From positions 121,363 to 185,362 of the IMG/VR virus record IMGVR_UViG_3300046008_000242: a DNA stretch of 64,000 bases; one strand, written 5' to 3'. A program made the position numbers and the translations under genes. This DNA comes from a virus. Its lineage: Duplodnaviria > Heunggongvirae > Uroviricota > Caudoviricetes. The notes beneath the pieces are model-generated. The model did no database searches. It worked only from the letters and a program-made list of their open reading frames with translations, and had not been told where the DNA came from. Positions 1 through 64,000 of the stretch are shown piece after piece. Position 1 is the first letter of the stretch, and every line of letters starts with the position of its first letter.

Positions 1-110
1 ACAATCTGTAATTTTATATTCTGGAATAAAAGATAGAGGTTGGTATCCAGAAGGTGTTTATGTTCTATTAAGAAGTTGGTTGTCTCAATAAATTTATTGA
101 CAAACATAAG

Positions 111-148
111 AAATCCCATAAGACATTAAATCTTATGGGATTTTTATT
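111..148 (+). terminator. Intrinsic terminator between convergent genes
   Basis: AAATCCCATAAGA-cattaaa-TCTTATGGGATTT hairpin followed by TTTTATT. Confidence 0.8.
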
Positions 149-152
149 GGAT

Positions 153-461
153 TCAGATATGATGTCTCACTAGAACTTTGACTAAACTTTCGCATGTGAT
201 AACTTTGTTAGATACATTATTTGTTATGATTACATCAAAAACCATTTCAGGCGGTTCCAATTCATCTACATCAAATTGGTATTGAGCAATACCCTTTACT
301 GGATCTATAATATTCATATCTTTCAATTTAACAACACCCATCTTATTCTTCCAACGCAACTTAACAGAAGTCCCATTAAGATCTATCACAGAAGAATTTG
401 CATTATCCATACAGATAACCCGCAACGCAGATTCTGTATCTCCTTCAACAAAATTTGCCAT
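153..461 (-). CDS. Virion structural protein, BppU-like N-terminal domain
   Basis: 102 aa; 'FVEGDT...LNGTSVKLRW...IIDPVKGIAQYQF' resembles baseplate-upper-protein N-terminal folds. Confidence 0.45.
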   Translation of the reverse strand: MANFVEGDTESALRVICMDNANSSVIDLNGTSVKLRWKNKMGVVKLKDMNIIDPVKGIAQYQFDVDELEPPEMVFDVIITNNVSNKVITCESLVKVLVRHHI

Positions 462-1960
462 TAAAATGTTCCTCTTTTAGTTATTATATTGTTGAAATTC
501 AATTTATTATCTTCAACCGAGTTGAAATAAATCATCATCGATAAAATTTTCAAAAATTGTTTAGAATTATAAAATCCAGAAATCCTAGAATTTATTATAT
601 TAGAACGCACCGTAACGCCAATAAACAATCCTTCCAAATCATTTATCGTAGAAATTAGATTTTCTGACGATAATCCAAACACCAAATTCGCGTCAATAAT
701 TCCCAATTCGTTGATAATTGAATTAGATCCAATAGATAATGTTCTATCTTGATTCAAATAACCTTGCGATAATGCCCCAGAAACCCCAGTCAATTCTTGT
801 ATCTTAGCATTCAACGGTTCAACATTATATACGTATCCGTTAACAGTTATATTTTGTTGTAATGGTTTTGATATATTTTTACCAAAATTTGACAAATTAT
901 TAACAATTAAATTTGAAGATATTCCAAAAGACGAAGTGACATTCAATCCATTAATGATAGATGTTAATGAATTTTGTGTAATTTGTCTACCTACATATAA
1001 AGATACTCCATTTACATTAGAACTAATAGACAAACCATTTACACCTTTACCGACCGTCTTTTCTAGATTACCAGAAATTATATTTGAATTATTGGTATTG
1101 ATGTTTCTAGAAGTGATTATACCTAAAGAATTTAAATTTGTTGATGACAAATTATTCAACATTTGTACAACAGAAGAACTTGATGATACAAATGTTCCTA
1201 AATTTAAGATTCCGAATACACCTGAGACAGGAGATGTTATATCAGATACTGCTCCTATTTGCACGGAATTTAAACCAGATTGTAAATTAATACCATTAAC
1301 CAATACATTTCTATTTACAACAAAATTGTTTATATTGGTTTGAGATGATACTGATTGTTGGATAATCTGTAATTGTTTATTGATTGAATTAATGTTTGAA
1401 TTTATCGATAAAGAATTTAATACATTATTTCTAGATGTTGTGATTATACCATTACTGGAAATAGAATTTACCGTTGTTATTTGTTTGTTTCTTCCGTTAG
1501 AAACATTACCGATAGAAACAGATGAAGATGAACCACCTATAGAAACATTTATCGATTTTGAAACATTACCGATAGTTGATGTTGTCGATGTTCCAATTAA
1601 CGTTAATGACGCAGATTCATCAATTGTAACAGTCAAACTTCCTATATTACTCGTTGAATATACAGAAGATACATTTAATGTCGAATTTAATCCAACAGAT
1701 CCATTATTATTTGATAAAGATAATCCAGTTATAGAAATAGATACAGAACATTGTAAATTATTTGTATCGCTGGTAATTAAGTTGGGATTAATTATTTTAT
1801 CGTTTGATAATTGTAAAGATCCAACACTATTAGTAAGATTTCCTCCAACCAAATCAACTGTATATCCACTAACGACAGGAATCTCAACCAACGACCCACC
1901 AGATGCAGATAAGTATTTCGATCCGACTGCGAAGCCTGAAAAGGGATTTAAGTAACTCAT
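461..1960 (-). CDS. Low-complexity Ser/Asn/Ile/Gly-rich putative virion or fibre protein
   Basis: 499-aa ORF, overlapping start/stop with both neighbours; beta-rich low-complexity composition. Confidence 0.5.
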   Translation of the reverse strand: MSYLNPFSGFAVGSKYLSASGGSLVEIPVVSGYTVDLVGGNLTNSVGSLQLSNDKIINPNLITSDTNNLQCSVSISITGLSLSNNNGSVGLNSTLNVSSVYSTSNIGSLTVTIDESASLTLIGTSTTSTIGNVSKSINVSIGGSSSSVSIGNVSNGRNKQITTVNSISSNGIITTSRNNVLNSLSINSNINSINKQLQIIQQSVSSQTNINNFVVNRNVLVNGINLQSGLNSVQIGAVSDITSPVSGVFGILNLGTFVSSSSSVVQMLNNLSSTNLNSLGIITSRNINTNNSNIISGNLEKTVGKGVNGLSISSNVNGVSLYVGRQITQNSLTSIINGLNVTSSFGISSNLIVNNLSNFGKNISKPLQQNITVNGYVYNVEPLNAKIQELTGVSGALSQGYLNQDRTLSIGSNSIINELGIIDANLVFGLSSENLISTINDLEGLFIGVTVRSNIINSRISGFYNSKQFLKILSMMIYFNSVEDNKLNFNNIITKRGTF

Positions 1961-3243
1961 GTTAAATAAGCCGCATAGTCAACATGGATTGTTTCGCTTG
2001 GGTCACCAACACAAACTCTGACGTAAATGTTACCCGCTTTGGCAGGTGTGATAGTGAGTTGAAGTTTTTGTTTTACATCTAAACCATTTGTCCACACCAC
2101 ACTTGATGTTGGGTGATTAGTCGTCGCAACAACAGGTGAGGCTCGTTTATTCGTTCCAAAACTACCTTTATCCGTTGTGCCGAAGAAATCCGCGTCTAAC
2201 CAAATGTGCGAATCGTTTAATGTTACACCACAAGTCACATCGACATTTACAGTAACAGGTGCGCCAACCGTCTCATTTGGAATCGTGATAATGTCACTTT
2301 TAACATAATTCACGGCTTCATTTGCATCGGCGTTAGTGATAAATTTCCAACTACACCCTGCCGAACCTTCTGTTGCGCCTGCGTTTTTATAAACGCCACT
2401 ATCTGCAATAATCATCCCACCTGACATTTCACACTTGTATAAATACACGCCGCAATTCCACATCGTTGCGCGGAATTTTGGGTTTATAGGTCGTGTCGCG
2501 CCGCAAATGTTGGCCGACCAGCTTGAGGGCATCTTACAATTGATAAATTTAACATCACCCGATGACGCATTAGTTGTAGTGATTAGCACAGATGTTGATG
2601 CAAAATTTGAAAAATCAAAATCTTTGAATTCAATATCTGAAACACCTGTTAGATTTAAAAATCCTGTTGGCGTTACTGAACCGGATGCAATGTTCCCACC
2701 TTCAAACCGTAACGTGGTGTTACCAGGTGTGATTTTTTGTGCAGCTTGTCCAAAACGAAATGTGCAGTTCTTAAATTCTATCGAGCTTTCTTGTCCAAAC
2801 GAAGAATTACCCATAGTAAATGCAGAACCCGTACTTGTCGTCTGGAGCAAAAGACTACAGTTTTTAAACACTAAATGCGTTTGGTCAACAGTAACAATGA
2901 AGTTAGCTGTATTTGTACCTGTTCCGATATTAAAAGAGATATTTTCAATATAAGCAACGCCCGAGAACGACATTGAACTTGCGGCTGTTGTCGTGACGGT
3001 GGCTGTCGCAGGTACACCGCTCGAATCATTCACGGCAACAACTTTGACAGGGTTTCCAAAACTTCCAGCAAAAGCAAAGGTTTGAGAAACTGATAATGAT
3101 TCAGCGTGCGCTTGGCTCAAATAAATCATATCACCAGCGACATCAATTGCTGTTGCGCCTGCCAACGTTGCTTTGGCTAACGCCCATGTTCCACCATTAT
3201 CAGCATCTAAGCCGTCTGTACTTCTGACGTAAATATCAGGCAT
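1957..3243 (-). CDS. Putative tail fibre/spike protein (beta-helix-like)
   Basis: 428 aa; 'IYVRSTDGLDADNGGTWALAKATLAGA' N-terminus typical of beta-helix phage proteins; GC visibly higher than the backbone. Confidence 0.5.
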   Translation of the reverse strand: MPDIYVRSTDGLDADNGGTWALAKATLAGATAIDVAGDMIYLSQAHAESLSVSQTFAFAGSFGNPVKVVAVNDSSGVPATATVTTTAASSMSFSGVAYIENISFNIGTGTNTANFIVTVDQTHLVFKNCSLLLQTTSTGSAFTMGNSSFGQESSIEFKNCTFRFGQAAQKITPGNTTLRFEGGNIASGSVTPTGFLNLTGVSDIEFKDFDFSNFASTSVLITTTNASSGDVKFINCKMPSSWSANICGATRPINPKFRATMWNCGVYLYKCEMSGGMIIADSGVYKNAGATEGSAGCSWKFITNADANEAVNYVKSDIITIPNETVGAPVTVNVDVTCGVTLNDSHIWLDADFFGTTDKGSFGTNKRASPVVATTNHPTSSVVWTNGLDVKQKLQLTITPAKAGNIYVRVCVGDPSETIHVDYAAYLT

Positions 3244-3673
3244 CTAGCACCTCACCTACTCTTTCGCTCGCTAAAATCCCAGCAATCACTAACGCTTGCA
3301 AACCCGCTTGCGTCAACGGGTCATTGCGATAAATCTGCGTAGTCTTATTAAACACTTCACGAAAATAAACAATGTTTGCATCCGTTGATGCTTGAAACGC
3401 AACCCATTCTGCTGGTGATAATCGACGCATTACTTCAACAGGTGTTAGAGGAATTTCAAAATTTGTGGCTTCTTGTAATACCCGTTCACGTCTTTGTAAT
3501 TCAATCTGAATTTGAACACCGCGTTCAAGACACACATCTTCAATCAAGCTCGCATCAGTTGACAAGTAAGTTTGCAGATACGTCCGACCGTTTGAATCAG
3601 TATGTTCTTCCGTAACAAGAATAGAACCATCAGCTTGGACACTTTGCGATTTCACTGTTGAGGTAATGTTCAT
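3236..3673 (-). CDS. Hypothetical protein, possible fibre-associated chaperone
   Basis: 145 aa, coupled to the fibre-like gene. Confidence 0.45.
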   Translation of the reverse strand: MNITSTVKSQSVQADGSILVTEEHTDSNGRTYLQTYLSTDASLIEDVCLERGVQIQIELQRRERVLQEATNFEIPLTPVEVMRRLSPAEWVAFQASTDANIVYFREVFNKTTQIYRNDPLTQAGLQALVIAGILASERVGEVLDA

Positions 3674-3812
3674 GATTTAATCCTAAGTTGGTTGTCTATT
3701 ATTGTATATAAAATCAATTTCATTTATAATATTCAAATAGTTTAGTCAAGTTGACCACCCACATTAAAATTTAGAATAGACATATATTGTTATTTAAATT
3801 TTTAGATTATCA

Positions 3813-4271
3813 TTAAGATAATCTAATTAATCCTGTGGTATCATTGTTCGTCGGCATGGTTAATGTAAATGTACCAGCTGTTACAATTTGACTACCAAAT
3901 GTATGGACAGATACAGCATTTTTACCAGTTGCTGTGTTATTGTAAATCAATACTGCATCAAACGCTGTTGATAATGTCACTCCACTAAAAACGATTGATG
4001 CTGACGGAGTTACATATGCTGTACCATTTGATGTTGCTGGAGCTGTTCCGAATGTGACATTTACCCCACCAGCAGTATATCCAGTACCAGAAACTTCACC
4101 AGTGGCAGAATAAGCTGTAGTGGCGGCACCTAATGATGCTGTAGATAGATACAACGCTGCTTTAAATGTATCTGGGGTTGTTGTTCCTCGAACAACAGAT
4201 GTTCCGAATGCGTGTAATCCATTCATTAAATCTTGTTTGAATGAAGTACACATTGACTGAGCGTTGGGCAT
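3813..4271 (-). CDS. Conserved phage structural protein
   Basis: 152 aa; 'MCTSFKQDLMNGLHAFG...TFKAALY...YSATGEVSGTGYTAGG' is a recurrent phage tail-region family; RBS AAGGA upstream. Confidence 0.6.
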   Translation of the reverse strand: MPNAQSMCTSFKQDLMNGLHAFGTSVVRGTTTPDTFKAALYLSTASLGAATTAYSATGEVSGTGYTAGGVNVTFGTAPATSNGTAYVTPSASIVFSGVTLSTAFDAVLIYNNTATGKNAVSVHTFGSQIVTAGTFTLTMPTNNDTTGLIRLS

Positions 4272-4343
4272 ATTTATTTCCTTTGTTGTAATTTTTGTAT
4301 CGATTCTTATAAGAATCGAAGTTTAAATGCGTCTTTTCATGTA

Positions 4344-4538
4344 TTAAAATTTACCAATTTCCGTAGAAGATGTTGTTGATTTAAGAATCAAATCAACATC
4401 ACGTTTAACTTCTTCCCCTTCTAATCGATAAATTGTTATCTTTGAAATTTCAGTTAATGTTTCATTTTGGATTACTTCTTTTTCCAATAATGATTCCTCA
4501 ATTTCACCTTTTGTTGTTAAAATTAACATATCAGACAA
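4344..4538 (-). CDS. Small hypothetical protein
   Basis: 64-aa ORF; RBS-like AGGA upstream of the TTG start. Confidence 0.45.
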   Translation of the reverse strand: MSDMLILTTKGEIEESLLEKEVIQNETLTEISKITIYRLEGEEVKRDVDLILKSTTSSTEIGKF

Positions 4539-4679
4539 TTCCTATTACGATTCAATAAAATGTTTAATTTTATTTATCGTATTAGAAGATTTATATTTTG
4601 TTAAATTACATGAAAAACATAAATGAGATTTTCAAACATCATTCAGAAAGTTTAATTTACTAATCTTTAGTGTTGAATT

Positions 4680-5982
4680 TTAAAATTTATTTAGCAAATT
4701 ATTGAATAGTTCATTAGCTAAGAACAAGCCCGTTTGTTTATGACCAACATTAGATGGGTGAGTACCATCAGAGCTAACGTATAAATCAGAGTTTCCATCT
4801 CCTGTTGGAGCTGTTGTTTTACCCGTTCCAGTCAAAAATCTACCAACTTTTCTAGTTTGAACTGGAATAAAAAGGATATTTTCAATGTTGGCGACAGCAG
4901 CGGCTATTGCATTTTCCATTACTATATCATACGAGTTAGTAAATAAATAAGGAGCTGAATTAGACCCAAAAAATACTATTAAAGAATTTGGAAAATACGC
5001 TTTTAACCTTGATACAAAATCGGAAACTGCTGATGTCATTACTTCGGAAGAACTTGTCGAATCATTGACTCCACCAAATACTGTGATTATGTCAGCTTTC
5101 TGATATTTAGCATGAGTTTCAAGTTGTAACGCAAATCGGGGGATGCTCCCGTTAGCCAGTGCTTCTCCAACATTTTTACCAGCAACATACCCTGTTGAAC
5201 CTTTCGCCACATTCACTAAATTTATAGTACCTATACCTCCAAAAGCATTGACTAGGTAATTAACTAAGCCGTTTGAATATGAGTTAGAAATCCCAACACC
5301 CTTCGCTAAAACTATCTCCAAAATGTAGCCAGTTTATACGACTCAACACAGGTGTTATTGTATGAGTAACTTTTGTATATATGTCCGATATATCTCGACA
5401 CTGAAAATGGATTCTGCGATTTGCGACAGATGTAAATTTAACTTTTAAGTAATTATTTCCACCCGATACACTATAACCAGATGCAGATGCGTTAGCCGCA
5501 ACACCTGTTCCAAGTGTTGCGTTAGATACTATTACCCCATTTACATAAAGATTAAATACTGTTCCGTTAGTACATCTTAGATAGAAGCAGTCGCCATACA
5601 AATCAAATGTAAGTGTTGTTCCTAATGTTTGTAAACCCCACCCAGCCGCATTTCCACTTGCTGCAATACCTATATTCCCAGCAGTATTGTAAGCAGTTAT
5701 ACTGCTTGGAAATCTCCACCAATTTGTACCATAATTTATTACACCTATCCCTTCGCTACCACCTTTAACCCACTGTGCTGCGTGCGCTATTTGCGATGGA
5801 GTAGGTGTAGTTACACCAGAGCCACCCATTATGTATGTGATTTTGGTTGCGGAGTCAGTGCTATCTGTTGATGGTGAACTTGCACTAGACGATAGAGTTG
5901 GATTGTCAACCACCAACGGATAAGCGGCTGACGCATCACTCATTGTACCTCCGACTAAGGAGTCGTTTTGTCGCTGTGACAA
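4680..5982 (-). CDS. SGNH/GDSL hydrolase-domain tail-associated protein, split by a +1 frameshift near 5299 (ORFs 5284-5982 and 4680-5321)
   Basis: Block I 'HFGDSFSEG' ends ORF1; 'FGGVND' and 'DGTHP' are in ORF2; removing one G from GAAGGGTGTT restores EGVGISNSY. Confidence 0.7.
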
Positions 5983-6097
5983 AAATAACTGAGTCAGACT
6001 GTTAGATAGTTTGTGGGGGGTTGTCTCGGTTTTGTTGCATACCTTTTAAAATTACAACATTTAACAAAGATTTATTCATTATTTTTTCCTATATTAA

Positions 6098-7480
6098 TTA
6101 AAATGCTTGATGATACATACGAACTCTACCAAATTTAACCGTGCCAGACGCATTTGCTCCGAGCTTCGCGTCAAGATAACACTGTAACCCTGCAATACTA
6201 GCTACGTTTTCAGGAACTCTCAGTATAGGTGTTCTTACTCTGATTGAATATCCTTCTGACGCAGCTCTAACCGCTGACGTAAAATTACCACCAGCTACAG
6301 CGCAGCTAAGTTGCGTTGTTCCAAGAAAAGGTGTGTCAACTGGAGAAGTGCCAGATGTAAATGAAGCCAAAAGACTAACACCAACGTCTAATATATTGAC
6401 GGGATTTACGACAACTATATCACATTCCAAGAAGTATCTTGAACCACCGTAAATACAATCAGGAAACGTTGTTAATGGTGTTGGTGTTGCTCCATTCATC
6501 ATAAATCTAACTATATCACCATCGGTAGATGAAACAATTGTAGCAGATTGGAAGAATTCTTCTGAACCAACAGGCTGCTTCGCAATCACGAAATCGGGTG
6601 GTATTACATAATTCTCAGTATTGTCAAAAGTCCAAGTAGGTGTTCCAGCATTGTTAATTGACCGCCATCCATCAGCAAGATTACCTGTACCGTTTGTTTT
6701 TAATGCAGCTTGTCCTAGCGTTCCGCTTCTGAATGAAGAATACATAATTCTAAATGGCGTAAAATCTTTGTAAATATCAATGTTTTTTGAGCTGAGTGTT
6801 ACGGCAGATTTCATCGCTACCATTGCAGATTTTCCAATGCGTCTGCTTCCTTCATTTGATGGGTGTGTCCCATCGTTCATCATATTAGTGACTGCCACGC
6901 GGATAGTTGGTTGAGTCGAATCCCAAATTGCCGAAAATGAATCAAATACAAAAACAGAATTACTTGCTAGAGATGTTATAAAAGTGTTCAATCGGTCTAA
7001 TAATTGAATTTTTGAATCAGTAGGCGTTGATATTCCATTGTTAGGTAAAATAGTTCCGATTACAACTATTTTACCCGCAGCAATTAGTCGATTGATTCCG
7101 TTAGATATATGAGTTGATACCGATGTAAATGTGCTGTCTATAGTTGCTTGATTAGCTGCTGACGACATATTGATAACATCATTAGTACCAGTCATAAGCA
7201 TTACAACTTTTACGTCATCAGGAATGAACGATGTTCTGGTCATGATTGCTCTTGTCATGTCGCCAGAAATACCTAATTTACAAGTATATTCAAATGGTGC
7301 GCCAATGTACCAGTTAGCCCAATTCCAAATTGATTCCGCCGTTGCTGTGTTATAAACGCCAGAAGCCATTACTCTAGCTGTAATAGAATCACCAAGTAAA
7401 GCGGCTTTGATGTGAGACCCCCCCGTATTCACAGAGTTGAGAGATTTCAATGATGCGATGTTGATTAAATTTTTATTCAT
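6098..7480 (-). CDS. SGNH/GDSL hydrolase-domain protein with C-terminal carbohydrate-binding-like domain
   Basis: 'LLGDSIT', 'GTNDV', 'DGTHPS' motifs; starts MNKNLINIASLKSLNSV. Confidence 0.75.
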   Translation of the reverse strand: MNKNLINIASLKSLNSVNTGGSHIKAALLGDSITARVMASGVYNTATAESIWNWANWYIGAPFEYTCKLGISGDMTRAIMTRTSFIPDDVKVVMLMTGTNDVINMSSAANQATIDSTFTSVSTHISNGINRLIAAGKIVVIGTILPNNGISTPTDSKIQLLDRLNTFITSLASNSVFVFDSFSAIWDSTQPTIRVAVTNMMNDGTHPSNEGSRRIGKSAMVAMKSAVTLSSKNIDIYKDFTPFRIMYSSFRSGTLGQAALKTNGTGNLADGWRSINNAGTPTWTFDNTENYVIPPDFVIAKQPVGSEEFFQSATIVSSTDGDIVRFMMNGATPTPLTTFPDCIYGGSRYFLECDIVVVNPVNILDVGVSLLASFTSGTSPVDTPFLGTTQLSCAVAGGNFTSAVRAASEGYSIRVRTPILRVPENVASIAGLQCYLDAKLGANASGTVKFGRVRMYHQAF

Positions 7481-7617
7481 GTTAATTCCTTGTTACAACG
7501 TTTATTATTTTATTGCATTAACAAAGCATAGGTATCTGTTAATGGATTTGTGAAATAAATCAATTATATTTATTTAAACTAAAATATAATTGATTTGAAA
7601 TTACTCGCGGAGATAGC

Positions 7618-7887
7618 ATGATTTACACATCAAACGCAAAATGGATACTATATAGAATTGATTCTGATGGCATCAAACATATTGTAAAAGAGTATCCAGA
7701 TAAACCGACAATTTATCAAATTATAGATTTGTTTATACAAAATATGGATGCATTGCATGATAAATTTAGACAAGGATATCTTGATGCATTTAATAATCTG
7801 TTAGATGGGAAAATTGTTGAGATAGAAATCTATAAGAAGAAACGTTTTAAACTTGAGAGGAATTTATACGATGTTAATTATTTCTAA
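7618..7887 (+). CDS. Hypothetical protein
   Basis: 89 aa with GGAG RBS; first gene of the + strand block. Confidence 0.6.
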   Translation: MIYTSNAKWILYRIDSDGIKHIVKEYPDKPTIYQIIDLFIQNMDALHDKFRQGYLDAFNNLLDGKIVEIEIYKKKRFKLERNLYDVNYF

Positions 7888-8548
7888 GTATAAAGATTAC
7901 TACGACCATATTCCATACAATTATGGTGTAGATAAAACCATTATTTTCAATCGTTCTAAATTGAAATGGAGCGAATCTGTCGAATGTCTTATCGATAAGA
8001 ATAGATATTCGTTTCCTGATATTTACCAACATAATCGATATGTTAATTCTGTAAGAGGAATTGGTCCAGAGTATAATTATGAGATTAAATGGATTTCAAT
8101 TTGTGGTAGATTACATTTAATCGTCAGAGACATTAGAATACCAAAATCTGGATTTGCTCTGATTACAAAACAAATTTATGACGAGATGGGTTGGAAGAAT
8201 AGGAAATATGGTTGGAAGAATAATAGAGATCCGTCGTTTGAAGAATGTATTGGTAAATCCGAACCAAAGGAATTTATAATCAGATTACATAAATTGTTCG
8301 ATAATCCTATATTTGAAATTTATGAGGATTGTGATAGGAATTTCCAGTTCGATTCTGTTGAAAATTTAGGAGAATTAGGATTTGGTAAATTGTATCCACC
8401 AAATATAATATACCAGAACATATTACATTTTATCTGTAATGTTATGGTAGACAATCCAGACACACTTCCTCCAGTTGAAATATCCGATAAAGATAAAATT
8501 GTTGGTCATGGGTTTGACATCAAACAAAGTTTTAGGAATAGAAAATGA
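7853..8548 (+). CDS. Conserved hypothetical phage protein
   Basis: 'MLIISKYKDYYD...DKIVGHGFDIKQSFR' termini typical of a myovirus family; true start probably 7871. Confidence 0.6.
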   Translation: MRGIYTMLIISKYKDYYDHIPYNYGVDKTIIFNRSKLKWSESVECLIDKNRYSFPDIYQHNRYVNSVRGIGPEYNYEIKWISICGRLHLIVRDIRIPKSGFALITKQIYDEMGWKNRKYGWKNNRDPSFEECIGKSEPKEFIIRLHKLFDNPIFEIYEDCDRNFQFDSVENLGELGFGKLYPPNIIYQNILHFICNVMVDNPDTLPPVEISDKDKIVGHGFDIKQSFRNRK

Positions 8549-9093
8549 ACATATATCCAAACCATGCATCTATCTACACTGATAGATTAATTGCCATTGT
8601 TGGTATAAATGAAATCAAAGATATCGAAGTAGAAGATAAAGATAATTCTGTATTGATTTCCATTACAGAACCTGGATCCAAGTTTATCGATGATTCAATT
8701 AAACAAAATTATTATGATACATTAGAAGTCCAGTTCTGGGATATTACAAAATCCCATGATAATTACAAAATCATATCAGACGAAATCGCCAAGAAAATCA
8801 GAAGATTCATCTTAAACAACAGAGAATGTCGATTTGCTGTACATTGCTCTGCGGGTATCTCTAGATCTGCTGGAGTAGCATCTGCTATCGAATGTCTATT
8901 GGATTTCGATGGAGACGTGTATGCTTATCAATTACATGGTTCAGATATAAGAAGATATTGGCGTTACCATCCTAATCATACAGTATTCTTAAAGGTGGTT
9001 GGTGGTAATGATATGGATGTACCACCATTTCCTGTATATGAATTTGATGAATCAGATAAAAATGTTGACCAATATCTCAAACTAATTTTATGA
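8545..9093 (+). CDS. Protein-tyrosine/dual-specificity phosphatase-like protein
   Basis: CX5R P-loop 'VHCSAGISRS'. Confidence 0.8.
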   Translation: MNIYPNHASIYTDRLIAIVGINEIKDIEVEDKDNSVLISITEPGSKFIDDSIKQNYYDTLEVQFWDITKSHDNYKIISDEIAKKIRRFILNNRECRFAVHCSAGISRSAGVASAIECLLDFDGDVYAYQLHGSDIRRYWRYHPNHTVFLKVVGGNDMDVPPFPVYEFDESDKNVDQYLKLIL

Positions 9094-9138
9094 TATAAAT
9101 TATAGGGACACTAACAACAACTTGAGAGAGTCGGAAGG

Positions 9139-9738
9139 ATGCATTCACCATTTCCTGTGGCATATCTAGCATACCATATTGTAAGAGAGTATCTACATAA
9201 ATGAAGATTCATTAACAGTCATCGATATCGGTGGTTCCACTGGCAAGTTATTAGATGCCATACAGAAACACACTGATATTAAGATACATAAATTTGTCAA
9301 TATAGATCCCACTGTATTTGAACAATCAGTCGAAAATGAATATGTTGAATTCATACATGATAATGCACAAGATTATCTAAAGACAGTTAGAAATAAGGTT
9401 CAGATTATCCTTTCTATTTTTACATTACAATTCTTGGATAAACATGAACGAGCATTGATACTTGAACAGATTAAGGATAGATTATCTGATGATGGAGTAT
9501 TGTTTATCGCTGAGAAGTTTTACGTCGAATCTGCCGAGTATCAAGAATTGTATTGAGGAACATGAAACGTAAGTATTTTTCTGATTCAGAGGTATTGGAT
9601 AAGGATAACAAATTGTTGAAACATCTTAAATTGAAAACTGAACAAGAGTTTATCCTTGAGATGGAATCATATGGTTTCAAGGTTGTGAAGTATTGGAATT
9701 GTTTACATTTCAATGAGTTTATCTGTACAAAACAATAG
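9139..9738 (+). pseudogene. CmoA-like class I SAM-dependent methyltransferase, interrupted by two frameshifts (near 9200 and 9552)
   Basis: Manual translation: 'VIDIGGSTGKL' (motif I), 'FTLQFL...R...L..DGVLFIAEKF', 'MKRKYFSDSEV...YWNCLHF' follows the CmoA layout. Confidence 0.55.
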
Positions 9739-9803
9739 AAATTGGTTTTAATTGTATCTGTATTAAATTATAATGTTGTTTTATTTGAATTGGAGTATAT
9801 ATT

Positions 9804-10178
9804 ATGGTATTAGATGGCGAAATTGATTCTTTGTTGAAAAAGGAACAATATACAGATGAAGAGATATTTGAATTTTGTAAAGATTATATTGGTAAAAGAG
9901 ACGTGTATGGTGATTTAAAATTGAATTACTTTGAGATCTCAGATGAAGAACTCTGGTCGAATATAGATACAGAATTTAAATATGCGGCTGTTGATTGTTA
10001 TGTTAAAAATGTTACATCTATCTGGTTGTTTGTAGAAGAACCCATTTTCAAAGATTTCTATGGAGATGGTATGATGTGGCAAGATAATGCTGGTTCAGAT
10101 ACGATTCATCCTACCATTAATTCGGTGCATGTTAATGGTAAATCATTTAGAGATACATTGAGAGTAAGACCATGTTAG
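9804..10178 (+). CDS. Hypothetical protein, paralog of the next gene
   Basis: Shares 'NYF.I.DEELW.N.DTEFKYA.VD.Y.K...IWLF.EEP' with 10172-10534. Confidence 0.7.
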   Translation: MVLDGEIDSLLKKEQYTDEEIFEFCKDYIGKRDVYGDLKLNYFEISDEELWSNIDTEFKYAAVDCYVKNVTSIWLFVEEPIFKDFYGDGMMWQDNAGSDTIHPTINSVHVNGKSFRDTLRVRPC

Positions 10179-10534
10179 ATTTAGAACATACAAAGAAACA
10201 CCTTGAATCAATGTATGGAGATGATGAAATAATTGAATTCTGTAAATGGTATCTAGAATCACATTTTATCGGTAAGAATTACTTCGATATTACAGATGAA
10301 GAACTTTGGTTGAATGTAGATACAGAATTCAAATATGCATGCGTAGATCCATATGAAAAAGATAAACCGACTATCTGGTTGTTTGAAGAAGAACCAACAT
10401 ATGATTATCATGATGGAAGAAGTAATCCAGAATATTGGTTTAAATCAAATGTTGTTGGTATGGAACATCTAAAGATTACAGAATTTGTTATCGATGTTTC
10501 CGATTATAGAAAATCATTAAGAAAACGACCATAA
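10172..10534 (+). CDS. Hypothetical protein, tandem paralog of the previous gene
   Basis: See 9804-10178. Confidence 0.7.
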   Translation: MLDLEHTKKHLESMYGDDEIIEFCKWYLESHFIGKNYFDITDEELWLNVDTEFKYACVDPYEKDKPTIWLFEEEPTYDYHDGRSNPEYWFKSNVVGMEHLKITEFVIDVSDYRKSLRKRP

Positions 10535-10552
10535 CCTTTTAGAGGAACACAA

Positions 10553-11161
10553 ATGATTCCTAATTTTTACTCAACATATTTTGATGATATTATTGATTAT
10601 CCAAAGAATATCATCCATAATCCGTTACCAATCGATACATTTTGGAATTACATATCATGTACATATTTGAATGGATTTATCAATCATGTAAAACCAATTA
10701 AATGGTATTCTGTCGATAGATACTCTAATCCAAACAAGATACTTTCCAATGGAGTATCAAAATACGATTACATCGACAAATTGATTGATGGATCTGTAGA
10801 TACACCATTTCATACAAATTTGCGTATGTTTGAAGATGATTGTATTATTCTAGCTGAATATGATTTTGAATATGATTATTGGGATTTCTTTGAAGAATTT
10901 TCTAATGACAATGAATCTTATGTTAATCATCTAAGAGGAATGACGCATCTTATCATGTTTTATTATGATAGTGATACAAAAGATTGTTCTATTGGTAAGT
11001 TTAGGACAGATGATTCTAAGGAACAAGTTATTGAAAATCTTGAGAAATATCTTAAATCAATCTCATCAGATCCTCTACGTATTGAACAAGGATACGATAA
11101 CGGATTGATGGGTTTCAGAGAGATACCAATTAAATTATTGAACGGTTGGATAGGTTACTAA
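10553..11161 (+). CDS. Hypothetical protein
   Basis: 202 aa, GAGG RBS. Confidence 0.65.
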   Translation: MIPNFYSTYFDDIIDYPKNIIHNPLPIDTFWNYISCTYLNGFINHVKPIKWYSVDRYSNPNKILSNGVSKYDYIDKLIDGSVDTPFHTNLRMFEDDCIILAEYDFEYDYWDFFEEFSNDNESYVNHLRGMTHLIMFYYDSDTKDCSIGKFRTDDSKEQVIENLEKYLKSISSDPLRIEQGYDNGLMGFREIPIKLLNGWIGY

Positions 11162-11248
11162 TATGAAAGAAGATGATTTAGTTAAACATTTAATTCTGTT
11201 CACATTATATGCTGGAATTGCGTATAATGTAATTAGATATGTATCTAA

Positions 11249-12052
11249 TTGGATAGGGTTATGATAGATGATTCTAATGAGAAGTTATATCAACAATTGA
11301 AACACTATCCACCGATAGAGGATAAACCATTACACGATTCTCTATCATCAGTGTTGGATTATCTAAATTCATTAAAAATGAAACAATCATACAGATATCT
11401 CGGATTGACAGATGGATTCTGTCTTGACATCTATCCTAATTCTAGATGGTATAGATTCTACTTTGATAGACACAATTACATTAAATATGTCCCAGATATC
11501 TTAAAAATACTTGATACATTTAGTGTCGGATACTCATTAGACGTTTCTAGTAGTTTTAACACTTATGCATTATTTGTAACCAATGGGAATTATAAAGACA
11601 TCGTTTCGTTTGATAGAGTATCAAATACAAAAGATCCATTATATGAAAAATCATTATTTGATTTGTTTAATATAAGATTCGAATCAAATCACGTATTGAC
11701 TTCATATAGTAGGACATCGAATGGATTTACATGTAATTTCTATACAAAGAAACAATGTATGGAGTTCGAAAAGAAATGCGTTGAATTGATACCAGAACAT
11801 ACATTGAATTGGAGAACGACAGTTTGTGATATTTTAGATAAGAAGATATATTGTTGTGATATTATCATGAAAGATGAAATCGAAGATAAACAATATGTTA
11901 CATTGAGTGAGATGTTTGGTTCTATTCCAAAGAAACTAAGAAAGAAAAAAGTTAAATCGACTGGTCTACTAAGTATGTTAGAATCTTATACTCCGTCAGA
12001 GGAACAACGTGAATTGTATATGAAGATGTTGGAGATGGTTAAGAATGAATAA
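11249..12052 (+). CDS. Hypothetical protein
   Basis: 267-aa ORF in the + strand block; ATG start probably 11261. Confidence 0.6.
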   Translation: MDRVMIDDSNEKLYQQLKHYPPIEDKPLHDSLSSVLDYLNSLKMKQSYRYLGLTDGFCLDIYPNSRWYRFYFDRHNYIKYVPDILKILDTFSVGYSLDVSSSFNTYALFVTNGNYKDIVSFDRVSNTKDPLYEKSLFDLFNIRFESNHVLTSYSRTSNGFTCNFYTKKQCMEFEKKCVELIPEHTLNWRTTVCDILDKKIYCCDIIMKDEIEDKQYVTLSEMFGSIPKKLRKKKVKSTGLLSMLESYTPSEEQRELYMKMLEMVKNE

Positions 12053-12120
12053 TGTATCAATTAAATTCTTTTAAAATATCTTCATCTGTATTATAATGTT
12101 ATTTTATTGGAGGATATTAA

Positions 12121-12567
12121 ATGAAAGTGTATTTTGATTTGGACGGGGTTCTGGCTGATTTTGAATCTGGATATAATAAGATGTTTCCTGACGCAGACAT
12201 CTTCAACAAAGATGAATTGGACGAAAATAAAAAAGAATTCTTTAAAAATGGATTCTTCTTATCTTTACCAGTTATTGAAGAAGGAATAGAACTTCTTAAG
12301 AAATACGTTGATGAAGGATATGATGTTGAAATTCTCACTTCAGTTGGTGATAATGACACTGGAGAAAATGCATTACATAAACAACAATGGGTTGATAAAT
12401 ATATACCATACAAGATTAAAATGAATTGGGTTAAGAAGGCGAAAAATAAATCCATGTTCGCCAATAACAATTCTTTATTGATAGACGATAGAGAACAATC
12501 ATTAATCCCATTTAAATCTGCTGGCGGAAATATATTGAAATTCATTAGAACTATTAAACCGACTTAA
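12121..12567 (+). CDS. HAD-family 5'(3')-deoxyribonucleotidase
   Basis: 'YFDLDGVLADF' motif I, 'EILTS', 'LLIDDR'. Confidence 0.85.
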   Translation: MKVYFDLDGVLADFESGYNKMFPDADIFNKDELDENKKEFFKNGFFLSLPVIEEGIELLKKYVDEGYDVEILTSVGDNDTGENALHKQQWVDKYIPYKIKMNWVKKAKNKSMFANNNSLLIDDREQSLIPFKSAGGNILKFIRTIKPT

Positions 12568-12583
12568 CATGGTCGGTTTTCTT
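12555..12583 (+). terminator. Intrinsic terminator
   Basis: AAACCGAC-ttaacatg-GTCGGTTTT hairpin with T-tract. Confidence 0.65.
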
Positions 12584-12596
12584 TTGGATTCAGAAA

Positions 12597-12851
12597 ATGA
12601 TTTTACAGATTAAGATATGGAAAGATAGAATTTATATTTGTGATGTATTTCCATTCGACGTTTATCGTTCTATAATAGAATTCTCATCTAATGATAAACA
12701 TAGAGTTGAGATTATAGACGAATACTTGATGAAACGCAATTATGATTTACGTCGAATAGAGAAATATGAAAATGGTTATCTATTACATGTCGATAAACAA
12801 ATGATGGTAGATACCCAAATTGAAGAATTAACAAGGAACATAAGGTATTGA
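12597..12851 (+). CDS. Hypothetical protein
   Basis: 84-aa ORF in operon. Confidence 0.55.
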   Translation: MILQIKIWKDRIYICDVFPFDVYRSIIEFSSNDKHRVEIIDEYLMKRNYDLRRIEKYENGYLLHVDKQMMVDTQIEELTRNIRY

Positions 12852-12852
12852 T

Positions 12853-13281
12853 ATGAGCAAAGATAAAATTGAAATTAAAAGTGGTAAAGTTGTTGCATCG
12901 GATCCATGTTATACGCTTGATGTACATTGTCTATTTGTAACAGAAATCGATAATGGGATATATCAAGTGTATGCTGAAAAATCAACAAGCGGATACGTTA
13001 ATGAATTGGTGATGATTAAAGTCCAAGACGATTTGGATATTGAAACATTAGAAAAACGTTTATTATTTGATGATATTGGAGTTGATTGCGGTTCATTTGG
13101 TTTCTTCGATTACGATAGATTCTTAGATACAGATTCGAGATGTGTAATATGCGATGATTCTCCATTAGAATCATTCGTTCCAACAGGTGTTGGCGACGGT
13201 ACGTTTGATTTATTTGGTTATTACAATAATGACGTATTAGTTGGATTACGAATTGCTGAACAAGGTGATTTAGATGAATAA
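12853..13281 (+). CDS. Hypothetical protein (DUF4241-like)
   Basis: 'SGKVVASDPCY', 'GVDCGSFGFFD', 'GVGDGTF' motifs. Confidence 0.5.
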   Translation: MSKDKIEIKSGKVVASDPCYTLDVHCLFVTEIDNGIYQVYAEKSTSGYVNELVMIKVQDDLDIETLEKRLLFDDIGVDCGSFGFFDYDRFLDTDSRCVICDDSPLESFVPTGVGDGTFDLFGYYNNDVLVGLRIAEQGDLDE

Positions 13282-14485
13282 TGATATATTGTTACATGCA
13301 TTAAGAGAAAACTTTGGATACACGCAATTCCGTCCAAAACAAAGAGAAATCATTGAACATGTTATCTCTGGTAAGAATGCATTAGCGTTACTCCCCACCG
13401 GTGCTGGCAAAAGTTTATGTTACCAGATACCCTCTATTGTCATGGATGGAGTTGGCATTGTTATTTCCCCTTTGATTTCATTGATGCAAGACCAAGTGGA
13501 TAATCTAAAGAAACGTGGAGTTAGAGCAGAGTTCCTTAATTCATCATTAAAATCAAACGACATAGAACGTATTGAATATGAATTGATGAACAATCAGATT
13601 GACCTATTGTATATCTCACCAGAACGTCTGAATAAACAAGGAACAATCAATTTTCTTAAGACATTAAAGATTTCGTTGTTCACTATCGATGAGGTTCATT
13701 CTATTTCACAGTTTGGTCATTCATTCAGAGAAGATTATATGAAATTACATATCATTCCTGAACAATTTCCTGGAGTTCCAATTTTAGGAATGACGGCAAC
13801 TGCAGATTCAGCCGTTAAATTAGATATCTTACGAACATTGAAGATGGAAAATGATAAAGTGTTCATTACCAGTTTCGATAGACCAAACATCTATTATGAA
13901 GTGAAAGTTAAATCTAAAGGATCTGAATTCAAACAGACATTGGATTTCATTAAACGTAATGATAGACAAAGTAATGGAATTGTATATTGTCTATCAAGAA
14001 AGACCACAGAGGAAATGAACCAATACCTCCAGGATAATGGGGTTAATTCAGTGGCATATCATGCTGGGTTTAAGAATGAAGAACGTAATGACATCCAACG
14101 TAAATTCATTGATTGTCATTATAAAGTAATTGTTGCTACTTTGGCATCTTTCGGGGTCGGAATAGATCATCCATATGTTGATTTTGTTGTTAATGTTGGC
14201 TTACCTAAAACCATTGAAGAATATTATCAGAGTAGTGGTCGTGGTGGTAGATCCTCTCAAAAAGCTAAATCTTTATTGTTATGGTCAAAATCTGACGCTA
14301 CAATGTTACAACGATGGATAAACGAATCGACAGCACATCCTGACCAGAAACGTATTGAGTCTAATAAACTGGATGCCATGATAAATTTTGCTGAACAATA
14401 TTCTTGTCGAAGAGTTGCGTTGTTGAAGTATTTCGACGAACATCCTAATTACAAGAAATGTAACAATTGCGATAATTGTAAATAA
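13274..14485 (+). CDS. recQ: RecQ-family DNA helicase (helicase core + Zn-binding region, no winged-helix/HRDC)
   Basis: 'FGYTQFRPKQ', 'LPTGAGKSLCYQIP', 'IDEVHSISQFGHSFR', 'YYQSSGRGGR', 'CRRVALLKYF...CNNCDNC'. Confidence 0.9.
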   Translation: MNNDILLHALRENFGYTQFRPKQREIIEHVISGKNALALLPTGAGKSLCYQIPSIVMDGVGIVISPLISLMQDQVDNLKKRGVRAEFLNSSLKSNDIERIEYELMNNQIDLLYISPERLNKQGTINFLKTLKISLFTIDEVHSISQFGHSFREDYMKLHIIPEQFPGVPILGMTATADSAVKLDILRTLKMENDKVFITSFDRPNIYYEVKVKSKGSEFKQTLDFIKRNDRQSNGIVYCLSRKTTEEMNQYLQDNGVNSVAYHAGFKNEERNDIQRKFIDCHYKVIVATLASFGVGIDHPYVDFVVNVGLPKTIEEYYQSSGRGGRSSQKAKSLLLWSKSDATMLQRWINESTAHPDQKRIESNKLDAMINFAEQYSCRRVALLKYFDEHPNYKKCNNCDNCK

Positions 14486-14491
14486 AACAAA

Positions 14492-14539
14492 GCCGACTAT
14501 CTTAATAGGATAGTCGGCTTTCGATTGGATGAAATTTAT
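14492..14539 (+). repeat. 48-bp direct repeat copy 1, containing terminator GCCGACTATC-ttaatag-GATAGTCGGC
   Basis: Matches 15531-15578 with one mismatch. Confidence 0.9.
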
Positions 14540-14594
14540 CTTTTATTCTGTGTAAATAATAGTATAATAAATTATAGGGAATAAAGGATATGTT

Positions 14595-14975
14595 GTGTTG
14601 AATGAAATGTCAACGTATAAGGCATCTAAGTTTGGGATAACATCTAATGACGTTAAAATATATTTCTCGATTAAAAATGCAAGTCATGGATGTAGGGTGA
14701 AAGCGTTTGTCGGTTCATTTAATTCTTCGGACGATTTCCAAATTTCTATACCAGATTGTAAAATAATAAGAGACACTAAATCTATACCAAATAATATAAA
14801 ACAAGAAATTATAGAATTCTGTATTAAAAATTCTTTTGAATTAGAACAATATTGGAAATATGGTAAAGATTATTCTTCAGAAGATTTTAATGATATGTTA
14901 ATTAGAATGAAATTGGACAAATCTGAAATTATAAAATCAAAAACAATTAAACTATCCTCGGTGTTAAAATTATGA
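14595..14975 (+). CDS. DUF4160-like small protein
   Basis: 'HGCRVKAF...IKQEIIEFC..N..EL..YW' pattern; ATG start probably 14607. Confidence 0.5.
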   Translation: MLNEMSTYKASKFGITSNDVKIYFSIKNASHGCRVKAFVGSFNSSDDFQISIPDCKIIRDTKSIPNNIKQEIIEFCIKNSFELEQYWKYGKDYSSEDFNDMLIRMKLDKSEIIKSKTIKLSSVLKL

Positions 14976-15463
14976 TGTTACATAACAATATACATTATTG
15001 TGCGAATTTATCAGATATAAAAAAGTTGGTATATTATTGGCAACCGTTAAATTCATTTAGAATATCCGTTAAAGATACATATTTATCAATGGATAATGGA
15101 TGTTTTGATATGCATTCTAAATGGTATGGAATACATCCTCATATTACATTCTTTCCGTCTGATAAACAAATTCATGATAAATGTTTAAAAATTTCCATAG
15201 TGAATTCAAAAATTGTTTATGATGGATTGCCGGAATTATCTATGGATACAAAAAAAGAAATTGTTAAATTTGTCTCATCATTAAAAAATCAATTTATACA
15301 TTTTTGGAATAATGGAGATTGTGATGAATTTTTAGATTACGATTATCTGGAATTATATCGCAATAGGATTATACATTCTTCATCAAAAATGTTGGAATGT
15401 AATATAGAATATAATTTACAACCATTAAAATCTCTATTGTTGAATCATTTGTTCGATGGATGA
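14972..15463 (+). CDS. DUF4160-like protein, distant paralog of the previous gene
   Basis: 'HPHITF...KKEIVKFV...FIHFW' pattern. Confidence 0.45.
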   Translation: MMLHNNIHYCANLSDIKKLVYYWQPLNSFRISVKDTYLSMDNGCFDMHSKWYGIHPHITFFPSDKQIHDKCLKISIVNSKIVYDGLPELSMDTKKEIVKFVSSLKNQFIHFWNNGDCDEFLDYDYLELYRNRIIHSSSKMLECNIEYNLQPLKSLLLNHLFDG

Positions 15464-15530
15464 TTATTTTAATCTTGGTGAGATTATTGACGGATACATT
15501 AGAAATATACAATTATTAAGAAATAAACAA

Positions 15531-15578
15531 GCCGACTATCTTAATAGGATAGTCGGCTTTTGATTGGATGAAATTTAT
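15531..15578 (+). repeat. 48-bp direct repeat copy 2 (terminator)
   Basis: Matches 14492-14539. Confidence 0.9.
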
Positions 15579-15805
15579 AGATATTTTATCCCAGAATATA
15601 CATAATTGTTTTGTTTATTTGTCCAATAATCCATCTTAGTGGAACGTTCCATATACAATCCAATCAACTCTACATCATGTAAAATAAACGTTGCATATAA
15701 TCCAAATATGAGCGATTGACAATATCGATGTAATATCTTAATCATCGAAAGAGTCTTGTGATAATTTTAGACATCGAGTCTGTATTATACAGTTAAAGAT
15801 ACTCC

Positions 15806-15834
15806 TTGACTTTTCGACAAAACATCGTTATAGT
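15806..15834 (+). promoter_or_regulatory. sigma70-type promoter A1
   Basis: TTGACT-N17-TATAGT. Confidence 0.75.
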
Positions 15835-15962
15835 AGACTATGTCGACACTTTGAGTTAGGTTCATTAATTGGTTTTAATATTACTACAACATAACTTAGA
15901 CTCTTATTTTAATCATATATTATCATAAATAATTGTATTATAACAATTAGAGGTAATACTCA

Positions 15963-16091
15963 ATGGAATTTAAGAATCAATACCATGGATTATTCGATAA
16001 CAGAATAGTGTTAGGAACTATCGGAGAAGGATATCTCTACGATTCATCAGATGTAACAGATTATCGATATACCATCACTTGGTTAAGATGA
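15963..16091 (+). CDS. 42-aa cargo ORF inside cassette A1 (MEFKNQYHGLFDNRIVLG...TITWLR)
   Basis: GAGGT RBS upstream; lies between promoter A1 and terminator 16098-16133; below the ORF-track cutoff. Confidence 0.55.
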   Translation: MEFKNQYHGLFDNRIVLGTIGEGYLYDSSDVTDYRYTITWLR

Positions 16092-16097
16092 CATTTC

Positions 16098-16133
16098 AAT
16101 CCTGTAATATGGAAACGTATTATGGGATTTTTA
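16098..16133 (+). terminator. Terminator of cassette A1
   Basis: AATCCTGTAATA/TATTATGGGATT stem + T-tract. Confidence 0.7.
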
Positions 16134-16373
16134 ATGCGTAAAGGTTTCTTATAACATCCATTATTTGCTCGTTAATGGACTCTAGTGGAATCTTTAATAT
16201 ACGGAGCAATCAACTCTATGTCATACAATTTAAACGAGCAGTAGCGGACAAATATGGTTGTTCCTTGTATATCCAATGTATCGAAAGAGTCTTAAGATAT
16301 TTTACTCGATGTGTAATGTATCGAAATGGTCATCTTAATCATCGAGTGTGAATTATACAACGTCTTAAAACTC

Positions 16374-16402
16374 TTGCCTTTTCGATAAAACATCGCTATG
16401 AT
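16374..16402 (+). promoter_or_regulatory. sigma70-type promoter A2
   Basis: TTGCCT-N17-TATGAT. Confidence 0.75.
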
Positions 16403-16408
16403 AGACTA

Positions 16409-16588
16409 TGTCGATCCTTTGAGTTATATCCGTTGTCTGCATTTAATTGTTTTTAATATTACTAAGACGTTTATTATTCATTAACTAATCATATTAAGAC
16501 GCTTATTATACATGAAAATTCCATATAAAATCTTTCGACTCCATTTAGATCCCGTTGAGAACCAAAAGTTCCTTCGGGATTTTTATTG
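16409..16588 (+). ncRNA. Predicted ~175-nt ORF-free transcript of cassette A2
   Basis: Bounded by promoter A2 and terminator ATCCCG...CGGGATTTTTATT (16549-16588). Confidence 0.4.
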
Positions 16589-16847
16589 GAGTCAATTTAC
16601 AGTATTCTGACATAGAACATTCCTTAATTCATCCATATAATGGACGTTAATCCACCTTAATGAAACATTCGGTGGATTACTCAATCAACTCTATGTCATA
16701 CATTTTTAACGAGCAGTAGTGAGCAATTATAGATGTCTACTGTAAATATAACATATCGAACTAACCTTCATGTATTATTTCGATATGTTAATCATCGAAA
16801 GAGTAACCTTAGACATCGAGTGTGTAATATACAACGTCTTAAAGTCC

Positions 16848-16876
16848 TTTCGAAATCCTAAAAAGAGTAGTATGAT
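16848..16876 (+). promoter_or_regulatory. Promoter A3 (TTTCGA -35 variant)
   Basis: TTTCGA-N17-TATGAT followed by the conserved leader. Confidence 0.65.
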
Positions 16877-16882
16877 AGACTA

Positions 16883-17028
16883 TGTCGATCCTTTGAGTTA
16901 TGTTCTTTAGGTGGCATTAATATTACTATATTATATTCTAGTGTAACTTAGACATTCATTTACAACAATATTCCCATATAAAATCCTTCGATCCAGAAAG
17001 AGTCGAGAAACTCAATCTGGATTTTTAT
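16883..17028 (+). ncRNA. Predicted ~145-nt ORF-free transcript of cassette A3
   Basis: Bounded by promoter A3 and terminator ATCCAGA...TCTGGATTTTTATT (16990-17028). Confidence 0.4.
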
Positions 17029-17268
17029 TGTGTATAATTTAACAATATCCAACCAAGAACATTCCTTAATTCATCTGTCATTTGGACGTTAATGGACTCT
17101 AGTGAAACGTTCTGTATATCATCCAATCAACTCTACATCATGTAAAATAAACGTTCCATATTCAACAATTATAGATGTCTACTGTTAATTCAACATATCG
17201 AAACCGTCTTAGAGATATCTTAATCATCGAACCCATATCTTATTGTATATTACAGGAAAAGAAAACTC

Positions 17269-17297
17269 TTGACTTTCTCGAGAAACTCCACTATGAT
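17269..17297 (+). promoter_or_regulatory. sigma70-type promoter A4, reading into the 17394-18730 operon
   Basis: TTGACT-N17-TATGAT. Confidence 0.75.
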
Positions 17298-17393
17298 AGA
17301 CTATGTCGATCCTTTGAGTTATATCCGTTACTGTCATTTAGTTTATTTTAATATACTAAGTGTCTTCCTCGACTTTATTATACATCATTTAAC

Positions 17394-17624
17394 ATGAACC
17401 AAGACACTATAACAAGGAAGATAGAAAACTGTATTAGACGTAAAGTGTTGTTCGAACTATCTTACAATAAAGAGAACACTTATGTCACTATCGATACAGA
17501 TATCCATAAGAATGATTTATCGATATTCGACATAAAAGAATTCGATATCTGGATGAAACAAAAGAACATAATATATGAACCAACAATTTCTGAAACAGAG
17601 TACCTAACCATTATAATAAAATGA
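17394..17624 (+). CDS. Hypothetical protein
   Basis: 76 aa; overlaps the next start (ATGA/TAA). Confidence 0.55.
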   Translation: MNQDTITRKIENCIRRKVLFELSYNKENTYVTIDTDIHKNDLSIFDIKEFDIWMKQKNIIYEPTISETEYLTIIIK

Positions 17625-17812
17625 AAGAAGAACAAGACTTAACATTATTGAAAAACGCAAAATCAATTTTAGAAGATACAATTCGATGTATCGACATGGA
17701 TTCAAATCTAGTTAGTTTTGAATTAAAAACATCTAAACTTAAAATTGTTAGAGCATTAGATTATCTGGATGAACTAGAAGAAAGAATGAGATTAGGAGAA
17801 ACAAATGTTTGA
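17621..17812 (+). CDS. Hypothetical protein
   Basis: 63 aa, coupled in operon. Confidence 0.55.
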   Translation: MKEEQDLTLLKNAKSILEDTIRCIDMDSNLVSFELKTSKLKIVRALDYLDELEERMRLGETNV

Positions 17813-18161
17813 TTTAACAGGAATAAATGATATGAATTCATGTTTTAATGAGAAAACTGGTCAATTTATAGATCCAAATTTCGATAGACATGATGATAGA
17901 CCATGGGATTATGAATTTACAGCAGATAGAGCTAGATTTATCTCTAATCGATATAATGATAAGATTAAACAATTTGTTGGATATTGGTTGTTTCAAATCA
18001 AGAAGAAAGCTGGCGAGGGTAAGCGAAGTTGTTCGTTCAAATACTTTTATAAAGGTGGATATGCTTACCAGAAAGAATCTCTTAACAGATTATTGGAATT
18101 GGGATATCTGGTTCGTTCCGTCAAAGAACCAGATGGTATTAGAATAATTGTAACATGGTGA
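17805..18161 (+). CDS. Hypothetical protein
   Basis: 118 aa, GGAG RBS. Confidence 0.6.
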   Translation: MFDLTGINDMNSCFNEKTGQFIDPNFDRHDDRPWDYEFTADRARFISNRYNDKIKQFVGYWLFQIKKKAGEGKRSCSFKYFYKGGYAYQKESLNRLLELGYLVRSVKEPDGIRIIVTW

Positions 18162-18730
18162 AATATATGAAAGGTTTAAATGTTGTTATCAATTCTAGAT
18201 TACTACAAGAAAGAACATCTGATGAAACTTACGGGGAATGGTATTCCGAATATAAAAATACATTGGCGAAAATTAAATTTACAGAATCTGCTCCTGATGT
18301 TGTTACGTCATTAGATGTTTCTGTAGGAGATAAACTCTATATTGTATGGATAGAATGGTCGTCTGGGGATTCATTTGGGACTTCCATTAGAGGAAATGTT
18401 GAGACATTGGGTGTTTTCAAGGACGAACAATATGCCTTGCGATTTTCGGAATTTGTTAAACAAACTGATGAAATAGAAGAATCGTTAAGATTATCATCTT
18501 CAACAATAAGTGTTCAATATCTTAGAGATAAATTTAAAAAGGAATTCCCTAAATTTGATAATGTTGAAATCAATTTAGTTGATAACAATAAACTATATTC
18601 TTGGGATAACGGATGGAGATTGACGTATAAAACAGAATGTGGTCAATCTATTGAATTTAGATATTTTCCATGGGTTGGTTATTTTGAAACATTAGAAGAT
18701 GTTAATGTCGATTATAAACACATTACATAA
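18155..18730 (+). CDS. Conserved hypothetical myovirus protein
   Basis: 'LYIVWIEWSSGDSFG...FPWVGYFETL' motifs. Confidence 0.6.
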   Translation: MVKYMKGLNVVINSRLLQERTSDETYGEWYSEYKNTLAKIKFTESAPDVVTSLDVSVGDKLYIVWIEWSSGDSFGTSIRGNVETLGVFKDEQYALRFSEFVKQTDEIEESLRLSSSTISVQYLRDKFKKEFPKFDNVEINLVDNNKLYSWDNGWRLTYKTECGQSIEFRYFPWVGYFETLEDVNVDYKHIT

Positions 18731-18731
18731 T

Positions 18732-18760
18732 AAAACTGGATAACGTATTATTATCCAGTT
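18732..18760. terminator. Terminator between convergent blocks
   Basis: AAACTGGATAA-cgtatta-TTATCCAGTTT palindrome. Confidence 0.75.
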
Positions 18761-18770
18761 TAGTGTAATT

Positions 18771-20358
18771 TTATGTGGTTGTTGCGTCCGTTATAATTCC
18801 AAGTGTGGCTAGTGTCGACAACAGTGATGTCAAGGCGGCACCAGATGATTTTGACCCTGTAACAGAGGGTGGTGTGCTTGGAATTAGTGGAATTGTATTT
18901 GTTGAAAGGTTGTTATTTACTCTTGAATAAAATGTCGTTTTTCCCGTTGTTTGATTTACATGACCATTCACGGCGTATCTTGAAATATCTCCACTAAAAC
19001 TAGGGTTTCCGTAACCTATAATGACACCTGATCCTCCTGACCAAGCTGGTGATACAAACAGTCCGACAGCTCCAGACATATCAGTTATCTGCATCCAGCG
19101 ATTTGTCCTAAGATAACCATCAAACCCAAAATTATCTGATTCAAACTTCGATGCCACTGTCTGTCCTTCTAGCTTTCTAACTACAAGTGATGCGGTTTTG
19201 ACCAAATTATTTGATACAACACTAGCTTGTGGATAGTTAGGCATACTGGTAAGCCCGACTATCTTTCCTATCTGCGCACCTAATTGTTCTCTTTCGGTTG
19301 CATTCACATGATTACCATCGTACGCATTATCTCGACTAAGAATATCTTCGTAACTACCTAACACCGAAAACGAATCCAAGAACATATTGTTTCGAGATTC
19401 GGCAATGTTTTTAATTGCTTGCCCTTCTTGGAAAGAAGGAGCATTGACTTTAGATAACCCAGCATCTATAACACCTGCTGTTGGTGCAATAAACAAGTAA
19501 TCTGAACCCGTCCATCCAGCATCGAATCTACTTAAAAGGACATTAAGACCATTACTCGTATCATTTATTAATGTGGCATTACCTTCTCTCATGTGATAAG
19601 TAGTTAAATCTGGAGCAATGTCCTGATAAAACTTTGTTAAAATTGCGGCTGGTGCAGATAGCGCGTTGACTAGACTTAATCCACCTACGGATAGTTGAAC
19701 TAAACAAACACCAGAAACAAGGGTGTTAACATATCCACAAGTCAATACGGGAACTACTCCGCTGACCGCAGTGATTTTAATGCGTCTAGCAACCACAGCA
19801 CCTACCGTAACTGTAGCAATTTGCAAATCTGGTGTAGCGTTACTTAGGTTGAATGTCCCAACTGTCGTCTGCACTACACCAGCATTGTCTACCAATTCAA
19901 CCAGAGCAGTACCTAATCCAACACCTTTCGCCAAGTAAGCCGTGAATTTTGTCCCAGTCATTGCGCTTCCAGAAGCTCCAAATGTGGCTGTTGCATTTGC
20001 TGACAATTCCCTATGACTCCCAATTGCCCAATACGCATAACTACTTACGGTAGTCACCGTTCCCGTTGATGAATCCATGGATATTCCACCTAAAGACGAT
20101 GTTCCGTCGCCGATTTGTGACCCTGCATAACCCACTACTCCAAAAGTATCTTTTAGGTTTCTTGAAATTGTTGTTGAACCAAAACCTGCAACAGAATCGC
20201 CAAATGTAAAGATAGTTGCCTGTGCGATAGTTCCGTTCACTATTTTATAAATCTTTTTATAAAACTTATTTTGGCTGTAAGTTAAATTGTCAACACCCCC
20301 CCCCATTCACGGAGTTGAGAGATTTCAATGATGCGATGTTGATTAAATTTTTATTCAT
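18771..20358 (-). CDS. SGNH-domain tail-fibre-like protein; the MNKNLINIASLKSLNSV start is out of frame at a 9-G run (20296-20304)
   Basis: 'FTFGDSV', 'DGNHVN', C-terminal 'VTGSKSSGAALTSLLSTLATLGIITD'; 5' region nearly identical to that of 6098-7480. Confidence 0.7.
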
Positions 20359-20402
20359 GTTAATTCCTTGTTAAAACGTTTATATAATTTACAATAATTT
20401 GA

Positions 20403-21549
20403 TTATATACCTAAATCTAAAATTGCTTTGGCTAGTTTATACACCAAGAACTCATGCCCTTCCGTTGTAGGGTGAGTTCCATCAGAAAGCACATACAAGT
20501 CGCAGTTTCCAACGCCAGTTGTAGTACCGACTCTACCTGTACCTGTCAACCAAGAACCTGTTACTACGTTATCTGTGTTATCTCCCATGCTATCTATAAA
20601 ATAAACACCTTTACTATGTGATAAGCTCTTTAATGCGCTATTTAAACTAAGTCTAGTGGAGCGGCTTGGTGACCAAGGTGACAACACAACAATCTTTGCC
20701 GCCGCTTTCCCATTAGTCTTAATATAGTCAATACATAAACCTGCTTCATCGATGATTGCAGCGTCGGTATTCGCTGTATCGTTTATACCGTTTGCGATAA
20801 TATACACATCAGCGGAAATTAAATCGGCGGGCAGTCTGTCGCGTAATTTTATTTTTGGAGTAGGCGCGGCAATATATCCTGTTGCGCCTACACCTGATGA
20901 AAATATACAAGCCCCTAAGATTCTCCCTAGATTAGCGGCATACCCATCAACATTACTTTGACTTGAGCCACCTTCTGTAAAAGAATCGCCAAAAATCTGA
21001 ATGGTCGGGTTTGTATTAGCGAATTTACCAATTGAATCTGTAGGTGATATATTTATTCCACCGAAAAACGTATTGCCTGCACATTCAATAGTGATATGTC
21101 TGTTTGCTCTACTTCCTAAGTCTACAAGCGTGTAATAAAGGCTACCGTTTGACGGGTATGAAGTTGTCGATGTGCTTATAAGAAGTCCATCAACTAGAAC
21201 TCTAATCGCGGCAGACGAACCCATCCCCTTTGTGTAAAATTCAAATTGTTGTCCATCAAAAACAAAATCTATAGTAGTTTGCCTGTATTGAATTTCCATA
21301 ATTAACACCCTGAGCTTTGTAAAAATTATAGTCGGGATAAGTTCCTCCCGCAACCACCATCGGAGCTGATATTGAGAATACGCTCGAAGATGGAGGAATC
21401 AATACTTTGTTTGCGATAACACTGGCAGCACCCGCAGTACCAAGTGTTATTGTTCCGTAGCCGGACAAGGGTTTGATTGGGAACATTTTATCAAATAACT
21501 TAATATGGTTGGGTCTCATTATATAATGATTGATTAAATTTTTATTCAT
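20403..21549 (-). CDS. SGNH hydrolase-domain protein, split by a +1 frameshift near 21278 (ORFs 21256-21549 and 20403-21353)
   Basis: MNKNLIN start; 'IFGDSFTEG', 'GIND', 'DGTHPT'; removing one A restores YGNSIQATTIDFVFDG. Confidence 0.7.
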
Positions 21550-21622
21550 GTTAATTCCTTGTTAGAATGTATATTCTTTTATATGTACGGCAATACTTTG
21601 TCTTTTATGCTTATCGCAGCAG

Positions 21623-21916
21623 TTATTCTTGCGATTCCCACGCTAAAACAGGCAATTCAGCTTCAATTTCTTGCCATGTCGTAGCCGTTGAAGCGTAAAA
21701 TGCTTGCCACGTTGCATCGTATAGCATTTGGAATGTAAGGGCTTCTTGCTGCCATACTGGGTTTGTTGAACTAAGCAACATGGTGACTTCTTGAATATCC
21801 ATGTCTTTTTCTTTTGCGAATGCAATTAGTCTTTGTTCAACCAGCGTCGCAAGAGCTACATAGGCAGGTTCAGGTGCTGTAGGAATGTAATCGTCTGCTA
21901 AATATGTTTGTCCCAT
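21623..21916 (-). CDS. Putative tail-fibre assembly chaperone-like protein
   Basis: 97 aa ending 'IEAELPVLAW'; GGAG RBS; downstream of a fibre-like gene. Confidence 0.5.
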   Translation of the reverse strand: MGQTYLADDYIPTAPEPAYVALATLVEQRLIAFAKEKDMDIQEVTMLLSSTNPVWQQEALTFQMLYDATWQAFYASTATTWQEIEAELPVLAWESQE

Positions 21917-21928
21917 GTTGTATTCTCC

Positions 21929-22606
21929 TTAGCCGCAGGTTCTAAGTGTGACAGTGTAGCTAAGTAATTGTAGCGTGTCGGATGCCGTTCCTGCCGCTAG
22001 TCCTGACGTGACAGTCAGGTATTGGTCTGTGGTGTTTAATGGCGAAGGAATGGTTGTGGGGAAATCGATATTGTTAGTGTTGTCTAGCCATTTTCTTAGG
22101 GTTGTATTTGAGATAGACTCTAAAAACCTACGCTCATTTGAAACTCTGTTGGCGGCAGGTACACCGCCAATCGCGGAAACAATGGTGTCTGCGCCTGACG
22201 CGCTAGTGCCAAGTCTGTACCTAACCATGTTTGATGCAACAGGACTTGCTGTATTTGGCTTGCTGATATACGTTTCGATTAAAATTCTATCGCCAATTTG
22301 AAACAATCCCGCAGGAATTTTGCAAGTCGTTGCTGGTGAATCAATTAAAAGCGTGGTTTCGCCTGTAGCTGTTGCGCCGTTTATTGCCGTTTGCGCTCCT
22401 AACTTAATTACTGTTACTTGACCACCAACGGCTCTCCACCGCACACCATCGCTATACCACTCACTGCCACTCACTGCCACCCATGCCAATATCAGTGAAC
22501 AGAAATCTATCAACATAAGCCTTAACAGTTGTCGGGTCAGGGCGTTCAGCCCATGTGCGTATAAATAAACTTCTGCCTTCTGGAAAAATCGTTGTTGTTC
22601 CCATTA
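21929..22606 (-). CDS. Tail-fibre-like protein interrupted by a 10-bp tandem duplication (22457-22480)
   Basis: MGTTTIFPEG...FTDIGMGGSEW[dup]YSDGVRWRAVGG; one copy of GGCAGTGAGT restores the frame. Confidence 0.55.
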
Positions 22607-22999
22607 CGCACCCACCGTAATTCTAAGATTAGCGGCTGATAACGCTGATGCACCACCATACGTTGCACTTGAGATAATACAAAACACATACGCCCATTGC
22701 TGCGTTGACGTTGCGCCTGTCGTATCTTTAACAGCAGAACCAGCAGGTGACGCACCTAATACAGACGTAGCGAATTTAACGCCGTTGCCGATTGCAGGGG
22801 TAACTGATTCGTTACTACCATACCAATCAATTGTCACACTCGCCGTACCAGTACCTGTGAATGTGGCTGTTGCTTGAAGTGTGGGGTTTGATTTAGGTAA
22901 CGAAGTTGTAATTGAACTTATTGAACCAGTTGTGGTTGTGGAAAATGTTAATGGAACGGTTGTTCCTGAAATACTATTGACATTATTGTTTGCAATCAT
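22604..22999 (-). CDS. Thr/Ser-rich hypothetical structural protein
   Basis: 131 aa, overlapping neighbours. Confidence 0.5.
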   Translation of the reverse strand: MIANNNVNSISGTTVPLTFSTTTTGSISSITTSLPKSNPTLQATATFTGTGTASVTIDWYGSNESVTPAIGNGVKFATSVLGASPAGSAVKDTTGATSTQQWAYVFCIISSATYGGASALSAANLRITVGA

Positions 23000-23272
23000 G
23001 CAATCACCGCAGTTAATAAACCAGCATTTGAATTTACTACCAATTTATACCAACCATCTGTTAATGGATCTAATTGGTAAATTTCATTAGAAGAAATTGT
23101 AATCATATTAGAGAAAAATGTGCCATCTAATGAACCATATAAAGTTACATTAAATGTTGAAGTGCCATTAACCTGGATAAACGAGCATGTCCCACCTAAA
23201 AATTTAATGATTTCTTGACCATTTGTCGTCGATTCATTTTTTTAAGAAAAATGTTTTCATGTATATGTCCCT

Positions 23273-23626
23273 TTACTTGAGATTATTCAATTTATACAAT
23301 GTTGAATTGTTTAATGATTGGACTTCATCGATGATGTTTTGGATTTCAGAGTATTCTCCGCATTCTGCTCTATTCGAGTCTATCCATGAACGAACCGTTG
23401 TAATCAACATAATAGGGTCTGTTGGATTAGATACAGTTGGATATTGAGTGATAATTCCAAATCTACCTTGATGATTTTCGGCTAATGAATCCGCTAGATC
23501 GATAATAGAATTGTAGTATTCATCTAATGCTTTATGTTGTGCGTAAGAAGTTGTCTGGAGATGAGCCTGATGGGCTTTGTTTCTTGCATCAAATAACAAA
23601 GCAATTAATTGTGGCATTTTATTCAT
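23273..23626 (-). CDS. Ferritin-like four-helix protein (DUF5856-like)
   Basis: 'AHQAHLQTTSYAQHKALDEYY...LADSLAE..QG' motif common in T4-like phages. Confidence 0.65.
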   Translation of the reverse strand: MNKMPQLIALLFDARNKAHQAHLQTTSYAQHKALDEYYNSIIDLADSLAENHQGRFGIITQYPTVSNPTDPIMLITTVRSWIDSNRAECGEYSEIQNIIDEVQSLNNSTLYKLNNLK

Positions 23627-23674
23627 GGAAATTCCCTTAATGTATTAGTTTATATTATTTAATTAGAAAATATC

Positions 23675-23702
23675 TTTCGATGATTGAGATAACATTTATA
23701 AT
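23675..23702 (+). promoter_or_regulatory. Conserved phage early-type promoter (TTTCGA-N16-TATAAT family)
   Basis: TCTTTCGAtgattgaGATAACATTTATAATAGA; same motif at 39654, 45974, 46484, 56980. Confidence 0.7.
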
Positions 23703-23749
23703 AGAATTTAAGTTGGAATAATCTAACGAACTTAGAGGATAAATATAAC

Positions 23750-23959
23750 ATGAAACATTTTACAAACTTGAAAGAATTTGAAGAACAATTATCTGAATCT
23801 CAATTAGATTCAATTATGAAATTAATTGAAACTGATGGTTGTTCACACGATTTCCAAATCAAATTGGTTGATTTGTTATATAACATTGGTATCGTGTGGG
23901 AAATTAGTCAAGCATTATATGCGTCTAATTTTATCATGGATGCGAATATAGATAAATAA
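23750..23959 (+). CDS. Hypothetical protein
   Basis: 69 aa, GAGG RBS. Confidence 0.55.
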   Translation: MKHFTNLKEFEEQLSESQLDSIMKLIETDGCSHDFQIKLVDLLYNIGIVWEISQALYASNFIMDANIDK

Positions 23960-23986
23960 TATCATTAACATTAGGAATATAAAATC

Positions 23987-24457
23987 ATGAGTACATTTGA
24001 ACAATTCAAACAAATTGTTATGAACGAAATCGCTTTGGATCCATCGACTTCTATTAAAATGAAGGATAAGAAGATCGATCCAACTACATTTGGTGAAAAA
24101 TTTGGCGGATCTATTTTAACCAAACTTAAATCAAAAGAAATTAAATCTGGTAATGATTTAGGTAGATTGATGGGAGTCATCGAAGATTATGTTGACGAAG
24201 ATGATAATACGGATGCATATGTTAAGCAAACTGGTGGTAAGATTGTAATCACTTATCCGTTTATTTTAACTCCACCAAATAAAGAATTAGTGGATGATTA
24301 TACAACTGTTATGGACCTATCGCAATATAAACAATTAAAAGCTCATGTATCTGGTATGTGTTCTAAACATGAATACGAAACACCAGCTGAGGTTGGTGTG
24401 AATAAAAGATATGTCTGTATTACGTTCTATCCTAAACGATTACCTGAAGAAGATTAA
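23987..24457 (+). CDS. Hypothetical protein
   Basis: 156 aa, followed by a bidirectional hairpin at 24460-24494. Confidence 0.65.
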   Translation: MSTFEQFKQIVMNEIALDPSTSIKMKDKKIDPTTFGEKFGGSILTKLKSKEIKSGNDLGRLMGVIEDYVDEDDNTDAYVKQTGGKIVITYPFILTPPNKELVDDYTTVMDLSQYKQLKAHVSGMCSKHEYETPAEVGVNKRYVCITFYPKRLPEED

Positions 24458-24707
24458 AACAAAACCGATTAGAATGTTTTCTAATCGGTTTTTCTTTAGG
24501 TGATTTAATTGAAATTTAAAATATAATTCCAAAAAGTTAAATCTGAATCATTGATAATTGAACCTATGGGTGGAGTTTCTGAACCAATATATGCATACGG
24601 TTCAGAATTTGCTGTATTAAGATTGTTCACGAAGTTTCACGGTTACGAACGAATGTGGAGCAGATTTCTCTAAGAATCTTAATACATGGTATTTTGTTAA
24701 CAAATAA

Positions 24708-27503
24708 TCAATACAATACAAACTTCTCAGCAACTTTCTTATCGTTGACGTAAGTGTATGTTCTTTTCTCGTTAGACGAACCATCAGATTTACCAGTGGA
24801 CATAACCGTTTCTGTTCCATATGAAATGTGTATCCAATTCTGGTCACTACCTCTATATTCTAATATCAAGTGTTTCCATGTAGGTAAGGCTGCCTTGATA
24901 TCAAGAACCAAATTATACATCTGAGATCTTGATTTCTTAGGATCTAGACGCATATCCATAGCCCTACCTTTAAAATGGTCGGAACCAGTAATCTTACCTT
25001 TCTCGGATGCTTTAGTCCTCAATCCATCATTTACACACCAAGCTCCAGTTTGAGATTGACAAGAATATTTACCTCTTGATGGACCTAACATCTCATATAA
25101 CACTTCAGCTACATTCTCAGCCAAAAATGCTAGATTGTCCACTAGATCTTCTCTCTTGTATAAAATATGAGATGGACCTGTATCGGTTAATCCTTTTGGT
25201 AATAGGATATCTTGAGGCATGGCATTTAACGGAACAAATGAACCTAATGTGAAATTCTTACTTATCTTAAATGATAATGGAAATTCTTTACTATTCCTAA
25301 TTGACGTATGAATATCTGGATTAGACGTTGGTTTTGATACATGAGAAGGATCTTTTATTGTATCGGATAATCCTTTATCTTCATCAACCTTCTCATCTGG
25401 TTTAGCAGCCGAATCTGGAACTGGGGTTGGTTCTTTTGGTTTATCAGTTATATCTGGGTATGCAGCAGATTTGCGTTCTTGCATTTCTTGATATTGTTTA
25501 GACATATCATCCTCATTTTCAAATTTAGCATTTTCCTTTACATTACGTTCTGGTGCTTGCATAGGTTCCATTGGAGATACATTAGAAGATAAGATCTCAG
25601 GATATTTCCTATTGAAAGATTTTCTTTTGAAATTGCCATTTTCTGAAATTAAATTTTTGGAATCATCCTCGTCCCCTATTTTCACTGTAGAAATAGGATT
25701 GAAAAATATATCTGGTTTTTTGTATTTTGGTAATTTGACAGAAGGGGCTTCACTAGGACTAGAATCACTTGAACCTGTTCTATTACCAGAATCATGAGAA
25801 TGCGTCACGAATGGTTCTAACGGCAATTTACCATTTATATTAATAGCAGAACCTGTTAAGAAAATATCCCCTCCAGATTTAAGAGAAACAACATCATTAG
25901 AATTTAAGTGATAACTTTTACAAATATGGAATAAATTACTATCCGCATTTAGAATTATATCTGACTCTGATTTAATTGTGGTGGAACCAACGGAATTCAT
26001 ATTAATATCTTTATCCGTTTTAAATGTAATTCCTGCTGGAGATTCAAACCCTAAAATTCCTCTGGAACGATACGTATATCCACCATAAACCTTTTCTTCT
26101 TCTTTGGTGTCTGGTGGATTATTATCAACTGTTCCTGTTTCTAGATTATAATCTCCTCCAACAGATACATTGAAATTATTACCAACATTAAAATTTAAAT
26201 CATGAGCAACACCCACTGTAACGTCATGATGGAAAGCACAATTTGCATCACCATTCACCTCAAGATTAACATCTGAATTACATTTAATGTTAATCTGACC
26301 TTCCACCGTTAGATTACAAGATCCTTTAATATACACATATCCATTACGTTCCATTATACTGTAATTATCACCAATAATCTGATTAACGGTTGTTCCATTG
26401 GCGTCAATTTCCGTGAATGTACCAGAACGATGGAAATAATGTGTTCTTTCATTTCCTGGAGTATCGTCAATTTCAATTACATGACCAGATTCAGTTTCCG
26501 TGACTTTATTGAAAGGATATTGAGAAGAAATAGGTGATTTTGGTTGGTCGTATTCTTTTCCAAATGGTAAATCAATACCAACATTCCTGACAGAATCTTT
26601 AAATTCTATACATGTTCTTCTAAGTACACCTCTTGCCAATCTATTGGTGTCAGATTCATTCATGTATTCTCTTAATGGATACTTACCTTGTGGATCTGTA
26701 AATCCAACCTTGGAATAATTTGCATCTCGATTTTCTCTAAATGCCTCTTGTTTGTGAGTCGGCTCTCTTGTTATCTCTTGTTCTGTTCTCTGAGGTTCAG
26801 TATTACCTGCATCTTTGTTAGAAGGTTTTGGTGTAACAGTGGATTGTTCTGGTGGCATATTTGCTTCTTTAACTGGAGGTAAAGAAGCAAGTCCATCGAC
26901 GGTTGGTTTTGCACCAGAGCCTAACGATTTGAAAAATTCATATCTCTGACGTTTCTCATTGAAATTTTTATCCTTTGTTCCACTATTAACCTTCTGTTGG
27001 ACTATCGTAAAAATATCAGGACTAGATTGTATATCCTTTAATTTTGGTAATTTCATGAATAAGAATGCCACAACAATTTTCATCATGATATCATCATTCA
27101 TAACTTTATATGGATCGGCAATAATTCCTGGATCTACACCGTACACCTTAATGAATGATTTTGTTGTATCTTTATAAGTTGCCAATCCTGTTAATTGGAT
27201 AATACCTTTACCATAATATACCCATTGAGAAGCAGGCAATCCTTTACGAGTACAATATTGTTGAGTGAAATATGCTTGTTTATCATGACCAGAATATAAT
27301 TCTTCGATAGGTAAGAACCCAGATTCAACAGAACAAATACCCAATACTGCGGCCTGACAAACATCATTTGTTATTCCAGCTTCTTCTAACGCAATAACCA
27401 ATCTTTTTATATTTGCTAATTGTATCTGTTTAATGTTAGATTGTTTAGAATATCGTTTTGGTATTAATAACCCTTTTGGTAAGGTATCTGTATTGATTGA
27501 CAT
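24708..27503 (-). CDS. gp5: gp5-like baseplate spike part 2: GH19-like lysozyme + gp5 beta-helix + C-terminal M15-like peptidase
   Basis: 'YYGKGIIQLTG'; 'YPFNKVTETESGHVIEIDDTPGNER..HRSGTFTEI'; 'SDHFKGRAMD...WIHISY'; AAGGAG RBS before ATG 27503. Confidence 0.8.
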   Translation of the reverse strand: MSINTDTLPKGLLIPKRYSKQSNIKQIQLANIKRLVIALEEAGITNDVCQAAVLGICSVESGFLPIEELYSGHDKQAYFTQQYCTRKGLPASQWVYYGKGIIQLTGLATYKDTTKSFIKVYGVDPGIIADPYKVMNDDIMMKIVVAFLFMKLPKLKDIQSSPDIFTIVQQKVNSGTKDKNFNEKRQRYEFFKSLGSGAKPTVDGLASLPPVKEANMPPEQSTVTPKPSNKDAGNTEPQRTEQEITREPTHKQEAFRENRDANYSKVGFTDPQGKYPLREYMNESDTNRLARGVLRRTCIEFKDSVRNVGIDLPFGKEYDQPKSPISSQYPFNKVTETESGHVIEIDDTPGNERTHYFHRSGTFTEIDANGTTVNQIIGDNYSIMERNGYVYIKGSCNLTVEGQINIKCNSDVNLEVNGDANCAFHHDVTVGVAHDLNFNVGNNFNVSVGGDYNLETGTVDNNPPDTKEEEKVYGGYTYRSRGILGFESPAGITFKTDKDINMNSVGSTTIKSESDIILNADSNLFHICKSYHLNSNDVVSLKSGGDIFLTGSAININGKLPLEPFVTHSHDSGNRTGSSDSSPSEAPSVKLPKYKKPDIFFNPISTVKIGDEDDSKNLISENGNFKRKSFNRKYPEILSSNVSPMEPMQAPERNVKENAKFENEDDMSKQYQEMQERKSAAYPDITDKPKEPTPVPDSAAKPDEKVDEDKGLSDTIKDPSHVSKPTSNPDIHTSIRNSKEFPLSFKISKNFTLGSFVPLNAMPQDILLPKGLTDTGPSHILYKREDLVDNLAFLAENVAEVLYEMLGPSRGKYSCQSQTGAWCVNDGLRTKASEKGKITGSDHFKGRAMDMRLDPKKSRSQMYNLVLDIKAALPTWKHLILEYRGSDQNWIHISYGTETVMSTGKSDGSSNEKRTYTYVNDKKVAEKFVLY

Positions 27504-27504
27504 A

Positions 27505-28311
27505 TTATTCAACTCCTTGTAACATTTTATTTGGTGGTAAATTTGTATCAAAGAAATTCAATGCTGTATCTTTCTCGATATTTGCGTCCACCAAAGGAGG
27601 ATTCTCTGAATAAGGAAAATACATATATTTTTTTGCGTCAGAAGGATCTGATGGGTTTATATTAGAAAACATCTGAGAATCTACGTTATCCCATTTAGAA
27701 GGTTCATTCATATAAAAGATAAACATATTCAATGTTGTATCGAATTTACCAGTGAAATAAACAACACCAGAATTATCTAAATCAGAAGTCATCCTTATTT
27801 CATATATTGTATCCAATTCTGTTACAGGAACTTGTACCAATTTATAAAAATTGAGATGAGTTTCATTAGACTGTTCATCACTAGATAATCCTAGATTATC
27901 CGCCGCAGATGAATCCATCATCAGATCTAAAGCAGAACCAACAATACCGATAGTTGAATCTAATAATCCATCTCCGTCTGTAAATACAACACCTCCTGTT
28001 AATTCGGAAATTGTCTGCGCAGATTTGGTCATGGAAATACCGTACAACGTACCCATTACAAGAAATTGTTGGTCATAATCGTCTAAGAATGTACCATATA
28101 CTGTGGTTCCAGGAACAATACCAGTTGGAGATTGACCTATTCCCGAAATGGAACCAGAATAAACAGATCCACCAACGGGACTCCAAGGTAAATCTTCTGT
28201 GGGTAACACTTGTTTATCTTCCGTATGGTAACTGTAAATTCTTACTCTAACCCTACCTAATTCCAGTGGATCTAATCTATCTTCCACTACTCCAATTTTA
28301 ATAAAACTCAT
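27505..28311 (-). CDS. gp5: gp5 N-terminal OB-fold domain as a separate ORF
   Basis: 'GVVEDRLDPLELGRVRVRIYSYHT...LPTEDLPW...SGIGQSPTGIVPGT.V.G.FLD'. Confidence 0.85.
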   Translation of the reverse strand: MSFIKIGVVEDRLDPLELGRVRVRIYSYHTEDKQVLPTEDLPWSPVGGSVYSGSISGIGQSPTGIVPGTTVYGTFLDDYDQQFLVMGTLYGISMTKSAQTISELTGGVVFTDGDGLLDSTIGIVGSALDLMMDSSAADNLGLSSDEQSNETHLNFYKLVQVPVTELDTIYEIRMTSDLDNSGVVYFTGKFDTTLNMFIFYMNEPSKWDNVDSQMFSNINPSDPSDAKKYMYFPYSENPPLVDANIEKDTALNFFDTNLPPNKMLQGVE

Positions 28312-28314
28312 AAT

Positions 28315-29649
28315 CTATCCTTTGTTTAGATTCACAATCATTGAATCTTTAATTAGTTCCAATACGCATTCATGATATGTTCTATCTACATAATGTCTTA
28401 ATGAACAAATAATATAATCACCCGATAAACTACCATCTTTTAGATCCATATCATCAAAGTAAGTTGGTTCTTCTCTATAGATGTCTAAAGTCACCTTTTG
28501 ACCAACTGTGTAATCTGTCCTACCGTAAATGGTTATCTGAACTTTCATGGAATGAGCCAAAGACAAAATGGACATTCGTTTTTGGATTACATTGGAATTT
28601 GATATATTATGTAGACTACCATCAAAAATACCATTCATTTTAGGTACAGATAATAAACACGATTGATTAGAAGAAATGACCTTTTTCGATACAGAGGAAT
28701 ATGGATTTAATCTAACTGAATCTTCATAATGGTCTTTATAATCAAACGGTATAGAACGATAAGATTTTGTTGTTAGATTGTACGTAAACAGATTTGATGT
28801 AAATGCACCACCTCTAATCCTATCCATGTAATTGAATGCTTCTATAATCTTTAATTCAATTACATTTGAATAATTGCGTTCTATATCTCTAGTGGAACCA
28901 CCATCTGATGAGAAATTTCTATTGAAATCATTGTATGTAAATGTTCTGGTAGATTCTCCTGTATACAATGATTCTAATGAAATGAAATTCAATCCATTTT
29001 TATTCTCAAAGAATAGATAAGATGGTGTTCCAGGAACAACGGTTCCATCTGGTAATGTTCTATCTTTGGTCACAGCATGTTCAGTCAGATAATTCAGATT
29101 CTTTACAGGACTCCAGAAATTTGAAATGTACGTATGACCATTTTTTGTTTCTTCTATGTTGAATCGTTTTAATTGTTCTTCTGTGACTTCATCAGGTTTA
29201 CTTTGGTAAGATGAATACGTTTTCAGTATATCCGAAGCAATATGTGAAATTGATTTATCGTCAAATTTCTTGGATATCTTAATGTTTAGATCCAATATAG
29301 CTTCTTTGGAAACAAAATGTATAACATATCCCACTAATCTATTCTGTAGATATTCATAATCTGTTATCTTATAGATAGCAAATTTACCAGAAATTGAATC
29401 TTTATTCTGGTCTAATTCTGGGGTGACGAATAGTAACTCTAGGAATTCTTCACCGATAATAGGCATATTGGCTATCATACTTAGAGGATCTTGTACAACA
29501 ATGTTTCCTGTAATGAAAGGTGAAAACAGATCTTCGTATATATTGTAAGAAATCGCTTGATTCTGTATATCAACGTAATTGTTATCTTTTGTAATAAGAT
29601 AAGATTTCTTAATCTGAATTTCACCCGCATTTTTTAAATCGGAACTCAT
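28315..29649 (-). CDS. Baseplate hub protein (gp27-like position)
   Basis: 'IYEDLFSPFITGNIVVQD', 'YLFFENKNG.NF.SLE', 'GDYIICSLRH'; synteny between gp53 and gp5. Confidence 0.7.
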   Translation of the reverse strand: MSSDLKNAGEIQIKKSYLITKDNNYVDIQNQAISYNIYEDLFSPFITGNIVVQDPLSMIANMPIIGEEFLELLFVTPELDQNKDSISGKFAIYKITDYEYLQNRLVGYVIHFVSKEAILDLNIKISKKFDDKSISHIASDILKTYSSYQSKPDEVTEEQLKRFNIEETKNGHTYISNFWSPVKNLNYLTEHAVTKDRTLPDGTVVPGTPSYLFFENKNGLNFISLESLYTGESTRTFTYNDFNRNFSSDGGSTRDIERNYSNVIELKIIEAFNYMDRIRGGAFTSNLFTYNLTTKSYRSIPFDYKDHYEDSVRLNPYSSVSKKVISSNQSCLLSVPKMNGIFDGSLHNISNSNVIQKRMSILSLAHSMKVQITIYGRTDYTVGQKVTLDIYREEPTYFDDMDLKDGSLSGDYIICSLRHYVDRTYHECVLELIKDSMIVNLNKG

Positions 29650-30227
29650 AATAAATTCATCTCCTGGATTATAGCATCAACAATCGACTTAGGAATTATT
29701 TTAATCTTACGTTTCTCATCATTGATAAACGATTCATAATCATAATTGGTGACCCTATGGTCGGAAACATATTGTTGATATAGATTAAAGTTTTGTAGAT
29801 CTTCTTGATATGTTGGTGAATTTAAATCAGTTGGTTTATCAACAACTTCTGGGGTATCTATGATTACCTTAATCCCATTTATGGTTTTTTCATAATGATG
29901 CGTCTTGTATTCATTACCAACCCCATATTTGTCTGAGGTGAATTTGTATAAAGATTTAGATGAAATAGGAAAATCATTTAGATAATGGAATTTATAATTG
30001 ACTAACATGATTACCCAATGATAATATGGAGAATCATAAAGTTTCTCGGAAACAATCTCAGGAGTGTCATCGTTTTGTATAGTGTAATCTTCGAATGATG
30101 TTATATTGGCTTCCATCAATTTGCGTATTCTTACATTTTTTGAAATGTCTACAATGTTTATTGTTTTGACCGTTCCATCTGAAGAGACGAATGGATAATC
30201 AATTTTATTGAAATTATTAAAATACAT
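29646..30227 (-). CDS. gp53: Baseplate wedge protein gp53
   Basis: 'YTIQNDDTPEIVSEKLYDSPYYHWVIML.N', 'VTNYDYE..IND.KRKIKII'. Confidence 0.85.
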   Translation of the reverse strand: MYFNNFNKIDYPFVSSDGTVKTINIVDISKNVRIRKLMEANITSFEDYTIQNDDTPEIVSEKLYDSPYYHWVIMLVNYKFHYLNDFPISSKSLYKFTSDKYGVGNEYKTHHYEKTINGIKVIIDTPEVVDKPTDLNSPTYQEDLQNFNLYQQYVSDHRVTNYDYESFINDEKRKIKIIPKSIVDAIIQEMNLL

Positions 30228-30230
30228 TTT

Positions 30231-31268
30231 TTAAAATCCATAATCATTAATGGAACCACTATTTAATGTGGTCAATTCTTTAAATTCTAACGACATGTTA
30301 ATCTGGGATGGAGTTCCGTCAACAAATGTTGAAAAATTACCATTTGGTGCATAATCAACAGTCATACCCGTTAATACACAAGATGTATGTTTATGTACAG
30401 CAGTGTTTTCGTTTGCTCCAGAATAATACTGGATGTCAAATTCAGAAGGGAATACATATAAGAACCCGTCTGCATCTTTATAACTTGGATGCATATGAAC
30501 TTTAAACAAATTGATAATTCTCAATACATTTTCTGCTTCTGCTTCATTTTTTGGAGCAAATCTATATGAGAATGAGAATTGTCTTAAATCGACAGATTTA
30601 AAAATCAATTCCGTTTTTGGATTGATTGTGGTATTAGTTGCAGCCTTGAATTTATCGTTACTGTTTAATAATTTCATTTCTGCCCCAGCTGCCATAGTTC
30701 CAGCCAATGAATTTGCTCTATTTGGATCTATCAGGTCTAAACCAAATGTTAATTTAGTTAGATCGATTTCATCATAACTCACAGAATATCTAACTTGTAA
30801 CGCAGTTGGCATATGTAACACTACAGCATCTGTTATACGTTTTGTTGTATTGGTTTTATCTTTGACATTACTCGCCTGAGCTCCATCTACCGCAGCCTTA
30901 GTGTCCTTAGATGCATCTTCAGATGTTTTTTTAGGGGATCCGTCGCCTTCTTTTGGTGCATTTGGATCTAATAGATTGGCAAATTCCAACAACGTTTTTA
31001 CTACATTTGAATTTGCTATCTGGGGAATAGACATAGGGTTTCTAATGGCATCTACCACTATATTACTATTTGAAGCGAATTTAGAATTCTCCTGGACATT
31101 AACGAAAAACACTACATAGTTGTCTCCGTATTCTTCTGGATTCTTAATATCAGAAGGATACGAATATGATGAGATGTTATATTTAGAACCTTCTGAACCC
31201 ATCAATTGAGTGGAATTACCAGCAGCCGCATATGATTTTTTGGAACGTCTTTCTTGAAATGATGGCAT
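30231..31268 (-). CDS. gp48: Baseplate tail-tube cap gp48
   Basis: 'INPKTELIFKSVDLRQFSFSYRFAPKNEAEA', 'PSEFDIQY', 'CVLTGMTVDYAPNG'. Confidence 0.85.
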   Translation of the reverse strand: MPSFQERRSKKSYAAAGNSTQLMGSEGSKYNISSYSYPSDIKNPEEYGDNYVVFFVNVQENSKFASNSNIVVDAIRNPMSIPQIANSNVVKTLLEFANLLDPNAPKEGDGSPKKTSEDASKDTKAAVDGAQASNVKDKTNTTKRITDAVVLHMPTALQVRYSVSYDEIDLTKLTFGLDLIDPNRANSLAGTMAAGAEMKLLNSNDKFKAATNTTINPKTELIFKSVDLRQFSFSYRFAPKNEAEAENVLRIINLFKVHMHPSYKDADGFLYVFPSEFDIQYYSGANENTAVHKHTSCVLTGMTVDYAPNGNFSTFVDGTPSQINMSLEFKELTTLNSGSINDYGF

Positions 31269-31332
31269 TTATATATCCTCTTGTTTTGTATTATTTAATA
31301 CATAAATAACAATAAAACATGGAAGAAAACGA

Positions 31333-31773
31333 ATGGCTAAGAGATATCCCAAACCAGTTAAATGGACTCCAATGCATCCAGAAAAATATGCTGGAGATCC
31401 AACTACAATCATATTAAGGTCTTCATGGGAAAGACGGTTTTGTAAATGGGCAGACGCGGACCCAAGAGTGCTTAAATGGTCATCAGAATCATTCTGTATT
31501 CCTTATGTATCTCCATTAGATGGTAAAGTCCATAGGTATTTTCCTGATAATTTAATGTCATTTAAAACAAAGGATGGTATTAAAACATATTTGGTTGAAA
31601 TAAAACCATTTTCTCAGGCAAATCCTTCGAAGAGTAAGAGGAGGACTACATTCATCAAAGAAACAGAAGTGTATGCAGTCAATATGAGTAAATGGGAAGC
31701 TGCAGAAAAATGGTGTAAAGCAAGAGGTTATGAATTTATTGTATTAACAGAATACGAATTAGGTATAAAATGA
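31333..31773 (+). CDS. gp4: Head completion nuclease gp4
   Basis: 'HPEKYAGDPT.I..RSSWE..FCKW.D..P.V.KWSSE...YVSPLDGKVHRYFPD'. Confidence 0.9.
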   Translation: MAKRYPKPVKWTPMHPEKYAGDPTTIILRSSWERRFCKWADADPRVLKWSSESFCIPYVSPLDGKVHRYFPDNLMSFKTKDGIKTYLVEIKPFSQANPSKSKRRTTFIKETEVYAVNMSKWEAAEKWCKARGYEFIVLTEYELGIK

Positions 31774-32591
31774 GCGAACAAGATAAAACACCAAAATTAA
31801 AAATTCGGTTGAAGACCCCAAAGGAACAACCAAAAGAAGAACCCAAGCAAGCTCCTGCTCCAAAATTAAAAATTCGGTTGAAGGTTCCTAAACCAAAAGA
31901 AGAACCACCTAAACCAAAAGAAGACCCTACTCCAAAATTAAAGGTTCGGTTGAAGGTCCCAAAGGAAGAACCAAAACCAAAAGAACAACCTAAACCGAGT
32001 GTAACAAAGAAACCAACACCGGAACGTAAAGAACAACAGAGGACAATTAAGGATAAACTTTCTAGAGCGTCTTCGTATGAAATTTCTGAATTAAGAAAAC
32101 AGTCTAAGTCATGGTTCAATTCTGAAGTCCAAAAATTGGCAAAATCGAATGATGCTACCATTAAAGGAACAACAACATTAAAACCAGAAATTGGCGTAAT
32201 GTATTCTTTCTATTACGATGCCAAACTTAAAGATACATTACCTTATTGGGATAAATTTCCATTGGTATTTCCGTTCCGAATCTTACCAGATGGATTTATT
32301 GGTATAAATTTCCATTACGTCCATTACAAAGATAGAATAATACTGTTAGATGAATTACAATCTATTGCTGTTAGTACAAGAACGGATGTTAGTACAAAAT
32401 TGAAACTATCGTATTCTTTATTACAAAAAATGGCACATCATAAGAAATTTCAAAAATGTGTACATAGATATTTGTTCAATCATCTAAGGACTCCGTTAAA
32501 AAAGATACATTCTGATAAATGGATTGTAGCGTGCCTCTTACCAAACGAGATGTTTACAGGAGCAACAGCAAAACAAGTTTGGAGTTATTAA
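31770..32591 (+). CDS. gp2: DNA end protector gp2 with a Lys/Pro-rich repeated N-terminal extension
   Basis: 'MYSFYYDAKLKDTLPYWDKFPLVF...GINFHY'; three PKLK(I/V)RLK repeats. Confidence 0.85.
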   Translation: MSEQDKTPKLKIRLKTPKEQPKEEPKQAPAPKLKIRLKVPKPKEEPPKPKEDPTPKLKVRLKVPKEEPKPKEQPKPSVTKKPTPERKEQQRTIKDKLSRASSYEISELRKQSKSWFNSEVQKLAKSNDATIKGTTTLKPEIGVMYSFYYDAKLKDTLPYWDKFPLVFPFRILPDGFIGINFHYVHYKDRIILLDELQSIAVSTRTDVSTKLKLSYSLLQKMAHHKKFQKCVHRYLFNHLRTPLKKIHSDKWIVACLLPNEMFTGATAKQVWSY

Positions 32592-33203
32592 ATGTCCAAT
32601 AGAAATACATTAGATGAATTCATTTCATTATCGAAGAATGAAGGTCTGAGTAGAGCAAGTCATTACGATGTTGATATCATCACTCCACCAAAAATCTTTA
32701 AGGATCCAGGAAGGAACGTCAAACAAATTGCCGATCCATTAGAAGGGAAATATATGATGTACTGTAAAGCTACATCATTACCTGGAACCAATTTATTGAC
32801 CAATGAAGTTACAACATTTGGCGAAAATAGAGAAATGCCTTATCAACGTTCTTACGATAATCTAAATTTGTCGTTTATGATGGATATTGATTTGAAAATC
32901 AAACGATTCTTTGAGAATTGGATGAATGGTATCATAAATCCTGTTACAAGAGTGCAAGAATATTATGATAATTATATTGCCACAATAACAATAACAATTA
33001 ATGATAATGCGTCTAAATCATCAAGAGAAAGATTGAACAGGACAACAAACGAACGATTCAAATTAACATTATACGAATGTTATCCAAAGACTATTGGAGA
33101 AATGACATTATCGTACGATTCAGAAGGATTTGCTGAATTACCTGTTACAATGAATTACAAGTATTACAAGATAGATCCCATTGAGGATTCATCTAAAAGA
33201 TAA
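32592..33203 (+). CDS. Baseplate/tail-tube initiator (gp54/gp19-like)
   Basis: 'CKATSLPG', 'FENWMNGI', 'YYDNYI..ITI', 'L.ECYPKTIG'. Confidence 0.75.
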   Translation: MSNRNTLDEFISLSKNEGLSRASHYDVDIITPPKIFKDPGRNVKQIADPLEGKYMMYCKATSLPGTNLLTNEVTTFGENREMPYQRSYDNLNLSFMMDIDLKIKRFFENWMNGIINPVTRVQEYYDNYIATITITINDNASKSSRERLNRTTNERFKLTLYECYPKTIGEMTLSYDSEGFAELPVTMNYKYYKIDPIEDSSKR

Positions 33204-33215
33204 CAGGATTTAAAC

Positions 33216-33692
33216 ATGGGAAGATTAAATGATAATTTGACAGAGATTTTCAATCTGGATGAAAAACCTATCGAGAGTAATGTAGTTTCTGTTGAATATA
33301 AAGAATCAACATTACCAATAATAAAAGAAGATTCCACGGAACAAAAAGACAAAGATTTTGAACAAGTTAGAATCAACATGTATGAATTGTTGAATCAAGG
33401 TACAGAATTATTGGAAGACGCAATTCATATAGCAAGAGAATCAGAACAACCAAAATCGTTTGAGGTTGCTGCCACTATAATGAAACAATTAACCGAGATG
33501 AATAGTCAGATACTAAGTCTACATCAAAGAAGACAATCTATAGAAGATAGTGTCAGTAGACGTAAAGATATCGCTCAACCAACCAATGTTCCATCACCAA
33601 CAGTTACGAATAACACTATGTTTGTCGGTACAACAGCCGACCTGAATAATATCATTGAACAAATGGGAATGAAAAATGTTACCAAAAATTAG
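33216..33692 (+). CDS. gp16: Terminase small subunit gp16
   Basis: 'DFEQVR.NMYELL..G...L....ESEQPKSFEVAATIMK...TNNTMFVGTTADL'. Confidence 0.8.
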   Translation: MGRLNDNLTEIFNLDEKPIESNVVSVEYKESTLPIIKEDSTEQKDKDFEQVRINMYELLNQGTELLEDAIHIARESEQPKSFEVAATIMKQLTEMNSQILSLHQRRQSIEDSVSRRKDIAQPTNVPSPTVTNNTMFVGTTADLNNIIEQMGMKNVTKN

Positions 33693-34398
33693 TTTGCCAA
33701 TATACAACGCAATTTTACCATCAACAGAAGAAACCGTTAAATTCCATCCTTTTTCAGTCAAAGAAGAAAAACATCTATTGATTGCTCAACAATCTGAAGA
33801 CGAAAATGTTATGTTGGATACAATGGAATTGGTTGTATCTAATTGTCTAGTGTCAGAAGTGGATGTATCTAAATTAGCATTTTTTGATATACAATACTTG
33901 TTCTTACAGATTAGAGCTAAGAGTGTCGGCGAAATCTCGGATTTAATTTTTGCTTGTGATGTATGTGAAGATGAGAATGCTAGAGTTAAAGTGTCATTCA
34001 ATCTAACAAAGATTCAAGTTGTAAAGCATGATAATCATACAAAACGTATACCATTATTCGATGATGTCGGTATCGTAATGAAATATCCCAAATTTGATAT
34101 TCTAAAGGCATTCAATAATGTGGAAACGGATGATTATCAATTATCTTTGGATATGGTAATTGATTCTATTGATTATATCTACGAGGAATCTGAGATCCAC
34201 AGACAAGAAGGATTATCTGATGAAAAATGGAAGGCGGAATTGACAGATTTTGTGGAAGGATTGACTGATGATATGTTATCAAAAATCTTAGTGTTTTTTG
34301 AGACCATGCCTAAACTGACACAAAAGGTGAAATATACATGTCCAAAATGTGGATTGGTTCATGATAAGATTATGGAAGGTATTGAACATTTTTTTTAA
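33676..34398 (+). CDS. gp26: Baseplate hub assembly protein gp26
   Basis: 'MLPKISLP.Y...LPST...VKFHPF.VKEEK.LLIAQQS', 'FLQIRAKSVGE', 'FFETMPKL...CPKCG'. Confidence 0.9.
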   Translation: MLPKISLPIYNAILPSTEETVKFHPFSVKEEKHLLIAQQSEDENVMLDTMELVVSNCLVSEVDVSKLAFFDIQYLFLQIRAKSVGEISDLIFACDVCEDENARVKVSFNLTKIQVVKHDNHTKRIPLFDDVGIVMKYPKFDILKAFNNVETDDYQLSLDMVIDSIDYIYEESEIHRQEGLSDEKWKAELTDFVEGLTDDMLSKILVFFETMPKLTQKVKYTCPKCGLVHDKIMEGIEHFF

Positions 34399-34577
34399 TG
34401 GCTCTATGTCATGACAATTTGATGAATCATTATAAGATGAATTTTTCTTTAATGCAGCATCACGATTATAATCTAAATGACATAGAGAGTATGTTACCAT
34501 TTGAACGTGAAGTGTACGTATCTTTATTAATGAATCATCTAAAAGAAGAAGAAGAACGAATTAAAAGGAAGAAATAA
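34398..34577 (+). CDS. gp51: Baseplate hub assembly catalyst gp51 (59 aa)
   Basis: Manual translation 'MNFSLMQHHDYNLNDIESMLPFEREVYVSLL'; below the ORF-track cutoff. Confidence 0.85.
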   Translation: MALCHDNLMNHYKMNFSLMQHHDYNLNDIESMLPFEREVYVSLLMNHLKEEEERIKRKK

Positions 34578-37500
34578 TGGCAAGTATAGATTCAATACTA
34601 AAGAGACAATTAGAACATCTAAGTTCATTGGATAACAAAACGACAACCATATCCGACGCAATACAATATATTGAAATAACATTAAATGAGACCAATAGAT
34701 TAACAAATAGATCTAACACGGAATCGGCTTATGAAGAAAATTTCATTAGACAGAAAGAAATGAACAATTCGTTGAAGATAATCGAATTGTTATCTGATAT
34801 AAAAAACAATTCTTCATTAAAATCAACAATTAAAGATACACCAACACCCAATGAACCACCAAAATCAACACCACAAAAGACTCCAGACAAATATGATGTT
34901 GGTTCAACTGGTGGGATAGGTTCTTTAATTAAGAAGTCATCGGCTGGTAACTTACTATCATTAAAACAATTTGCCACAAATGTGATGGGTGTCGACGAGA
35001 AATCCAAACTTGGTAAATATCTTTCCGATAGAGAATCATTTAAACAATACGCTAAACAAGCCAAAAAATTAAACCCAAATTATGATGTTAAAGAAGACCC
35101 TAGATATAAAGAATTTAAAACATCTTCTGCCATCAAGAAACTTGGAACTGGCGGCTTATCATTAGGTAGTAATAAGATAATCCAAGAAGTTGTTGGTAAT
35201 CTTGGATTAAAAGATACAATGGAGGGATATAATCGCAACAAAGAGATGCACCAAGAATATGCATCTAAGGTCATAGAACAAAATCCAGAATTGTTAGAAG
35301 GTAAAGATCGTTCAGATGTTGAAAAGGAACTAATCAAAGAATCAAAATCATTAACAGAAATGAAACGTTCTTATAATGATTTGTTTGATAAATTATCTGC
35401 GTATAAAGACATATCCCCTAACGCAGAAACTGAAGAATCGTTTAAGTTATTATCTGATGAATTATCTAAATTAAGAGATAACATACAATCTAAAGATAAA
35501 TTGTTTATACAACAAGAAATTCCATCTGTTACTCCAGAACCACAAAAAGAAGATAAATTTCCAAAAGTAAAACAAGAACCCATTATTATCCAACAACAAA
35601 TAGAACATCTATCTGATACAATAAAAGAATCGACTGATAAATCAAATAAAATTTCAACAGATGTATCTGAATCCCAACAAGAAGATAATCTACAGAAGAT
35701 AAAAACATTTAATGTATTAACCAACCAATTAGATGTCCAAACTAAAATCTATGAGATATTGAAAAAGGGTAAATTTGGGGTTGGTGATTCGAAAGATGAG
35801 GATGAAGACTCTTCATTATTTGGTGGATTGTTTGGTGGTAAAAAACCTAAAGGTAAACCAAAATCTCCATTATCAAAAAGATTACCAAAGAAATTTGGTG
35901 CTGGTAAAAACGCGGTTACAGAAGCAGTTGAAAAAGTAGGTCCAATCAGATCCATGGCAAGTAAAGCATCTTCTGCCATTAAAGGAACATCAATTGGTAA
36001 ATTTGCTTCTAACGTAGTCAACACTGTAAAGAGTTCAACTGGTGTTGGTAAAATAGGAGGTGCTCTTAAATCTGTTGGTACTAAAGTTATCGGAGGTGTT
36101 GGCAATAAATTGAAAGGAAGTATGGCTTCTACCATAGGAACTTCTATAGCAAAACGATTACCGACAGCAATGGGAGAAGTGTTTGGTAAATCTATTCCTA
36201 TTATCGGAGCGGCTCTAGGTGTCGGTGAAGGTATCAGTAGATTGATGAAAGGAGACGTAGCAGGAGCAGGATTGGCTGCTGTTTCTGGATTGGGTTCAGC
36301 AGCCACCGCTATACCAGCCACTGTAGCATTATTGGCAAACGATGTTTATGAAGATGTTTATGGTATTTCTCCGTTATCGGATCCGATGGTAGGAGATAGA
36401 ATGACCGAAATCAAAACATCTGTTGAGGAACAAGTCCAGAAATTCTTTACAAGTAAAGCAGAAGAACCAGAAAAACCTAAATCTGATGATTCTACTGACA
36501 CTTCAAAAATTCCTAAGGTTACGCCAGAAGAACCAGAAAAACAAAGTCTTATGTCTTCTATACCAGAGTTTAAGATGCCAGAAGTTGATTTATCTTCTTT
36601 AGGTAAAGCGGCGCATGCTGCAATAACATCTGGTGGTAATGTATCCCATTTTGCCAAAAGTATGGATGTCAAGGGTGGTGCTGTTGTAGATACTATTTCC
36701 AGTAAGATTACAGATATTGCTAAATCCGAATTGGGTGTTGATACCTCTAACTTCTCACCAGAAAATAAAGAGTTGGCTAAAATTTATGACTCTTATAATA
36801 AACAAAAAGAATCATCAGAACAACAACAATCTCTAATTGAACATATAACACAAGCACACGATGTTGGCAAGAAGATTGTAACTAAGGCAATGGAAACAGA
36901 TGGATTATCTGCTGCAATGAAAATACCAGTACCCAAGGTTGCAGTTAAGGCTATCGATACTTCGGCGGATGTAATCAGAAGAATTGCTTCTAAGAAGATA
37001 CCTTCTATGATGGGTAAGGTGGTCGGTAAATCTATTCCGTTCTTAGGTGCCGCATTAGGTGTTGGTGAGGGTGAGGGTATTAGTAGATTGGTTGATGGGG
37101 ATATTGCTGGAGCAGGATTAGCTGCTGCATCTGGATTTGGTTCTGCTGTAACTGCTGTACCATTATCTGTTGCTCTGATGGCAAAAGATATCTATAAAGA
37201 TGTATATCAAGTTGCTCCAGAAAATGACCCTATGGTCGAAGAACGTATGATACATCTAAAAGATATCGTTGGAGAAGAAGTTAAGACATTTCTTAATAAG
37301 GCTGCATCTGGATTTTCTAACAAACCCGTAGATGTTTCAAAACCAGAAAATTCTGTTTCCATAAACGGAGAACCATTATCTACAACACCAGTTGTATATC
37401 CAAATATATCATCTTCTGTTACTCCAGAATCTTTAACAAATGTGTCTGCTCCTAGTAACCCCGTAGATGTTTCTGGTGTATCAAAGATGGTTCCAGAAAA

Positions 37501-37759
37501 TACATTATATCAACCGTTATCCAAGATGCCAGAGAAACCAAAAAGAGAAACAGCCAATATAATGTATGAAACTTCCGTCAAAACTGAGACGGCAAAATCA
37601 GAATTGAATAGACAATCAAATGAACCTTCAGGAAATAACATAGTGAATGCTCCAACAAATGTCAATAACAATTCCACAACAGTACAATCAAAAACTGTTA
37701 AGAATAATGATAGGACTGTGATGGATTATTTCCAAAATAGATTTAACTTCAACGGATAA
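34577..37759 (+). CDS. gp29-like tape-measure/hub protein with internal duplication
   Basis: 1060 aa after gp51; Gly/Ala-rich 'GKSIP..GAALGVGE..SRL..GD.AGAGLAA.SG.GSA' block occurs twice. Confidence 0.7.
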   Translation: MASIDSILKRQLEHLSSLDNKTTTISDAIQYIEITLNETNRLTNRSNTESAYEENFIRQKEMNNSLKIIELLSDIKNNSSLKSTIKDTPTPNEPPKSTPQKTPDKYDVGSTGGIGSLIKKSSAGNLLSLKQFATNVMGVDEKSKLGKYLSDRESFKQYAKQAKKLNPNYDVKEDPRYKEFKTSSAIKKLGTGGLSLGSNKIIQEVVGNLGLKDTMEGYNRNKEMHQEYASKVIEQNPELLEGKDRSDVEKELIKESKSLTEMKRSYNDLFDKLSAYKDISPNAETEESFKLLSDELSKLRDNIQSKDKLFIQQEIPSVTPEPQKEDKFPKVKQEPIIIQQQIEHLSDTIKESTDKSNKISTDVSESQQEDNLQKIKTFNVLTNQLDVQTKIYEILKKGKFGVGDSKDEDEDSSLFGGLFGGKKPKGKPKSPLSKRLPKKFGAGKNAVTEAVEKVGPIRSMASKASSAIKGTSIGKFASNVVNTVKSSTGVGKIGGALKSVGTKVIGGVGNKLKGSMASTIGTSIAKRLPTAMGEVFGKSIPIIGAALGVGEGISRLMKGDVAGAGLAAVSGLGSAATAIPATVALLANDVYEDVYGISPLSDPMVGDRMTEIKTSVEEQVQKFFTSKAEEPEKPKSDDSTDTSKIPKVTPEEPEKQSLMSSIPEFKMPEVDLSSLGKAAHAAITSGGNVSHFAKSMDVKGGAVVDTISSKITDIAKSELGVDTSNFSPENKELAKIYDSYNKQKESSEQQQSLIEHITQAHDVGKKIVTKAMETDGLSAAMKIPVPKVAVKAIDTSADVIRRIASKKIPSMMGKVVGKSIPFLGAALGVGEGEGISRLVDGDIAGAGLAAASGFGSAVTAVPLSVALMAKDIYKDVYQVAPENDPMVEERMIHLKDIVGEEVKTFLNKAASGFSNKPVDVSKPENSVSINGEPLSTTPVVYPNISSSVTPESLTNVSAPSNPVDVSGVSKMVPENTLYQPLSKMPEKPKRETANIMYETSVKTETAKSELNRQSNEPSGNNIVNAPTNVNNNSTTVQSKTVKNNDRTVMDYFQNRFNFNG

Positions 37760-37763
37760 TTAT

Positions 37764-38237
37764 ATGAAATCAGGACAAACCATATTTTTCAAAGAATCAA
37801 ATAATTGGTTAATCAATAAAATAATCAAATTTTGTACAAATTCTGATTACATACATGTTGGTATTGTTTATGGAGACGGATTGTATATTATTGAATCTCA
37901 AATTGGGTCCAATAGAAATATAAATCCAATGAACGATTATAATGGTAGAAAGTATATTGTATTGGATACAACACATTTATGGGAACAAAATAAACAAGAT
38001 ATTTTACAAACCGTGTCTAAAATAAAATACGGATATTTTGATTTGTTTGCTGTTGGTATGAAGAATTTACTAGGTAGAATTGGTATTGATATTAAAGTGA
38101 GAGATTACGCAGGAGAAATATGTTCAGAATACGTATCCAAATGTTTTAAATTACCAGAAACTCAAATCTCCCCAGTTGAATTATTTGACATGTTGATAGA
38201 TATGAAGATAAACATAATTGACGATAACGATACGTAA
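37764..38237 (+). CDS. Permuted papain-like (YiiX/YaeF, NlpC/P60) enzyme
   Basis: 'YIHVGIV' near the N-terminus, 'YGYFDL', 'ICSEYV...ISPVEL' at the C-terminus. Confidence 0.75.
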   Translation: MKSGQTIFFKESNNWLINKIIKFCTNSDYIHVGIVYGDGLYIIESQIGSNRNINPMNDYNGRKYIVLDTTHLWEQNKQDILQTVSKIKYGYFDLFAVGMKNLLGRIGIDIKVRDYAGEICSEYVSKCFKLPETQISPVELFDMLIDMKINIIDDNDT

Positions 38238-38246
38238 ATTTTATCC

Positions 38247-38287
38247 AATAAAAATCCCAGAGCATTTAGACTCTGGGATTTTTATTT
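38247..38287. terminator. Bidirectional terminator
   Basis: AATAAAAATCCCAGAG-catttaga-CTCTGGGATTTTTATT. Confidence 0.8.
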
Positions 38288-38308
38288 AGAACAATAATTG
38301 TTCCAGCA

Positions 38309-38545
38309 TTATGCTTTACGTTTTAACAATTCAGTTAAATCATCATTCAAAGCCTTGGCAAGTTTGTAATATGATTTTGAATCAACAGAATTTGATGGAT
38401 CCAATTTAACAAGATTCAACGATAATCGTTTGACACTAGAAATTAAATCACCATCCGATTTACCAGCTGCTTCTTGTAAGTTATCAAGATCGACATCTTT
38501 AGTCAATCCTTCCATAATTTCTCTATACTCTAAAAATGATTTCAT
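38309..38545 (-). CDS. Hypothetical late protein
   Basis: 78 aa; TATAAATA late promoter at 38575-38582 (-). Confidence 0.6.
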   Translation of the reverse strand: MKSFLEYREIMEGLTKDVDLDNLQEAAGKSDGDLISSVKRLSLNLVKLDPSNSVDSKSYYKLAKALNDDLTELLKRKA

Positions 38546-38573
38546 GTTTGTTTCCTTTAATGTTTGAATACAT

Positions 38574-39344
38574 TTATTTATATACTCTATCGTCGAACCG
38601 ATTCAATACATCAATAAATTCTTCTGGTAATCTACTAAGAGTTTCCGTTAAGATGTATTTTGGGATATCCTTATAATATGCTTCTGCTATACCACCTAAG
38701 ATAGCACATAATGTATCCGTATCTCCACCAAGACTAACTCCGTTTCTAATTGCATCCTCGAAACTATTTGATTCCAAAAATGCTATGATTGCTTCTGGAA
38801 CCGTTCTCTGACAAGTTACATTGAATCTATATGTTGGTCTGATTTCATCTAATGTTCTATCCAAATCATATCCAAAATACTTTACAATTTCGTGTTTGAT
38901 TTGTTCTTTAGAATAATCTCTCCTAGCCAACAGAATTGCCAATGCTGTAGCTTGAGCACCTTTAATACCTTCTGGATGATTATGTGTAATTTCAGCGGAA
39001 CGTTTTGATTCAAATAACACTTCATCAATAGTGTTATATAGGAATCCGATTGAAGAAACTCTCATGGCAGAACCATTACCAAAACTGTTATATGGTTCAA
39101 TATCATCCGAAAATAACCATTGTTTAAACATACCACCGTATCCTGCTTCAGGATAATTTCTTCCATACTTCTTTACAGTTTCAATAAGATTATCACCACT
39201 GAGTATAGAATCTGCCACAGCGATTGTTAATACAGTGTCATCCGTGTAAATTGAATCTTCATTGAATAATTCAAATTCTTTTTGTTTTACGTTATCAAAT
39301 TCAAACACAGAACCGATAACATCTCCAATTATAGCACCTATCAT
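38574..39344 (-). CDS. ADP-ribosylglycohydrolase (DraG/ARH family)
   Basis: 'GAIIGDVIGSVFE', 'YTDDTVLT', 'NSFGNGSAMR', 'HNHPEG', 'GGDTDT'. Confidence 0.92.
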   Translation of the reverse strand: MIGAIIGDVIGSVFEFDNVKQKEFELFNEDSIYTDDTVLTIAVADSILSGDNLIETVKKYGRNYPEAGYGGMFKQWLFSDDIEPYNSFGNGSAMRVSSIGFLYNTIDEVLFESKRSAEITHNHPEGIKGAQATALAILLARRDYSKEQIKHEIVKYFGYDLDRTLDEIRPTYRFNVTCQRTVPEAIIAFLESNSFEDAIRNGVSLGGDTDTLCAILGGIAEAYYKDIPKYILTETLSRLPEEFIDVLNRFDDRVYK

Positions 39345-39622
39345 AATGTTTCCTCATTTAACCAAGATTTAATCTGTTCAACCGATACAGATTGTTTTAC
39401 AATTTTACTGTTCATTCTGATATATTCTTTCATATTATAATCACATATACCTAAAGAACCATACACTCTAGACATATCAATACCTTTTGGTGGATTTCTT
39501 AATTCAATTTGTACATATACATGAGATTTATGTACAAAATTATCCAAGACGTATTGGACATCGCGTTTTTCAAATTCATTTAATGCTTGGAATTTACGTT
39601 TAGTTGTTAGATAGGTTGCCAT
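39341..39622 (-). CDS. Hypothetical protein
   Basis: 93 aa; driven by the TTTCGA-family promoter at 39654-39681. Confidence 0.6.
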   Translation of the reverse strand: MATYLTTKRKFQALNEFEKRDVQYVLDNFVHKSHVYVQIELRNPPKGIDMSRVYGSLGICDYNMKEYIRMNSKIVKQSVSVEQIKSWLNEETL

Positions 39623-39838
39623 TAGATTATCCTCTGTAAATATATTGATTTCTATTATAAAGGTTATCTAGAATATCGAAAGATAAATTATACATGGATA
39701 ATTGTTGTTTTAATGGTCGTTTAATACACACTGTAGATATGGTTGGTATACAAAAGATATATTTGAAATACAACATTTATATCCAAATTTTATCCATAAA
39801 AAATCTCATTTAGAGTTTTAATCTAAATGAGATTATTA

Positions 39839-40696
39839 TTAAGAATTCAATAATTTATTTGATAATGAACGTTGTACAATATATCCTAAACCAAGGAACA
39901 TCACCAGAGAAGATGGTTCTGGAATTTCAATGGTGTCTCCAGTAACATGAGCGGTTCCGCCTAACAAATAACTATCTTCTTTCGCCGAATTATTGATATG
40001 GAAAGATGATGTGAAATGTAAATCTGCATCATTCATCAATGAATTTGTATCAAAGTATTTCATTGCCGTCCCAGAAATTACATCTAAGAATCCAGAACCA
40101 GAACCATAAATCGCAAATGGATTAAAAATGTCATACCCTGTACCAACCAATAATCCGTTACTTTTCAATTTCAAAAAACTGATACCATCAGATGCAGAAG
40201 CTAATGTTGGTGCATTTTCAGTGAAATCTGGTGTTGGATCGACTAGAAATTCAACAGTACCATTACCAAATGTATACGAATATTTTAATGAATTGATGGT
40301 AGGAAAAAATGAACGTTTATCTCCAGAACCAATTAAAAATGAATTGTTAATGTTATCAACGGAAGTTCCATTCCAAACTTGTTCATATGTTTTAAAATAT
40401 GTATTAACACCATCATATTCTACACTGTTTGAACTAGAAGATAACATTTGATATGAGAATGTGTATGTCAATTCACACGCTTGACAAAATTCAGTTTGAA
40501 ATCTACCATTCAATTTATTCACTTCACCATAACCAATAATCGTATCGCCTACTGATTTAGATGTAGTCTCAAACAATCCACCATCCATCGTCAAATCTGA
40601 ACCATCCGTAGGTTCCCAATATACACCATTAACTGTAGTTGCCGAAGCGAAATTAATGGAACTGATAATCATCAAATATAATAACAATTTTTTCAT
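39839..40696 (-). CDS. PEP-CTERM (exosortase-sorted) surface protein with signal peptide
   Basis: Start MKKLLLYLMIISSINFASA (RBS CAGGAG); C-terminal 'IEIPEPSSLVMFLGLGYIVQR'; TATAAATA at 40722-40729. Confidence 0.75.
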   Translation of the reverse strand: MKKLLLYLMIISSINFASATTVNGVYWEPTDGSDLTMDGGLFETTSKSVGDTIIGYGEVNKLNGRFQTEFCQACELTYTFSYQMLSSSSNSVEYDGVNTYFKTYEQVWNGTSVDNINNSFLIGSGDKRSFFPTINSLKYSYTFGNGTVEFLVDPTPDFTENAPTLASASDGISFLKLKSNGLLVGTGYDIFNPFAIYGSGSGFLDVISGTAMKYFDTNSLMNDADLHFTSSFHINNSAKEDSYLLGGTAHVTGDTIEIPEPSSLVMFLGLGYIVQRSLSNKLLNS

Positions 40697-40758
40697 TTTA
40701 TTCTCCTGTTTGTGTTGTAGATATTTATAAAATGGAAACGAGTGATTCAATATCCATT

Positions 40759-41304
40759 TTAACCGTAATTAGCAAATTCACCAAAATACTTATCAGCTGC
40801 TCGTTTATAAGATTCATGAGCACCTTGTGGTGTATCGAATAATCCTAGATAAATTTGTTTGCCATTGTATTTAATCATAGATTGATATTTTCCAGACTTC
40901 TTATGGAAGAATGAACCTTTAAGACCAGTCGACAGATTACCGAAAGAACGACTATTTTGAGAATTTTGTGTAGGTGTTGCTTCTCTTAGATTAACCAATC
41001 TGTTATCTAATCTGTTACAATTAATATGGTCAATTGTTTTTGGTTCAACTTCGTAACACATTTTGTAAATAATTCTATGTGCATATAACACCGCAGCATT
41101 TATCCCAACTTTCCAATATTCATTTGTTGAATCGAAACTTCCTGCTTCTTTACCAGCGTACTTACTATTGAACACTTTACAACCAAGGTCTGTATTAAAA
41201 TGGTCTGCTGGTCTAATCTTCCATGTTAATGTACCTTTAGATGGATTGCAGATAAAACATTCGTTTAAAAATTCAACTGATGGCAATTCATTAATTTTAA
41301 TCAT
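40759..41304 (-). mobile_element. Free-standing HNH homing endonuclease with AP2-like DNA-binding domain
   Basis: 'YAHRII', 'IDHINCNRLDNRLVNLREAT..QNSQN', 'GKQIYLGLFDTPQ.AH..Y..AA..YFGEFA'. Confidence 0.85.
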
Positions 41305-41421
41305 ATTTAAAATCCTATAACATTAAATTCGTACAACATAATCTTTTAAAAGAAAATTCTATGATTTCTTACGTAAACAAAATGGAGAACAGAATTAACT
41401 GTTCTCCATTTTTAATTTGTA

Positions 41422-42339
41422 TTACATATCTGCAGCTAGTGAATTAAAGTACGACATTAAATCTTGTTCATCAGACGAACCACCAATTGATGGATTTGGA
41501 GCAGAAGCAACTTTCGGTTCATATGCAGGAGCCGATTTTGGTTCTGGAGCAGAATAACTATTGGTCATTGATGCTGCAGTAGGTGTTTCTGGTTGATTTG
41601 GATATAACACAGAATTAGCCTTACGAGATAATTCTTCAAAAGTTTTAAAGTTTTTAGGATCCAAGAATTCGCGCAAAGGATTTTGTTGTTGTAACACTGC
41701 CAACATTTTGTTTTCATCACCACCGCATAATTCAGATGGAGAATCAAAGAACGATTGGTCGTAGTTAGGATATCCTTCTACATTTTTAACACGGAGTTTG
41801 AAGTTTGCGCCTTCAAATGGACAGAATACATTGACTGGTTTATCTTCAGCAAATGCTGGTTTAGCTTTATCCATGATTTTATCAAAGATTTTTTTGCCAA
41901 ATTTAAAGAAGAACACTTTGCCGTTGTTGTCTGGATTAGCAGGGTCATTTACAATGTAGATATTTGCTGTAAATTGAGTTCTACGTTTTTGTTCGCGAGC
42001 CAAGTTTTTATCTGATTCAAGACCAGTGTTCCACAATTTTTGGTTGATTTCTGATAATGGATCATCTTGACCAATAGTCGTCAAAGAGTTTTCAATATAC
42101 CATTTGCCTGTTGGACCTTTGAATGCATGCGAATAGATGCGAACCCAAGGTAAATCATCACCTTCTACTTTAGGAAGGAAACGAATTTCAGCAGAACCAT
42201 TACCAACTTTATCACGGGTTGGTTTCCAGAAGCGAGTGTCATCATCGGAACGAGTTGACGGAGATACAATTTTTTCTAATTCAGCAGTGATTGAAGAGAA
42301 ATCAGCGTTGCGCATTTTACGTAAAGATTCGATGTTCAT
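41422..42339 (-). CDS. gp32: Single-stranded DNA-binding protein gp32
   Basis: 'DDTRFWKP..DKVGNG.A.IRFLP', 'WYIENSLTTIGQDDP', 'FGKKIFDKIM', acidic tail. Confidence 0.95.
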   Translation of the reverse strand: MNIESLRKMRNADFSSITAELEKIVSPSTRSDDDTRFWKPTRDKVGNGSAEIRFLPKVEGDDLPWVRIYSHAFKGPTGKWYIENSLTTIGQDDPLSEINQKLWNTGLESDKNLAREQKRRTQFTANIYIVNDPANPDNNGKVFFFKFGKKIFDKIMDKAKPAFAEDKPVNVFCPFEGANFKLRVKNVEGYPNYDQSFFDSPSELCGGDENKMLAVLQQQNPLREFLDPKNFKTFEELSRKANSVLYPNQPETPTAASMTNSYSAPEPKSAPAYEPKVASAPNPSIGGSSDEQDLMSYFNSLAADM

Positions 42340-42353
42340 AATTTTCCTTTGTT

Positions 42354-42959
42354 TTAAAAATTTAGTAGTTTTGTTTTAAACGAGTTGAGTAATGATTTTT
42401 CATATATTGTTATCATCTTATCAATATCTATATTAAAGAATCCATTGAATTTCTTCAATCTTAAAATATCTTTATTGAAAACCACAGAATCAACATTATC
42501 TAAGAAACCATTAATAGTATTTAGTATGTTAATTGTTTCTGGAGTAATTTGACCCGCCAGATACATTTTCCAGACTAATGGAACAGAACTTGAAAATTCA
42601 AATAAATTGGATTCATTTGTCTTGTCAATCTCAAGTTCAATAGTATCTATATCTTCTTTGAATGTATGAGTTATTGATTGTTTTCTTTTCAGGAACATCA
42701 AATAATTATCAACAGATTCATCTAAATTATAGATACAATTTACATTACCATAGGCAATGTTTGCTGCAATGAATTGAATCACTTCAATATCATCTTTAAA
42801 GTATTTTGCTGCACCTTCAAATAATTTATAATCTCTTCTTTTTAGGTAAGTTGCGTAAGTGTGACTGGTCTTACCTTTATGTGTGAAGATATTGTAATTT
42901 GCTTTTGTAAAATGCAGCTTAATAGATTGATAATAACAATACAGAGAGTATCCGTTCAT
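42354..42959 (-). CDS. gp59: Helicase loader gp59
   Basis: 'Y..Y.SIKLHFT...YNIF.H.GK', 'YL.G.ITPET..IL'; synteny gp33-gp59-gp32. Confidence 0.85.
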   Translation of the reverse strand: MNGYSLYCYYQSIKLHFTKANYNIFTHKGKTSHTYATYLKRRDYKLFEGAAKYFKDDIEVIQFIAANIAYGNVNCIYNLDESVDNYLMFLKRKQSITHTFKEDIDTIELEIDKTNESNLFEFSSSVPLVWKMYLAGQITPETINILNTINGFLDNVDSVVFNKDILRLKKFNGFFNIDIDKMITIYEKSLLNSFKTKLLNF

Positions 42960-42960
42960 C

Positions 42961-43176
42961 TTATAACTCTATGGTTGTTTTTCTTGGTAACATACCAGAA
43001 TCAATATATTCTTGTTCAATTTTATCTTTGATGGAACGATTTAACATCGGAACAATATCTGTTATTTCAAGTAAATGTTCTTCGCAATATTCCAATAATG
43101 TATCAATAATTGAAATCTTCATCACTTTGGCTTTCGATTCAATGAAGATTGAAAATTCGTTAATTGTATTAAACAT
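42961..43176 (-). CDS. gp33: Late transcription coactivator gp33
   Basis: 'FS..IE......IIDT.LEYCEE..LE......L..SIKDKIE.E'. Confidence 0.8.
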   Translation of the reverse strand: MFNTINEFSIFIESKAKVMKISIIDTLLEYCEEHLLEITDIVPMLNRSIKDKIEQEYIDSGMLPRKTTIEL

Positions 43177-43399
43177 TTAGACCTTTGTATCTTCTTGAGG
43201 AATTTCTGGTAATTGTGACCATTTAGAATCATAATTACCACCACGAATGTTTCCCATTATCTGCCAAATGGTTCCCATCATCACAAAGTACAGAATGTAT
43301 AACGACATGTTCTTCATTCTTTTTGCTTTCGATTGAGGATAGCGAAATAGGCTTTCTCATACAACTCCATTATATGATATTTTTAAAATAACGAAACTC

Positions 43400-43915
43400 T
43401 TAATTTCTCTCTTTATAAAATTGATGAGGTCCAACTTTAATGGATTTGGATATATGCATTTTTTTATTATGCGACATCCTACCCATATCAAAAAATGTTG
43501 AACCATTAGTAATATCTTTAACCTGATTACGGTAAATCATTTTTGCCATGTAAAACGATCTGAATTTTTCATCTTCTTTTATGGTTGGTAAATGTTTCAT
43601 ACAAGCATAAGAGAATTGACACATTCCATCAGTTTTCTGATGAGTAACACCACAGACAGTATCTGGGAATTTCTCAGATTTCACTCTATTCATAACCACT
43701 AGACCAACAGATGCCATACCCGTAACGGATTCACCTCTAGCTTCTCTGTATATAGCCTCACCCAAACAATTGATTTCTTTTTGGACAGAAATCGGTTTCC
43801 CAATTGATTTCTGTATAGAAGGAGATTTCTTATTTGTTGATTTCTTATCGATTCCATATACAACATTCATCGATAAAATTAAGATTAGAATAGTAGCTAT
43901 AATCTTTTTTAGCAT
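43400..43915 (-). CDS. Cell wall hydrolase, SleB family
   Basis: 'CLGEAIYREARGE...VG.VVMNRV.S..FPDTVCGV..Q....CQFS'. Confidence 0.9.
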   Translation of the reverse strand: MLKKIIATILILILSMNVVYGIDKKSTNKKSPSIQKSIGKPISVQKEINCLGEAIYREARGESVTGMASVGLVVMNRVKSEKFPDTVCGVTHQKTDGMCQFSYACMKHLPTIKEDEKFRSFYMAKMIYRNQVKDITNGSTFFDMGRMSHNKKMHISKSIKVGPHQFYKERN

Positions 43916-44020
43916 AATTTGTGTTCCTTTTTTGGCGCATGTATTAGGTACATTTAATACACACTTTCCAAATCAGCGTTATACTATATTATTTGCTACG
44001 ATTTGGACAAGGCATCCATA

Positions 44021-44686
44021 CTAAATTCCCGTAGATAATCTATAATCTTCTCTACATTGTTTAGCGGAAGCAATCCAAGGAAGAATTGGCTCGATAAAAA
44101 TTTGAGGTTCTTCATCATCAACTGAAATCAATACTACGATTTGTTTAACATTGATTCCAGTCAATTCTCGGAAAGACATTCCATAGAATGCACACTGTTG
44201 AAAGTAATTTGTAATCCATTCCTTACGTTTTAATTTGCCTGAAGTTTTAAAATCGATAACAGATAGTGCACCTTTATACTCTCCAATACAATCGGCGGTT
44301 CCTGCCACTTGTAATAGATCCGAGAATAATCTTATCTCAACTCCATGTACGTTATCAATATCATTTAAAATTGGTTTGAATTTATCCCAATTTTCCACAT
44401 CAAACTCATCTGGGAAAACTACATTATTGTTAATGTAATCTTCACATAATGAATGAATTCTAGTTCCTCTATTAGACGCTCTTGAGGAAATCTTATCGGC
44501 TTCAGTAGCCCCTACTTTATTCCTCCATTCATTAATTGATTCTCTTGATGCGTAACTTGTAACAGAAGTTACGCTTGGATATCTTTTACCAGTAGACGTT
44601 TGATAGAATCTAGAACCATTAACGTCAATTCTATCAGCTTGTGGTAACTCATGATGTATATGTTTAAACATTATTTTCTCATTCAC
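44021..44686 (-). CDS. PD-(D/E)xK exonuclease of T4-like phages
   Basis: 'R.Y....G..YPSVTSV', 'RGT.IH..CE.Y', 'AGTADCIGEY.G.LSVIDFKTS'. Confidence 0.85.
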   Translation of the reverse strand: MNEKIMFKHIHHELPQADRIDVNGSRFYQTSTGKRYPSVTSVTSYASRESINEWRNKVGATEADKISSRASNRGTRIHSLCEDYINNNVVFPDEFDVENWDKFKPILNDIDNVHGVEIRLFSDLLQVAGTADCIGEYKGALSVIDFKTSGKLKRKEWITNYFQQCAFYGMSFRELTGINVKQIVVLISVDDEEPQIFIEPILPWIASAKQCREDYRLSTGI

Positions 44687-44725
44687 TTTTATACATATTA
44701 TTTTTATCCAATAACGTTTATCTAT

Positions 44726-44974
44726 TTAGATGTTAGTTGTTCTGTTCAGGACGGAACCTGGAGTTTTTGAATGTATCTTCTGTAATACTTCTTTGAATCC
44801 ATTATCCTTACGTCTAGAAGCATCTAATTTATGAGAATCAATTAGAGCAGTTCCACCTGTAATAACAATTTGCATCTTAGGATTCTCATCTTTGAAAGTG
44901 TCCAAAGATGAGATAGACATAAATTTCTCAACAATTTCATCTGTGTCTACATTTTTAAACGTATAAAATGGCAT
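44726..44974 (-). CDS. FmdB-like small regulatory protein
   Basis: 'MPFYTFKN..T.E..E.FMSIS...F..ENP', 'GFKEVLQKIH..TPGS'; start trimmed from the ORF-track call. Confidence 0.65.
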   Translation of the reverse strand: MPFYTFKNVDTDEIVEKFMSISSLDTFKDENPKMQIVITGGTALIDSHKLDASRRKDNGFKEVLQKIHSKTPGSVLNRTTNI

Positions 44975-44975
44975 A

Positions 44976-45401
44976 TTATAATTGTACCAGATAGATGGAT
45001 TTACAAAGTTCAGTTTTCTTTTTAGTTGTTCGTTTAGAATCAACATAATTTTGGATCCAAACTTCTCTATCAGATAATGTTGAAGACCAATACCAACCAC
45101 CAGAAAACCATTTACGATTTGTTCTCAATAAATCCAATAACATTTCTTTTGTTGGCAATTCGCCATTTAATGTAACGGATTTGTCGATAGATTCATACCA
45201 TGTTAATGGTTCATCTACAACCAAGACTTTATAATTGGTTCCATTAACTGTAATCTGATTTTCGATTACAGTTTCTTCAATCACTTGTTCTGGTTGAACA
45301 GACGGTTCTTCTTGGATTACTTCTTTTGTAATTTTACTCTTAACAGATTTTACAGTCTTCCGTTCTTCTACGATAGGTTCATCAACTTCTTGTAATGACA
45401 T
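44976..45401 (-). CDS. Hypothetical protein with DUF1566-like C-terminus
   Basis: 'LPTKEML...WYWSST' motif. Confidence 0.5.
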   Translation of the reverse strand: MSLQEVDEPIVEERKTVKSVKSKITKEVIQEEPSVQPEQVIEETVIENQITVNGTNYKVLVVDEPLTWYESIDKSVTLNGELPTKEMLLDLLRTNRKWFSGGWYWSSTLSDREVWIQNYVDSKRTTKKKTELCKSIYLVQL

Positions 45402-45411
45402 ATTTTATCCT

Positions 45412-45642
45412 TTAGATGTTCAACATTGTTCCAAATCCATAAATTGTTAGCATTCCAGCATTAACTGTAATCATGGCTTTATCTTTAATCCTAAGAGCCC
45501 ATATAGTGAATAACAATGAACCGATATTCAATACGATAATGTTAAAAGGAGATAAACCGATTGAAGTTAAGATGGCACCAAATAATGACACAACAGTTGC
45601 CACCCATTTAATCTGTTCAGTAATTTTTTTAGACCTAGACAT
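45412..45642 (-). CDS. Small membrane protein
   Basis: Three hydrophobic segments; 'IKWVAT' start. Confidence 0.65.
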   Translation of the reverse strand: MSRSKKITEQIKWVATVVSLFGAILTSIGLSPFNIIVLNIGSLLFTIWALRIKDKAMITVNAGMLTIYGFGTMLNI

Positions 45643-45683
45643 GTTTCCTCTTATTAATTGTTTGTGTTAAATTACTTAATGCT

Positions 45684-45929
45684 TTAAATTTCAAGCATAT
45701 AAATTTGTTTTTGGTTAAAATCAATGGTAAATTTGACTTCTTCAGAATCAGACAAAACAGATACAACATATTTAGTTTCATCCGTTTTGTCTAAAGTGTA
45801 AACATTAACTTCATGGATTAAAGCTAATTCTTCTCTCAAAACTTTTAATGTTTTTGAAACAGACGTTTTAACAAAGATTTGGTTTAATGAACCAAGTTTA
45901 ATCATACCAGCAATAACAAAATATAACAT
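45684..45929 (-). CDS. Hypothetical protein
   Basis: 81 aa; TTTCGA-family promoter at 45974-46001. Confidence 0.55.
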   Translation of the reverse strand: MLYFVIAGMIKLGSLNQIFVKTSVSKTLKVLREELALIHEVNVYTLDKTDETKYVVSVLSDSEEVKFTIDFNQKQIYMLEI

Positions 45930-46027
45930 GACAACCTCTCAAATAAAATTTAAAATTAACCAACTTGAAATCTATTATAAAGGTTATCTTTACGTTCGAA
46001 AGATTTATTTTTAATATTCTCGAATAA

Positions 46028-46261
46028 TCATAATTTATCCAACTCTGCTTGTAAAATGTTAATACGTTCTTGTAATAACTTACGAGTATTTTCAGTTCTT
46101 TCGATTTTCAATACATGAAGAGCTTCAATCATATCATCAAGTTCATTACCGTTGATGATTTCTAAAACAGCACAACAATCATTCCCTTCCGATTCAATAC
46201 GTAAATTTCCATCATCATCAATGGAAAAATCCAAATCGCCAAATCTATAACAACTTGTCAT
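46028..46261 (-). CDS. Hypothetical protein
   Basis: 77 aa in operon. Confidence 0.55.
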   Translation of the reverse strand: MTSCYRFGDLDFSIDDDGNLRIESEGNDCCAVLEIINGNELDDMIEALHVLKIERTENTRKLLQERINILQAELDKL

Positions 46262-46262
46262 T

Positions 46263-46448
46263 TTAAACTCCTCTGAATATATAAAAATCGATAAATTTAT
46301 AGAACAATTTTGACGACATTACAACATTTTCAACTGGATTGAATTGTTCCATCTGACCAACTAGATAATCTTGATATACATCATCTTCACCATTTAATCT
46401 ATCAGACCGATATTGACTTCTTAACCTTTTGAATTCAACCTTGTTCAT
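46263..46448 (-). CDS. Hypothetical protein
   Basis: 61 aa; promoter-family copy at 46484-46511. Confidence 0.55.
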   Translation of the reverse strand: MNKVEFKRLRSQYRSDRLNGEDDVYQDYLVGQMEQFNPVENVVMSSKLFYKFIDFYIFRGV

Positions 46449-46514
46449 AGATAACCTCTACATTTAAAATTAACATGAATTCTATTATAAAGGTTATCTT
46501 GTCCGTAGAAAGAA

Positions 46515-47083
46515 TTATTTTTTAGATAATTTACTCATGTTCATGGCGGATGATTTAGACAATGAAACTGTAGTTGGTTTAGGGTTAGATGACAATTTCG
46601 ACATATCCATTGATGATTTAACTGGAACAGATGTTGGAATTGGAGTTACACTTGATGGCGGTTTATAAGAAGCAGATTGACTCAATTTATTCATATCCAT
46701 TGCCGATTGTTTAGGAGTAACAACTGGAACGGGTTGTGGTGCATTATTCGGAGCAACAACTTGTTGAACAGGAACATTAGTTTGACGATTATCAATGATA
46801 ACAGTTTTATGTTCAACAACTCTTTCTACTTGTTTATCATTAGAATTCATTGCGTTAGAGATGGCATGACCTAATAATGCCCAGTAGCCATATTCATTAA
46901 TGTATTATCTTGTTGATTGACAACCGCAGGTGCTGCCACAACTTGAGGTTGAACCATGGCAGGTTGTTGGATTACCACAGGGGTTTGTTGTTGTGGATAT
47001 TGTTGGTAATTATTCTGGTTTGGTTTATCTGAACAAGCTGTTAATAGAGTTCCGATTGTCATCACTAATACTAATTTTTTCAT
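46515..47083 (-). CDS. Lipoprotein split by a -1 frameshift near 46884; C-terminal M(D/N)M(N/S)KLS repeats
   Basis: Lipobox 'LLTAC'; adding one base restores MATGALLGHAISNAMNSND. Confidence 0.55.
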
Positions 47084-47094
47084 ATATAAAATTC

Positions 47095-48816
47095 CTATTG
47101 GTTATCGTCCACTATGACTGAGAAGTCATTACGTTTTTCAAATTTAATTACATTTGGTATCTTTTCGACATTTGCTGGATTATGTGAGATAACGAAAATG
47201 TTTGAACCCTTTAATTCCTTCAATAGATTTAGGATAAACTCATTACCCTCTGCGTCTAATGATGCATCTAACACTTCATCCAGAATCAACAAGTTTGTGT
47301 TGGCAGAGTTTTTCAATCTAGCAATTTCTCTCCAACAGAATAACAACGCAATGTTGATTCGGAACTTTTCACCTTCGGAAAAGTTAGAAAACGTCATACT
47401 ATCTCTATGGCGAGATTTAATGGTCTCATTAAAATTCTCATCTAATGTGAATCCAACGTAGAAGTCCATTATATGGAGATACTTGTTGATAATGTTATTC
47501 ATGGCAGGAATATATTCTTTGATGATAGAGGATTTGATGCCACCATCTTTCAACAATAATAATCCAGCTTCCTCGATTGACGATTTTTCTAACAATTCAT
47601 TCTTTCTGTTAATCCATGAGATTGCGTTATCAACCAATTCTTTCAACAACAATTTCTCTTTATCGATATCACCAACACTACCAGCGGCATCCTCAAGATC
47701 CTTCTTAAACTTGTTTATCTGATTGTCTTCAAACCTAATCTCAGATTCAAGTTTAGATTTCTCTGTTGAGATTTTTGTTATCATGGTTTCAATTGATATC
47801 AATTCAGTCAACTGTCTATCAACTGTTTCAAATTCAACATTAAAATTATATAAAGATTCATCCAGAATAGAAACCGATTCGGATAATGAAGCAAGAATTG
47901 TATCAGAATGGTCATGAGTGATTTCCTGTTTACATAATTCACATTCTTGGTTATCCTTGAAGAATTTCTTCGATTTATCTAATGTTTCAATCTCATGTTT
48001 AATCTTCCTGATAGAATTATTCAATGTCGAATATCTATTGGATAACATTTCTTTATCAACAATCAACAATTTCTTAGATTCAATATCATTGACAACCAAA
48101 CCCAATAGATTCTTCTTCTTAAGGTTTGATGTTTCATGTTCATCAATCTTGGTTTGGATAAAATCAATCTCAGATTGTTTATTGGTCTCAAGGTGTTTAA
48201 TAATCTTCTGCTGGGATTCAACCTTATTCTTAGCCAATGTCAAATTAGAATCAATATATTTGATTTCCTCTTTGGTCTTCTGTGATTGTTCTTTCAACAA
48301 TGTATTCATCACAGAGAAGATCCTGATGTCAAGGATATCCTCAACAATTTCTCTACGTTGGGATGATGATAATAACATGAATGGTATATATGATGATGCT
48401 CCTAAGATTACCACCTGACAGAACGTCTTATAGTTCATCTTCAGTATCTGTTGCTCCAAGATAATCTGATAATCCTTGACCGCAGATTCCTGATTCAACA
48501 ATACATCATTCTGATATATCTCAAAAATGTTTGGTTTGATTCCTCGTCTAACCAAATATCTTACACCAGATTCCGAAAATTCAATTTCTGTAACTAAATT
48601 CTTCTGGTTGATAGAATTAACCAATTGACCCTTGGTTATATTTCGATATGGTCGTCCGAACAACGCAAACGCCACTGAATCTAGTATGCCTGAAGTTTTT
48701 CCTGACCCGTTAGATCCTGTCACTACTGTGGACGCGTGGGCATCCAATATCATTTCACTGAAATTATTACCAGTAGATAATAAATTCTTCCATCTTACTT
48801 TATGAAATATAATCAT
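47095..48816 (-). CDS. gp46: Recombination endonuclease subunit gp46 (Rad50/SbcC-like)
   Basis: 'WKNLLSTGN', 'GSNGSGKT', 'FSEGEKFRINIALLFCWR', 'LILDEVLDASLD'. Confidence 0.95.
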   Translation of the reverse strand: MIIFHKVRWKNLLSTGNNFSEMILDAHASTVVTGSNGSGKTSGILDSVAFALFGRPYRNITKGQLVNSINQKNLVTEIEFSESGVRYLVRRGIKPNIFEIYQNDVLLNQESAVKDYQIILEQQILKMNYKTFCQVVILGASSYIPFMLLSSSQRREIVEDILDIRIFSVMNTLLKEQSQKTKEEIKYIDSNLTLAKNKVESQQKIIKHLETNKQSEIDFIQTKIDEHETSNLKKKNLLGLVVNDIESKKLLIVDKEMLSNRYSTLNNSIRKIKHEIETLDKSKKFFKDNQECELCKQEITHDHSDTILASLSESVSILDESLYNFNVEFETVDRQLTELISIETMITKISTEKSKLESEIRFEDNQINKFKKDLEDAAGSVGDIDKEKLLLKELVDNAISWINRKNELLEKSSIEEAGLLLLKDGGIKSSIIKEYIPAMNNIINKYLHIMDFYVGFTLDENFNETIKSRHRDSMTFSNFSEGEKFRINIALLFCWREIARLKNSANTNLLILDEVLDASLDAEGNEFILNLLKELKGSNIFVISHNPANVEKIPNVIKFEKRNDFSVIVDDNQ

Positions 48817-48819
48817 ACT

Positions 48820-49896
48820 CTATCCTTTGTCCGATACATTGATTGCTTCATTGAACAGACCAGATAATAGATTTTTAATCTTTTGTTTATCACATTTTGA
48901 TTCAATGGAATCAACGTAATTACTCATGATAACTCTGGTGTCAGTTAAATCAATCTTCTCATCGATAATGCCATCTTGATATTCAGATAGATCCTCCATG
49001 ACTTTAATATCATTACAACCAGCAGAATATAATCGTTTCATGAATGTATCATATGCATATAGATCTTTCTTATTGATTACGATAACTTTAACATATTTCC
49101 CAGAATACTGAGAAGTTGATTCTTTTGTATAATCAGTGTTCGAATCATCATATTCAATTCTGGCGAATACTTTATGTGGATTTGGAATAAACTCTCTGTT
49201 AAGAGTTTTAATATCAAGTACATGGAATCCTTTCTGGTCGTTATAATCACTCCAGGTCATCTCATATGGAATTCCTGTATAGTGTACATTACCATTATTA
49301 GATTGAGTGTGGAAATGTCCCGTTAGAATCAAATCGTATTTCTTGTAGAAATCATCTAATACAATACCACCATGACTTTCTACACCCTTATACATCGGGA
49401 AATTTGCAAATTCAAAGTGACCAATACACAATTTAGAAGAGCTTTCTTGAATCATCTTATTGACAACAGCTCTATTTTCAGCGCAGATCCAAGGAATAAT
49501 ATCAATAGAGATTCCGTTGAAATCAATGGTAGTTGGTTTGTCATACACCGTAATGTTATCATATTCCTTTAATAACAGACTTGATGAATTGACTTCTAAT
49601 GTTTCTCTGAAGTAAATATCATGATTGCCAACCAACGTATGGAGTTTGATATTGTTTTCTTTTAGTTTGTCGAAGAAGCATTTTCTGGCTTCATATAGAC
49701 TTAGGAAATTGATGGATTTCCTTGTATCAAATAGATCCCCTAATTGGAATACGGTATCAATGTTATTTTCTTTTAGATAAGGAATTAATACATCATTTGC
49801 GAATAGATCTAATTGTTTATGGAATACCAGACTCGAATTGCGGACAGCAATATGGATATCCCCTAGGACGCAGACTTTATCCATCGACAACCTCAA
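48820..49896 (-). CDS. gp47: Recombination nuclease subunit gp47 (Mre11/SbcD-like)
   Basis: 'GDIH', 'QLGDLFD.RK', 'LVGNHD', 'GHFH', 'Y.G.PYEMTWSD'. Confidence 0.95.
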   Translation of the reverse strand: MRLSMDKVCVLGDIHIAVRNSSLVFHKQLDLFANDVLIPYLKENNIDTVFQLGDLFDTRKSINFLSLYEARKCFFDKLKENNIKLHTLVGNHDIYFRETLEVNSSSLLLKEYDNITVYDKPTTIDFNGISIDIIPWICAENRAVVNKMIQESSSKLCIGHFEFANFPMYKGVESHGGIVLDDFYKKYDLILTGHFHTQSNNGNVHYTGIPYEMTWSDYNDQKGFHVLDIKTLNREFIPNPHKVFARIEYDDSNTDYTKESTSQYSGKYVKVIVINKKDLYAYDTFMKRLYSAGCNDIKVMEDLSEYQDGIIDEKIDLTDTRVIMSNYVDSIESKCDKQKIKNLLSGLFNEAINVSDKG

Positions 49897-50158
49897 TATG
49901 AATTTTTGATTCTGATACCGTAACCACTATCTTACTTTTGTTCATGGTGTGTAATTCAAATTCATAATATTGTTCCAATACCATTAAATGATAACAATGT
50001 ACAGTAGGGTCTACTCTCCAAGCATTATCAAAAACACTTTCAAAATCATACGATTTGAATTTTAATGTTCCCGAATCAAATAGAGAAATTATTTTATTGA
50101 TTACAAATGTATCATTTCTCAAATTTGTGGATTTACCCATTAGATTTACATCAATCAT
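49877..50158 (-). CDS. Hypothetical protein
   Basis: 93 aa between gp55 and gp47. Confidence 0.55.
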   Translation of the reverse strand: MIDVNLMGKSTNLRNDTFVINKIISLFDSGTLKFKSYDFESVFDNAWRVDPTVHCYHLMVLEQYYEFELHTMNKSKIVVTVSESKIHIEVVDG

Positions 50159-50487
50159 TTCTTATTTCCTTTTACGTTGATTCTAATTGTCCCATATCCA
50201 AATCGAATTTTAATTTTGATGTTTAATTTGGTTATTGCTCTGAGTTTGGTTACATAGATACCAGCATTTTCAATTTTATAAAATTCAATATAATCAAACG
50301 AGGTTTTATCTAATTTACGAAACCATTTTAATAAATCTGCGGATAACAATTCATGATTGTAATTGTTACGTAAATCTAATATGAATTCTGGGTTATCAAT
50401 GTTTCCAATTAGGTAATCAATATCAACTAAACTTCTATTGATTAAATTTACATCACCTTTAATTTCAATTTCCATTTTATACTCCAA
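50155..50487 (-). CDS. Hypothetical protein, distant paralog of 49877-50158
   Basis: Similar 'DVNL', 'YY.FE' and terminal beta-strand pattern. Confidence 0.5.
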   Translation of the reverse strand: MEYKMEIEIKGDVNLINRSLVDIDYLIGNIDNPEFILDLRNNYNHELLSADLLKWFRKLDKTSFDYIEFYKIENAGIYVTKLRAITKLNIKIKIRFGYGTIRINVKGNKK

Positions 50488-50490
50488 CTT

Positions 50491-51135
50491 TCATAGATCT
50501 TCAGATAGGAATTCTTCAATTTCTGTTTCATCAATATCCAATTCAGGAATATCAATTTCTTCAATTTTGGTTTCATCTTCCAAGAAATCCATTAACGAAT
50601 TTCGATGTTCCTTAATGGGTTTTTCTTTTATCTTCTTTTCGTAGTATTCAGAATAATCAGTTTGTTGATAACTTTTAATAATTTCAACATATTCTGTTAC
50701 AATGTCTTGATTATCGGTTTCATTTTCCAGGATAGAAGATAAATCAACATTTTTAATTAATTGTTGTCTAATGTATGTCTGTTTGCGTTCTTTGAGGATA
50801 CGCTGGACAAATGTATTATGTACAGAAGCAGTAATATACGAAAATGGTTGAGTAGAACGTTCTGGATCAAAAGAATCAAAATACTTGATGCCATTTAGGA
50901 TGGCATCTTGAATCATCTCATCTTTAAATGAATAACTAAAGAATCCAGGTCTGTTGGCATATTTGTGAGCAATTTTAATGATACATTCTGCTTGGTATCT
51001 AGTGATTGGTGGTTTTGGTTTACCTTCCAATTCGGCTTCCTTGATTAAACGTTTTCGTTCAACAATAGAATTATAAAGTTTTTCTTTGTTAACATATTCG
51101 CGTTTCTCTACTTCTTGTTTTGTTTCTTCCGTCAA
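50491..51135 (-). CDS. gp55: Late-transcription sigma factor gp55
   Basis: 'YVNKEKLY', 'RPGFFSYSFKDEMIQDAI.N...YFDSFDPE.S..PFSYIT....N.F.QRI.KE.KQ'. Confidence 0.93.
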   Translation of the reverse strand: MTEETKQEVEKREYVNKEKLYNSIVERKRLIKEAELEGKPKPPITRYQAECIIKIAHKYANRPGFFSYSFKDEMIQDAILNGIKYFDSFDPERSTQPFSYITASVHNTFVQRILKERKQTYIRQQLIKNVDLSSILENETDNQDIVTEYVEIIKSYQQTDYSEYYEKKIKEKPIKEHRNSLMDFLEDETKIEEIDIPELDIDETEIEEFLSEDL

Positions 51136-51215
51136 GATGGTTCTCCAAGGTTATTATTGAATAATCTATTATACTTGATTATTCATTTAATACAAGATTA
51201 TTAAGACATCTATAT

Positions 51216-51324
51216 ACATCCATTATTTGTCGTTTAACCAATGTTCATTCTATATAACATAGAGTTGATTGCTCTGTATACATAACGTTCCATTATAGTG
51301 GATTATTGGACAAATATGGATGTA
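51216..51324 (-). repeat. Solo copy of the ~105-bp inverted-repeat-bounded element found in the arrays
   Basis: CATCCATTATTTGTC...GACAAATATGGATG ends; internal CATAGAGTTGATTG box. Confidence 0.8.
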
Positions 51325-51453
51325 TTATAAGACATTATTACATGTAATTAAATCTATCAATACCATCTATACCGATATTGTATAAGATATAGTTGTTTCC
51401 GTCCACCAATAGATAAACTTCACCATATCTGAATTCACCTTTACCGCTTACGT

Positions 51454-51924
51454 TCATGATACTCTCTCAAATGATTTTAGGAATTCATCTAATGGGATTG
51501 TTGCATCATAATCGTTGGTCGTATATGTCACAGAATTATACACCAATTGTTTTGAAAACATTTTACCAACAGTTACAATCTCATGTTCTGTGTTAAATTC
51601 AGAGAATTTCCAGACTTGTCCTGGAGCAGGAACATCCCATTTCTCCACCATATGTTCTTTAATTGTAAATGTTTGAGATGCCAACCATTTGAACATAAGA
51701 TCTTTGACTTCAGATTCCTTCATGTATCTGTCGATATTGGAATGTTGTAACATATAATTCCATAACGAATCAACATCATTTCTTGATAATCCAACCACAA
51801 TCTGTTCTGGGTTATTTTGTTCAATCCATTTTGCTATCTCAGATTCAATATCCTTCATTGGAACAGATTTAATATGAGATACAAATTGGTGAACCTTACT
51901 GTCTGGAAATACTTTAGATGTCAT
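51454..51924 (-). CDS. Hypothetical protein
   Basis: 156 aa, AAGGAG RBS. Confidence 0.6.
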   Translation of the reverse strand: MTSKVFPDSKVHQFVSHIKSVPMKDIESEIAKWIEQNNPEQIVVGLSRNDVDSLWNYMLQHSNIDRYMKESEVKDLMFKWLASQTFTIKEHMVEKWDVPAPGQVWKFSEFNTEHEIVTVGKMFSKQLVYNSVTYTTNDYDATIPLDEFLKSFERVS

Positions 51925-51927
51925 ATG

Positions 51928-53304
51928 TTACTCCTTAAATTGAGCCAATAGTTTTTCTTTAATGTCTTTTACAGCACTTTCAAATTTCAATTCAATTTCT
52001 TCAAATGTGTCGGCAACATTCTTATCAAATCGTTCTTCCTCAAATCTTGGTAAGAATAATGAATAGAATGGATTACTCTTATTTGGTGATGTAATCATAT
52101 TTGCTTTAACAGAGATAATCTTACCAATTGATTCTTCTCTTGATTTATGGAATTTCAAACGTTGTGCGTCTTTCATCCCAGAGATATTCACTTTCAACAA
52201 TCCATCTTTCGATTGACAGATAATGGAACCAAATGTCTTCTCATTCTTACCCTTACCATCTTTGAATCCGATAATCTCAAGTTCAATTGAATCAACTTCC
52301 AATTTCAATTTGACTTGTCCTTTGCTGGTCTTATCTTCCCAAAATGAATCAGGATGTTTTACAACAGAACCTTCTAATCCAAGTTGTAGATTATGCTCAA
52401 AATGTTGAATCATCTCATCGATAGAATGAACCATTCTTGTTTCAATCAATTCGATACAACCATCTGTTGATTTAACTTGATTGGATAATGTATCGAAACG
52501 TTCTCTGTAAGGAATCTTGATTGAACATTTAGAGGATAATTGGTCTAATGGAATTTGATCCCATACAACAAAATAAGGTTCATCACCAAACTCGAATTCT
52601 CCACCTTTTGATACACTGTTAAGAATACCATTAGACAATTCTCTTGGTAAGATAATCCCATCTCGTTTGACCATCAACTCACCTTGCGTCTGAGTGTTGG
52701 TCTGTAAATGTAATCTGGTCTGATTGACGATGTTATTGAATTTATCTAATGGAAATTCATTACCGTTTCTAGATAACATCTTAACATCACCAATCGCATC
52801 ATGATTAAGGTTACAATATAATGAATCTGCTTTCAATTGTGAGAATACACCTTGTTTAAGATTCCATTTATCGAATTTGGTACCAGCCAAAGATGAACAA
52901 CGTTGATAAGGATATTCTGGAATCAAGTCTTTGAACACTTTATTAACAGTCGATGAATTTACACCACATTTTAAATCTTTCTGGATAATCAACTCGATAA
53001 TCTTTGCATCTTCTGTTGATAATTCTGAAAGAATGGCCTGAAGATGCTCAATTGCTAGATTACCAGTTAAATCTCTACTTGACAATTTGGATAATGAATC
53101 TAATCCTTGTTCTAATGGGATAAGGTCGATTGATTTAATGTATGATGGAATCTTACGTTGATAGAATTGGATTGTTGGGTCTAACGCAAGAACCAACACT
53201 CGTTGTAACAATTCATTGTCGATATGTGATGTTAAGATGTCGATCTTATCGTTTCTTGAATTGGTTGAACGTAATTGTTCGATTATACTTGTAACTGATG
53301 ACAT
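51928..53304 (-). CDS. gp30: ATP-dependent DNA ligase gp30
   Basis: 'SQLKADS' (KxD adenylation motif variant), 'SRNG', 'GELMV', 'EGSVVK', 'G..G..E..FGSIIC', 'SLFLPRF'. Confidence 0.9.
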   Translation of the reverse strand: MSSVTSIIEQLRSTNSRNDKIDILTSHIDNELLQRVLVLALDPTIQFYQRKIPSYIKSIDLIPLEQGLDSLSKLSSRDLTGNLAIEHLQAILSELSTEDAKIIELIIQKDLKCGVNSSTVNKVFKDLIPEYPYQRCSSLAGTKFDKWNLKQGVFSQLKADSLYCNLNHDAIGDVKMLSRNGNEFPLDKFNNIVNQTRLHLQTNTQTQGELMVKRDGIILPRELSNGILNSVSKGGEFEFGDEPYFVVWDQIPLDQLSSKCSIKIPYRERFDTLSNQVKSTDGCIELIETRMVHSIDEMIQHFEHNLQLGLEGSVVKHPDSFWEDKTSKGQVKLKLEVDSIELEIIGFKDGKGKNEKTFGSIICQSKDGLLKVNISGMKDAQRLKFHKSREESIGKIISVKANMITSPNKSNPFYSLFLPRFEEERFDKNVADTFEEIELKFESAVKDIKEKLLAQFKE

Positions 53305-53314
53305 GGTTTTATTC

Positions 53315-54061
53315 CTATAACAATTTGATGATTTTGTTTAATTTCTTTTCAATCTTCTGTAGTTTAACATCCATCTCATTACGTTCCTGTTTTAATCGTT
53401 CATTTTCTTGTTTCAATTTTTGAATTTCTTTATCATGGGAACCTTCGATCTTACCTAGATAACCAGATGTTCTTGATTTGACTACATACAAATCGTTATC
53501 TACGATTGAGATAACATTGTCGAAATATGCGTTAAATAATGAACCTTGATATGGAGCATCGCGTTTATTTGTGACGACGCATAACAAATTATTTGTTCTA
53601 ACCAATTCTATCAATTCCATGCAGATTTTCTTTTTATCTTCGTATCCATCTGAAGACTTTGGAGATAGAGATTTGACGATACGTTCGATGTTATCAATCA
53701 ATAATGTTGTACATTTTAGATCGATGTTATAATCTCTAACCATTTTCTTTAACAGATAATCTATCCCATCAACTGTAATTTCACGCAAATCGATTATAAT
53801 AACTTTGTTACCATCTTTTTCCAGGATCTCCGTAATTGGTTGATAAATCGAAGAGGATATATTACGAAATCCTTTATATTGTTCGACTGGACTAGAACCA
53901 GCAAGTGTAATATGAATGATGTGTTGATTTGGTATAGATGAACCAATTTCACATAATGTTTTTGTCTTACCAGAGCCTTCAACTCCGTATAATATTGTTA
54001 ATTCTCTAGTTTCTAACATTTTATTCTTGTCATTGATTCGTTCTACAATACTTTTTGTCAT
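53315..54061 (-). CDS. Degenerate RecA/DnaB-like P-loop protein with C-terminal coiled coil
   Basis: Walker A 'GVEGSGKT', Walker B 'LLIDNI', 'VVKSR'. Confidence 0.6.
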   Translation of the reverse strand: MTKSIVERINDKNKMLETRELTILYGVEGSGKTKTLCEIGSSIPNQHIIHITLAGSSPVEQYKGFRNISSSIYQPITEILEKDGNKVIIIDLREITVDGIDYLLKKMVRDYNIDLKCTTLLIDNIERIVKSLSPKSSDGYEDKKKICMELIELVRTNNLLCVVTNKRDAPYQGSLFNAYFDNVISIVDNDLYVVKSRTSGYLGKIEGSHDKEIQKLKQENERLKQERNEMDVKLQKIEKKLNKIIKLL

Positions 54062-54242
54062 GTTTATACTCTCTATGTTGAATGGAAAACTACAGGATCT
54101 ATTATAAATGTTAAAATTGAAAAAGAAAGATAAAGTTTATACATTGAAATGATAGTCTATAAAATGTATAATAAACGCCTAAGTGTGATTGAAGTATATT
54201 AAACGTAAATAATAGACCTAACTCAAAACGTCGACATAGTCT

Positions 54243-54271
54243 AGTATAATGGAGTTTTATCGATTTCGAAA
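54243..54271 (-). promoter_or_regulatory. Promoter B1, reading into 54061 and the ligase
   Basis: TTTCGA-N17-TATACT + conserved leader. Confidence 0.65.
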
Positions 54272-54679
54272 GGAGTTTAAGACTCTGTTAATATCATACT
54301 CGATACATTATACCATCTTAAGACTATTTCGATGTGTTAAATTTACAAGAGATATCCATATTTGCTCACTACTGCTCGTTAAAAATGTATGACATAGAGT
54401 TGATTGGACCGTATATTAAAGATTCCACTAGGATGGAATAACGTCCAAATAACAGATGGTTTAATGTTTATTCTTAGTAGATAATCTGTATCCAATAAAA
54501 ATCCAGATTGAGTTTCTTGACTCTTTCTGGATCGAAGGATTTTATATGGGAATATTCGTGTAAATGATAGTCTAAGTTATGTTTAAATGTTGTATAATAA
54601 AGTCGAGGAATACACTAGAACATAATAAAGTAATATTAATGTCACCTAAAGAACATAACTCAAAGGATCGACATAGTCT

Positions 54680-54708
54680 ATCATACTACTCTTTCTACCA
54701 TTTCGAAA
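54680..54708 (-). promoter_or_regulatory. Promoter B2 (terminator at 54494-54532)
   Basis: TTTCGA-N17-TATGAT. Confidence 0.65.
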
Positions 54709-55153
54709 GGACTCCGAGACGATGTATATTACAGTTTCGACGTTTATTTGTATCCTTTCGATGATTAAGATATCGAAAGAAACGTCTTACGATGTTTCGA
54801 TATGTTGAATAAACAAGGAACATCTATATTTGGAGTTTAAACAACGATAAAAATGTATGACATAGAGTTGATTGCTCCGTATATTAAAGATTCCATTAAG
54901 ATGGATTATTGGGCAAATAACAGATGTTTGAGGAATGTTCTACATCAGAATAATGTAAATTGACTCCAATAAAAATCCCGAAGGAACTTTTGGTTCTCAA
55001 CGGGATCTAAATGGAGTCGAAAGATTTTATATGGAATATTCATGTATAATAAACGTCTTGATATGGTTTAGTTAATGAATAATAAGAGTCTAAGTTATGA
55101 TATAGTAATATTAAATGGCATTTAGAACATAACTCAAAGGATCGACATAGTCT

Positions 55154-55182
55154 ATCATAGTGGAGTTTTATCGAAAAGGCAA
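55154..55182 (-). promoter_or_regulatory. Promoter B3 (terminator at 54968-55006)
   Basis: TTGCCT-N17-TATGAT. Confidence 0.75.
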
Positions 55183-55666
55183 GAGTTTTATAGACGTTGT
55201 ATAATTCATGCTCGATGATTAAGATATTCCTTTCGATGTCTGAGATTACTCTTTCGATGATTAACGTATCGAAAGAGTACATGAAGACTGTTTCGATATG
55301 TTATATTTACAGTAGACATCTATATTTGGATTATATGCAACGTTTATTCTACATGATGTAGAGTTGATTGGATGATATACAGAACGTTCCATTAGGATGG
55401 ATTAACGCCCAAATAATGGATGTTATAACAGTTACCATTGAATGTATATTGTTAAATTATACTCAATAAAAATCCCACTCAGAAACTAATCTGGTGGGAT
55501 GCTTATGTCGAAATGAGGTTCGAAGGTTTTTATATGGGAATAATGTTGTAAATGATAATCTTAATATGATTAGTTAATGAATAATAAACGTCTAAGTTAC
55601 ACTAGAAAACAATATAGTAATATTAATGCCACCTAAAGAACATAACTCAAAGGATCGACATAGTCT

Positions 55667-55695
55667 ATCATAGTGGATATTCTACCATTTCGAAA
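55667..55695 (-). promoter_or_regulatory. Promoter B4 (terminator at 55465-55500)
   Basis: TTTCGA-N17-TATGAT. Confidence 0.65.
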
Positions 55696-55761
55696 GGAGT
55701 ATCGGATGTTGATGTTTACACATTCGATGTTATAGATTACCGATAAGACTCTTTCGATGTA

Positions 55762-56133
55762 TCAAATTATTGTTTCGATCGAAGTAATCTTAACATTATT
55801 TGATTTACGTCTATCCAACATATATTCATTATGGTTTAATCTAACAAAATGTTCCATGCCAGATTCAATGTTAAATTTACAGATAATCTCATACCTTCCG
55901 TCAACCAATTTAGAATTGTTAAATTTTCCATCCTTTACTCGTTTTTGGATGAAGTCAATGTTTGGGCTGAACCATTTAAATCTATTGGTGAAATCCAATC
56001 TATTGTTTGAATTATCATATTCCAATTTACACATAGCTCTATACAATATCATAGTACACCATTTATTTGTTGAATATGGAACGTTTATTTTACATGACAT
56101 AGAGTTGATTGCTCCATAATCATAACGTTCCAC
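55762..56133 (-). CDS. Hypothetical ORF embedded in cassette B4; its 5' end overlaps the repeat element
   Basis: 123-aa ORF; the first ~25 codons are repeat sequence, so the true start may be internal. Confidence 0.4.
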   Translation of the reverse strand: MERYDYGAINSMSCKINVPYSTNKWCTMILYRAMCKLEYDNSNNRLDFTNRFKWFSPNIDFIQKRVKDGKFNNSKLVDGRYEIICKFNIESGMEHFVRLNHNEYMLDRRKSNNVKITSIETII

Positions 56134-56230
56134 TAGAGTCCATTAACGTCCAATTAACAGATGATTTAAGAAACCTTTACGCAATAAAAATCCTCAATCA
56201 ACTTGTCAGTCAATTGAGGATCTTAAATTG

Positions 56231-56923
56231 TTATTTGTATTGTTCAATCATTTCCAAAAGATTAGCATAAGATTGACCACAATATGTTTGGAACATCAAT
56301 CTATGTTCAGTTTTGTAATCTTCAGATGTTAATAAAGCAACACCCATTTCAGCGACTTCCTTAGGAACAATCAACACTTCACCGTCTTCGAACACTGTTT
56401 TAATGGTTGAATCGGAATCTAATGATTTATACAACTGACATAAAATGTTATCGAATTTGATATGTAAATCTTCATCGTCTTCAATAATAGTTTCTTCTTC
56501 GATGATTTCATCTTCATCGAAAGAACCATTATTAACGTTATCTGCCAAATCTTTTAAGATTTCCAATCCTTTTTTGAAATCAGCTTCTTTATTAGATACA
56601 ACAACATTAGAAGAAACAGTTTTGAAATTAGTTGGTTTCTTAACATCAGAACGTAATCTAGAACCATTAATAATGTCAGTCAAATCAACAACAATTTCTG
56701 GTAATTTATAAGAACCAGTGTCTGCTCTGTTATCTTTGAACCATTGATTTGCGCATTTAGGTGATGACGTTCTTCCCAACAAATAATTGGTTTCCAACAC
56801 GATTGGTTTAGTGATGAATTGAGTTTCTTTATCAGAATTGTCCCAAACATAACGCAAGATTGATGTATATAATTCAACTGTGTTTTTTCTTTCTACTTTA
56901 ATTTCGTTTGACATGATAACCAC
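56231..56923 (-). CDS. Hypothetical protein
   Basis: 230 aa; TTTCGA-family promoter 56980-57007; terminator 56183-56221. Confidence 0.65.
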   Translation of the reverse strand: MVIMSNEIKVERKNTVELYTSILRYVWDNSDKETQFITKPIVLETNYLLGRTSSPKCANQWFKDNRADTGSYKLPEIVVDLTDIINGSRLRSDVKKPTNFKTVSSNVVVSNKEADFKKGLEILKDLADNVNNGSFDEDEIIEEETIIEDDEDLHIKFDNILCQLYKSLDSDSTIKTVFEDGEVLIVPKEVAEMGVALLTSEDYKTEHRLMFQTYCGQSYANLLEMIEQYK

Positions 56924-57014
56924 CCTTATATAATAAATTGTTTGATTTAAGTTCGTTGGATTCTTCCAACTTGAAATCTATTATAAAGGTTATCTTCATC
57001 ATCGAAAGAAATTT

Positions 57015-58028
57015 CTAAAGAAAAAATTCGTTAATTCCAAAATTATTTTTATCTTCAGGAAACATCATCTCCAATTTTGTTAAAGAACCATAGGTTATGA
57101 ATTCTTCAAATCTAGATTTATCGATGGTATCTGTTATAACATTTTTATGCAGACATTCGGTTCTGGCTTGATATAAAACATCCCAATCAATACCATGCCA
57201 TTCACATTTCCTTGTATTTTCAATATCGATAGCCTGTCTTGCTATATAATAACCGAGATATCGTCCATCCCTAACTCTAAACAACTTTTTATATGCACAA
57301 AGAAACGTTTCCATTGTAAAAAAGTTCAACTCAGATTTCAATTCAGGAAATCTTAATCTCATCTCCTGTAATATCTCCTTCGCCTTCAATTCTAATGTAA
57401 GATATTCTTCAGATGTAAATCTATCATCTAATCTATCGTCCATTCCCAATGCCAACAATAATCCCTTACGATGAGACTCTGACGGATCGTGTTCATTTAA
57501 CATTAATGATGACGGTACATTTGGAATTCCCGCAGTATGATTCAGATGTTGAAGATAGAAGTAAGCAAAGTATCTACCAAATCTATTGTAATTCTTCCTG
57601 ACAAATTCCGATAAATTATCAAATGTCTGTTCCTCATTATCGCCATAATACTTACATAATGTACCCTTCTGAGAATTTCCCATTGCCTTCTTATAGGAAT
57701 CAAACATCATTGCCAATGAACCATTATTGAATTTGGCGTCAGTCTGGTAACGTAATCGTTTCTTGTTTTCGATTGCCCATCCTGAGATCTTATCCAATGT
57801 CACCAATTCATAATCAGGAAATTCATTAAACATCACCCAAGATGTTGGCAACTGATATGTATTACCATACAACCAACACAACCATAACTTCTGTTCCTCG
57901 TTATGTTCGTATCTATCGTGTAAATAATTGGTCATCCAGACAGCAGGGTCGACGTCTCCATGTTTTAATGACCATGCATAAAACTTGATGAATCCCTCTA
58001 GTCGATTCTCCTTCAATCTATAATCCAT
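57015..58028 (-). CDS. Amino acid:DNA transferase-like protein (aGPT-PPlase2/ADDT family)
   Basis: 'MDYRLKENR.E.F...Y.WSL...D.DPAVWMTNYL.DRYEHN.EQKLWLCWLYGNTY', 'FGRYFAYFYLQHL', 'MET.LC.YKKLFR...RYLGYY'. Confidence 0.7.
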   Translation of the reverse strand: MDYRLKENRLEGFIKFYAWSLKHGDVDPAVWMTNYLHDRYEHNEEQKLWLCWLYGNTYQLPTSWVMFNEFPDYELVTLDKISGWAIENKKRLRYQTDAKFNNGSLAMMFDSYKKAMGNSQKGTLCKYYGDNEEQTFDNLSEFVRKNYNRFGRYFAYFYLQHLNHTAGIPNVPSSLMLNEHDPSESHRKGLLLALGMDDRLDDRFTSEEYLTLELKAKEILQEMRLRFPELKSELNFFTMETFLCAYKKLFRVRDGRYLGYYIARQAIDIENTRKCEWHGIDWDVLYQARTECLHKNVITDTIDKSRFEEFITYGSLTKLEMMFPEDKNNFGINEFFL

Positions 58029-58707
58029 TCTGTAGATCCTTATCAATAATATCGGTATCAACTGTGTTCAATGTAAATCCATCTATATGGTAATATACAT
58101 TATGTCTAATTGATTCAGATTTCAATCCAACTCGATTAAATATATTACCAGTGGAACCAATTATAAATCCTCTATCTACTCCCATCTCCAATAAATGCAA
58201 TGGTCGTTTACCATTACGATAGAATACCATACTCTTATCTTTATGTAATTCGATAACAGCCATTGAACTATCTCGCCATTCATGTAATGGTGATAGATTA
58301 CTTTGTATGGTCTTTAAAATCAATTCTGAATCATTTTCTGTTGAACATTTATATCCATATAATGATTCCCAATTCTCGTACAATTCCTGCGTAACAACTC
58401 CATTATGTACAATACAGATATCATCTGACACAATAGGTTGGTTAAACGTTAAACATGACGTGGAGTATCTACAATGGACAATCATAGTCAACGTATTATC
58501 TGTATCAACAAAATCTGACACTTTATACATCTCAAGGAACTTTGTTGCGTTTAATGATTCTTTACTTGTATAAATGGTTCCATCTCTAACATAGGATACT
58601 CCTGTTGCATGCATTCCTCTTATCTGAGTTTGTAATATCAATTCCTTGATTATAACTAAATCTAATTTGGTTACGTCTTTAATCTTAACACCCAATACAC
58701 CACACAT
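58018..58707 (-). CDS. Class II (Ntn) glutamine amidotransferase domain protein
   Basis: N-terminal 'MCGVLG', 'RG.HATG', 'HCRYST', 'NQP', 'HNG.V', 'TENDSE'. Confidence 0.85.
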   Translation of the reverse strand: MCGVLGVKIKDVTKLDLVIIKELILQTQIRGMHATGVSYVRDGTIYTSKESLNATKFLEMYKVSDFVDTDNTLTMIVHCRYSTSCLTFNQPIVSDDICIVHNGVVTQELYENWESLYGYKCSTENDSELILKTIQSNLSPLHEWRDSSMAVIELHKDKSMVFYRNGKRPLHLLEMGVDRGFIIGSTGNIFNRVGLKSESIRHNVYYHIDGFTLNTVDTDIIDKDLQNGL

Positions 58708-58763
58708 ATTCTATCTCCAGTAAAACGAAAAATGGAGAAGCGATGAGGCTTCTCCAATCTTAT

Positions 58764-60173
58764 TTAAAAGAATTCTTCCAAACCTGTCGACTCAAAATAC
58801 TCAATCAACCATGGGTGATGTTTATCCAACCATTCTCTACCCTTATCGTGTTTCAATAAGAATTCGTACCATTCTCTGGCGTTCTCATAATTACCATCTT
58901 TTGTTTTAGAATCACCCCACATACTCGGGGTTGTTCCGTTCCAAAGTGGTCGCCACAATGGATGAGATTCATCTTTACGTCTAACATCTAGGAATAATTT
59001 TCTGTAATCTTCGTATTCCTTTGAACCGCCATTAAACATGTCATCTCTAAAATAGAAGATTACACTAATACGTTCTGCGTCTGGTGAATGTTTAATGAAA
59101 TCAGTGTTTCCATGGATGATTTCATGATTATTAGCAAAAATGGTATCGCCTGGTCTAAGATTAACAGCTACTCTATATTCAGGAAATACTAGATATGCTC
59201 CATCATAATTGTGATTCTTAGAAATCACTGAGATATTACTTAATCCATCAGACAAGTCGCCAAAATCTCGATGTCCATAGGTTTTCCATGTGTTATTTAC
59301 AGTGATTGTGGTGAATACGGTATCAGGAATAACGTATGCTGGATCTATCTTATCACAAGCAGCTTTCTGATTACTCCATCTCCAAGGCATATTCTCTTTG
59401 AAACCTCGATTCAATGCCTGAGCAAATGGATAACACAATTTGTATTTTTCAAAATTATGTTCAGTGTATGCTGTATGACGTAAGAATGGAATTCTAGGAT
59501 ATCTACCATAACCTGGTCCAGCAATACCACTATAAGCTGGAACTGCATACACTGTACCAGAAATCCAATTCTTCATAACATCCAATGCCTTGGTTTGAGC
59601 TTCTTCTTTTGGTAAAGATTCCAATTCTTCAACTAATTTATCGAAGGAGAAATCTTCTGGAATTTTATTGGTCAACCAGACGCTTGCCCTCATTTCTGGT
59701 GGATACTCTTTTGTTTTCAATTCTTGTAATGTATCAAATCCATCTAATGTTGTAATTGGATTGATGAAATACTCTAAAATATCATGTTGTCTTTGCGTGA
59801 ATCTTTGGCGGCGTTCTTGTAAGTCATTATCAATATTATCTTCAACAGAACCAGCAGCAGTTCCTCTATTATTTGAAATAGTGGCGGCATCTTTCAATCC
59901 AGCATATCCTGCTTCTTGTTCCTCTAATGTAAAGAAACCCTTCCGATATTTGAATGCAATTCGACGTTCATCCATACCCATATGACATTCTTCGCATTTT
60001 GATGTACAATCAGCTTGCGTCGATAAATCACAAACTGGTGGAATATACACATCACAATCTTCATCAATGTCACCACCTTCTCCGATTAGAATATCATAAT
60101 GTGAACTATTGAGAGATTTACCCAATAGATGTTCACAATCGTGTTTTTCTTTTGCTACAATAATTCTTGCCAT
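58764..60173 (-). CDS. TET/JBP-family 2OG-Fe(II) dioxygenase, copy 1
   Basis: 'VFTTITVN..W.T..HRD.GD', 'G.YL.FPEYRVAVNLRPGD', 'HEIIHGNT', 'RISVIFYFR'. Confidence 0.75.
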   Translation of the reverse strand: MARIIVAKEKHDCEHLLGKSLNSSHYDILIGEGGDIDEDCDVYIPPVCDLSTQADCTSKCEECHMGMDERRIAFKYRKGFFTLEEQEAGYAGLKDAATISNNRGTAAGSVEDNIDNDLQERRQRFTQRQHDILEYFINPITTLDGFDTLQELKTKEYPPEMRASVWLTNKIPEDFSFDKLVEELESLPKEEAQTKALDVMKNWISGTVYAVPAYSGIAGPGYGRYPRIPFLRHTAYTEHNFEKYKLCYPFAQALNRGFKENMPWRWSNQKAACDKIDPAYVIPDTVFTTITVNNTWKTYGHRDFGDLSDGLSNISVISKNHNYDGAYLVFPEYRVAVNLRPGDTIFANNHEIIHGNTDFIKHSPDAERISVIFYFRDDMFNGGSKEYEDYRKLFLDVRRKDESHPLWRPLWNGTTPSMWGDSKTKDGNYENAREWYEFLLKHDKGREWLDKHHPWLIEYFESTGLEEFF

Positions 60174-60301
60174 ATTCTATTTTCCTAATTTTAAAAATAC
60201 ATTATACTCTTTAATGAATTAAAAAGAAATCTTCTTTCGTACATTATATATAATACGAAAATCTAATGGAGAACAGAATTAACTGTTCTCCATTTCTTAT
60301 A

Positions 60302-60874
60302 TTACCAGCTAATTGTCCATGTAAATTTGTTCATTATAGGTTTCTGTCTACGAACATCAATAAAGAAACCATTCTGAGTAAATTCCATTTTAAGTTTTTC
60401 CGTCCGTCTTACAAATTCTGTATCATGGACATCATACATCAAAAATGTATATTGAGCAACATTTACCTTATCAGATTTACTTGATTCAATCTTTTCGATA
60501 ATTTCAGCTCTGATTACATCAATCATTTCCTTGACAATAACACTTGCCGATGGTATATCATTATTTGAAACTCGTTTGGTGTATTCGCTTCTATCTAACA
60601 TAAGAAGAATTGTAGAATGTAATAATCCTTCAGAACCATCAAAATCAAAGAAGAAATGTGTATTTGGGATACATTTATATCCACCTAGTTTTAAAAACTC
60701 ATTCAAATTAAAAACCACAAGATTTGCACCAAATTGTGTTAAATTTCTAAAATGATTATAGATGTGGTCTCTATCGTAAGCATTCATTTTATCAACAACA
60801 AGACAAACTGGTATTCCATGTATCAATTTATCAACAATCTGGTTGTATAACTTCAATTCATTAATTGGATTCAT
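60302..60874 (-). CDS. Hypothetical protein
   Basis: 190 aa, followed by a hairpin identical to the gp32 terminator. Confidence 0.6.
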   Translation of the reverse strand: MNPINELKLYNQIVDKLIHGIPVCLVVDKMNAYDRDHIYNHFRNLTQFGANLVVFNLNEFLKLGGYKCIPNTHFFFDFDGSEGLLHSTILLMLDRSEYTKRVSNNDIPSASVIVKEMIDVIRAEIIEKIESSKSDKVNVAQYTFLMYDVHDTEFVRRTEKLKMEFTQNGFFIDVRRQKPIMNKFTWTISW

Positions 60875-60882
60875 ATATCAAC

Positions 60883-61859
60883 CTATACGTATAATTTATT
60901 TTCGAGTAATGTTTCTTTCCAATCAATAACTCCAGAAAGAATATCTTGTTGTAATTTTTGGTCTAATTTAATCGACTGAGTTTTAAATTGTCCAGTTGAT
61001 TTTTCATCCCACATTTCGTCATGGGTCGATTCAATTCTAGGTTTTCCCACATAGAACATACCCTCTGGGATACAATTAATTCCATCTAGATCGATAGCAA
61101 AATAATTAAATTCACTTCCAACATATTTCCATACGTCTCCTGCTACAAAGTCTTTATATGTTAAAATTAAACTATCATCTCTTTCTTTAATTGCTGTTGA
61201 TGCATCAAATCCTTCTGGTAATTCAACGTCATGAATGTAACAATACTCTCCATCCTCTTCTCCAGAAATCCAAACCCCATTTCCGATATGTTGGTTTAAT
61301 ATCCCATTCTGCTACACTTCCGTCTGAATCAATAGTGACATACACACTATCAATGTTTTTAAATTCATATTCTTTCAACATATCACATTTTTTGTATTCC
61401 TGTCTATATAGAATCATATTAGAACAATCTGATAATGTTACGTCAAAATCAATTAGTGTTTCAATATATCTAAATCTTTCATCACTAGACCATACTCCAT
61501 TATCATATTTTGGTTCTTCTTCAAATTCATAAATCTCGCCATCTATATCGATAGCAACACAAGTGGCCCAATCCAGTTTAAATTCGTAACCTTTCAATGG
61601 GTTACGACAAACTGATGGTTCTTTTACTTCCGATTCATTATAATTTTTAATGAAATCAACAATCTGATTATCCCAGTAACCCGTTATCATTAAGACAATT
61701 CCACATATCCTCGAATATTGAATTATCTTCAATACGTTTCAATTCTTCCTTAATCAGACTGATAGGAACTTCCACTTGTTGACTTGATTCATCGTCTGAG
61801 ATATTAACAGAATCTTTATATTTCAATTTGGTAATTTTAATCATTTTGGTTTGCTCCAA
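60883..61859 (-). CDS. Probable single hypothetical protein with repeated 'AID.DG...EEEP...W' domains, broken by frameshifts near 61672 and 61278
   Basis: Removing single homopolymer bases joins 61668-61859, 61229-61732 and an uncalled downstream frame. Confidence 0.45.
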
Positions 61860-61933
61860 TTAAATTGTAAGAATGTATATTATACTCTAAATAGAAAATG
61901 GAGATAGAACTTAATCTATCTACATTTCATATG

Positions 61934-63298
61934 TTATCCCATTAGATCTTCTAATGTTGATGCTTCAAATAAATCTTTCAAGTCTTGGTGATAATCATCC
62001 ATCCATTGGCGACCTTTCTCGTGTTCCAACAGAAAATCATACCATTCTTTAGATTCCCACATACCAGCAACAACCCCATTGAAGTATTCATGCCATTTTG
62101 GATGATTTTTGTTTAATCTATTCCTCTCAACAAACGAACGTCTATAATCTTCATATTCCTTTGTTCCTAAATCTAACATACCATCTCTAAAATACGACAC
62201 AACGCTAATTCTATGTGCATCTGGATCATTTTTGGTGATTTTAGTGTTACCATGAATGATTTTAGCATTTTCTACAATCAACAAATCTCCAGGCCTAACA
62301 TTGACCGCAATTCTGTATTCAGGAAATGTTAAGTATCCACCAGAGTAATTATCATTATCTGATAATACCAATAGATTGGAAATAGAATCTCGAAGGTTGG
62401 AAAAGTCGCGATGACATGCAGTAGTCCATGTATTATTCACAGTTAAGGTGGTGAACACTGTCTCAGGAATCAAAAATTCTGGATCTATCTTATCAGCCGC
62501 ATCTTTTTGTAATTGCCATCTTCTTGGCATTAATTCTTTAAAACCGCGATTAAGCGATTGGATAAATGGATAACATTTCTTAAATTTCTCGTAATTATGT
62601 TCAGTGTATGCGGTTGCTCTACCATAAGGTTGTCTTGGATATCTAGTCCAACCATTCCCAGCGATCCCACTCATAGCAGGAACTGCCATGGATGTTCCAG
62701 ATACATGTTTCTTATGAATTCGGATAGCTTCAGCCTGAGCTTCTTCTCTGGTCATCTTAGATAACGCATCAACCCATCCTTCAAAATCAAACATTTCCTC
62801 GCCATATAGAACCCATACAACACCTTTTGTTACAGTTAAATCATCTTTACGTTTGCGTAATTCAGATAATGTATCGTCATCGTATAATGAATCTAATGGG
62901 TTCATGAAATGGTCAAAGATAGCTCGTTGGTAATCTGATACATAATTACGTTTGGCATCTTTGTTGTTAGATTTATCACGTTCCAAGTAATTACCAGCAG
63001 CGATTCCTCTATTGTTTGAGATTGATGCAGCATCCTTCAATCCTTCTAATGCCATATCTTGTTCTTCTTTGGTGAAGAAGTTCTTACGGAACTTGAATGC
63101 CACCTTGAATTCATCTAATCCCTTATCGCATGCGTTACATTCAGATACACAATCAATTTTGGTCTGTAGATCACAAACTGGAACCGTATATACGTCCGTA
63201 TCTGATTCAATCAAAACATCGTAGAATGAATCGTCTACGAATGTTCCAAGTAGATGTTCGCAATCTAGTTTTTCTTTGGCTACAATAATTTGAACCAT
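61934..63298 (-). CDS. TET/JBP-family 2OG-Fe(II) dioxygenase, copy 2
   Basis: 'VFTTLTVN..W.T.CHRD', 'GGYLTFPEYRIAVNVRPGD', 'IIHGNT', 'RISVVSYFR'; colinear with copy 1. Confidence 0.75.
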   Translation of the reverse strand: MVQIIVAKEKLDCEHLLGTFVDDSFYDVLIESDTDVYTVPVCDLQTKIDCVSECNACDKGLDEFKVAFKFRKNFFTKEEQDMALEGLKDAASISNNRGIAAGNYLERDKSNNKDAKRNYVSDYQRAIFDHFMNPLDSLYDDDTLSELRKRKDDLTVTKGVVWVLYGEEMFDFEGWVDALSKMTREEAQAEAIRIHKKHVSGTSMAVPAMSGIAGNGWTRYPRQPYGRATAYTEHNYEKFKKCYPFIQSLNRGFKELMPRRWQLQKDAADKIDPEFLIPETVFTTLTVNNTWTTACHRDFSNLRDSISNLLVLSDNDNYSGGYLTFPEYRIAVNVRPGDLLIVENAKIIHGNTKITKNDPDAHRISVVSYFRDGMLDLGTKEYEDYRRSFVERNRLNKNHPKWHEYFNGVVAGMWESKEWYDFLLEHEKGRQWMDDYHQDLKDLFEASTLEDLMG

Positions 63299-63301
63299 AT
63301 T

Positions 63302-63829
63302 TTATCCTTGTCTGTATGAAGATGATTTAAAGAATTCCCGATTAGTCATTTGTCGATTATAAGGAATTACATCAACTGTTGAATTTCTATCCGTAACAGG
63401 AACATTTGTCATTGGAATAATTTTAGATAGATCTGGATGGAATACCGATCTATCCATTTTAACTTTCTCAGACCATATTGTGTTGTTTGGTTGAATCGTA
63501 TTTTCATTGTCAGGAACATCATTAAAATCGATAATCTTTAACTTACCATCAAATGTTCCTCTATCATTAGATATTTCAGTTTCCTGTTTATATCGTTCCC
63601 ATAATTGAGTTGTAATGGTTTCATTTAACGTAGCAGAAATACATGAACCTGATACATGACATCTATATTTCATGTTTGGATCTGTTATATCCAAATTAAA
63701 GTAACCACAATTCTTACAGGATTCTTTGATATTCAACAATTCAAGATGTTTGGAAATAGATTTATTATATTTGTCTTGGATTGTAATTAATTGTTCTTTA
63801 AATGGTATCATAAGATTCCTAGAATACAA
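63302..63829 (-). CDS. Hypothetical protein with a Cys cluster (CxxC...C...C)
   Basis: 175 aa between gp41 and the dioxygenase. Confidence 0.55.
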   Translation of the reverse strand: MYSRNLMIPFKEQLITIQDKYNKSISKHLELLNIKESCKNCGYFNLDITDPNMKYRCHVSGSCISATLNETITTQLWERYKQETEISNDRGTFDGKLKIIDFNDVPDNENTIQPNNTIWSEKVKMDRSVFHPDLSKIIPMTNVPVTDRNSTVDVIPYNRQMTNREFFKSSSYRQG

Positions 63830-64000
63830 AATCAGAAGTGGTAACTTGTTTGGTTTTATTTAGAGTTGACATCGGATTATCTTTGAATGGGGTGTAATCA
63901 ACTGAACCCTTACCAGAAATGTTTGTCTGAGCTGAATCCTCTAAATCAAATAATCTCATCTTAGAACGATCGATGCCAACGGTGAATCTTTTATAGTAAT
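63819..64000 (-). CDS. gp41: 3' end of replicative helicase gp41 (partial)
   Basis: Manual translation 'YYKRFTVGIDRSKMRLFDLEDSAQ' matches the T4-like gp41 C-terminus. Confidence 0.75.
   Translation of the reverse strand, partial: YYKRFTVGIDRSKMRLFDLEDSAQTNISGKGSVDYTPFKDNPMSTLNKTKQVTTSDFVF

Follow-up and report, generated by a model that had tools for sequence, protein, structure and literature searches.

The window (the entire 64-kb stretch of DNA analysed) contains eight copies of a promoter-to-terminator cassette, in two arrays: array A (positions 15600-17390, positive strand, n = 4) and array B (positions 54200-56200, negative strand, n = 4). Both had been recognised in the initial annotation, but they are merely two of the seven stacks in the 249-kb genome of this T4-like lake phage (hereafter referred to as G000). 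Each cassette has the same order of elements: a terminator, an upstream element of ~100 bp, phased TCGA boxes, a promoter, a +1 box (AGACTATGTCGA) and a U-rich, unstructured leader of ~95 nt. Our preferred interpretation, held with slightly better than even confidence, is that the stacks are early, and probably middle, transcription control cassettes doubling as recombination linkers for gene modules. The last copy of a stack would start an operon of non-structural (prereplicative-type) genes, and an internal copy would meet the next terminator, limiting its output to a non-coding leader RNA of ~150-200 nt. The copies would also provide the crossover points for the inversion or transposition of 10-35-kb modules between G000 and its relative G001 (234.7 kb, 288 shared ORFs, mean amino-acid identity of 69%). 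The cassettes would thus be start and stop signals that serve as module linkers too. We infer promoter and terminator activity, a protein binding the TCGA boxes, a second promoter in the upstream element and a benefit of stacking.

Anatomy of the cassettes

The leader pattern AGACTATGTCGAYnnTTTGAGTTA had eight exact matches in the window, starting at 15835, 16403, 16877 and 17298 on the positive strand and at 54242, 54679, 55153 and 55666 on the negative strand, versus none expected (100 shuffles), which bears out the two mirrored arrays of four tandem units initially described. The leader-to-leader spacing is 568, 474 and 421 bp in array A and 437, 474 and 513 bp in array B. As previously stated, all eight promoters are of the sigma70 type with an exact 17-bp spacer, the -35 box being TTGACT, TTGCCT or TTTCGA and the -10 box TATAGT, TATGAT or TATACT; this spacer is common to all 48 units of G000 and G001. 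Two forms were distinguished: type I (TTGACT-17-TATAGT/TATGAT) and type II (TTTCGA-17-TAnnnT), the latter being nearly confined to the cassettes (16 vs. 4 elsewhere in G000, 19 vs. 5 in G001). The activity of type II promoters with the host RNA polymerase alone is doubtful, because TTTCGA is a poor -35 box. A generic promoter and terminator scan was uninformative in this AT-rich DNA (15 found vs. 15.4 expected).

The upstream element is anchored on CAATCAACTCTA in all eight window units. In A1, a -10-like TATAnn lies 3-4 nt before the anchor, and the upstream element, which resembles a promoter without a -35 box, may be a second promoter. Early starts would fall within AGACTATG at all units, and later starts at CAATCAAC. 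The initial description of this element as bounded by an inverted repeat applies to some copies (TGGAACGTT...AACGTTCCA), but in G001 it is a direct repeat that bounds the element. Several other readings were rejected: a negative-strand promoter (ATGACA-17-TATATT) inside the upstream element was not conserved in G001, and an RNA helix formed by TCCAT and ATGGA in this element had many C-A and flipped-half-site exceptions. On inspection by eye, no fit was found for an IHF site on CAATCAAC (strict consensus), for a sigma54 -24/-12 reading of TGGAAC or for the NAD-cap start-site consensus on the +1 box.

The TCGA boxes lie at near-constant offsets from the leader (+8, -21/-27, -61, -82, -97 and -122), identical in G000 and G001. 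Four are ~15-35 bp apart, the fifth is in the -35/spacer region and the sixth is within the +1 box; the spacing corresponds to about two helical turns. Fixed offsets of this kind, with one box over the -35/spacer and one at +8, would also suit a hub devoted to protein binding and not to RNA, in which the numerous strong promoters and the phased TCGA boxes would draw off either the host RNA polymerase or a phage regulator and so time host or early shut-off, in the manner of an operator array or promoter sink. The +1 box is invariant in the 48 units and recurs in two more distant T4-like relatives, in which it accompanies TTGACT-17-TATAAT ahead of a gene. A 17-bp quasi-palindrome, GATAGACTATGTCGATC, is exactly inverted in one unit, fitting a symmetric DNA site, and copies of the exact 12-mer TCGAnAnAGTCT point inward from both promoter flanks. 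G000 contains 40 copies of this 12-mer, 20 on each strand, of which at least about 35 are due to the cassettes (24 leaders, plus exact upstream copies in at least 11 units). However, by our estimate, a 10/12 inverted match between conserved 12-mers is not an uncommon chance event over 330 bp, and a hub is compatible with control cassettes, overlapping that interpretation; as a separate explanation, we consider it quite unlikely.

Six units (A1, A2, A3, B2, B3 and B4) are closed by a hairpin that has the ATCC...GGATTTTTATT frame and is followed by a T-run, and transcripts from A4 and B1 are predicted to enter genes, in agreement with the initial annotation. The A-tract and U-tract flanks make the terminator look bidirectional, and the terminators of B3 and A2 are identical in sequence. 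The operon entered from A4 terminates facing convergent late genes; B1 would feed a gene for a 248-aa ATPase-like protein (53315-54061) and the ligase/gp46 operon. The cassettes had been described as mostly empty. Most are indeed gene-less, but A1 and B4 contain real genes: the 42-aa ORF of A1 is conserved, with a counterpart of 75% identity in unit 162985 of G001, and the 98-aa gene of B4 separates the upstream element of this unit from its TCGA boxes. The solitary upstream element of the window precedes the gene for a gp55-like late sigma factor (50491-51135).

Table 1. Positions of cassette features in the window.
Feature	Position	Strand	Details
A1 upstream element	15609-15705	+	anchor at 15661-15672
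A1 TCGA boxes	15725, 15745, 15774, 15814, 15843	+	
A1 promoter	15806-11, 15829-34	+	TTGACT-17-TATAGT; leader 15835-15858
A1 cargo ORF	15963-16091	+	42 aa; GAGG ribosome site
A1 terminator	about 16098-16133	+	hairpin and T-run
A2 upstream element	16155-16251	+	
A2 TCGA boxes to terminator end	16281-16587	+	six boxes; ORF-less U-rich body
A2 promoter	16374-79, 16397-402	+	TTGCCT-17-TATGAT; leader 16403-16426
A3 upstream element	16630-16726	+	
A3 TCGA boxes to terminator end	16756-17029	+	six boxes; ORF-less body
A3 promoter, type II	16848-53, 16871-76	+	TTTCGA-17-TATGAT; leader 16877-16900
A4 upstream element	17072-17168	+	
A4 TCGA boxes, promoter, leader, 5'UTR	17198-17393	+	5'UTR continues into ORF at 17394
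A4 promoter	17269-74, 17292-97	+	TTGACT-17-TATGAT; leader 17298-17321
Four-gene operon downstream of A4	17394-18730	+	76, 63, 118 and 191 aa; no known function
Solitary upstream element	51190-51325	-	without TCGA boxes or leader
B1	54219-54458	-	upstream element 54362-54458; TCGA boxes; leader 54219-54242
B1 promoter, type II	54266-71, 54243-48	-	TTTCGA-17-TATACT
B2	54494-54926	-	upstream element 54830-54926; six TCGA boxes; type II promoter; ORF-less body
B2 leader	54656-54679	-	
B2 terminator	54494-54541	-	
B3	54968-55422	-	upstream element 55326-55422; six TCGA boxes; TTGCCT-17-TATGAT
B3 leader	55130-55153	-	
B3 terminator	54968-55015	-	
B4	55465-56163	-	upstream element 56067-56163; TCGA boxes; type II promoter
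B4 leader	55643-55666	-	
B4 terminator	55465-55512	-	
B4 inserted gene	55762-56058	-	98 aa; phrog_22386, E 2e-20

Stacks in the genome and its relatives

The G000 genome contains 24 exact leaders and one variant, distributed over seven stacks that make up about 5% of its length. A relative with other unit numbers, of the kind that the initial annotation proposed looking for, was found in G001, which has 23 units, in stacks of 5, 2, 5, 4, 2, 2 and 4, versus 24-25 in G000. Units within a stack are always head to tail. In six of the seven G000 stacks, the last unit enters co-oriented ORFs with ribosome-binding sites; the exception is stack 2, in which unit 40623 runs antisense into a convergent gene, and the single unit close to it (43784) has a terminator. 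Roughly two thirds of the units are closed by a terminator (15-16 of 24 in G000, 15-16 of 23 in G001), and these lack a conserved ORF, with one exception in each genome (A1 and G001 unit 162985). Every locus keeps at least two units and both lineages retain ~15 gene-less units, devoting about 4% of a genome of limited size to the stacks. Our preferred interpretation does not account for this persistence, which hints that the empty units are themselves functional.

Upstream elements also occur singly, and all seven solitary copies are co-oriented with the ORF that follows. Five lie 48-57 nt before the ORF start (80877 and 177473, the B4 insert, in G000; 58234, 224909 and 143156 in G001) and two lie 120-135 nt before it (113227 and 172633 in G000, the latter ahead of the gp55-like gene, with a TATAAT promoter in between). 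The named products encoded behind these elements are a nucleotidyltransferase, an HD hydrolase, phrog_22386 and the gp55-like sigma factor. No relatives were found by blastn searches against cultured phages, and scans of metagenome contigs and prokaryote genomes for the leader pattern yielded only chance matches, and therefore no clue to the host. A tRNA search identified none.

All six synteny breakpoints between G000 and G001 lie inside stacks (G000 coordinates, between 9507 and 10810, 39747 and 40690, 76178 and 77729, 94954 and 97389, 135847 and 138756 in array A, and 174666 and 177124 in array B). Of the seven stacks, six coincide with places where large blocks of genes have been inverted or moved. 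The gene modules inverted or transposed are 10-35 kb long, the order M1-M8 of G000 becoming M1, M2inv, M3, M6inv, M4inv, M5inv, M7, M8 in G001. The units themselves are mosaics, in which each segment has a different nearest neighbour, usually from another stack. For A2, for example, the nearest segments are those of u11724 for the upstream element (0.90), B3 for the promoter (0.94), u77119 for the UTR (0.95) and B3 for the terminator (1.00). The suggestion of a shuffling cassette system, made in the initial annotation, is supported by the six breakpoints, the differing unit numbers and this mosaicism. The 24-25 copies would be kept alike by patchy gene conversion, the stacks being both product and substrate of phage homologous recombination, and they may persist because of a benefit in promoter dosage and in insulating modules from one another.

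Repeats are classic mis-join sites in assemblies, and the tandem order or the module rearrangements might be artefacts generated in this way by a dispersed repeat. The module order of G000 comes from one assembly, and some of the breakpoints could reflect a choice made during assembly or the coexistence of inversion isomers. Logan short-read contigs from three lake-water runs, including the best-matching sample, all broke inside repeats and none spanned a stack; they neither confirmed nor refuted the order of the units, and the many contig 'joints' stemmed from paralogous units aligned to the array. Nevertheless, unit-specific pieces were present in these contigs at 100% identity and even depth. 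Units of the same stack are only 65-85% alike and are thus not collapsed copies, a possibility raised in the initial annotation. Moreover, G001 and G002, assembled from two samples, are colinear with 99.9% agreement over four stacks, among them the pair bordering the inverted module, and the head-to-tail order and the last-unit-to-gene junction are intact throughout. An artefact is, in our view, extremely improbable.

Gene-less units and their predicted transcripts

Units A2, A3, B2, B3 and B4 are, as initially claimed, ORF-free: they have no in-frame conserved ORF, and the distance from the leader start to the end of the T-run is 185, 153, 186, 186 and 202 nt, respectively. Conserved blocks in the leader bodies are spread over all three frames, with no conserved ORF. 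The leader ATG was rejected as a start, as the frame it begins is only four codons long in G000 (MSIL/MSTF/MSTL) and, in G001, 4-55 codons long without homology, and negative-strand ORFs across the upstream element were rejected for lack of conservation.

We also considered whether the empty units might be genes for an abundant, unstructured, U-rich RNA of ~150-200 nt, with ~15 gene copies per genome, that would sequester a host RNA-binding factor (Hfq, RNase E or a defence sensor) as a sponge or decoy, or serve as a regulator via its conserved 5' end. Each such unit is equipped with a separate promoter and intrinsic terminator, the predicted ORF-less transcripts of both genomes have a narrow length range (138-202 nt), and the share of empty units is similar in the two genomes despite the 69% protein identity. 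The usual Hfq-type layout is a terminator hairpin with a U-tail after an AU-rich single strand, and the 3' ends of the units appear, by analogy, to match it. Short blocks, TATATTACT and, before the hairpin, ATAAAATC, are kept in both genomes, but the A-tract flanking the terminator accounts for the latter. The transcript bodies showed no excess of folding (mean MFE z of +0.33 relative to shuffles, and -2.2 with the terminator included), and compensatory pairs identified with RNAalifold were confined to the terminator helix; mini-helices in the leader were invariant within a genome but different between genomes. A scan of the window against Rfam gave no match at the gathering score, and the best match at the E-value threshold reached 29 bits, against a 60-bit cut-off, with nothing credible. 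The initial proposal of an sRNA array is thus not upheld for a structured RNA. Furthermore, the bodies are indel-rich mosaics with a cross-genome identity of 0.71 (0.63 for a shuffled best-of control), below that of many ordinary intergenic regions and overall no higher than ordinary intergenic DNA, and the first ~95 nt are the same as the 5'UTR of gene-bearing units. A decoy RNA seems unlikely.

The bodies are 74% A+T, slightly less structured than shuffles and under weak constraint, as might be expected of an element defined by composition only. Following a promoter and accompanied by repeated boxes about two helical turns apart, they resemble the R-loop replication origins of T4 (oriF, oriG and oriE), in which annealed RNA primes the leading strand; the TCGA boxes would then be iterons. 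Only a promoter and a sequence-nonspecific unwinding element are required at oriF and oriG, and oriE consists of an early promoter and evenly spaced 12-nt repeats (PMC3016281). The likeness thus extends to a promoter reading into an AT-rich, unconstrained segment, with evenly spaced short repeats nearby. However, G000 has 24 units, versus roughly five origins in T4 (PMC3016281), and a terminator would end every transcript. The predicted RNA is 42% U and 10% G, implying weak RNA:DNA hybrids, and ordinary operons are driven by the same promoter and leader. The units have no Mot box: the TGCTT box was absent at -30 of the cassette promoters, and the Pfam models MotA_activ, MotCF and AsiA had no match in the genome. 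GC-skew extremes near arrays 3 and A merely track changes in gene orientation. We consider origins of this kind very unlikely. We assign a low probability, as a minor possibility, to the broader proposal that the gene-less units have a function, either as a ~15-copy family of unstructured U-rich RNAs soaking up a host RNA-binding or defence factor, or as multi-copy start sites for transcription-primed replication or recombination; either way, both lineages would maintain them in no fewer than two copies at each module border.

Comparison with known systems

Regulatory cassettes doubling as recombination linkers are thought to drive the modular evolution of large phages, the known cases being the compact PeSLs, through which small genes are exchanged one at a time, and the repeats of CP220, the function of which is uncharacterised. 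If our preferred reading as control cassettes and module linkers is correct, these stacks would provide a natural system for studying the co-evolution of transcription signals and genome architecture in jumbo T4-like phages. They raise the questions of what recognises the TCGA boxes when a T4-like phage has no MotA/AsiA, and of whether selection maintains the 'empty' promoter-terminator units or they are by-products of recombination.

The early promoters A1, A2 and A3 of T7 are strong and in tandem at one locus, with no terminators between them. They share with the stacks the arrangement of host-polymerase promoters stacked ahead of early genes, but the stacks have intervening terminators and occupy seven loci.

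The initial annotation considered the architecture undescribed, which is fair as regards its detail, but its kind is known from PeSLs (PMC2839356, PMC4122927) and CP220-like repeats (PMC4546147). The PeSL/PmSL cassettes of T4-type phages are compact: their stem-loop is found between or over the -35 and -10 boxes, in the AT-rich region preceding them or shortly ahead of the start. A genome has ~50 PeSLs, each directly followed by an ORFan with its Shine-Dalgarno sequence and start codon, and single genes are gained or lost through them in hyperplastic regions (Arbiol et al. 2010, PMC2839356; Comeau et al. 2014, PMC4122927). Exchange of neighbouring PeSLs also gives rise to mini-circles. In both systems, a composite motif combining a terminator with a sigma70-like early promoter (N17 spacer) is repeated and dispersed in a T4-like genome, providing transcriptional insulation and homologous linkers where relatives differ. 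By contrast, our cassette is ~450 bp long, with an upstream element, six phased TCGA boxes, a +1 box and a long leader. Its hairpin follows the +1 box by ~130-170 nt and precedes the next promoter by ~250-300 bp, and the units, two thirds of them gene-less, are stacked 2-5 deep. The events with which they are associated are inversions and transpositions of 10-35-kb modules.

The repeat regions RR1-RR4 of the Campylobacter group II phages CP21, CP220 and CPt10 consist of 72-86-bp units with a 13-nt core, arranged in two arms (PMC4546147). In both systems, long repeat regions split the genome into large gene modules, which relatives can carry in opposite orientations. The number of units is variable, genes are present within some of the repeat regions, and single units are found at other sites. 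The CP220 repeats have no described role as promoters or terminators, the word 'promoter' being absent from the report (PMC4546147), whereas the units studied here are 421-568 bp long, head to tail, and whole promoter-to-terminator cassettes. Relative to both precedents, the present cassette is much larger, may hold two promoters, has phased candidate binding sites and a +1 box conserved in a wider clade, and its stacks head prereplicative-type operons and mark the ends of inverted or moved 10-35-kb modules.

Cassette architecture and genome-wide distribution

The coordinates of every unit in the window were computed by script. The leader pattern AGACTATGTCGAYnnTTTGAGTTA occurs there in eight exact copies, four per strand, versus 0 expected, and direct-repeat families tie the units together within and between the two four-unit stacks, arrays A (plus strand) and B (minus strand). 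A spacer of 17 bp separates the -35 and -10 boxes in all eight predicted promoters, the TCGA boxes of all window units are found at almost constant distances from the leader, and a hairpin plus T-run, in the frame ATCC...GGATTTTTATT, closes A1, A2, A3, B2, B3 and B4; A4 and B1 read into genes. The unit described in the initial annotation is upheld by these leader counts, spacers, offsets and hairpin frames, with three additions. The upstream element (anchor CAATCAACTCTA) lies 164-230 bp 5' of the leader; the inverted repeat said to bound it is present in some copies and absent from the others. The 42-aa ORF of A1 has a counterpart ORF, at 75% identity, in the syntenic unit of a related phage genome, G001, and in B4 the 98-aa gene is framed by the upstream element on one side and the TCGA boxes on the other, with the same placement in G001 (80% amino-acid identity). 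The ~95 nt after the start site are alike in empty and gene-bearing units, and the stretch from the leader to the next upstream element holds little beyond a terminator. The repeat is best viewed as a series of control regions, each stacked upon the next.

The window spans bases 121363-185362 of a single virus contig (G000; 249,362 bp, 32% G+C), which is a distant T4-like phage, as it carries genes for a gp5-like baseplate hub, a gp46-like SbcC, a DNA ligase and a gp55-like late sigma factor. The top match of gp46 among cultured phages is to cyanophages (43-44%), and the phage DNA was detected in lake-water metagenomes. The whole genome contains 24 exact leaders in seven stacks, which make up ~5% of its length, and type II promoters are almost confined to cassette units. 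Sixteen units end at a terminator: 15 are ORF-less and span 153-202 nt, the 16th being A1 with its small gene. Most unterminated units read into co-oriented genes and one into the next unit; another, the last of stack 2, faces a convergent gene and points antisense into its 3' end. Relatives keep this orientation, so antisense RNA may arise from the unit. In a 25th cassette, a 17-bp quasi-palindrome at the start site, GATAGACTATGTCGATC, is swapped for its exact reverse complement, with the promoter and remaining leader intact; the swap resembles a template switch or an inversion of the palindrome, a hint that the +1 box may function as a symmetric DNA site.

The first genes behind stacks 1 and 7 are paralogues; their 63-67-aa products have a hydrophobic N-terminus, share a conserved SEC/PEC motif and may be small exported early proteins. 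In the window, three minus-strand genes are almost identical in their 5' region and initial codons (MNKNLI...), and a run of 7-9 C precedes two of these genes.

Coordinates of cassette stacks, associated genes, upstream elements and synteny breaks
Feature	Location	Strand	Remarks
Stacks 1-4	G000, about 9.7-11.7, 40.1-43.8, 76.6-77.6, 96.3-97.3 kb
Stacks 5-7	G000, about 137.2-138.7 (A), 175.6-177.0 (B), 209.5-210.8 kb
25th cassette	L140 (contig) 1150-1230; G000 about 10450-10530	-
Last unit of stack 2	G000 40623; G001 73919; L014 (contig)	+ (G000, G001)	antisense
First genes behind stacks 1 and 7	G000 about 9300-9510, 209060-209255; G001 41520, 228520		paralogues
A1 micro-gene	window 15963-16091	+	good ribosome site, no family match
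B4 insert gene	window 55762-56058	-	phrog_22386, E 2e-20, function unknown
Synteny break, array A	between 135847 and 138756
Synteny break, array B	between 174666 and 177124
Terminator copies	window 14490-14539, 15529-15578		50 bp each
ORFs between terminator copies	window 14595-15463		two ORFs
ORF-proximal anchor	G000 80877		nucleotidyltransferase gene follows
ORF-proximal anchor	G000 177473		B4 insert gene follows
ORF-proximal anchor	G001 58234
ORF-proximal anchor	G001 224909		HD hydrolase gene follows
ORF-proximal anchor	G001 143156		ortholog of first gene behind A4 follows
Solitary upstream element	window 51190-51325		gp55-like gene downstream, TATAAT promoter between
gp55-like late sigma factor gene	window 50491-51135	-	phrog_234, E 3e-39
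MNKNLI... genes	window 7417-7513, 20295-20391, 21530-21582	-

Conservation and exchange at the stacks

Relatives were found by the exact leader pattern among IMG/VR contigs of one sample series. G001, which is complete (234,735 bp, terminal repeats), has 288 ORFs in common with G000, at a mean amino-acid identity of 69%, and carries 23 units in seven stacks of 5, 2, 5, 4, 2, 2 and 4. It retains the part order, the TCGA offsets and both promoter classes (type I, TTGACTTTTCGA...TATAGT; type II, CTCCTTTCGAAAT...TATGAT or TATACT). Leader variants are genome-specific (GATCCTTTGAG in G000; GACGTTTCAG or GACGGTTTGAG in G001), which is the signature of concerted evolution. Two far more distant T4-like contigs (gp46 41%, TET-like 51%), L089 and L094, with only 33-51% protein identity to G000, each contain one near-identical TTGACT-17-TATAAT promoter followed by an identical AGACTATGTCGAT, a ribosome site and a gene. 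As promoter and AGACTATGTCGAT are kept at this distance, the +1 box is the oldest and most constrained piece, and its conservation is clade-wide.

Arbitrary contig ends excluded, ORF-level synteny between G000 and G001 has exactly six breaks, each within a stack; as G000 rests on one assembly and short-read contigs end within the repeats, its individual junctions may reflect choices made in assembly or isomers that co-exist. At the seventh stack the two genomes are colinear. The gene modules between stacks, M1-M8 in G000, follow the order M1, M2inv, M3, M6inv, M4inv, M5inv, M7, M8 in G001, and the M2 difference is accounted for by a single exchange between stacks 1 and 2, which are in inverted orientation. 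An assembly from another sample, G002, confirms the G001 version of the M2 region and is colinear with G001 (99.9%) over four stacks, the G001 layout thus having been assembled twice independently. When the window units were split into five segments, the nearest neighbour within G000 differed from segment to segment and nearly always lay in another stack; A2, for example, has a terminator identical to that of B3 and a UTR 95% like that of unit 77119. Together, mosaicism and breaks mark the stacks as places where patchy gene conversion is frequent and large exchanges occur rarely, in agreement with the earlier proposal of a shuffling cassette system. Elsewhere in the window, two copies of one terminator (98% identical) flank two ORFs, as if a cassette of two genes had inserted into a terminator.

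Upstream elements and predicted transcripts

The upstream element also occurs solitary in both genomes. In at least five cases across the two genomes, an ORF in the same orientation starts 48-57 nt past the CAATCAAC anchor; the G001 ortholog of the B4 insert starts about 77 nt past its anchor, and two further solitary elements lie 120-135 nt 5' of genes. Most copies have a -10-like hexamer 3-4 nt before the anchor. We infer that the element is a second promoter, one that lacks a -35 box and serves non-structural genes; this would make each cassette a two-promoter control region.

The gene-less units had also been proposed to form an sRNA array. Alignment of 30 predicted terminated transcripts from both genomes showed that, between stretches of indel-rich mosaic sequence, they have in common the 24-nt leader, the TATATTACT block, AGAC...TTTAT modules in one to three copies, an A-rich block and the hairpin. 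The bodies minus the hairpin did not fold beyond dinucleotide shuffles (mean z +0.33; -2.2 with the hairpin included), RNAalifold found compensatory pairs in these aligned transcripts only in the terminator helix, and Rfam gave no match. Small leader helices are invariant and differ between the two genomes. Since it pairs with the U-tract, the A-rich block is taken for the A-tract of a terminator of the bidirectional type. The best cross-genome identity of the bodies was 0.71, versus 0.63 for shuffled controls, and many ordinary orthologous intergenic regions scored higher. The transcripts are non-coding, as the conserved blocks are scattered over all three reading frames counted from the leader ATG, which opens four codons in G000 and 4-55 unrelated codons in G001. 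Folding, covariation, frame, identity and Rfam results thus lend no support to a structured sRNA family. It is possible that the empty units encode an unstructured U-rich RNA (T 42%, G 10%).

Interpretation and comparison with known systems

On balance, we lean towards the cassettes being a family of composite early, and probably also middle, transcription-control regions that also serve as module linkers, stacked by and for homologous recombination. This reading does not cover the pattern kept in both the G000 and G001 lineages, namely ~15 gene-less units, at least two units per locus, and six phased TCGA boxes with an invariant +1 box; part of it would be explained by any one of a putative DNA-binding regulator, a decoy RNA made in abundance, or origin activity.

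As in T4 origins (PMC3016281), a promoter fires into an AT-rich element, and oriE also has evenly spaced repeats; the cassettes differ in their many copies, in the termination of each transcript, in an RNA that would hybridise weakly, and in the lack of MotA/AsiA, both of which were searched for in this phage genome and found to be absent. PeSLs resemble the cassettes in combining a repeated sigma70-type promoter with a terminator and in acting as recombination linkers, but are compact, lie directly before ORFans and involve single-gene indels (PMC2839356, PMC4122927); neither their stem-loop placement nor their ORF link was found in the cassettes. The repeat units of the Campylobacter phages CP21/CP220 measure 72-86 bp and have no described transcription role but, like the stacks, their repeat regions lie between modules and are associated with inversions (PMC4546147).

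Follow-up and report, generated by a model that had tools for sequence, protein, structure and literature searches.

The window, i.e., the whole stretch of 64,000 nucleotides that was analysed, belongs to a T4-like phage genome of 249 kb and carries a putative four-gene modification locus on the minus strand, directly downstream of gp41. Two oxidases, an amidotransferase and a transferase were found at the coordinates and on the strand given in the original prediction, and its placement of the cluster just downstream of gp41 was confirmed by a DnaB_C gene directly upstream. The features are listed from the gp41 end; the last entry lies outside the window.

63819..64000, minus strand: gp41-type replicative helicase, 3' end (whole gene, genome C1:185181-186581).
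63302..63829, minus strand: 175-aa Cys-rich protein between gp41 and 5mYOX-1; over the N-terminal 81 aa it shares 48% identity with the sister-phage gene in the corresponding position.
61934..63298, minus strand: 5mYOX-1, long-form TET/JBP-type dioxygenase, 454 aa (Tet_JBP E 1.2e-21).
61229..61732, minus strand: 167-aa protein, variable spacer between the oxidase genes (weak phrog_1972 match).
60302..60874, minus strand: 190-aa protein, variable spacer; no sister-phage homologue.
60265..60294, minus strand: terminator-like hairpin upstream of 5mYOX-2; 12-bp stem, then T-rich tail.
58764..60173, minus strand: 5mYOX-2, paralogous long-form dioxygenase, 469 aa (Tet_JBP E 8.7e-18).
58733..58756, minus strand: hairpin and T-run between 5mYOX-2 and GATase, followed by a GGAG ribosome-binding site and the GATase ATG.
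58018..58707, minus strand: GATase, stand-alone class-II (Ntn) glutamine amidotransferase domain, 229 aa (GATase_6, GATase_7).
57015..58028, minus strand: ADDT-1, amino-acid:DNA transferase (aGPT-Pplase2), 337 aa (ADDT E 3.3e-16).
56231..56923, minus strand: 230-aa acidic protein after ADDT-1, 70% identical to the gene after a different ADDT of the sister phage.
Genome C1:101700-102248, outside the window, ~76 kb from the locus: P-loop kinase (AAA_18, AAA_33).

The gp41 product (466 aa) was matched by DnaB_C (E 1.9e-18) and by AAA_25; the 5mYOX module was found directly 3' of gp41 in other T4-like phages too. The 175-aa protein gave no Pfam, PHROG or NCBIfam match. The 167-aa spacer protein showed a partial match (37%) to a sister-phage spacer gene; the 190-aa one gave no family match and no usable Atlas match, and it shows neither a Walker A motif nor similarity to ParB. 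The small ORFs P0005-P0008, tried as ParB-like or enzymatic partners, gave no family or Atlas lead and were set aside. The 230-aa acidic protein gave no family or Atlas match and does not occur at the remaining 78 related loci; it is probably not a core member of the pathway. A hairpin identical to that at 60265..60294 recurs at 41383-41408. The phage is uncultured, and zero megablast matches to the locus were obtained among cultured phages.

The oxidases were assigned by Tet_JBP (PF12851; cut-off 34.9 bits), with 77 bits for 5mYOX-1 and 64.5 bits for 5mYOX-2; 5mYOX-1 was also matched by phrog_24024 (E 4e-126). In the HMM search by which the original prediction was to be checked, Tet_JBP, ADDT, GATase_6 and GATase_7 all scored above cut-off. 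The two proteins are 52% identical over their full length, and the predicted pair of ~460-aa paralogs with intact HxD...H and Arg was recovered: H296/D298/H349/R363 in 5mYOX-1; iron triad and 2OG-binding Arg at H301/D303/H354/R368 in 5mYOX-2. In an alignment of 41 long-form members H296, D298 and H349 were invariant and R363 nearly so. The AF2 model of 5mYOX-1 (pLDDT 88.2) showed a double-stranded beta-helix like that of solved TET enzymes; its top Foldseek PDB matches were CcTet, NgTET1, TET2 and CMD1 (E from 2e-10). By family, the substrate of 5mYOX-1 would be a 5-methylpyrimidine, probably thymine.

The sister-phage copies are 83% identical to 5mYOX-1 and 62% identical to 5mYOX-2 (copy 2); 5mYOX-2 is the faster-evolving of the two. 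The duplication is lineage-specific and is assigned to the common ancestor with the sister phage. The proposal that the two oxidases perform successive steps found no support, the duplication being of this kind and common to the sister phage. In an attempt to pair each oxidase with an ADDT through comparison with relatives that have one copy, the L102 oxidase was found 45% identical to 5mYOX-2 and 42% to 5mYOX-1.

Both oxidases carry a conserved N-terminal extension of ~220 aa. That this part is a fused ParB was considered but found no support, on weak evidence: TET-family folds and then FTO were alone among the Foldseek matches listed. No ParB_N match at E<=1 was found in a six-frame search of the whole genome, and the ParB-like activator that marks the ParB-dependent subclass is missing from the neighbourhood. 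The long-form, ParB-less family numbers >1,600 proteins, the majority encoded by large T4-like phages; none of its members is among the enzymes described in the cited phage-dioxygenase papers.

The substrate is probably thymine, not 5mC. O'Toole 2026 (PMC13229309) reported T-dioxygenase activity in phage clades associated with GATase, kinase and AADT. No member of the Thymidylat_synt family, searched as a check for dUMP hydroxymethylase, occurs in the genome; there is therefore no pre-replicative 5hmdU. One C5-methyltransferase (PF00145) is encoded at C1:93959-94927, at a distance of ~85 kb from the oxidase genes; the sister phage likewise has one, ~50 kb from its oxidases. PF00145 is lacking in Cr30, DLP6 and C48C1 and in 14 related IMG/VR records, three of which are 96-100% complete and one of which has the same minimal GATase-ADDT-kinase set; no C5-MTase homologue lies within 10 kb at any of 80 related loci (two of these from the sister phage). 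The C5-MT adjoining TET by which Burke 2021 recognises a 5hmC pathway is absent here.

These data bear on a cytosine branch, in which the MTase of the genome would make 5mC, one oxidase paralogue would convert it to 5hmC, and the kinase and one ADDT would give an amino-modified cytosine, so that both pyrimidines were modified. Some known phage TETs act on 5mC, a phosphorylation step for 5hmC has been put forward (Burke 2021), and 5mC is oxidised in vitro by 5mYOX97 and 5mYOX176 as well; moreover, the two phages with two oxidases and two ADDTs, the sole ones among the relatives, both have a PF00145 gene. This two-phage correlation is, however, a single evolutionary event, a C5-MT adjoins the known phage TETs of 5mC type, and here the gene is distant in both phages and missing from the 17 related genomes and records as well as from the 80 neighbourhoods; the branch is considered improbable.

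GATase was matched by GATase_6 (E 1.7e-8) and GATase_7 (E 7e-6), both above cut-off; with the intact N-terminal M-C-G these scores bear out the N-terminal-Cys amidotransferase that had been called from the letters alone. The HCRYST, HNG and NDSE motifs are kept, 36 homologues share C2, R80, N102, G103 and D126 without exception, and residue 2 aligns with position 1 of PurF, GlmS and AsnB. No fused synthase or acceptor domain is present in the 229 aa, which hold the glutaminase domain alone.

The ORF of ADDT-1 spans 57015-58061; its start was placed at ATG 58028 from the N-termini of homologues and overlaps the GATase stop by 11 nt. The ADDT-like transferase of the original prediction was verified by 60.2 bits against PF18724 (cut-off 26.2) and by E251-T-F-L-C255, which corresponds to the essential Glu and Cys of M6 gp51, ViI gp247 and PaMx11 gp46; both residues are invariant in 18 homologues. 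Against PaMx11 gp46, the PDB-sequence profile search gave chance matches alone (hhalign probability 0.3). Residues 50-54 form an RYEHN motif specific to GATase-linked ADDTs: the R[YF][EQN]HN subtype was present in 17/17 GATase-positive and 0/15 GATase-negative relatives, and 6/6 phylogenetically independent pairs agreed with the association (p=0.031). At related loci the GATase gene always adjoins the oxidase gene, not always that of ADDT.

The complex model of GATase with ADDT-1 scored 0.88, against 0.00 for the best control, the score being the model's own confidence; in calibration, 58 of 80 solved complexes attained this mark, as did 2 of 110 mismatched pairs. Contact agreement between runs was at least 97% and partner pLDDT at least 91. 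The predicted interface is made up of GATase residues 1, 28-33, 81-83 and 103-104 and the subtype-specific ADDT motif, and the model supports packing of the glutaminase active-site face against ADDT-1. Strict one-to-one pairing together with a dedicated interface motif looks like a two-subunit amidotransferase.

A kinase and a C5-methyltransferase are indeed missing from the window, as had been noted; both are encoded elsewhere in the genome. The activation step, formerly left unexplained, would be covered by a P-loop kinase at C1:101700-102248 (AAA_18 34.5 bits, AAA_33 29.1 bits, both above cut-off), whose gene overlaps that of a second transferase, ADDT-2, by 1 nt in one operon. Orthologues of this kinase (39-44% identity, E 1e-34 to 1e-38) lie directly 3' of ADDT in relatives, and in the sister phage the kinase/ADDT-2 locus and the oxidase locus form one region. 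HMUDK_hel (PF18723) has no match in the genome, and the kinase is without that domain; tblastn of the kinase against ViI, M6 and PaMx11 gave no matches, and its alignment with PaMx11 gp49 covers the P-loop only. The protein is best regarded as a functional analogue of 5-HMUDK, its substrate being suggested by gene context alone. DNMK is absent from the whole genome. A 248-aa P-loop protein (53315-54061) was rejected as the kinase: its RecA/AAA-like matches are weak, it has a coiled-coil tail, and no orthologue occurs in related modules.

ADDT-2 is divergent and scored 24.2 bits against PF18724, just below the cut-off of 26.2; some of its homologues carry precomputed PF18724 matches, and its catalytic residues are E240/C244.

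With moderate confidence, the locus is taken as one half of a two-branch post-replicative thymine hypermodification system. The originally proposed conversion of a 5-methylpyrimidine into an amino-modified pyrimidine via TET/JBP, Ntn amidotransferase and ADDT is supported in outline and matches published cluster types. It would run T → 5hmU → 5-phosphomethyl-U → 5-aminomethyl-U, with glutamine as nitrogen donor. First, by family and context, the long-form dioxygenases would oxidise T to 5-hydroxymethyluracil in finished phage DNA, the two probably acting at different sequence contexts. Second, as orthology and conserved adjacency suggest, the P-loop kinase would phosphorylate the hydroxymethyl group. 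Third, Cys255 of ADDT-1 would attack C6, with expulsion of phosphate and exposure of an exocyclic methylene; this mechanism is known for the M6, ViI and PaMx11 enzymes, and its motif is kept in ADDT-1. Fourth, and newly proposed here, the glutaminase active site would dock on ADDT-1, and ammonia from glutamine would serve as the nucleophile, giving 5-aminomethyl-2'-deoxyuridine directly. In the parallel branch ADDT-2, beside the kinase, would install a different group.

GATase is accordingly more likely to supply the nitrogen nucleophile, as ammonia donor, than activation; it need not stand in for the latter because the kinase is encoded elsewhere in the genome. Amidoligase_2 has no match in the genome, and because the phage is without amidoligase or GNAT the pathway probably ends at the free amine. 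Relatives add GNAT and amidoligase to the same core, which fits acylation of a free amine; PaMx11 gp48 acetylates 5-NmdU. By analogy, the modification likely serves to shield phage DNA from host nucleases. The full proposal, that glutaminase and ADDT form a two-subunit glutamine-dependent DNA aminotransferase that channels ammonia to activated thymine of duplex DNA and makes 5-aminomethyluracil in one step, beside a second ADDT, with two context-specific oxidases and two hypermodified bases in one genome, is offered tentatively.

Class-II GATase folds standing alone can act as amidohydrolases rather than ammonia donors, and those of EgtC type trim or deamidate. ADDT-1 might accordingly attach glutamine or a gamma-glutamyl compound, to be trimmed or deamidated by a Cys2 hydrolase, the product being a glutamyl- or other amino-acid-thymine. 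The 229-aa protein without a synthase domain would suit this, alpha-glutamylthymine is a known phage base (SP10), and an interface facing the active site also suits handover of a DNA-bound adduct. The invariance of the full PurF/GlmS/AsnB glutaminase residue set, the strict pairing with a single ADDT subtype through a dedicated motif, and the need of the relatives' acylating enzymes for a free amine make this reading rather unlikely. That the oxidases merely mark specific sites with 5hmU or higher oxidation states for regulation, GATase and ADDT being unrelated or inactive, is very hard to credit: the catalytic motifs of GATase and both ADDTs and the P-loop of the kinase are intact, and dozens of phages show the same oxidase-GATase-ADDT-kinase order, even though about a quarter of relatives have the oxidase without ADDT or kinase, and epigenetic-like roles with partial sequence-specific oxidation have been discussed (O'Toole 2026, PMC13229309).

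For the ammonia-donor reading, the comparative data and the complex model predict that GATase and ADDT form an obligate pair, that glutamine donates the nitrogen and that 5-aminomethyl-dU is made. To our knowledge, nobody has stated the role of the glutamine amidotransferases travelling in such clusters; published surveys list them among the genes that accompany phage thymine-hypermodification enzymes. This phage and contig L031 have the complete set in its smallest form (oxidase, kinase, ADDT and GATase; no tailoring genes downstream), and so minimal a gene set makes the chemistry of the cluster testable. Comparison with the sister phage, in which the tailoring cassette is swapped and the oxidases are kept, illustrates how phages diversify DNA chemistry.

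The cluster belongs to a published type (Lee 2021; O'Toole 2026). Sequences 22-25 in Fig. 2 of Lee et al., NAR 2021 (PMC8989533) are metavirome TET_JBP, P-loop kinase and aGPT-Pplase2 clusters with amidotransferase/amidoligase genes; the glutamine amidotransferases were noted there with function given as unknown. The families are the same, a dioxygenase replacing dUMP hydroxymethylase, followed by kinase and ADDT; the present phage differs in two oxidase paralogues, two ADDTs, a kinase in a separate locus, and a minimal GATase and ADDT set, without amidoligase/GNAT, directly after gp41 in a 249-kb T4-like genome. O'Toole et al., PNAS 2026 (PMC13229309) divided 5mYOXs into clade C1, 'ParB-dependent', and clade C2, 'ParB-independent'. 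To phage 5mYOXs of ~300 aa the catalytic domain is 37-44% identical, and clade C1 is similar by description (link to GATase, P-loop kinase and AADT; no adjacent C5-MT), whereas the present proteins have ~450 aa, with the ~220-aa N-terminal extension that the characterised enzymes lack, in a genome without ParB_N.

Among the best cultured-phage matches of ADDT-2 is the putrescine:DNA transferase gp109 of Delftia phage PhiW-14 (21% identity over 85% of length, E 1e-4), a very weak likeness from which the nucleophile cannot be read. With PurF, GlmS and AsnB, GATase shares the N-terminal Cys nucleophile, R, N-G and D, and, in the complex model, a glutaminase active site turned toward an acceptor module; here, in contrast, the proposed module (ADDT) is encoded as its own polypeptide and has an unrelated fold, and the acceptor substrate would be a base in duplex DNA. 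The gp46-gp49 pathway of PaMx11, leading to 5-NmdU and 5-AcNmdU (PMC8989533, PMC11472151), is similar in the ADDT motif E-T-x-x-C, in a P-loop kinase of similar size and in an aminomethyl-uracil intermediate or product. Its 5hmdU, however, is pre-replicative, and its 5-NmdU arises in two steps, glycine transfer and then an FAD lyase; the present phage has no FAD enzyme, and a single step through the glutaminase is proposed to yield the amine.

The window corresponds to positions C1:121363-185362 of the whole genome (IMG/VR virus record, 249,362 bp, 98% complete, T4-like). The genes of the modification module are listed below; each of their Pfam matches (Tet_JBP, GATase_6, GATase_7, ADDT) exceeded the curated cut-off.

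Module genes in order of transcription (window positions).
gp41 helicase gene, minus strand; first of the module genes
ORF of 175 aa, Cys-rich, minus strand; between gp41 and 5mYOX-1
61934-63298, minus strand; 5mYOX-1, first TET/JBP-type dioxygenase (Tet_JBP 77 bits)
four small ORFs, minus strand; between 5mYOX-1 and 5mYOX-2
58764-60173, minus strand; 5mYOX-2, second TET/JBP-type dioxygenase (Tet_JBP 64.5 bits)
58018-58707, minus strand; GATase, class-II glutamine amidotransferase domain (GATase_6 35 bits, GATase_7 26.4 bits)
57015-58028, minus strand; ADDT-1, DNA transferase (ADDT 60.2 bits)
56231-56923, minus strand; acidic ORF of 230 aa; last in order, after ADDT-1

The two oxidases were 52% identical over their full length, and both retain the three iron ligands and the arginine that binds 2OG. 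The AlphaFold model of 5mYOX-1 (pLDDT 88.2) matched best the solved folds of CcTet, NgTET1, human TET2 and CMD1, FTO coming after those; the Tet_JBP scores and these TET-type folds place the oxygenases in the nucleic-acid (TET/JBP) family, as the original prediction had proposed. Their long-form family comprised 1,608 proteins at E ≤ 1e-3 (word-indexed search; 1,568 representatives at 50% clustering), and the catalytic domain was 37-44% identical to phage 5mYOXs of ~300 aa.

Downstream of the oxidase, five cassette types were distinguished among 80 related loci.

Cassette types downstream of the oxidase gene.
GATase, X213, ADDT, kinase
GATase, amidoligase, GNAT, (X429), ADDT, kinase
GATase, ADDT, kinase (record L031, 161 kb; matches the minimal set of the phage studied here)
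other ADDT type and kinase, without GATase
ADDT absent

Pairing was counted in the 32 loci that remained after removal of redundancy and extended for 7.5 kb or more downstream: the ADDT-1 subtype, with its R[YF][EQN]HN motif, and the kinase were found in 17/17 GATase-positive loci, the subtype in 0/15 GATase-negative ones, and the phylogenetically independent contrasts agreed (6/6, p = 0.031). All catalytic residues of PurF, GlmS and AsnB were kept in the GATase across 36 homologues, and the GATase and ADDT-1 genes overlapped by 11 nt, given an ADDT start set by the N-termini of homologues. Complex prediction for GATase and ADDT-1 from custom alignments gave a score of 0.88 (best control, 0.00); solved complexes attain this mark in 58 of 80 cases and mismatched pairs in 2 of 110; contact agreement between runs was at least 97% and partner pLDDT at least 91. 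The predicted interface involved the active-site face of GATase (residues 1, 28-33, 81-83, 103-104) and, on the ADDT-1 side, included the subtype-specific RYEHN segment. Sequence search detected no solved structure of a related complex, so that memorisation of a known structure is an unlikely reason for the pass; as a model rather than a measurement, the prediction supports binding of GATase to ADDT-1. Most related modules were closed, just before gp45, by a gene of ~265-300 aa with weak Anp1 (glycosyltransferase-like) matches (L014 12245-13156; L015 14986-15852; L013 10198-10995), a homologue of which was absent in the present genome.

That these genes serve a hypermodification pathway in general is considered highly probable. 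In ADDT chemistry, Cys attacks C6, the phosphate departs and the nucleophile joins the exocyclic methylene; with a glutaminase docked to the transferase, the simplest reading is that ammonia from glutamine would act as the nucleophile, giving 5-aminomethyl-dU. We infer this ammonia step only tentatively, the main alternative being that GATase, an Ntn fold, has a trimming function like that of EgtC. Under the ammonia reading, acylation of the amine would fall to the GNAT and amidoligase found in the larger cassettes; both were absent in the present genome, so that the free amine is likely to be the end product of the ADDT-1 branch. In PaMx11 the same base is reached in two steps and then acetylated (PMC8989533).

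Profile searches of the whole genome revealed no thymidylate-synthase-family hydroxymethylase, HMUDK_hel or ParB_N. In relatives, a P-loop kinase of ~180 aa lies directly 3' of ADDT; its orthologue here was found at C1:101700-102248 (39-44% identity, E 1e-34 to 1e-38; AAA_18 and AAA_33 above cut-off, Ploopntkinase3 weak). The remark that no kinase is visible in the window thus holds for the window, but the activation step it left unexplained has a candidate enzyme elsewhere in the genome. The kinase gene shares a 1-base overlap with ADDT-2, a divergent ADDT-like gene of ~302 aa that retains the E-T-F-L-C motif; its cultured-phage matches were all weak, the putrescine transferase gp109 of PhiW-14 among them. 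In other T4-like phages carrying the ADDT-2 family, gp41 is followed by 5mYOX, a gene of unknown function, ADDT-2 and the kinase, in that order. Local similarity (24-48%) of the 230-aa protein (window 56231-56923) to two small proteins near ADDT-2 (L017 1389-1883 and 3140-3619) hints at a paralogous family around both loci.

In the sister phage, a relative with two oxidases and two ADDTs (genome of 234,735 bp with terminal repeats), a single region of ~20 kb holds both the oxidase locus and the ADDT-2/kinase pair, and the 76 kb between them here is therefore attributed to a rearrangement; comparison of the two phages put its breakpoint near the ORF-poor window stretch at 54-55.7 kb. This stretch (54062-55750) lies between a P-loop ATPase gene and a phrog_22386-like ORF. 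Upstream of the DNA ligase gene, positions 53315-54061 of the window (minus strand) encode a 248-aa protein (Walker A GVEGSGKT, weak AAA_22/AAA_24, C-terminal coiled coil) that had no orthologue in related modification modules. A caspase-domain protein (Peptidase_C14, E 4e-26; L017 2016-2744 = C1:98016-98744, minus strand) was 60% conserved in the sister phage, whose copy is flanked by the oxidase locus on one side and ADDT-2 on the other.

In a tree of 81 long-form oxidases rooted on four short forms, each copy paired with its own sister-phage orthologue (support 100 and 99), so that the duplication predates both phages; the two pairs were joined (support 93) within a clade including that of locus L021 (99). 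Identity to the sister phage was 83% for 5mYOX-1, 82% for ADDT-2 and 62% for 5mYOX-2, and copy 2 is followed by GATase and ADDT-1 here and by a 401-aa ADDT of another type there. Conservation of copy 1 and ADDT-2, together with divergence of copy 2 and its downstream genes, suggests one stable and one swappable branch. Mapped on the oxidase tree, the cassette type switched 35 times or more across the family.

As to the oxidase substrate, Cr30, DLP6 and C48C1 each have one long-form member and no PF00145 (C5-methyltransferase) gene; PF00145 was also absent in 14 related IMG/VR records (three of them 96-100% complete). Phage 5mYOX clades without an adjacent C5-methyltransferase are thymine dioxygenases, one such clade being associated with GATases, P-loop kinases and AADTs (O'Toole et al. 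2026, PMC13229309). On these grounds thymine is well supported as the substrate. The original prediction saw no C5-methyltransferase, which is correct for the window, but the whole-genome profile search detected one, at C1:93959-94927, with homologues within 10 kb of 0/80 related loci, a further point for thymine. A cytosine side branch, in which this distant enzyme feeds an oxidase, is possible but less probable; the methyltransferase and duplicated oxidases occur together only in this phage and its sister, a co-occurrence that amounts, however, to a single evolutionary event. At C1:93143-94955 (L005 3144-4955) a MazG-like pyrophosphatase gene immediately precedes that of the methyltransferase, with PNKP and metallophosphatase genes just upstream; in many relatives, unlike here, the MazG gene directly precedes the oxidase gene.

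GC-rich hairpins with the stem TGGAGAA...TTCTCCA bracket 5mYOX-2 (window 58733-58756 and 60265-60294) and recur at 41383-41408, this copy being identical to 60267-60292 (3 stem matches, against a chance expectation of 0.03). These hairpins probably serve as the phage's standard terminator, or possibly as cassette boundaries. A Hint/intein domain splits the UvsX recombinase gene (L004 9942-11417; C1:194942-196417), where RecA and T4_UVSX_C matches stand alongside Intein_splicing and Hom_end_hint. The early genes upstream of gp41 include one for a 229-aa SIR2-family protein (E 2.7e-40; L004 6750-7439 = C1:191750-192439).

Gene neighbourhoods that combine 5mYOX, kinase and ADDT with amidotransferases have been published (PMC8989533; PMC13229309). 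Apparently new are the layout with two oxidases and two transferases, the division of the locus into two, the long oxidase form without ParB, the minimal cassette, and the statistical and modelled evidence for a putative obligate GATase-ADDT pair.
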